64,000 nucleotides of DNA, from the NCBI GenBank assembly GCA_002269645.1, contig NIVC01001874.1, positions 1 through 64,000 on the forward strand, read 5' to 3'. Both the position numbers and the translations under genes were made by a program. This document shows positions 1 to 64,000 of the stretch, piece after piece; the first letter of the stretch is position 1; every line of letters starts with the position of its first letter. This DNA comes from Macrostomum lignano (lineage: Eukaryota). The notes under the pieces were generated by a model. It saw nothing but the letters and a program-made list of their open reading frames with translations. It made no database searches and was not told the DNA's origin.

Positions 1-11619: not shown

Positions 11620-12928
11620 TAGTTGGAAAATTTGCTGGTAAAAGCTGGGATTTGTAAAATGATCCAATAATTTCTTCTCCATTCTCATCCTCAATAATGT
11701 AAGTTATGGGATTTGAGTAAACTATTTTCTTTATCCTAAACACTTCTCAAATTTTCCAATAACCTCTTCGACCCTTTTCAAAGTGCTCCTTGTATCTATA
11801 GATATGAACTTTGTCACCTACTTTGAAGTTTGGTTTCTCATTTGAATACTCGAAGGAAAGCTTTGGTACTCGCTCAGGATGTTTAGATGCTTCTGAAGGA
11901 GTTATCAGAATCTCAGAATGGATTGTGTTGTTGTATTTTTCAACAACAGCTGGCAATGTGTGGAGCCACTTCTGATTACCCTGTAGATCGAATTCAAACC
12001 AGAGTTTATTTGTGAGAGTACGATTGAACCTCTCAATCATTGCATTCTTAGACTCACCATAAATTGAGAACATCTTGTTAATATACTCCCCATTTTCATC
12101 TTTCTTTCTTATGTCGTCTTTTGAAAACGAGTATAGCTTGTACATTTGCTGATTATAAAACTCCTTGCCTTCATCTACACAAAGTCTCTCTGATCGTCTT
12201 CCTGATTCCTTAAATACTTTTTGGAAAGCTTCTGCAACTTCCGCTCCCGTCTTTGTTTTTAAAGGAACTGCCCAGGCGTAACGTGTAAAACCATCTATGA
12301 TAGTGAGAGCATATTTGTAACCTCTTTCGGGTGGTAGGATAATGATATCTGCATGCCAAATTGTGTCTTTTGCATAGTGAATCATTTTTCTAAACAGTCT
12401 TGGTTTTCTATATTCCCTATGCAATTTTACTGCATCTTCATAGCTAAGACCCTTTCCGTATATAGTTAGACAGTCTATACAATTGTTGGGGTTGTGAGTA
12501 AGAATTCCTAATCCAAATCGAACTTTAGCCTTGATAATACGCTTTACTAGATTTCGAATGAGTCTCTCCTTTACCGACAAGTCACTAGTTGGAATAGCAT
12601 CTAAATCAGCTATCATTTTTTCATCAGCAATGTGCTTCTTTGCTAAGGCTTCCTCTGGAGTTGAAGACGTCTTTTCAGCATCTCTATAGTTTTTGTCATG
12701 ATAGTAAGCAGTCCAATCAATTGGATTAATTGGTAGACTATCATACCGAGGCCAGTCTGTAATTGGATTGAGTCTCTTGTCTAAATTTGTACCTGGGCCA
12801 GTGAAAGAATACCCTGGAATATGAAATTCGCCAGGATATTTTCCAGTGGCGAAGATGGGTGGTAGTTTTGTTATAGCTGACTGAATATCCAATGCAGAAC
12901 CTAGAAATAATGGTTTACTGAAGGCCAT
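11620..12928 (-). CDS. Parvovirus-type phospholipase A2 domain fused in frame to retroviral-type (rve) integrase; premature TGA at 11747-11749
   Basis: PGYSFTGPGT...DWTAYYHDKNY (PLA2 Ca-loop and HD motif), then WHAD..IDGFTRYAWAVPLK..VDEGKEF..IERFNRTL (D,D,E). The typical C-terminus EVFRIKK..PITYIIEDENGEEIIGSFY continues past the stop. Confidence 0.92.
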
Positions 12929-12961
12929 TTTTATAAAAATAAATTTAAGTAATCTACAGAC

Positions 12962-13125
12962 TTAGGCTGCGTTAACTGCTGTAGCAATAGAGCCTGCTGC
13001 TGCACCTGCCTGTTCTATGAAAGGTAGATTTGTCTTTTACTAAGTTGGATATGGTGCTTATAGTATCAAAAAAGACCTTCTCCATTATACTCTATTCGCC
13101 TATTGTATAGTCTCTTATCTTGCAT
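12962..13125 (-). pseudogene. Degraded paralogue of the GEG/amphipathic-helix ORF
   Basis: Allowing frameshifts it reads MQDKRLYNRRIEYNGEG-LFDTISTISNLVK..AGAAAGSIATAVNAA. Confidence 0.45.
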
Positions 13126-13486
13126 GATTCTGTAACGTGGTGCGCTTCGTGTCTTTTTAGAAAGGGGGGTGAACACAATAGACTAGCATGAGACGCTCCT
13201 ATTGGTTGCCAAAACCAAAACTTTTTTGGCAGAAATTTTGGTCGCAAGATTTGGCAGAAATTTTGGCAGCCAATAGCAATGTTCAGTGCTGCGGTTATGT
13301 ATAGTTAGTTTGGTGAGTTCCTGCAAGAGCCTGTTTGACCAGACGCTTCACTCAGTGTGGGTTTCGCACGACGTTAAAGTTGAGTCATAATATAAAAATT
13401 GGTTTCGGGAGAATTTCTCCTGCTATTTGTTGCATAATTACTAAATAAATTTTTGGTTAAGTAAAATTCAACTGAGGGTCGCGGAC

Positions 13487-13672
13487 TTAAAGTCCGATGA
13501 CTAGCAAGGACATTGACTTCCTCACTGAGGCCACATGGTGACCTGCGAAATTGTATGATGGTATATGAAGTTCTCCTGGGTATTTGCCAGTGGAGAAAAT
13601 CGGAGGCAGTTTTGTTATAGCTGACCGAATGTCTAAAGCAGTTCCTAGAAATAGTGGTTTATTGAAGGCCAT
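13487..13672 (-). pseudogene. Truncated diverged duplicate of the PLA2-integrase 5' end
   Basis: MAFNKPLFLGTALDIRSAITKLPPIFSTGKYPGELHIPSY versus MAFSKPLFLGSALDIQSAITKLPPIFATGKYPGEFHIPGY at 12928. Confidence 0.9.
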
Positions 13673-13935
13673 TTTATGACGAAAAAAGTAAGCAAAATCA
13701 AATTTGATGACAGTTTCAAATTGTTTACACCTGAAATGGCATTGAGATGAACCAACGATTCCAAAATAACTATTTGGTTTTAGTGCTAGAATTGTGTAAA
13801 TGGCACTTTTTCAAAATTATTAAAAAACAAATCACTAAAATCACTGTCTTAAGACCATTTTCACATGTTTTTAGTCATTTTTCAGTGAATTTCATGGTAT
13901 GCTCTGCGCTTAAACCTACTTTTCCTATACTACTT

Positions 13936-14301
13936 TTATTCATCAATAGAAGCGCTTCCCATTTCGCTAGTGGCTGCTTCAATCGTGTCGTTCTCTTCTT
14001 CATCAAGCATGCTGTCATCCTCTCCTTCAAAGTGCAGTACGATGTCGAGTTCGAGGCGGCATGCGAAATTCTCATCTTCTGATGCTCTTTGTTCAATTGC
14101 CTTCTTGAACGTCAGAAGGGTCTCAAAGCAATATCCAGAAATTACCAGACTCGGGTACTTTGTTGTTAGCTTGTAGAATGTAAATAGTCGCTGGGCAAAC
14201 TTCACATCTATATCTAGCTTTCTCGCAACTCCTTCAATGCTCAGTCCGAGTTTTTCTTGCAACGCAGCAATTACTTCTGCTTAAGATTTTTAGTTTACCA
14301 T
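13936..14301 (-). pseudogene. Hypothetical Polinton protein with acidic tail; two in-frame TAA near the start
   Basis: ATG at 14301 is in frame with ORF 13936-14262 and reads MVN*KS*AEVIAALQEK. Confidence 0.45.
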
Positions 14302-14488
14302 TTCTATCCTAATAATATAAGGTGGGGGTGGAGAAAAAAAAGTCAGTTGGTTTGCTGACACCAATGAGGTAGGGCAGTTTTAACTTAGAATTTTTGCCAG
14401 TGTTGCGTTTGCATAAATATTTCTAGAAAAAATATGCAGACAAATCACAACCAATTTCAAAGCACTTGAAAAGAAACTACAGAGTACA

Positions 14489-15698
14489 ATGAAGAATATA
14501 AATTCAATACAAGGAGCCAACAAGCTCAAACAGGTAACTACTTTGTTCAAAGAGAGGTTTACTAACAATGAAATTGAATTCGATATGAAATGGAATTTGC
14601 TAGGGTTTAACGATGGAGTATATGATCTCGCTACAGGTGAGTTTCGCGAGTATAGATATGGCGATTACGTTACTAAATCGGTGGGATATAATTACTCGGA
14701 TGTATTTGAAGTGAGTGATTACGACTATGGCTTCATTGTTAATCTGCATAACCAAATTCATCCCGATCCAGAAAACAGAAAGAGTTGGGAATCCGTTATA
14801 GCCACAGCTCTAATGGGTAAGAATGTTGAAAACTTTATAATGTTTGATGGCGCCGGTGGAAATGGCAAGGGGATTGAGGACAACCTACTTCTTAGAACTC
14901 TAGGATCTGATTATGCAGCACCACTGAGTCCTGATGTTTTGAATTCACCAATAAGAATAGACAGGCCACAACCAGCCCTAGCACAAATTAATAAAAAGAG
15001 GTTGGTTATCAGTCAAGAAGTAAGTGGTGTATTGAACAATGCATCAATAAAATTACTAACTGGTGGAGGAGTTATTCAAGCTAGAACTTTATATTCAAGC
15101 AAGTGTAATGTTGTTTTACACGCAACCCTAATAGTCGAATGTAATAAAAAGCCTGACTTTAGACAAAATATTGGAGATGCAGAAAAAAGACGAATTATAA
15201 ATATTAATTACCCATGTAAATATACAACAGATACCGACATCATTGATCATGAGAAACACATTTATAAAGCCGATTCATATCTTAAAACCGAGGAATTTAA
15301 GAATAAATATAAGTTTGCTGAGATGAAACACCTACTAGAAATTATCAAACAAACAGGGGGTGAAATATATCTATCTCAAAATGTTATTGAAAACACTAAG
15401 GAATTCATACAGAATAGCAATTGGTTTGCTCACTTCTTTGAAGAGAATTATGAATTTTTAGAAACTGAGGAAAAAAACATTTATGCTTATTAGAGAAATT
15501 TACACTGCCGCAACAGAGAGTGAATACTATAGGACTCTAGCCCAACGCGAGAAACGTGAATTCCAACAACAATACATAACAGATTTCTTCAAGAATCACA
15601 ATGACTATTGTAAGTATTATAAGGATAGATATAGGCGTAGGATAGATGGTAAACAGCAAGAAACTAGAAATGTTCTGTTTTACTGTGTGAAAAAATAA
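14489..15698 (+). pseudogene. D5-like SF3 helicase (primase-helicase C-terminal part), 5'-truncated, frameshift near 15490
   Basis: LLGFNDGVYDL, Walker A GAGGNGKG, KRLVISQE, IKLLTGG..IQARTLY, CNKKP, RRI. Confidence 0.9.
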
Positions 15699-15710
15699 AC
15701 GAAGATGTTA

Positions 15711-16367
15711 TCAATGCGATTGAATTGGCTGATGAGGGATGGATCTTATAGGATCCAAATAATATCTTTTATCATCTAAAGGACTCATTGTTTGTTTCAT
15801 AAAATCACGAATATATATTTTATTTTTTTCAGATACAGTCATGCTTACTCTACCTCTTTGAATATCTTTGTAATCTGTCAATAGTATGTTTTTAAATGTT
15901 TCAAACTTTATATTTGTACTGCTTTTATCAACTCCCTTGATCTTAACACGCTCCCCTGAAACTGTAGTGAAAGCATACTCCTTTGACCGCAGGAATACAG
16001 CCTCGGAAATTATTGAGCCATTCATTTCATCTTTCAACTTTCCAATGACTTTCTTGTTCGTCTCGGAGTATAGTGGATGCTCTGTTGGATAATCCGATGT
16101 GTCTAAGTGTTCTTTAATTTTTTCAAGATCCTCATAAACATCCTGAGTAATCACTGAGAATATCAGAGAATCACAATCAGAATAGTGCAACTGACAGCTG
16201 TTCCAATTCTTCTCAATAACATTGTAATAGCAATCGTACATTAGCATTTTTGCATAATCCAGAATAGCCATTCCTAAATAAATTGGCTTGTCACACGCAA
16301 TTGTCTTTTTGTACATTTGGATACCAACTGCATCCTCACTAAACATAATGAAATCTTTGAAATTTGG
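15711..16367 (-). pseudogene. polB: C-terminal fragment of a second, divergent Polinton pPolB
   Basis: KPIYLGMAILDYAKMLMY, YSDCDS, IGKLKDE, FLRSKEY, KIKGV, SPLDDKRY parallel the 3107-4156 ORF but differ in sequence. Confidence 0.9.
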
Positions 16368-17028
16368 TACACCGTCCTCAATTCTGAGCAACTCGTAGTA
16401 ACCTAAGAGGTTCCTACAGTCGTGGGTCAACTCTAGTCGTTCTTGAAATGTCGGTTTAGGCGAGTCATTCTCAATTAAATTTCTAACAAAGCCTACCGCC
16501 GGATCGGCTAGCTGTGCTGCGATCAATTGGTCACGGCGAACTGGGCTACGGAGATAGTCACTGAGCAGGGAATTGCATGCAGGCGGATTTCCGGTTTTAG
16601 GCTCCTGTCCCTGTCTATTGTCTAGCCTACTGCTACTAAAGATCGGAGTATTGTGTCGGTTCGTGACAGTGTCTTGTGACGAACAGCATGACGGAAATCC
16701 ACTGCTCGAGCTACAGGTTTCAGCGAACGCGGAATTGCCTGAGCTGACAGTAAAAGCTGATGCTGGGTCTGTATTCACAGTTGCCCTACAGCTTAGCGAC
16801 CTGGCATGTGGGGACATCTCTTCCGGTTGGGGATCAGGGATCCTGGATAGAGCGTCAGCATTCACATGTTTAGGGCCACTCCTATGTTCTATCTCAAAAT
16901 CAAACTCGGAAAGTCTTTCGATCCAACGACCTAAAATGCCTGTCTGTTCGGTTTGGCGAAGCAACCAGGTTAGGGCATTGTGATCAGTGCGCACCTTAAA
17001 ATGTTTTCTTACGAGGTAAAATCTAAAG
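16368..17028 (-). mobile_element. Ty3/Gypsy LTR retrotransposon pol fragment (RNase H end and linker)
   Basis: FRFYLVRKHFKVRTDHNALTWL...RWIERLSEFDFEIEHRSGPKHVNADALSR; Q..DP and L.IEDGV linker motifs. Confidence 0.9.
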
Positions 17029-17480
17029 TACGAGGGTCAGTCAAAAAGTAATGATAATATTATTGTCACGAGCTTCAAGCTTCACGCACAAATCTACTTT
17101 TCTACATAATCCCCCCTCCAGGGTCAGACACTTCTCCATGTGGTGTCGCCATCTCTCCAGGCCATTCGTGTAGAAGGTAGGAGGCTGCGCAGCAAGCCAC
17201 TGTACGGTAGCCTTCTTGGCAGCCTCCTTGCTGTCATGTCGAACTCCCTTGATCGCCTCCTTCAGCTTTGGAAACAAAAAAAGTCTGAAGGAGCCAAATC
17301 AGGGCTGTACGGAGGACGCTGAAGTATTTCCCAGCGGAAATCTCGCAGAGCCTCCCGGCACAGTCAAGAAGTGTGAGCTGGTGCATTGTCGTGGTGGAAA
17401 AGCACTCCACGGTGCAGCTTGCCAGGACCTGCGGTCTATATGGAAAGTTTACAATACTTCCGATGCTGTTCGCATAGCCG
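17029..17480 (-). mobile_element. Mariner transposon 3' part with TIR and TA target
   Basis: TA-CGAGGGTCAGTCAAAAAG terminus at 17029; LFHHDNAPAH, PPYSPDLAPSDF, FPKLKE..W motifs. Confidence 0.9.
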
Positions 17481-17964
17481 GCGGTATGGCAAAGACTTCG
17501 GATCCGAGATACAACAGCACGAATAATCCTATGGAGGTGTCTCTTTCAGTTGACTCCAAGGGATCAATATATCGAAGCAATGAAGTTCCGACTGTTAGTG
17601 AACGGGCGTGTAACTATATGGGAATAAGCGACCTTCAAAACGTACGCCTGCAAGAGTGAGTTGCATTGTATCTATCTATGTATTGTATGGACAGACAGTA
17701 TACAATATTATTATATGTACAATAGACATAATAGTATAGAAAATGTGAATTGTATAGGCAATTATGTAGCACTGTAGTGTATGTTCGGCTTTTATAAATT
17801 ATTTTGGCTAGATTACATTCTATGCCTTCATCCCTTGATGTTGGCTAGACTAGCAGTCCATTATATTCATTCGTCTATTGATGTAGGTAGGATTCAAATG
17901 AACTTCAAAAAGCGTTTTGAGGTTTTAAAAGACTTTTCAAACTGTCCCCTCTTCATTGCCTTTT

Positions 17965-18170
17965 ATTAGAAATTTCGATTTCCTTGGAGCAATCGACACA
18001 CTGCAGCCGCCTGAGGAAGTCATGACGAAGGCTGGGAAGCGGATAAACGTAGCCAAAGTGATTATTTTTGACCAGTCCTGTCGTTCTGTCTCCTGCACGT
18101 TTTGGGGGTCTTCCTCCGATCAAGCTGTCAATTGGAGTGTCGGCGACATTTTGTTCTTAAAAAGCTGTGA
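17965..18170 (+). CDS. Isolated OB-fold exon-like segment (RPA1/MEIOB-like)
   Basis: FLGAI..L.PPEEVMTKAGKRINVAKVIIFDQS..SVSCTFWG pattern, preceded by a TTTTATTAG acceptor-like site. Confidence 0.55.
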
Positions 18171-18859
18171 CCCTGGAATCTACCATGCTCGCCAATCTTA
18201 GCATCATTTTACTGTGTCTGACATTTCTGACATTCTGACATGTTAATGTGTCAGACAGACACAAAAGAAATTGAATGTAATATTAATTAACATTTAGATA
18301 AATTCGAATTCCAGCCACAGCCAACAGATCGACCATTTATTATAAGCGTTACAACTAACCCAACATCTAATAATCATGGATAGCTAACTGGCGGCAACTT
18401 GACCAATTGGAACAAGTGAGTATATGCCTGTTTATAATAACAATTATAAAGAATCCATACTACCAAAAGAATCCAAAAGAATAATAACATACTACTAAAC
18501 ATCACGTTAATTTAAACCGCAACTCGAACAGCAGTATTTCAACACTCCCTGATTTAAGCTTGGGTGCTTTAATTCGGCTTTTTTATATAATTCATTTAGT
18601 TTACTTATTAATGGTCATCCGCGGAGTTTTTAGAAGTCTGCCTAACTTCTTTATTTTATCTATATACTTTATAGCGGCGTTAAGACTATTAATTTGTTGA
18701 TCCCTAGCCTAATTTTTGTGCGTTAAGAATAGCATTTGACGGCTAATCCTATATGCTTCAGCAATACTGTTTGGCATCTAATCCCATATACTTTTGGACT
18801 GATAAACTATAACACATTGTTCTACCATAGATATTTTATTTATTAAATCACAACTTAAG

Positions 18860-19240
18860 CAACAGTGTCAGTAGCAGCAGTGTTGACTGGTGATATGACC
18901 CCGATTGACTCTGGTGATGTGACCCCGTTGACTGGTGATGTGACCAAGCTGACTAGTGATGTGACCTGGGTGACTGGTGATGTGACCAACGCGACTGGTG
19001 ATGTGACCTGGTTGACTGGTGATGTGACCGTGTTGACTGGTGTTGTGACCGTGTTGACTAGTGATGTGACCATGTTGACTAGTGATGTGACCTGGTTGAC
19101 TGGTGATGTGACTCCGATCGAGTGGTGATGTTACCCGATTGGATGGTGTTGTGATCGCGAAGATTGGTGATGTGATCAAATGACTGCTGGTGTGACATAG
19201 TTGACTGGCGATGTGATCATGTTGACTGGTGATAGGACCT
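18860..19240 (+). repeat. 21-bp minisatellite (GTTGACTGGTGATGTGACCNT)n
   Basis: Directly visible tandem units; reverse complement of the 25370-26230 array. Confidence 0.95.
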
Positions 19241-19405
19241 TTTATCTCACCATGTTGTAGTTATATAGATTTAATATGTCTTTTTAACAATGTTGTTATA
19301 TAATTAATATTATACAGACCAACTACGGATGCGACCTGATGTAGAGCCCGGTCTGATGTTGTCAGTTTAACACGCGACAGAACGAGCGCCGCTCCAGAAA
19401 CTCGA

Positions 19406-19864
19406 CTACTCTAGAATATTGTCTGAATCACGCAGTGACTCGGCCGGGCTACATCGACTAATTGGATTGATTAAGCCAGTGTCGTCGCCGGACGAGTGCT
19501 GTTCCGCGATAAACCGGTTATATAAAAATTCAATCTCTTCTAGTTCGTCGATCATCTGTTCGTCGGCGTCCCCGTCGAGATTGTCGAGCATCGGATCATC
19601 TGCGTCGGCGGCTGCGTCAATTTCCTCGTTGGTCACTGAACAACAGTCGACATTCGAGTGCATTTGACTACACGTATAATACGTTGTGTTGCCATCTGCA
19701 GACTCGTCGATACAGTCGTATAATTCATCACTGTTGTCTAATATGACAGTGTCACTGTCAGACAATACATTGTCGACACCGTCAGCATGGTCAACAGTCA
19801 TTTGTAGCGGGCAGGTCGACTCGGACTCGTCCAGGTGGTCACATCTCGGCTCATAGTGGTCCAT
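19406..19864 (-). CDS. Acidic Asp/Cys-rich orphan ORF
   Basis: 152-aa ATG-started GC-richer ORF in AT-rich flanks; no known motif. Confidence 0.45.
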   Translation of the reverse strand: MDHYEPRCDHLDESESTCPLQMTVDHADGVDNVLSDSDTVILDNSDELYDCIDESADGNTTYYTCSQMHSNVDCCSVTNEEIDAAADADDPMLDNLDGDADEQMIDELEEIEFLYNRFIAEQHSSGDDTGLINPISRCSPAESLRDSDNILE

Positions 19865-20890
19865 TATGATGTTTTGGAGTGAGTTAGTTAATAAAAAAAG
19901 CTGTTAAATTTGACTGACAATACAACAAACAGTTAGACTGAATTATTATTTAATTATTACGAGATACCAAATCTATAGCAGAGTGAGTTTCTTTATAGGA
20001 CAGAATGATAAGCAGCAGATGCGAACAAATTATAGTTTATGTCATCATTAATCTATAATTCTAATATTTACGAACTTTACTGAGTACAGAATAGTTGTAC
20101 TTATGCATTTGTACTTATGGTTGTCTAAAATATGCACAATCTGCACAATTATCAGAATTTATTGTTACCGATTCTCTTGTGTCTGCATGTACACAAGCAC
20201 TCAACATACTCGTATCACGTTACCATCCATCCGTAATCCATATTATATATGGTCTCGCATAATCACTTTCAATATGCTGCACTTTCAATCAGTCGCAGTG
20301 GCGTTAGCATTGGCAATCCCATTCTCATTCATCTTTTTAATCTTCATTTTCCTCCTAGTAGGTAATCTCATTCTCAAATAGGACACTCGTCATCGTGTAC
20401 ACTCTATATACTATATACTACTAGCAGTCTCTCGCACATACGCTCAATCACATACCATGGCATAAATTTTGCAATTCTATCGTCTATCACCATATTGTAC
20501 CTCACCTCATTTATACAGTTAATTGATTTAACGATCGACATGTCACACGTTCATTGGTTATAATTTTAGCATAATACAGTTGGAGAACGGATTATTCTAA
20601 TGTACAGTGATGTATTTGTGGAAACAAACATATTGTATTCAAAACGCAACTCATATTTACATATGTAATGCATAAACAACGTAAATAATATCAATCAAAG
20701 TCTAGTGTTAAATTAATAACAATATAATGAACTTATCAGATAATTAAGTTCACTTATTATTTTCTAACTAGTTTATTAGTCAGCCAAACAATCAATCAAT
20801 CAATCAATCAATCAACCAGATTCACGGCCTGGTCAGGACTACAACACGCGCGCGCGATTGTACTGACTCGAGCGACCACCGTCCATCTAC

Positions 20891-21776
20891 CTAGTCAGTG
20901 GATCGACGAGAACGCCATCTACGGTACAGTCGAGTCCAGGTGCGATTGCGACAAGGTCGACACATGTCCATCTGGCAGGCGACTGACTGCCGATCAACGG
21001 CAAAGCTGGACTCCTCTAGCAGATTGCCATCGGAGTCGTACAGCGACACGGACGGGTGGACTTGACCAATTGGGCTAGCCAACGCTTCGTCCGGTGGTGC
21101 ACATTGATCGATGGCGCTCAGATGGAATGTCGCCTCGACCTCTTCGCATGCGGCAACAAGCTCCGCATCTGACATGTACATGTCACCAGAGGCGGCAGCA
21201 TTTGCACCGTCAGTAGTCGCATCAGTTGGCGGCTGTTCGATGTTGTGATTGGCGGCATCGTCGTTGCTGCACATAGAAGCATAATAAGCTGCTTCTAGTG
21301 CGTCGCATTCTGCCAGCGTCTCTGGGTCGATCAGGGTGTCGATATCGGCATCAAGATCGACGACCATGTTATCCTGGCGTTCTTGGCTGATGCACGAATG
21401 ACGCCGCTTACGCAAGTTAGACGGCATCGATATCGCAGCAATGTCGGTCACAATCGCGTTCGCTGTGTACAAATCGCCATCTAACCAGCGCATCGCTTCG
21501 TCGAGCTGGTCAGCCCAATCGACGCCTGCCGAATGTAGCGCTGACACTGCGCGTCTGGTCTCTGCATACGATGCAGACGCATTCATCAATGGTTGCTGCG
21601 TTGTGTTGTTGTTCGACCGATACACACGCAGCGACCAACTCCGCGTCTGAGACGTCGTCTGCCCAAGCGAGATGATCATCGGCGGTGTTCAGCCGACAAC
21701 GATGCGACTCGTGTAGATGTTGTTGCTGTTGCTGCTGCTGTTGCTGTTGTTGTACTTTTCCGTTGTCACCGGACAT
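20891..21776 (-). CDS. Acidic orphan ORF with polyQ and internal SDAELVAAC repeat; probable frameshift near 21510-21600
   Basis: ORFs 21510-21827 and 20891-21679 overlap and each contains SDAELVAAC..VE. Confidence 0.45.
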
Positions 21777-22000
21777 GATTGACTGATTGATTGATTGATT
21801 GATTATAATAATATCTAAACCATACAACAGTTGATTTTAACAAAGCTGGTATGCTGTGATTATATTAACCGAGTCAGACTCGTCGCATTATAAAACATTG
21901 CCTCGTTTAAGCGTAACCTGTTCTCTATAACAGTTGTCTATGGTAAATAATGTTCTGTTCTTTGTTAGTTCGTCTACTTTCTAAATTCTAAACTAATGTT

Positions 22001-22864
22001 CTAAACACAATGGTAGATTGTATAGTATGCAACTGAGTTGAATAATCGAACTCGAGTTCGATTATTCAACTTATTCTTCGTTGGCAGAGCAGGAAGACAG
22101 TAGTACTCCTTGCCGTCAGAATCCGTGTGCAATTCAAGCGAGTCCCTTTGTCTCAGGAACTTCAGATGCTCCTGGCCACGCTCTCCAAAGGAGTAAAGAA
22201 CATAGAACAGAAATTTAGCCTGCTCGATTTCAGCCGTAGTCCCTTCAAAGTAGCACCGCAACTTCTGCATGTCGCCTTCTTCAATTGGTTCATACTGCCT
22301 GGTGCAGCCACCATCTCGATGGAAATCACGAACCTTGACACGCAGCATCTCGTTGCAGGAATTGAATTCCTCACCACCGATTATATCGACAGGCAGCTTC
22401 AGAACCATGCGTAGGAAACGCTGAATTCCAGCCCGGATACAGATGAGTGAGGCCGGCGAGTAGAACGAGCCATCCTGTTTCTTCAGCTTGAAGTAGAAGT
22501 ACCGAAGATATTGGTTCAATGTAGGATTGTTGACATGCTGAATGTTGCGCAGATTCTCCCCTTCCAGGAAGTCTCGAAAACGTTGGCCATGCTGGTACAT
22601 CTGCTTCCGAGTATCCTCAGGCAGACTCTCGATCTCGATTCTGTCCATCTCGGAAACGTCTATCTTTTCATCTCCATCGATCATTGGCAGCCCAGTATCA
22701 GCTGGACCATTTTGGACATACTTCAGGAACGCATCGAAATCTTCGTCGTGCCGATCAACGGCAGAGGATTCCGAGAGGAAGTTCAGTTCATCCTGCGTGA
22801 TGTTGCCGAGGTCCTCACACGGGAGGTTACCCCAATTAATATAATGTATTATCGGGTCGCTCAT
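22001..22864 (-). mobile_element. Crypton-like tyrosine recombinase (DUF3504/KCTD1-ZMYM-type) ORF, C-terminally truncated
   Basis: LNQYLRYFYFKLKKQDGSFYSPASLICIRAGIQRFL, IIGGEEF, EEGDMQKL, FGERGQEH; the later HxxR/Y catalytic region is absent. Confidence 0.8.
22036..22071. repeat. Perfect 36-bp palindrome
   Basis: AGTTGAATAATCGAACTC-GAGTTCGATTATTCAACT. Confidence 0.97.
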
Positions 22865-24086
22865 GATGGACAGAAAACTCTTGAATCAACAGGTTTGGAC
22901 AGACTACTTACTGCCTGGGAATCCCTCACACAAACCCCTTCACCCCCACTGAAAGTTTTGCCATAGACATTTCAACCCTCCATTCAATCAATAGGATTGT
23001 CATTGCCATGAACTCTCCACGCCTTTTGGCTTTCGTGCCATAGACGTTTGTGCCTCCTCCTTTTGGGCCACTTCGATTCGTGCCATAGATATTTCCTGCA
23101 ATGAAGTTAACTGGAAGAGGAACTCCAGGCAACGCGCCGCTCGTGGCTTTGGCCGTTGCCTGGAGTTCTCTCTTCCAGTTAACCCCCCATTATTCCACAC
23201 TTTTGCGGCCATTATTCCACACTTTTGTCGCTGTCATTATTCCACACTTTTTATCATGCTTCAATTGGCTGTTTTAAGAGCTGTTTTACCCATAGACGAC
23301 TGAGCTGTGTGGCTTAGTTTGACCATAGACAACACTGATGAGTGCTGATTTTGCTTGCGTCTTGCAAGAAATCAGGAAAGCGAGTAATGCGAGAAAAAGC
23401 TATTTATCTTGTCAAACAACTAATGGCTGGTGCATCTCGTCAAACAGCAGCGCTTATTAATTGGAAAAAACTTCCTGCTGACGACTGAGCGAACCGTGCG
23501 GCGCTACCTAGGAAGAAAACGCGACCATGCAGTCTTCAACGCCTCGACGGCTTTAAGCGATGCCTCAAATGGCCAATCGATTCAGTCGAGCAGCCGACAG
23601 TCCCAAAGAATCCCAGCTTGGATACTGCGGTACCAAAGAAGCTCATCAGACGAAGCTCATGAGTCGCAAGCCAACTTAACCAAGACGTGCATCTTTCAAA
23701 TGGTAAGTTCGGGAACTATACTTGAGCACCTGTATTTTTCTTTCATAGAAAACATTCAACATAGACCAACTCCTTTTGCAGTGCCAAATTATCAGGCTAA
23801 AGTGTCGATCGTCTTTGGAAACTGCGGCTTTGAGTACTGCATGTTTCACTTTGGGTAACAAATTGATTTTTACATAGTCAAATTTCGACTACAAACTGAT
23901 AAACTGCACTAGCTGTGACATTTATTATGAACTCTTTCGTGTAGTTGGTACTTTAGTTTTAATGATTTTTCCTTTTTGTTCATTTACTTCTTGTTGTTCT
24001 GTGTTTACTAACAAAAATACTGAGCGATGGATTTTTTCAATCTAAACGTCTATGGTACACATCAAAACTGTGGAATAATGTAGGAT

Positions 24087-24174
24087 TCATACATCGATTT
24101 TGCGTGCTTAAATGGTCTATGGCACTCGTGCGCTGCGCGTTTAGACCATTTAAGCACAAAAAATCGATGTATGA
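24087..24174. repeat. Hairpin with 33-bp arms (2 mismatches) and 22-bp spacer
   Basis: 24087-24119 TCATACATCGATTTTGCGTGCTTAAATGGTCTA is near-inverse of 24142-24174. Confidence 0.95.
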
Positions 24175-24340
24175 GTTGCATTGTATTACGTTGGCTTAAT
24201 ACTTTAGATGGCGCGTTAGATGCACGCTCAGTTAATTTGTCTTAACCATAGACAAAAATGCGTGAAAGGCACGCAAGTTGATTGAGTGTTGCGAAGAAGG
24301 GAATAAGAAGCTGTTAAATTAAAATCACTTGTGAGAGAAT

Positions 24341-24817
24341 ATGGCTGAGCCACCAACTAAAGTCAGACTTCTGAATCTGAGCAAATTTCCGAACGAAATG
24401 ATTTCCGGCTTGTCCACCAATGAGATTGACGACATTCTGAACGAGCCTGATAATCTACCGGAGTCGGCAATTGATCGAGAAGAGGAGGATCTTCTGGAGG
24501 CACTTTTCAAGAAGATACCTGACGAAGAAGCTGAACTACTTGAATTGGAACAGCTCGTTTCCGAAATCGAGGACACCGCTGCTAGTAAAAGTGTGACAAA
24601 GGCTACCGAATATTATGTCGGTAAGTTGCAGAGCTTCATGGAGAACCATCCGTCAGTTGAGCGTGATTTGGCGACTTCTACACCGCGCGAGATCGACAGT
24701 CTATTGCGATACTTCTATGGCTCACTTCGCAAGAGGAATGGCGAATACTTTGCTCCAGCCACGTTGATTTGTATCCACATTTGTACTCACTTTCCGTGCA
24801 TTACACGCACGCGTTAG
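24341..24817 (+). mobile_element. Second Crypton-like recombinase N-terminal fragment, divergent from the first
   Basis: IDSLLRYFYGSLRKRNGEYFAPATLICI is homologous to the 22001-22864 ORF; flanked by a 16-bp inverted repeat at 24211-24226 and 24886-24901. Confidence 0.8.
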
Positions 24818-25369
24818 ACGCACGCTTGTTGCTTTTACTCAGATAGAAAATTGCCATAGACACCTACATTAGACGCACAGTAAATCGTGCATCTAACGCG
24901 CGCCAGCGTGATACAATGGCCAAAATATTTTCTTATTGCGTCTGGGTAAAAGTATAATTACAATGAATTGACCGCTTTGAAACAAAGTCAGCCAACCAAC
25001 TATGGATCTATTAATATGTGCAAACCATGAGCAAAGTATAATCGCATAAATAAATAATATATATATGTACAAACGATTTTAAAATGCAGAAGCAACATAT
25101 AAAACATTGTGATCCTTCTCGACTTACTAATGAATCTATATCTGTCAGTTGGTAATTACGAGTATCTCAAGCAATTTTCCAATTTTAACAGCCTCCTGTC
25201 AAGACATGCCACAGCACTTATTATTAGGGTGAAATTTTAATACAGTTCCTCATTTGAATGTGAATTTGGATATCACTCAGTAGTTCGTTCATTTACACTC
25301 GCTCAAATGTCTGGGTTTCTCTTGTCTATAGTATCTACGAGTATTCTCACATCGATCTCACATCGTTAC

Positions 25370-26230
25370 ATCACCAGTCACCCAGGTCACATCACCAGTC
25401 AAACACGGTCACATCACCAGTCACCATGGTCACATCACCAGTCCACAGGGTCACATCACCAGTCAGCATGGTCACATCACCAGTCATCATGGTCACATCA
25501 CCAGTCAGCATGGTCACATCACCAGTCATCATGGTCACATCACCAGTCAGCATGGTCACATCACCAGTCAGCATGGTCACATCACCAGTCAGCATGGTCA
25601 CATCACCAGTCATCATGGCCACATCACCAGTCCATATGGTCACATCAACAGTCAACATTGTCACATCACCAATCATCGTGGTCACATCACCAATCAACAT
25701 AGTCACATCACCAGCCCATAAGGTCACATCACCAGGCAATATGGTCACATCACCAATCAACCAGGTCACATCACCAGTCAACACGGTCACATCACCAGTC
25801 AACACGGTCACATCACAAGTCAACACGGTCATATCACCAGTCAACACCGTCACATCACCAGTCAACATGGTAACAACACCAGCCAGTCGGGTCACATCAC
25901 TAGTCAACACGGTCACATCACCAGTCCATAAGGTCACAACACTAGCCAACATGGTCACATCACCAGTCAACCTGGTCACATCACCAGCCAACCTGCAGGT
26001 CACACCACCAGCCCATAAGGTCACATCACCAGTCAACCTGGTCACAACACCAATCAACAAGGTCACATCACCAGTCAACACGGTCACATCACCAGTCAAC
26101 ACGGTCATATCACCAGTCAACACGGTCACAACACCAGTCAACATGGTAACAACACCAGCCAGTCGGGTCACATCACCAGCCCATACGGTCACATCACCAA
26201 TCAACAAGGTCACATCACCAGTCACTATGG
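25370..26230 (-). repeat. 21-bp minisatellite, inverted copy of the 18860-19240 array
   Basis: GGTCACATCACCAGTCAACAC units. Confidence 0.95.
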
Positions 26231-26389
26231 ACAATTTTGAAATGACATAGAATGAAGAAGAAAAATGTGAAAGCGCCAATTTTAATTATTTCAATCAACA
26301 AATGAATGAATCCAATGCACATCAATCAATTATAAATCAACACGGCGCTCTATATTCCAGTTCAATAACAAGATCAATCACAGTTTATC

Positions 26390-26760
26390 ATAATCCAGGA
26401 AAGGAACCCGTGTGCACCGACCATACTAGCCACTGTAAACAACCGTGTGCACCCGCGTGCACCGACCATAAACGCCACTGCAAACAGCCATGTTCACCGG
26501 TGTGCACCGACCATACTCGCCACTGCAACCACCCGTGTGCACAGACCATACTCGCCACTGCAAACAGCCATGTCCACCGGTGTGCACCGACCATGCTCGC
26601 CGCTGCAATCAGCCATGTCCACCGGTGTGCACCGACCATGCTCGCCGCTGCAATCAGCCATATTCACCCGTGTGCACCGACCATACTCGCCACTGCAAAC
26701 AGCCATGTTCACCCGTGTGCACCGACCATAATAACCAATGCAACCACCCGTGTGCACAAA
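26390..26760 (+). repeat. 45-bp tandem repeat with Cys/His-rich coding potential (VCTDHTRHCKQPCSP)n
   Basis: About 8 units, some shortened; ORFs 26302-26811 and 26490-26822. Confidence 0.85.
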
Positions 26761-27141
26761 TCATACTTGACATCCATGTATGCAGACTATGTTCAGCTAT
26801 TGAGATATTGATATTCAGATGAATAGACTGGCCGAGTGATTACCATAGACAATATATAATTCTCACACATTTCATTCCCAAACAAAATAGTCTATGTGCC
26901 AAACCATGTTACACAAACTCTCACAAAGAATATAATTTCTGTCAACAACTAGGATGAACAAGGAAGGAGCTATTAATAGAGGAACTGATTGAGTTAAAAA
27001 TAGATACTAGCTCATTTTTACACTATTTCATATTCAGTCTTGTATTGACTGGGATAGTTAAATTAACTGGAGAAATAATATATACATCTAATCTATAAAA
27101 TACATAATGTGTTAATATCCTGCCGCTGCTGCTGCTGCTGC

Positions 27142-27144
<3 letters not shown>

Positions 27145-27182
<38 letters not shown>

Positions 27183-30100
27183 CACCGGTGCAGTCTAACG
27201 TTCCGCGAATCTGGTGAGGAACCAATTCCAGTAATCAAACGCGCTTGGCTCCTTGGCCCACAAGTCGGCGGCGTCGCCAATACCGAGCTGCTGCCTGCGC
27301 GTCCAGGTGGCCGGGCAATCACAGAGGTGGTCGACCGTTTCCGGCTCCAGTTTGCAGGCCCGACACAGTCCGTCGTCGGCGCGTCCGATGCGCAGGTTGT
27401 AAGCTTGAAGTTGGATCGAGTGGCCGGAGCGGAAGCGGCGCAGGCTCAGCGCTTCGGTACGATTTCCGAAGCTCGCTCGCTGCACCCTGGCTTCCCTGCC
27501 GTAGGTCCTGCGGCTCCGGTCGTGCGTGAACCTTCTCGGTAGTTGCCTCCGGAGGACTCTACTCATGATGCTGGCGCCAACCGGCATGTTGTCCTGTGGC
27601 ATGGCTGCGGCTTCACCAGCTGCCTTATCAGCTGCTTCGTTTCCGGGGAGGCCGCAGTGAGCCGGTATCCAGATCATAGCCACCTTGCGGCCGCACTCCC
27701 CGAGGTGTGCCAGCAGGTGCCGGATGTTAATGGCGGCTGGCATCCGGGATTCGCCTGTGATGGCTTGCAGCGCGCTGCGGCTGTCAGTGGCTATGCGGGC
27801 GTGGTGCCATGGTTCGTCCAGTTTGCACAGCCAGTCAATAGCCGCCAGCAGGGCGACTAGCTCGGCAGCGGTCGAGGAGCAGGGCCGCCTCGCTGGAATG
27901 CGCAGCGTGGTGATATTGTCAGAGAGCGCAGCAGTGAGCGGCGGCGTGACCTTGTCGATGATGATGCCAGCCCCTCCGCTGCCGTCTTTGAGAACCGCTC
28001 CGTCGGTGTAAATGATGAAATCCGGTTGTGAGATAACGTCAAGCAGGCGGGACCTCGCGAGCGCGAGATTGGCCTCGGTGGTCTCCGCCCTTTCTGCTTC
28101 GGCTTGGACGGGGGTGAACTGCCACTTGCGCCAAGGCGGGATGGGCGGGGCGTTGGGCAGCCGGTTTTTGTGCAGCAGCCTTTCCTCCTCCAACAGTTTC
28201 CGTGCCTGGATCCTCCAGCCAGTTCTACGGAGCCGTTGACGGGGCGTCTGCCTGGCAATGTAGCCACGGTGCGACTGTTCCGGCTCGCGGAGCCAGCGAT
28301 CTAGCTTTGCTGCCCATGTAGGACGGCACAGGAGCTCAAGCTCAGGGAGCTCCGCTTCGCACATGAGGGCATCTACCGGCGTAGTGGCTAGGAGACCTGT
28401 TTTAAGGGTTTTAACCGTCCTCCAGCTCCAGTGGCCTTCCCTCGAGGCGTGACAGAATGAGGCGTCCGGCGCCGAGTCAGCTTGATGCGCGTTGCCGGGG
28501 CGAGTTGGGCTGCCATCGTTAAGGGCCATCATGCCGGCATCGTCGGCCCAGTCCATGATGGCCTCCCCCCTCGAGTCAGCTGCGTGCGCGTTGTCCCAGG
28601 CCGGGTAGTGCGCATTCAAGTCACCAGCCAGCAGCCAGTTAGGGCCGTGTGCAGCTTTGAGAGCTGCTCCTTGGTGACGGCTCGGCTGGCTTGCGGGGGA
28701 ATGTAGGCGTTGGCGATGAGCAGGTCAGACTGCGCGTTGTCTCCGTCAGTGCTATTGAGGTACAGGCGGGTGCAGATGAGCTCTACTCCAGCTTGAGCTA
28801 GCACACGGGCTGTGCAGCTGCGCGGAGGCGATGCTCTGTCTGATGAGAGTGGCCACGCCTCCGCCTCTGGCCCAGCCCTTGGTTTCACTGCGCGGTCTGT
28901 CAAGCCGAATGCAGTCGAAGCCTGGCAGGCAGATAGGCGGGTCCTCGGCTCTTAATTTGGTTTCTTGGATAAGGATAACGTCAATGTTTTCGGTGGCGGC
29001 AAAGTTCTCCAGTTCGGGGAGTTTGGCGCGCAGATGATCGCAGTTCCACTGGAGGATTCTGATCTTGTCGCGCTGGGCCGGCCGGGTTGCCGAATTGTTG
29101 TTTTTGATATCCAGGCTTGTGGCTCTGATGGTGGGTTGGTCTGGGCCGGCACTGGGGTCCGCGCAGACGCGCCGGCTGGGTTCTTGCTTGCAGGTCGCGC
29201 AGAGCCAGGTGCGCAGCCTTTTCCAGGCGTCTATCTGCTTGCGGGTCGTGGCCTCGGTGCAGCTCCAGTGCGAGACCAGGCCGCAGCGACTGCACTCAGC
29301 TCCCTGGCTCTGCGGCGTGGCTGCCTGCAGGTGGTGCATCGAAGGACGACCTTGTTTGCTCGGGAGCCTTGCTGGCTGGGCTCGGAGTGGTCCCCTGGGG
29401 CCTTGTCCTGTGGTGGGCTTGGCGAGGCAGGGGCGGGCCTGCGCGCCCGCCCGCACAGGCTGCTGGCCATCTCAACGCACTTCCAGCAGTGCCACTCCAA
29501 GTGTTTGTTCCGTTGCCATCTGGACAGGTTCGTGCACTGCCAGTGCGCCGCTTGGTTACAGGTGGTGCAGCGCGCCGGCGTCTGTCCGTTACGGATGGAG
29601 CGCCGACATCTGAGGCACTGCTCCTTCAGGCTCCAGGTGGGCGCGCTAGCGACGTCCTCATGCTCATCTGTGCTGTTGGGTTCGGACTCACTGCTGTCCG
29701 ATTTACAACCGTCTCCGTCGCCGTTACCGTTAGCGGTACTATTCTGCGCGGTGGTCGCTCGTCCCTCGGCCGGAGATGCCGAGGTGGGCAGCACCTTGGT
29801 GGTGTCTGACGTATCGCTGCTGACGAGGGTGCGGGCTTCCTCTACTGCCACGGCGTACTTTCCTTTCTTAGACTTGTCCCAGCGGCGCTGCAGGCCTTCT
29901 TCCCAGTTTGTGGTGCGGTGGGGCTGCACCATGGAGTATTGGTTCCAGCCAATCCACTGGGCGCGCACGAGCTGGTTGCACGCGTTGGGCTGGGTATCGG
30001 CGTTCTGGTGGTTGGACAGCCATGCCGGCCACCACGGCCACCCGTCGATCTTGGCCCATCCGAGGGTCGCGTTGGTATCGTTTCCATTTGACTTTGGCTC

Positions 30101-30523
30101 ATTCTTAGCGTTCCGCTGGGCGTTTTCCTTGAGCTCGGTACTGGATTTGCCTCTCCGATCTTCGCCGTCCACTTCCGCATCGCTTCCGGTGACTGGTTGG
30201 TTGCGTCGGCACTCGGTGCACCACCAGGGGCTGCGGCCTTCTCCGCTAGGTAGAATTTGGCCCTGCTGAGCTGGCTGCATTTAAGGTGCACGTGTCCGCG
30301 ACATTCCGCGCAGCAGGGTCCTCTGGCGGTGACCCTCGTACTGCATACGCAGCACAGCAGCGGGCCCGGGTTCAGCTCGACGTCCCCGGCGAGGATGATA
30401 CGCCTCCGTTCCTGGTTCCAGTCCGCTGATCGTTCAACTGCACTGGTGACATTATGACTCCTTTCGAATGCCCTGCTGGGCATCCCCCGGCGCACTACGA
30501 GGAGGTCTGGAGTCTGCGCACGG
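27145..30523 (-). mobile_element. Ingi/I-group-like non-LTR retrotransposon lacking RT: 2A, PHD, PWWP, PHD, PHD, APE, [deletion], RNase H, Zn knuckle
   Basis: DVELNPGP; three C4HC3 patterns; WAKIDGWPWWPA; LQWNC..IQETKL..GGGVA..GDLNAH; IYTDGA..AELVAL..TDSRS..WIPAHCGLPGNEAAD; RSGH..CRAC..ETVDHLCDC. Several frameshifts. Flanked by (CAG)n. Confidence 0.9.
30456..30523 (-). ncRNA. Candidate HDV-like self-cleaving ribozyme at the LINE 5' end
   Basis: Minus strand gives P2 GACUCC/GGAGUC, ACC-UCCUCGU-AGU P3/L3, P1 CCG(U)GCGC/GCGCCGG, P4 AUGCCC/GGGCAU, J4/2 CGAA. Confidence 0.7.
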
Positions 30524-30651
30524 TGCTGCTGCTGCTGATGCTGTTATAAATGCTATTATAGATGCTATTATAGATGCTATTGCTGCTGTTGTTACTGCTA
30601 ATAATGCCGCGAGAAGAAATTAGTCAATCAATCAATCAATCGAGCAAACAA

Positions 30652-32578
30652 TCAATCGCGAATGGGATCACCTGTTAGATTTTGTACAGGCTCGCACGTC
30701 CCGTCACAGTCGTACGTCCCATATAGCGGATGCCCAACACACAGCACCGTGACGAGTCGACCTTGCAACACGTGACCATGCCGAAGACGTCTCCGTACAT
30801 CGGGGTCGTACGCATTCACAGGGTCGTGACCAGCCAAGATGAGTAGTCTGTCTCGCCAATGGTGACTCACTATCGATTGATACTTCTGGTTGACATTGAA
30901 GGTGTCCCCATTGATCAACCGTAGGAGCGGAACCTGATGAACAATAGACACATTCACGTACATCAATATCGACAATATTGATGTATTGATGTATTGATGT
31001 ATTGATTGTATAATTTATTAGCAACAATCTATAAATGTACTAATTTACTCACCATGGCGTCAGACTTGGCATCGAACAGCTCTGGTCGAACCTCGTCAAT
31101 GAACATGACGCGATGTACAGTGATGTCCAACGGATCGAATAGAAACGTGTTGGCTGTAGCTCGTGACGGGACTATATTGACAACACGAGTCTCACCGCAG
31201 TGCGCAGCTACGCTATGAGTTTTGCCAACACCAGGTGGCCCCCATAGGTACACCACACCTTTACGTTGGCGAAGAGCTGCGCACACGGCTCGCATCGTTG
31301 GACATCCGCGTCGTCGTTCATTCAGCGGTCTGTCGACATGTACTGAGTCGGTTGAGGCGGCGGCAGTGGCGGCGGCGGCGGCGTTGTCAGTGGCGGCGTT
31401 GTCGGCGGCAGATGCGGCGTCGGCAGCAGCATCAGTCGAATTAGCGTTAGTCTCGCGTTCATTGGACTGATTGTCAACACCAGTCGTAGAATTGTTGTCA
31501 CTAGAGACGTCGTTGATGGTACGATCGCGTGTATGCCGATTTATAAAATGAGCACAGTACGCGCAACCAGTGAGACGCTCTAGATTGAATCGACGAATCT
31601 TCTGTACGCGTTGAAATAGACGAGTTAGCTCTTGCTTGCACGTCACATGACGCATCAGAAAATCGTCCTCCGGATCTGGTGTGACTACTAACTCGCTATG
31701 ATTTTCAATCCAATAATACGCTGACACGAGCATGCTACAGTCGGACATATTTACATTACGTAGCATGGCGCAGCCATCGTGTCTTGTAACTGAGACTAAC
31801 GCATTCTTGACCTGTCTGACGCCGGCGATAAGGATTCGGCAATTGGTGTCGCTTACTATATACCGGATATTCGGATCAGTAGATAGTATCTGGTGAATGA
31901 TGTTACGTTTGGATTGGCCGGTGGCTTCTAACCTACTGAAAAAATTCAAACCTACTAATGACCGAAAATATGTAGCTGATTGTCGCTGCAAAGGTTTCGT
32001 TCGACAGGTAAAGGCGGTCACGCCTAGTGGATCCGCTACGCCAACTTGCGGGAGCCAACGTGCGCGGCAACAAAACTGAGAGAAACTTGGAGCGTTTCAG
32101 ACACTCTGCACCTTCACAGCTGTAATCCAACCGATTGAAATAATGCTGACAATTGATCGATGCATTCGTGAGCCTTTTGGTGGACAAAACAACGAATGTG
32201 CTGCGCAAGGTGGTTCCGCACAATGCAATAGCGATCTTCTATTGCCTGAGGAACGCGGAGCGAGATAGATGTAGAAACAGACAGCTCTCTCCCTGTCGGT
32301 GCATAGCGGTTCGCAGCGACGCCAGGATTTGGGCCTGACTCTTCCTAATACTCACTCACCACCACTACGCCCATCTGCAGCAGACCTTCCTTGATATCGT
32401 CCGGAAACTTCACCCCTGGAAGCGGGTTGAAGATTCGCGCATACGCTAGCGTGTTGGACAAGGCCTTCTCGCCGAATTTATCATAAAGCACCCTGAAGAA
32501 CGGGTCCGTCAGCACAGATTTGTCAAACACTATTCGTTGATATGTCTTGACACTTGAGAGATCCGAAGCTGCACGCAT
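30652..32578 (-). CDS. Spliced SF3 helicase gene (parvovirus NS1/CRESS Rep-like helicase domain)
   Basis: VYLWGPPGVGKT (Walker A), VMFIDE (Walker B). GT..AG intron 31052-30934 joins in frame to VPLLRLINGDTFNVNQKYQ..DVRRRL. Upstream exon structure (31933-32578) is uncertain. Confidence 0.8.
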
Positions 32579-46503: not shown

Positions 46504-47429
46504 CAACGGAGCCTATAGCCACATTTCTATACTAGGGCATTTCCTAAGCTGCAAAATGTCACATTCAAATCGCCGAAGAGACAATATTTCACAGCATGGA
46601 AATCCAACAAGCTTGAAAACTTCATATCGTTGGAGAGCCTTGCTGGCTGGATCCAATAGCTGGAAACTTGACAAACCGGAGACAGCCAGAAATTGACCAA
46701 CAAGCAGAAGACAAGCTGTCAGTAATTACTAAACGAACAAGCAGCACACTATAATGCTCAGAAATATTATATTTTATTATATATATGTTAAAAACACCTC
46801 TGTGCAAGACAGGTAAGGTCGGGACAATCGGAGCAATGAGAAAAAAGGAAACAGCTAAGGAATAATTAGTTGAGGCTTCAACTCCGAAGCGGGGGCCCGG
46901 AACTTGCAGCCAAGAAAACAAAATAACCTGTCAAAGCAAAGTAGAAAACCGCGATTCCAGCAGCCCCCCAGCAAGTACAGGACAGTATAGTAAGCCGCAA
47001 TGTGTGAGAATAAAAAACGCGTCATAACTAAACTATACTACTCGATACAGATGCGCTTATTAGTAGTGCGCAGAGCAAATTAAAATTATATATATAAGAG
47101 AGAGAGTTACATTTTGTCAAGCCAAATCTTAGCAGCCTCTCGCTTTCCCGAATTAAAAATTAACTGAAGCGAAATTCTGAAACGCAAAAAGTCAATTAAC
47201 TTCAACAAGACTTTTAAATAGTTATGCATATATTAACATATTTATAACATAGTGTAATCTTAGTGATTATCTTTAGTTCCGCCTGCATAGCCGTTTTAGT
47301 AAAATATAAGTCAATTAAAACAATAATCCATATTGGGGACACTTTAAAATAAAAAATATGTATAATAACTCCGCAGACAGAAACATTTTATCCAAACCCC
47401 ACCTCAGGTGCTAGGGGGGCACTTCATGT

Positions 47430-47945
47430 GCCACTTCAGATGTTAGGGGCGCCACTTCAGGTGTTAGGGGTGCCACTTTAGGTGTTAAGGGCGCCATTTC
47501 AGGTGCTAGAGGTGCAACTTCAGGTGTTAGAGGCGCCACTTTCAGGTGTTAGGGGCGCCACCGCCACTTCAGGTGTTAGGGGCGCCACTTTAGGTGTTAA
47601 GGGCGCCATTTCAGATGTTAGGGGCGCCACTTCAGGTGTTAGGGGCGCCACTTCAGGTGTTAGGGGCGCCACTTTCAGGTGTTAGGGGCGCCACCGCCAC
47701 TTCAGGTGTTAGGGGCGCCACTTTAGGTGTTAAGGGCGCCATTTCAGATGTTAGGGGCGCCACTTCAGATGTTAGGGGCGCCACTTCAGGTGTTAGGGGC
47801 GCCACTTTAGGTGTTAAGGGCGCCATTTCAGATGTTAGGGGCGCCACTTCAGATGTTAGGGGCGCCACTTCAGGTGTTAGGGGCGCCACTTCAGGCGTTA
47901 GGGGCGCCACCGCCATTTCAGATGTTAGGGGCGCCACTTCAGGTA
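47430..47945. repeat. About 21-bp minisatellite (CAGGTGTTAGGGGCGCCACTT)n
   Basis: Visible tandem units with higher-order variants. Confidence 0.95.
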
Positions 47946-49506
47946 CTGGGGGAGGGCAGTTCAAGTGTCATAAGCGCCCATATACTTTAAGGTGTCTTGA
48001 AAGAGGCTTGCAGAACAGCAGCATTGGCTAATCGAGGTAAAAAGCGATCATACGTATAGTTTATAAAGCATACAATCACGCATGTACAGCCAGGACAAAC
48101 TTGAACTCCAATTGAATTGACGGAATGAAAAGCAACACGCACTGATTCTTATGAATGGAAACGAACAGAGAAAAACTGTTCATCTGAGTGAATAAGTAAA
48201 GTAGAACGTTTGTCACTGTATTAGGCACGAAATAGTACAATTCAAATTCATCAGTCTTTAGAGAGTTTTCTAGTCCGTGTGTATCAGGCGCCTGCTGAAA
48301 ATTATCATTTGAGACACATTTATAGAAGCCACAGAATAAACACAGAATGCTCAATCATGCATTTTGAGAATATTTCTTGCACAGGAATTGTATTCTACAC
48401 TAGCTGATATATTTGTGAAGAAAAATTAAGTTGGCTAAATGGCACTTTGCAACCTAAATCTTTCAAAAACTTCTCCATTAATTGGTGAGCCAGGCTGTCA
48501 ATATAATAAGAGAATTGAAAAATTTTATAATTTTTTGCTACTACTGAGAAAGTTCGTTAAATAAGTAGGCTGTGCGAATTTTATTTCTTTTTTAGTATAC
48601 ATAATAACTGAGCATTCTGTGTATATTCTGTGACCATAAAAGTTTGGACAGTAATTGATATAAGATTATTATTAACTGTATTGTTCCAGATATGAAAATA
48701 GATATAAATAAACATTTCGCCATCACCTTCTTAGGACGCAAAAGAAACAAAAAAATCTGCGCGTTGATTTTCTGAATTAAACCAGACCAATCGATGCGCA
48801 GCACATTGATGGCTAATCTGTGCTCACTGCTCTGTGGGGAGGCGTGGAGAGGGGGAGGAACTAAACACAAACATATAGTGAGCACATCTGATAGTAAATA
48901 TAAGATCGCAGACAGAGCTGTAGAGAGTGCAACGGCTTTTTGTGCAGACGATGCGCGTGCCAGGGAAATTACGACGGGTCTCTAAACTTCCAAAGTTGAG
49001 TGCAATTTTTGCCTATGGATTTTAAATGCACGCCTGAAGTTTTAACAAGTTTGAGGTCATTGGAAATCGGAAAATCTCGTCTTTCATTTGAACAAAAAAC
49101 TTTTGTGCATGACCTAAAAATGTAATTTAACAGGGATGCAAGCTGAGATATATTGATTAGTTTCAACTTGTTAAATTTCAGGCTTGCATTAAAAATCTAC
49201 AGACTAAAGCTTTACTAATTTTGGGAAAAACATGAGCAAATCGAGTAAGTAATTAGCTGGCGAGGCTTTTAATTCATATCTACTCTCGCCGATTACCCAG
49301 TTAAAGCTTACCCAGAAAATCCCTGGCAGGGCAGCTCTGCAACATGTCGGCATACTTCGGTGCTCAAACACAGAGGGGGGGAAAGGACGGTGAGAGCAGT
49401 AAGCTGGCAATACAATAGACAGGATTATGACAAGGAGCAAGGGACACACTATATTGATGGTCTTTTTTTAATAAATTAACAGCAAAATCTGCACAGTTGT
49501 TGTTCA

Positions 49507-51303
<1,797 letters not shown>

Positions 51304-51660
51304 TTAACAGAAAGCCAGCGGATAAAGCAGCGGGAATGGCGATTGGGTGGATTCCATTCTGTAAGTTTCTTGGAAAATGCTCAGACTACTTAAAGGCAGT
51401 AAGTTTTTTAGCTCAGTGTACAGATTGTGTAATGCATGCCAGAACACAAACCCTATCTTAGCTAAATGCACCCTAAGTGTATGCCAAAAAGGTAACAATT
51501 CCCTAGAATATATGCCAACTTTTTTCTTAAAAGGTCATTCAACTTTTGCAAGTGAGTTTTCTAAGGAAAGTTTTTATTTTTTGTAGTAGACACAAAACTA
51601 AGTTGAATGGAAAGTTCTCGCAGTTTTTAAAAATTTTCTTGAATTCTTAACTATGCTTGG

Positions 51661-51811
51661 GTGCAGCCTAGGGATTCACCCGGCCATTTCTATTGGCAAC
51701 ACACATGTAAGTTGCTATTGGACAGAAAAGTAGTCACATAACGCTCTCAGCCAATAGCAACATACATATGTGTTGCCAATAGAAACAGCTGGGTGATTCC
51801 CAAGGTTGCAC
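51661..51811. repeat. Imperfect hairpin, about 66-bp arms (MITE-like)
   Basis: GTGCAGCCTAGGGATTCACCC..TTCTATTGGCAACAC mirrored by GTGTTGCCAATAGAA..GGGTGATTCCCAAGGTTGCAC. Confidence 0.8.
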
Positions 51812-51964
51812 ATGTATGATCTTAACATGGACTTTCTAAAATGTTCTGCCCCATATATAATGAGGGTAAATATTGATGTATCTATCATTAAGCCAAGATT
51901 GCTTCTCTTTCTATTTCTATCAAGTAGCTATGGACTTGTCAATGCTCTATATTTGAGGCCTTAA

Positions 51965-52960
51965 ATGCTCTATGACTTCAAAATGGGACTGAAAGTAGCT
52001 AAATTGGCTTGCCATTTTAATAGTGTGTTTGGTGAGAACACTGGCTTTGAGCGCATAGCACAAGATTGGTTTGCTTGCTTTTGCACTGGAGTTCATGACC
52101 TCAAAGATTAGTCTTGGTTGGGTCATCTATCTAGGCTCAATAATGAGAACCTATGCTAGCTAGTGAAAGATTATCTATAGCAGACAAATACAGAATATAG
52201 ACAAATATAGACAAGGCAGAAACCTTGGAGCTATTTTCAATCAACCATGGTTGAGCACCAGAGGGCACTTGGCTTTGTGTCTAAGTTGTCCAAGTAGGTA
52301 CCTTATCAGCTGACTAAGATGCAGCACTAGTGCCACATTGAGATAGCCTTTTTGCTGACTGTTGTTCAAGCATACCAAGAACTAGCTCATGTCTAGTGTC
52401 ACTAGAGATGAGAAGTAGGTCTATATACCAATATTCAATGCAAGAGGTTGTTATACCAAACTGATAAATATCCAAATATAGCTAAACCTAGGCTATATCC
52501 AAGGACATATTGTCAATCTAATAGGACAGCAAAGATATGTTGCTATGTAAACTGCTACTACCCAATATAAAAATCACTATGCAATTATACCGCCAACAAC
52601 TTGATTATTTGGCTGCTTAGATTCAACTTAAGTGCAAAAACCTTGGCCCTATTTGCTTTTTCCATAACAATATTAGACCTTATATTGCAAATATTATTCA
52701 ATAAAAGCTGCTTAAACTTGACTAAAAAGTGCATATCTACCCACTATATAGCCCTAACTTTGCGTACTCCAACTATCATTTATTTTTGTCTTTAAGTAGG
52801 CCTAACACTTTGAAAGAAAATACTTTTTCTAAAAAAGCTGATTTAAATTAAATTGGTAGTTGAAGAATTTGGTTAAAGAATTTCTTTGCCTTTAAACCTG
52901 CAAGATTTTATCATGATGGCATTGGAAGTCTGCCCAATGAGTAGCAAAAAAAGATAAATT
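51965..52960 (+). pseudogene. Full-length, heavily mutated mariner transposase
   Basis: MLYDFKMG..QDWF, K*VPYQL (KWVPHEL), VTRDEK*VY (VTGDEKW), HNNIRPY (HDNARPH), YSPNFAYSNYHLF (YSPDLAPSDYHLF). Confidence 0.9.
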
Positions 52961-52995
52961 TAATAGCTAGGCCTAATATAGTAATAGGGCATATA

Positions 52996-53515
52996 CCATA
53001 GTCAGGATGATGTACATTATGCCGGAAATTTCTGGTATACAATTGAAAATTTTACTTTTTTGGCATACAATAGGCGTAAAAAATGAGGCAAAATATATTT
53101 GGCGTACCTTTTGGCGTGACGCCGTGGCGTAAATAAATTGTTGGCATAATGCCGTAACCTTACTAGTAGAATCTTATTATAAAATCATAAAAACCATAAA
53201 ACTCGTAAGATGTAAGTTCATAACTATTCATGATTTATAAAAATTTGACATTCCACAAAAACTAATTGTGTAATTTTCTAAAAAAAACTTAATCAAAAAC
53301 TAGTGTGTTGTTTAGTGAGTGAAGCGGGTGAAGTAGAGGTGTTTATAAGATAGGCAAAAATGTGTAACACGCAAAAAAGGTTATTTACTATTGCAAAGCC
53401 TAGAAAACCTGGCATAAGTTCCTAGGACCTTGGTGTACATTTCAGTATGAAGTGGCATAGATTTTTTAAGGGACTTTTTATTCCGGCGTATACCATGACA
53501 TGATCCTGACTATGG
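52996..53515. mobile_element. Non-autonomous TIR element with 8-bp target-site duplication GGCATATA
   Basis: TIR CCATAGTCAGGAT.. / ..ATCCTGACTATGG; GGCATATA at 52988-52995 and 53516-53523. Confidence 0.88.
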
Positions 53516-55479
53516 GGCATATATTAGTTAAGTGAAAAATAAATCCTTAATTAAATAGGCCTAAACAAAGCTTTTGCATGTCAAAAAAATTTATATAGAA
53601 ATGGGAAGAATTTTCTAATAATAAACTAAAAAATACAGTGTTATCATTTTAAACAAAAATATAATATAATACAATATAAAAATTTTATATCAATCACATT
53701 ATTACATTAAGCCATAATAGGCCTAATTACCATTTTGCTTCCTACATATGGTGACTATAAAACTAACTGTTTCACTATTTCTACAGTTAGGCCTATATTA
53801 AGTTATAAATAACTTTTTTATATGGTCTCTAACTATAACAACTGCCAAAGAAATAGGGTTTATTCTGTCTAATTACTAAAATCGGCTATGTAGAATTAAA
53901 ATAATTTTTCATTAGTGCTTCAAATGTGTATAATTTTATTTGTGGCATTAAATATAAGAGTCTTGTCTTGGTAATTTGGTCAGTTGGATTATAAATGCTG
54001 TTTCAACAAAATACTAGCCTAACTAGGCCTAGCTTATTCATTCTCAATAAAAAATTAACTAGGTGAAGTTTTAACTAGCAACTAGCAACAAGCCTGATTG
54101 TTATAAACAGCAAGCTTAGGCTAGCAAGTTACGCCCAGGCCTCTTTTTCTCCAGTCAGCCGTCAGGGCGTCAGGTAGGACTTCCTCGATCGCGATATTTC
54201 TACGAATTTATTTCCTGAAGTCAAATATTTATGAAACCAGGGTTAAGAACCCATGACTAACTAAAGGTGTAAATATTGCCAAAATAGTTTATTTGTTTCC
54301 TAAAGCATGTGCTAATTATTTATACCTTCTTTAAGCCTTAAAGACTTTTTTTCGCTTTACTTTAGTCATGGTTTAACGTTACTTTTTTTCTAAGAACTAG
54401 ATGTAAAAGATCGCGAATGTACGCAATTATGCTGCTAGTACATTACTTTTAATAGGTAACAACGTATGCATTTCTATAATCTTGAATTATTCATTAGCAT
54501 TCATTACCATCAGACGACTATGGGAACATACAGAGGTGGATTTAGCAATATAAAATAAGGGGCGGATGTTAACCTAACCTAACAATAACTATAAAAGTTT
54601 AGGACCACGGCCCAGGGCCAGGGGTGCCATTCCCGCCATAGTATACACTTTACGTCTATACTATACTGGACTCTAACTGGAGGGCATACTGAGCAAAATG
54701 AGGGCGGTGAGGCAGTGAGGACCTTTTCTGAAAGAGGGCCTGAGCTTTTACTATGAATCATATGATGTTAGGATTGTTTGCCATGGAACTTCTATGCTTC
54801 TTCTTATGCTTGTTTTCTGGCTTTTACTCCTGTAACTGCCTAACTAAGTTTTTTACATTTTTTATCTAAAAAGATATATTGGCATAAAAATTGGTTCATC
54901 AAAAATTACAAAAAAATACTAAATACCAAAAATAGGCCTATTGGTAAAAATTAATTAAAGCTTTTGGAAAAAAATAGGCAATTGTATTTGTAAAAAGTGC
55001 ACATTTAATTATTTTTCAAATTGAATTAACATTAAACAAAGCATATTTATTGTGATAGGAGACATATTTAATTACACAAAACTGTTCAAAAAACAGCACA
55101 ACTTGGAAGGGCACATGACCAAGATGAAGATGGCCACATACCAAGATGGCCATGGCCACAGCTCTAAATGGCTGCTTAGATAAGAATAGCAATAGGTCTA
55201 TATATTTCCTTATTTCCTATTGGCTATGATTGGGATGGGGTATAACCTAGCTTCAAGTCTTGGAGAAAACAGATTTCGTTAGTGAAATTAGATCAGTAAA
55301 ACAAAAAACACTTCCTTTTACAGCAGGTATACATTTGATTTTTATATCATGGATAATAGTTTCAAACCTATCTCAATATACCAAAACTGACATGTTGTTT
55401 GTATATGTTAAAAGTTAAAGGTAGAGGGTATAAGGTATTAGTTATGATAGAAGTAAGCAAAAATTGGAGTGCCCTTTTG

Positions 55480-55975
55480 TCTCTCATCTTTTCTCTCATC
55501 TCTGCACTCTCATCTCTTATCTTTTCTCTCTCATCTCTGCCCTCTTGTCTCTCTTTTCTCTCTCATCTCTGCCCTCCTCTCATCTGTTCTCTCTCTCATC
55601 TCTACCCTCTCTTCTCATCTGTTTTCTTTCTCATAGTCATCTCTGCCCTTTCATCTCTTATCTTTTCTCTCTCTTATCTCTGCCTTCTCCTCTCTCATCT
55701 CTGCCCTCTCCTCTCTCCTCTCCTTACCTCTTTCCTCCCCTTTCTTCTTACCTCTATCCTCTCCTTTCTCCTTATTTCTTTCCTCTCATTTCCCTTTTCC
55801 TCTTTATTCTCTTCTCCCTTCCCTCCTCTCTCCTCTCCATTAATCTCCCTTCTCCTCTTTTTCCGCTCGTATTTAATCTCTCCTCTCATCAACTCTCTTC
55901 TCCTTTATTCCTTCGCCTCTCCTTTATCCTATGCTTGTATTTCTCTTCTTTATTCCTTATCCTCTCTCTTTACCT
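55480..55975. repeat. CT-rich low-complexity (polypyrimidine) tract
   Basis: Almost only C and T on the + strand. Confidence 0.9.
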
Positions 55976-58900
55976 CTGGCCCGCACTGTTATCAGGACTT
56001 CTCCCTTCACTTAGGGGCCCAACAAAGTGGACCCAGAATGGCAGTCATGAGCTGGGTTCTCAATTGAATTGAAAGTTACTATGTCTAATAAGTCTTATGG
56101 CTTATATCTAATGGCTAGGGTACTAATCATTTTGGTGACAAGTCTATTAAGCCTATTCAAATTGTTTTAATAATTATTTATTTTACTTTATTCAGATACC
56201 TTTAAGGATAAGATAAGATTAAATAATATTTTGAACCAAAGTCTACAGATGTATATCCTTAAACAATACATTTGTCTACTTATTTTGATTGGCATGTATA
56301 GCAAAATTTTTATATTTCTTGATAGTATTCTTAGAGCTATAGACTAAATTCTTGACTATATCCAAATAGACATTGAACTAGAAATAGAATTCCTTTCCTT
56401 TGGAAAGCTGGGCCTTATAGCATGCAAGACCAATATTGCTATTCAAAGAAATTCCTTCAAAGTCAGTTATTTGAGTGCCTTTGATGGCTAAAATGCAACA
56501 AGTCTTCTATATTCAAAATTAATCATTAGTTTATTGCCCTATTTACATTGTCATAATTATTATCTTAGAATTTAAGTCTTAAAGGCAAACAATTTATGCA
56601 ATTCGTACAAAGTCTCTAGACTTTGTATGCACTAGTAAAAGTAATGCTTTATATTATGCCAATAATATTAACAAGGTTGCTAAAAGTTTTGGATCTAACT
56701 TCTAAAAATAATTAGAACCAGTGGCTAAATAAATGTTCTACAATTAGATAATCATTAGATTATATATAGTATACTCAAATTCAGTTTACATGTCCCAAAC
56801 TTTCCATATAATAACAAAAATATATTATATCTGTTATATTTGTTATTAAAAAATAGATAGCTTAGCAAGTTTTGTAGTTGTACTTTAATATGCCTATAAC
56901 ATTCTGATCATCAATCACACTGATTATGCTACCTTTGTCAACATTGAAAATCCATTCTTGACTATATACAGTAAAGTTATAATGGCTATTGGTAGACTTA
57001 ATTGGTAGGCTTAATGTCCCATTAGATTTAGGCCAAATATGGTTACTTGGATTTTGGCATTCTTATCTATTACAAAAATTGAAAAGAGCTAATTGGAGAC
57101 TCTTGTGTTGCTCTACTTTTTTTGCCCAGCCTAACCTAATCTAGCCCTATTATATGCAGTGTTACCATTCTATATATTGGTTATTAAGGTGATAAAATAT
57201 CAATTATCAATCAATCAAAATATCAATCAATAGTGAATTGAAAGTTTATTGAAGTCAACCTTAGATCAGAAACACATTTAATAAGCATCACAGCATAGCA
57301 TTGGGGTGGGTGACAGAGATAAGGCATGCACGATAAAATGGAAAATGAGCAACGATGTACATAGAGTACGCAAACCCTCACTAGACAAAGAACCTACCCC
57401 AAGCCCTGACCCTAGAGCCCACAGTCCATAACAGATCAGAGTCAGTTAGAGTCCAACACTTGATAATAGACAAACTATCTGCTTGACCATTTAATTGATT
57501 ATTCAATTGAAAAAAAGCTTGCAATTCATTTAATATTGCAATACTTTTACTATGTTATTGGCAATATGCATTCAACTTCTATAGTATGCTTATAAAAACG
57601 ACAATTAGTTAGCCTGACAAAAAAGAAAAGAAGAAGACAAATTAAACTTCATTTAGCTAAATATTTCTAAATATTAAATTTTTCTGCTTAATCAAGAAAA
57701 GCTATAGTGAAGAAATTGAATCAACTTCTGGGATACCCCATGGCAGGCAAAGCAGTAGGCCTAGTTTTGGGGGATATAGGAGCATCTTAGGTGGTATCTC
57801 CACTTATAGATATTTACATGTTTAGTGAATTGAAATTTAATCCAGAATAGATTAGTCTAACATGAAACTGCCAAGCTAACAAATTGAGACACAATGAATA
57901 TATATATAAATTGTATTGGTAATAAGAACTAATTCAAATAAACAAAAATCGTATCTATTAAATTGAAACTTCTATTAACAAGCTTAAAGAAATGTTTTGC
58001 AATAAATTAAATATGCTCTCAAATTGACTAAAAAAATCAAGGGTTAGAATAAGTGCATCTGATTAAACTAACAATCAATTACTCAACCAAAGATGATAAT
58101 AGTAAAGAATGTAGCAACTTGTTCAGGCTGTAATTTATGTAGTATAAATCCATTGGCATTAAAGCTATGGAAAGGTATCTCTAATGGCTTAGCTCATATA
58201 CACTAGGCCCTTGAAAAAAAGTATTTGCAAGCCAGCATACAATAGATGTTAGTTGATCCTTTTAAATGTCAAAGTCAACAAGAAACTCAAAACTATATAG
58301 AAAAAGACAAATTGTATTGTTGGCATACTTTAGTGGAACCATACCAAAGAGTGTGAGTAGCACATTGATGCATAGACAATTAGCCATTCAGGTGGATACT
58401 GCAATTTTCTTCTCGATAAAAAGTTAGTAAACTTGTTGTCTGGTACTTGTAAAGTTTGAGCAGAAAAAACTTCAAGCATTTCAGACTCCTTAGTAGAAAT
58501 ACTAAGGCCATAGCCATAGATAGAGTATAGAGTTACTCTTTCACCCAATGATATCTCTTCAATTTGGCCTGGCAAACTATCAATTAATGCAACCTTTGCA
58601 AACAGCAATGTGCCTATGCAACAATTGTCTTGTGCTTGGCAGTTCCTAGATGGTGCATTGATTTGAAGGTCTGCATTATATTAAAGATAAAATGAAGGAA
58701 GGTTTGAAGGAATGAAGTTTTGCATTCTTCATTGACAGGCTGAAAGCATTATCTGCTCTACTGAGATAAAATAGCAACCACCATGCCATTGTCTATAAAC
58801 AGTAAATTCTCCTTCAAGTCTGTCTGATTGAAGCTCAGTCAGTGGAATAGAAGCTAGTAGGTAAAGTTCAATTACAACAGGGCCACCACACTTCTGCAGT

Positions 58901-59403
58901 GCTATAACAGACCATAGCTTATAAGGTTGCCAATTGCACACGCCAAACGATAAAAAAGCCAGGGCCGCTGAACCGGTACACTCCTGTGTGATGCTGTAAT
59001 GCCTCTCGCCGGTTGTGCGACAATGCCGGTTAAAGTGCGCCAGGGTGCACACAGCCCCCAATTAAAAAAATACAGGTAGGTACAAAAAAATTGAAATATT
59101 TATACCTAGAGGTAGATAAATGTGTATGAAACTACATAAAAATGAAACTATACATAATTATATGCAAATTGAAATATTCACGTTTGCAAATAATTAAAAA
59201 AAAAATTTCTATACCTTTGATGACCCTATCATGGAATAACCCACCTGCATTCATGCCCATTCCGCTGAGCTTTAAGCACACATATGCGCACATGCACTTT
59301 CTCACTGTTGGGGATAAACACAATTCCCCAGGTACTCCGCCCCATCCTTTAGCCTACTGTCAACCTTAACAATCGTTTCTCTCATGCGCTCTACCCCACG
59401 GCA

Positions 59404-60640
59404 ATGACGCGGCCGCTGAAGCGTCATCGCCGTCGACGAAGGCATCGCAGCGACAGCCGCGGCCCCAGGAGTCGCAGTCGTTCCGCTGACGGCAGCAGCG
59501 GCAGCTCGGCATCTGATTCGCGGAATTCTTCTCGCGACCGAGTCGGCTGGCATCGCCGACATCGACACGGCGGACACCGGAGACCGCACAGACGGCGCGG
59601 TGGCGACGGTCCCGATGCCGGTGGTCAGAGTCGCTCGTCGCGGCGGCCTCATCGAGCCAGCGGCCGTGGCCGATTGTCGTCTGTCTCGCGGTCTCGCTCT
59701 GCAACGCCCACTCGCGGCCCACCGCAGCAGCCGCCGCCGCAGCCACCTGCGCAGCAGCCGCACTCCGCCGCTCAGAACAAAAACAATCACAGCTTCGGTG
59801 GCGGCGGCGCGGTTGTCAATAGCAACAGGCGACGCAGGCGCAGGAATCCGCAGAGTGCGGCTGCACGATTTCTTGCCAAGCAGCAACAGCAGCAGCAGCA
59901 ACAGCAACATCACCTGCAGCAGCACCAGACCTCGGTCGCCAACAGCGCTTCGGCAGTCTCCGTTAGCCAGTCAGGTCCGCGCATCCTCAGCCTGATGGAC
60001 ATCCGGGTGCCCACGCCGCCTGTGGCAGATCGGGCCCGACAGCAGCAGCAGCAGCAGACACCAATACAGCTGGCTCAGCCGCCGAAGCTCATGACCTTGG
60101 TGAGCTCAGCGACTGTTGGTCAGCTCATTCCAGCGCCTCAGCCTCAGAAGCAGCAGCCGCCGCAGACTCTGCTGCAACAGCATCAACAGCAACAGCGCCA
60201 GCGAACCGAGTCCATGGGTTCTACCGGCGGCTTGAATTCTTCTGCCACCTCACCACAACAGCCAGAGCAGCAGCAGTCGCAGCCTCCGTCAGACGCGCCG
60301 CCGTCTCCCGTCACAGTGGCAGTCATTGAGCGCCAACTTGGCCGAGTGATGTCCTGGGCCCGCCAGCGGCTCGGCCGGGTGATAAAAAATCCGAAGCATT
60401 TTTTGCAGCTGTTTGTTAAACGGGCGCCGTTGGAGTATCGCGAGGAGCTGGGCAAGCCTGGCAAGAAGTACGCCTGCTGCGTCACCCTCAGCGGTGTCCG
60501 CGTCGGGCTGGCGACCTCGTCGGACAGGCAGAAAGCGGTGGACCGGGCGCACCACATGGCCCTGACTATGCTGGAGCGCTACTCAGTTGAGGAGGTGCTC
60601 TACTCGAATCCGTTTGAAAAGCCCGACTTGTTGCGTCCAG
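59404..60640 (+). CDS. Exon of an RS-rich, polyQ nuclear protein with a dsRBD-like domain (NKRF/CARF-like fold suspected)
   Basis: Long GC-rich ORF; NPKHFLQLF..LEY..YACCVTLSGVRVGLA..RQKAVDRAHHMAL resembles alpha-beta-beta-beta-alpha dsRBD; donor CAG|GTGAGT at 60640. Confidence 0.55.
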
Positions 60641-61119
60641 GTGAGTATTTAGCGCTTTTGGTTTCATGGAATTATATTATGTACATAAAGTGATTATACC
60701 TTTTACCTTTCTATTGAATGACTTAATTAATCAATTCAGTAAGTGTTGGCACAAATTAAAAAAACACGGAGATAGTTTTTATTACTTGCTTTGTACTGCA
60801 TAATATGCAGTCATGCAGTTTTATAACGGTTTTCCATAAGTTTTTATTAGTAAGAAAATCATAGTGAACTTCAATTTATTTGGCTATGCTGCTTCTTAAA
60901 GCAATCTGATTCGGCGGCAATTTGAGTGACTTTAAGAGGCTGCACTATTCATATTTTGTTGAATTCCTAACACCTTTTTGTGTACCCCTGCTGTTGTGCC
61001 ACCCGTAATTCGATTGCATTGCTTTGCCTTGCTTGCAGACAATGGCGTGAGCCAATCACTCGCTACACGTTCACTTTATTTTAAAATGCACTGCGACTGA
61101 CTGCATCTAATTTGCTATG

Positions 61120-64000: not shown

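Follow-up and report, generated by a model that had tools for sequence, protein, structure and literature searches.

A conserved phospholipase A2-integrase fusion in Polintons, with a probable -1 frameshift form among relatives of a decayed Macrostomum lignano copy

Few endogenous DNA viruses are as common as the Polintons of animals, yet according to a preprint no virion of theirs has been seen (bioRxiv 10.64898/2026.06.19.733378). For the lipases of Polintons, a breach of the endosome has been proposed (PMC4642659). In the same source, the phospholipase A2 (PLA2) of the parvovirus VP1-unique region is tethered to the capsid protein, whereas the PLA2 described here, which shares its Pfam family, GPG loop and H-D motif, is tethered to an integrase. 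Another parvovirus-type PLA2 is the PLA2X of the Alpha (Mayetiola-class) adintoviruses, which belongs to the virion module and has an identical G-x-G end motif (Starrett et al. 2021, PMC8502044). In PLA2X the C-terminal domain is pX-like and an integrase is absent; the present protein, in which an integrase follows the PLA2, is not a PLA2X in this sense. The available passages of that paper mention neither fusion nor cleavage.

The closest described proteins are those labelled ‘PLA2-Integrase’ for Adinto15303 and Adinto6405 (Buck et al. 2024, PMC11071296, supplement file 2). They show the order also found here: within a single frame, PLA2 is followed by a K-x-K-x-G-x-G motif and then by an integrase start of the ELH type, whereas the present protein has in addition a 13-residue insert and a second G-x-G. 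In that supplement the fusion stands as a bare label, and the available main-text passages do not discuss it. The remarks on -1 frameshifting in these passages concern Penton and Hexon-Adenain only, and the available supplement text mentions neither slippery sites nor slippage. The same file contains the labels PLA2X-Adenain, Adenain-PLA2 and Adintoc3-PLA2X, in which PLA2 is joined to several partners.

Two further systems are relevant. Mavirus virions contain an rve integrase and a predicted hydrolase that is processed near GK↓G (the arrow marks the cut), and the mavirus cysteine protease cuts at GG↓X and GX↓G, for example GY↓G (Born et al. 2018, PMC6048507). In contrast to the fusion, mavirus has one gene for the integrase (MV02) and another for the hydrolase (MV13), whose fold is of the alpha/beta type and not that of a PLA2. 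Retroviral Gag/Gag-Pol and astroviruses use -1 frameshifting at an X_XXY_YYZ heptamer followed by a 6-9-base spacer and a stimulatory structure, and one known -1 signal consists of A_AAA_AAC, such a spacer and either a stem or a pseudoknot (PMC3835772). Relatives of the present element resemble these systems in heptamer, spacer and structure, and in having an enzyme as an extension of a putative structural protein. Unlike Gag/Gag-Pol, they are DNA virus-like elements with a lipase-type core protein upstream and the integrase alone downstream, and the likeness concerns relatives only, not the copy described next.

The window, i.e. the whole stretch analysed, comprises 64,000 nucleotides of a repeat-rich genome, that of Macrostomum lignano (contig NIVC01001874.1). 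Its first 15.5 kb are occupied by a decayed element with a protein-primed polymerase, a D,D,E rve integrase and a double jelly-roll capsid protein, which identify it as a Polinton/Maverick (Table 1). The polymerase, ATPase, penton and integrase genes are broken. No inverted repeat of positions 1-18500 was found within the window, and the element extends to the left window edge. The adintovirus definition of Buck et al. 2024 (PMC11071296) includes a C-terminal chromodomain of the integrase; Pfam detected none in the window integrase or in the relatives P0002, P0005 and P0340, and found one in L047, L087 and L004, in two of the three cases below the cut-off. The protease name in Table 1 is one that we take from the motif pattern, the gene having been compared by eye with genes of the same type in L004, L047, L051 and L087; it has His-His where these four relatives have His-Trp.

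Table 1. Features of the Polinton/Maverick element and its PLA2-integrase gene in the window
Feature	Position	Strand	Evidence or remark
PLA2-integrase fusion ORF	11747..12928	-	393 codons, closed early by in-frame stop
Parvovirus-type PLA2 domain (aa 30-141)	12506..12841	-	GPGT loop aa 44-47, H77-D78, Y81, D102
First G-x-G site FGLG (G139-L-G141)	12506..12514	-	Closes K-x-K-x-G-x-G motif; candidate maturation-protease site
Second G-x-G site YGKG (G158, G160)	12449..12457	-	Confined to closest relatives
rve integrase	11750..12433	-	LAxELH-type start; D194, D252, E299
Insert of ~13 residues, second Asp to Glu	12080..12127	-	Approximate limits; D-to-E spacing 46
Premature in-frame TGA, apparently private to window copy	11747..11749	-	Translation, relatives, sequencing-run contigs
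Remaining integrase C-terminal part, 3' of stop	11618..11746	-	42 codons plus next stop; same frame to 11621; no Pfam match
Small basic ORF, putative core protein	11194..11613	-	Two G-x-G-hydrophobic sites; role inferred
Small basic ORF piece weakly resembling pX-type C-terminal half of PLA2X	10733..11074	-	Two G-x-G-hydrophobic sites; no in-frame start codon
Major capsid protein, double jelly roll	9357..10709	-	PF21738 E 4.2e-15
A32-like packaging ATPase, shortened by stop	8754..9335	-	Pox_A32 E 4.4e-4, below cut-off; three-frame reading
Conserved ORF adjoining ATPase	7829..8557	-	One G-x-G-hydrophobic site
Penton (minor capsid protein), split over two frames	7047..7678	-	C-terminus resembles labelled Adinto6405 Penton by eye; no Pfam match
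Adenain-like cysteine protease	6606..7037	-	His, Asp, Gln, Cys motifs; no Pfam match
Double F5/8 type C (discoidin) protein, possibly for attachment	5231..6277	-	PF00754 E 2.8e-10, 2 stretches
Protein-primed family B DNA polymerase, at least 4 pieces	140..4156	+	DNA_pol_B_2 E 3.6e-12 and Endonuclease_7 on 1879-2751
Second PLA2 gene start, stub	13559..13675	-	84% identical to 12815-12931

The frame that starts with the ATG at 12928 on the minus strand contains both a Phospholip_A2_4 and an rve domain with zero stops between them, as judged by Pfam and translation. We interpret it as an integrase gene from a lineage of Polintons/Mavericks (adintoviruses) in which the integrase N-terminus is joined to the PLA2 domain that in other cases belongs to the stand-alone PLA2X gene. 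The parvovirus-type PLA2 with its GPGT loop and HD motif, which the initial annotation had proposed from the letters alone, was borne out by a match to PF08398 at aa 34-110 (E 1.9e-8) with 34.9 bits against a curated cut-off of 23.9; the rve match covers aa 186-263 (E 3.7e-10). The same annotation had treated 11620-12928 as one ORF with an intact D,D,E integrase. This view required correction: the three catalytic acidic residues are present, but the in-frame TGA at 11747-11749 closes the frame after 393 codons and cuts off the C-terminal part of the integrase. The 42 codons past the TGA match 64 of 88 fused relatives at E<1e-3, and at least 30 residues extend beyond the ORF end in 67 of the 71 relatives aligned that far. 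Because relatives match and extend through them, these codons are part of the integrase. The TGA codon was absent from every covering contig of sequencing runs X1, X2, X4 and X8 (4, 3, 1 and 1 contigs; 4 of 24 runs), and none of the indels listed for the contigs of the four runs (12 of 17) fell within the ORF. Judged from these contigs, the TGA is either damage private to the window copy or an assembly error. The catalytic residues of both domains are intact at the sequence level. In contigs of all four runs position 13519 was joined to 12804, as if other copies ran from a start of the stub type directly into the PLA2 gene.

An AlphaFold model of the fusion protein (pTM 0.56) shows two confident domains. 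Its pLDDT is about 90 or more at aa 31-130, i.e. in the PLA2 part, and below 50 in the linker at aa 141-157, and according to this prediction PLA2 and integrase fold separately around a variable low-confidence linker. The integrase model aligned with foamy virus integrase with a Z of 19.1 (rmsd 2.3, 163 residues aligned), and the N-terminal domain model aligned with rice PLA2 (2wg7) with a middling Z of 7.1 (rmsd 4.4, 101 aligned). A Foldseek search with the whole fusion model returned integrases only, the sequence of the PLA2 part had no significant match in the PDB, and the PLA2 domain predicted alone without alignment gave a poor model (pLDDT 51).

We found PLA2 and integrase together in 74 of 120 homologues among the matches listed in a first search; with a second search added, the figure was 100 of 265. 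The fusion is thus real and widespread, and it already bears a label in print (PMC11071296), so that its novelty is lowered on a ground that the initial annotation had itself named. An alignment of 63 fused proteins drawn from these homologues, which are 31-80% identical to the window protein, revealed that H77, D78, Y81 and D102 of the PLA2 are kept in 62, 61, 62 and 63 rows, respectively, and that D194, D252 and E299 of the integrase are invariant (63/63). Likewise, the extra insert reported ahead of the catalytic Glu was found again: the spacing from the second Asp to the Glu is 46 residues in 17 of the 63 relatives, as in the window, versus 33 in 27 of them, and sequence comparison thus makes the insert a subfamily trait. 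Since both sets of catalytic residues are kept across relatives of such different identity, the fusion is not accidental, and these alignments make it almost certain that it is conserved and under selection.

The opposite explanation is that the fusion in the window is an accident of decay, and that the out-of-frame junctions described below for relatives represent indels or assembly errors in A-runs. The decayed state of the element with its four broken genes would be in line with this idea. It is contradicted by the 100 fused homologues and by the close relatives P0002, P0003 and P0340, in which the junction is open; the stop between the domains in sibling copies that had been named beforehand as the mark of an accidental fusion was not encountered in these three. 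An accidental origin of the in-frame fusion is refuted by its wide conservation.

Among 99 loci chosen by likeness to a fused query, some of them near-duplicates, PLA2 and integrase share one ORF in 53, lie in separate ORFs in 29, and no PLA2 is present in the available DNA in 17. The long loci of this set are Polintons and contain genes for capsid, ATPase and polymerase. Integrase-only matches dominate the broader homologue search; most Polinton integrases stand alone, so that the life cycle does not depend on a fusion. In a quick tree of 76 integrase rows, all 61 linked rows plus 2 long-branch stand-alone rows lie on one side of a branch with a support of 94. Scanning viral contigs with single proteins gave no usable relative, and a scan of prokaryote genomes gave 3 matches, all of them to the zinc-ribbon part only. 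A zinc-ribbon domain, DUF5679, forms the N-terminus of the PLA2 in the frameshift clade described below (L087 7678-7800), whereas in L001, L050, L051 and L056 a similar small gene lies by itself immediately upstream of the in-frame fusion (L050 5943-6209; L051 5165-5407).

As for the pX part of PLA2X, a pX domain is found on a separate gene in L087 (E 1.4e-6) and L013 (E 0.0048). In the window, the piece at 10733..11074 shows a weak resemblance to the PLA2X of L004 (31% over 61 aa, pairwise E 0.011), and Pfam gave no Adeno_PX match in the window ORFs, including this piece and the fusion ORF. From these comparisons PLA2X appears to have been split, its PLA2 having moved to the N-terminus of the integrase.

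The linker between the domains varies from 3 to 73 residues across the 63 fused relatives, and its only constant is the motif K-x-K-x-G-x-G directly behind the PLA2. G139 of this motif is present in 63/63 and G141 in 57/63, and position P4 is K or R in 57/63. The initial annotation had pointed to two G-x-G sites, FGLG and YGKG. Both are present in the window protein, but YGKG is not conserved: a second G-x-G in the linker occurs in just 8 of the 63 relatives, and YGKG was therefore rejected as a cleavage site of the family. The adenovirus protease has the consensus (M/I/L)-x-G-G↓x or (M/I/L)-x-G-x↓G. Within the window this consensus is matched by IYGKG and not by RFGLG, and 6 of the 63 relatives have it in the region between the domains. 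The mavirus rule GX↓G is looser, and the first site conforms to it in 57 of 63.

Sites of the form G-x-G-hydrophobic, a motif defined after reading the window, were seen 7 times versus 0.7 expected in 4 putative core proteins of the window, and once versus 1.2 expected in its 10 other proteins. In six other loci, whose proteins were classed as core or other after the per-ORF counts had been seen, the core proteins contained 42 such sites versus 7.4 expected (20 of 21 proteins) and the non-core proteins 4 versus 6.8 expected (4 of 31 proteins). Because motif and classes were chosen after looking, the P values of this enrichment are optimistic. The enrichment in putative core proteins fits cleavage by a protease. 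The first G-x-G also terminates the stand-alone PLA2X, as seen in L004 and in the published labels, and it did therefore not arise for the fusion. It predates the fusion and may have been reused for it, or its conservation may have nothing to do with the integrase.

These data also bear on the view that the packaged fusion is never cut, in which case PLA2-integrase would work whole and bound to the genome, and the G-x-G would be the conserved end of a PLA2 helix. Such a role would agree with the K or R at P4, which differs from the M/I/L of adenovirus, with a Pfam PLA2 model that extends into the last helix (P0005, profile 3-80 of 80), with linkers as short as 3 residues, and with the fact that the motif closes PLA2X as well. 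However, G-x-G-hydrophobic sites recur in putative core proteins that are unrelated to each other but not in enzymes or proteins of the shell, the related protease of mavirus cuts at GX↓G with no P4 rule stated in the available text (PMC6048507), and the linker is predicted to be unstructured. We therefore regard an uncut fusion as unlikely, and the pattern of sites slightly favours cleavage at the first G-x-G.

Closer examination of the relatives revealed that the two domains are not always joined in frame. We defined a junction as a complete PLA2 end and an integrase start within 400 bases; the 65 junctions found were in frame in 54 cases, in the -1 frame in 9 and in the +1 frame in 2. The heptamer A_AAA_AAC is present in the PLA2 frame of 6/9 of the -1 junctions, compared with 2/54 of the in-frame and 0/2 of the +1 junctions. 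For RNA structure, an identical stretch of 100 bases was folded at every junction with 40 shuffles each, and a stem with z<-3 was detected in 6/9 of the -1 junctions and in 0/54 and 0/2 of the others, respectively; the stem of L075 and L089 was missed with an 80-base and found with a 100-base folding window. In the six stem-bearing -1 junctions the stem begins 7 bases past the heptamer. It is paired at 57 of 60 positions, with G-U as a substitute at one position, and pairs are swapped at 3 of 10 positions between two clades. Heptamer, spacer, stem and a downstream ORF in the -1 frame coincide in five of the nine -1 junctions (L073, L076, L084, L087 and L089), whereas in L075 the stem is present and the heptamer is changed. 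A broken copy outside the 65 counted junctions, L088 (1619-1720), also has the heptamer, the 7-base spacer and the stem.

The downstream frame appears to lack a start of its own. No Met precedes the ELH motif in any of the six stem-bearing -1 loci, and a Met before ELH is absent in 7 of the 9 -1 integrase frames with a complete start, broken copies of the L013 and L071 type aside. The integrases of L073, L076, L084 and L087 are 72-80% identical, and their third-position differences amount to 0.36-0.42 versus 0.11-0.16. This large excess of third-position change indicates selection on the out-of-frame integrase. The two frameshift clades are 52-56% identical in the integrase. In protein sequences, the Lys-Asn pair encoded by AAA AAC stands directly behind the G-x-G in 107 of 108 L087-type PLA2 proteins (shuffle mean 51, maximum 72) and in 115 of 116 L089-type PLA2 proteins (shuffle mean 73, maximum 88), a tally made on protein rows only, among close kin from length-limited searches, with 12 and 4 of 120 motif-less rows excluded. 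The tail continues into an integrase in 1/108 and 0/116 of these proteins, respectively. The protein uAdinto13024_PLA2, labelled as PLA2 only in the available supplement file 2 of PMC11071296, has a Lys-Asn tail of the frameshift class.

For the -1 junctions, the explanation by indels or assembly errors has some arguments on its side. Five of the 11 out-of-frame junctions have no stem, and deletion of a single A within a Lys-Lys run would yield an identical heptamer. Plain indels do occur at the junction because stemless out-of-frame junctions, namely three in the -1 frame (L010, L013 and L077) and both in the +1 frame, sit in A-runs. We accordingly rejected a frameshift reading for L010, L013, L077, L079 and L086, which have no stem, and read them as indels. 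Against a general explanation of this kind stand the restriction of the stem to -1 junctions, its covariation, and the near absence of PLA2 tails that continue into integrase in the two frameshift clades. Taken together with the conservation of the in-frame form, this makes decay or error a highly improbable source of the fusion and its -1 variants. The sequence data instead make it very likely that relatives use a programmed -1 frameshift, which would yield both PLA2 and PLA2-integrase.

The junction in the window is in frame and has neither a slippery site nor a stem (z -0.6), and the window element is by its sequence the always-fused, in-frame form. When DNA was scanned for the combined pattern of heptamer and stem arm, 121 viral stretches matched; 0/121 had a PLA2 or integrase, and they were taken as chance matches. 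The in-frame fusions of L064 and L082 lie in the clade of the frameshift loci and have A_AAA_AAC in frame and no stem; they may be relics of a lost frameshift. In L081, one of the 54 in-frame junctions, PLA2 and integrase are split by a single TGA followed by C at about 566-570, which could represent decay or a read-through as a third route to the fusion.

In the quick, unrooted integrase tree of 76 rows, the six frameshift loci fall into two clades that are mixed with in-frame forms. An AU test on 26 rows under a simple model rejected monophyly of these six loci (p 4.6e-7), the tested group having been fixed before the 26-row tree but after the 76-row tree. Loss of an old frameshift on several occasions and exchange of junctions would both fit the unrooted trees. 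In the most far-reaching reading given below, the presence of heptamer, spacer and stem in two non-sister integrase clades would make the frameshift old and the in-frame fusions repeated losses.

We propose the following mechanism. The PLA2 part would be a protein of the virion core that carries the integrase into the particle. There, the protease of the element would cut at G-x↓G, freeing the PLA2 and the integrase; the freed PLA2 would breach the endosome, and the freed integrase, which would then start like stand-alone integrases, would insert the incoming genome. In the two clades of relatives, -1 frameshifting would give much PLA2 and little PLA2-integrase, as in Gag/Gag-Pol, whereas in the lineage of the window PLA2 and integrase would be made one to one, in frame. 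In Gag/Gag-Pol, frameshifting holds the enzyme to a fraction of the structural protein and loads it into the particle. By analogy with mavirus, the fusion is best understood as a polyprotein that would be packaged and then cut by the protease, as the initial annotation had proposed. Packaging is, on these analogies, the likely purpose of the fusion, and the whole chain of packaging, protease release, entry through PLA2 and integration appears moderately likely.

Alternatively, the link could serve to couple expression only: PLA2 and integrase would share a start, fusion or frameshift would set the dose of integrase, and PLA2 would be no packaging carrier. Most Polintons have a separate integrase, mavirus packages an unfused one (PMC6048507), and in-frame and -1 forms are intermixed on the integrase tree, all of which would be compatible with this. 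However, the link is kept across integrases of about 50% identity in two modes of expression, which is easier to understand if the joined product matters, and the G-x-G precedes the integrase in both modes. Mere coupling of expression is therefore quite unlikely, somewhat more so than an uncut fusion. In its most far-reaching form, the packaging proposal would state that a large branch of Polintons has independently reached the Gag/Gag-Pol solution: the integrase would be made only as an extension of PLA2, by -1 frameshift or in frame, loaded at a set ratio and freed at G-x↓G, with an old frameshift and with the in-frame fusions, including that of the window, as repeated losses. We consider the chances of this extended version to be even.

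A frameshift at the PLA2-integrase junction was not found in print, and paywalled papers or Repbase reports may hold the fusion or the frameshift. The available passages of PMC3671162, PMC4642659, PMC5803895, PMC12220804, PMC11296320, PMC6048507 and PMC3835772, and of bioRxiv 10.64898/2026.06.19.733378 and 10.64898/2026.10.13.758929, contain no description of the fusion. A conserved PLA2-integrase link that is apparently made in two ways offers a concrete route for packaging of the integrase, and the frameshift form in relatives provides a testable, sequence-based account of how Polintons may achieve this. Lineages that tune the ratio of PLA2 to integrase would be indirect evidence that particles are built. 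For annotation, it follows that hundreds of PLA2 genes with a short basic tail and of integrase genes without a start are probably called separate or broken.

Several further features of the window were recorded. A D5-like primase-helicase ORF at 14417-15493 on the plus strand (D5_N E 2.2e-11) lies beside the element and could be part of it or of another element nested there. At 15711-17036 on the minus strand, one frame contains an RNase H piece of an LTR retrotransposon (E 1.7e-8) and the apparent C-terminal part of a second Polinton polymerase. The ORF at 4608-5297 (minus strand) has a weak SLATT_1 match (E 0.025); small membrane genes of similar look adjoin the protease gene in L001, L050, L051 and L087. 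Two related ORFs on the minus strand, 22001-22885 and 24335-24817, of which the first matches QRICH1 with E 0.0015, resemble remnants of Crypton-type tyrosine recombinases. Lastly, an identical 21-base unit is arrayed in opposite orientation at 18888-19260 and 25297-26244, and many more tandem arrays of 15-31 bases lie between 39000 and 62700.
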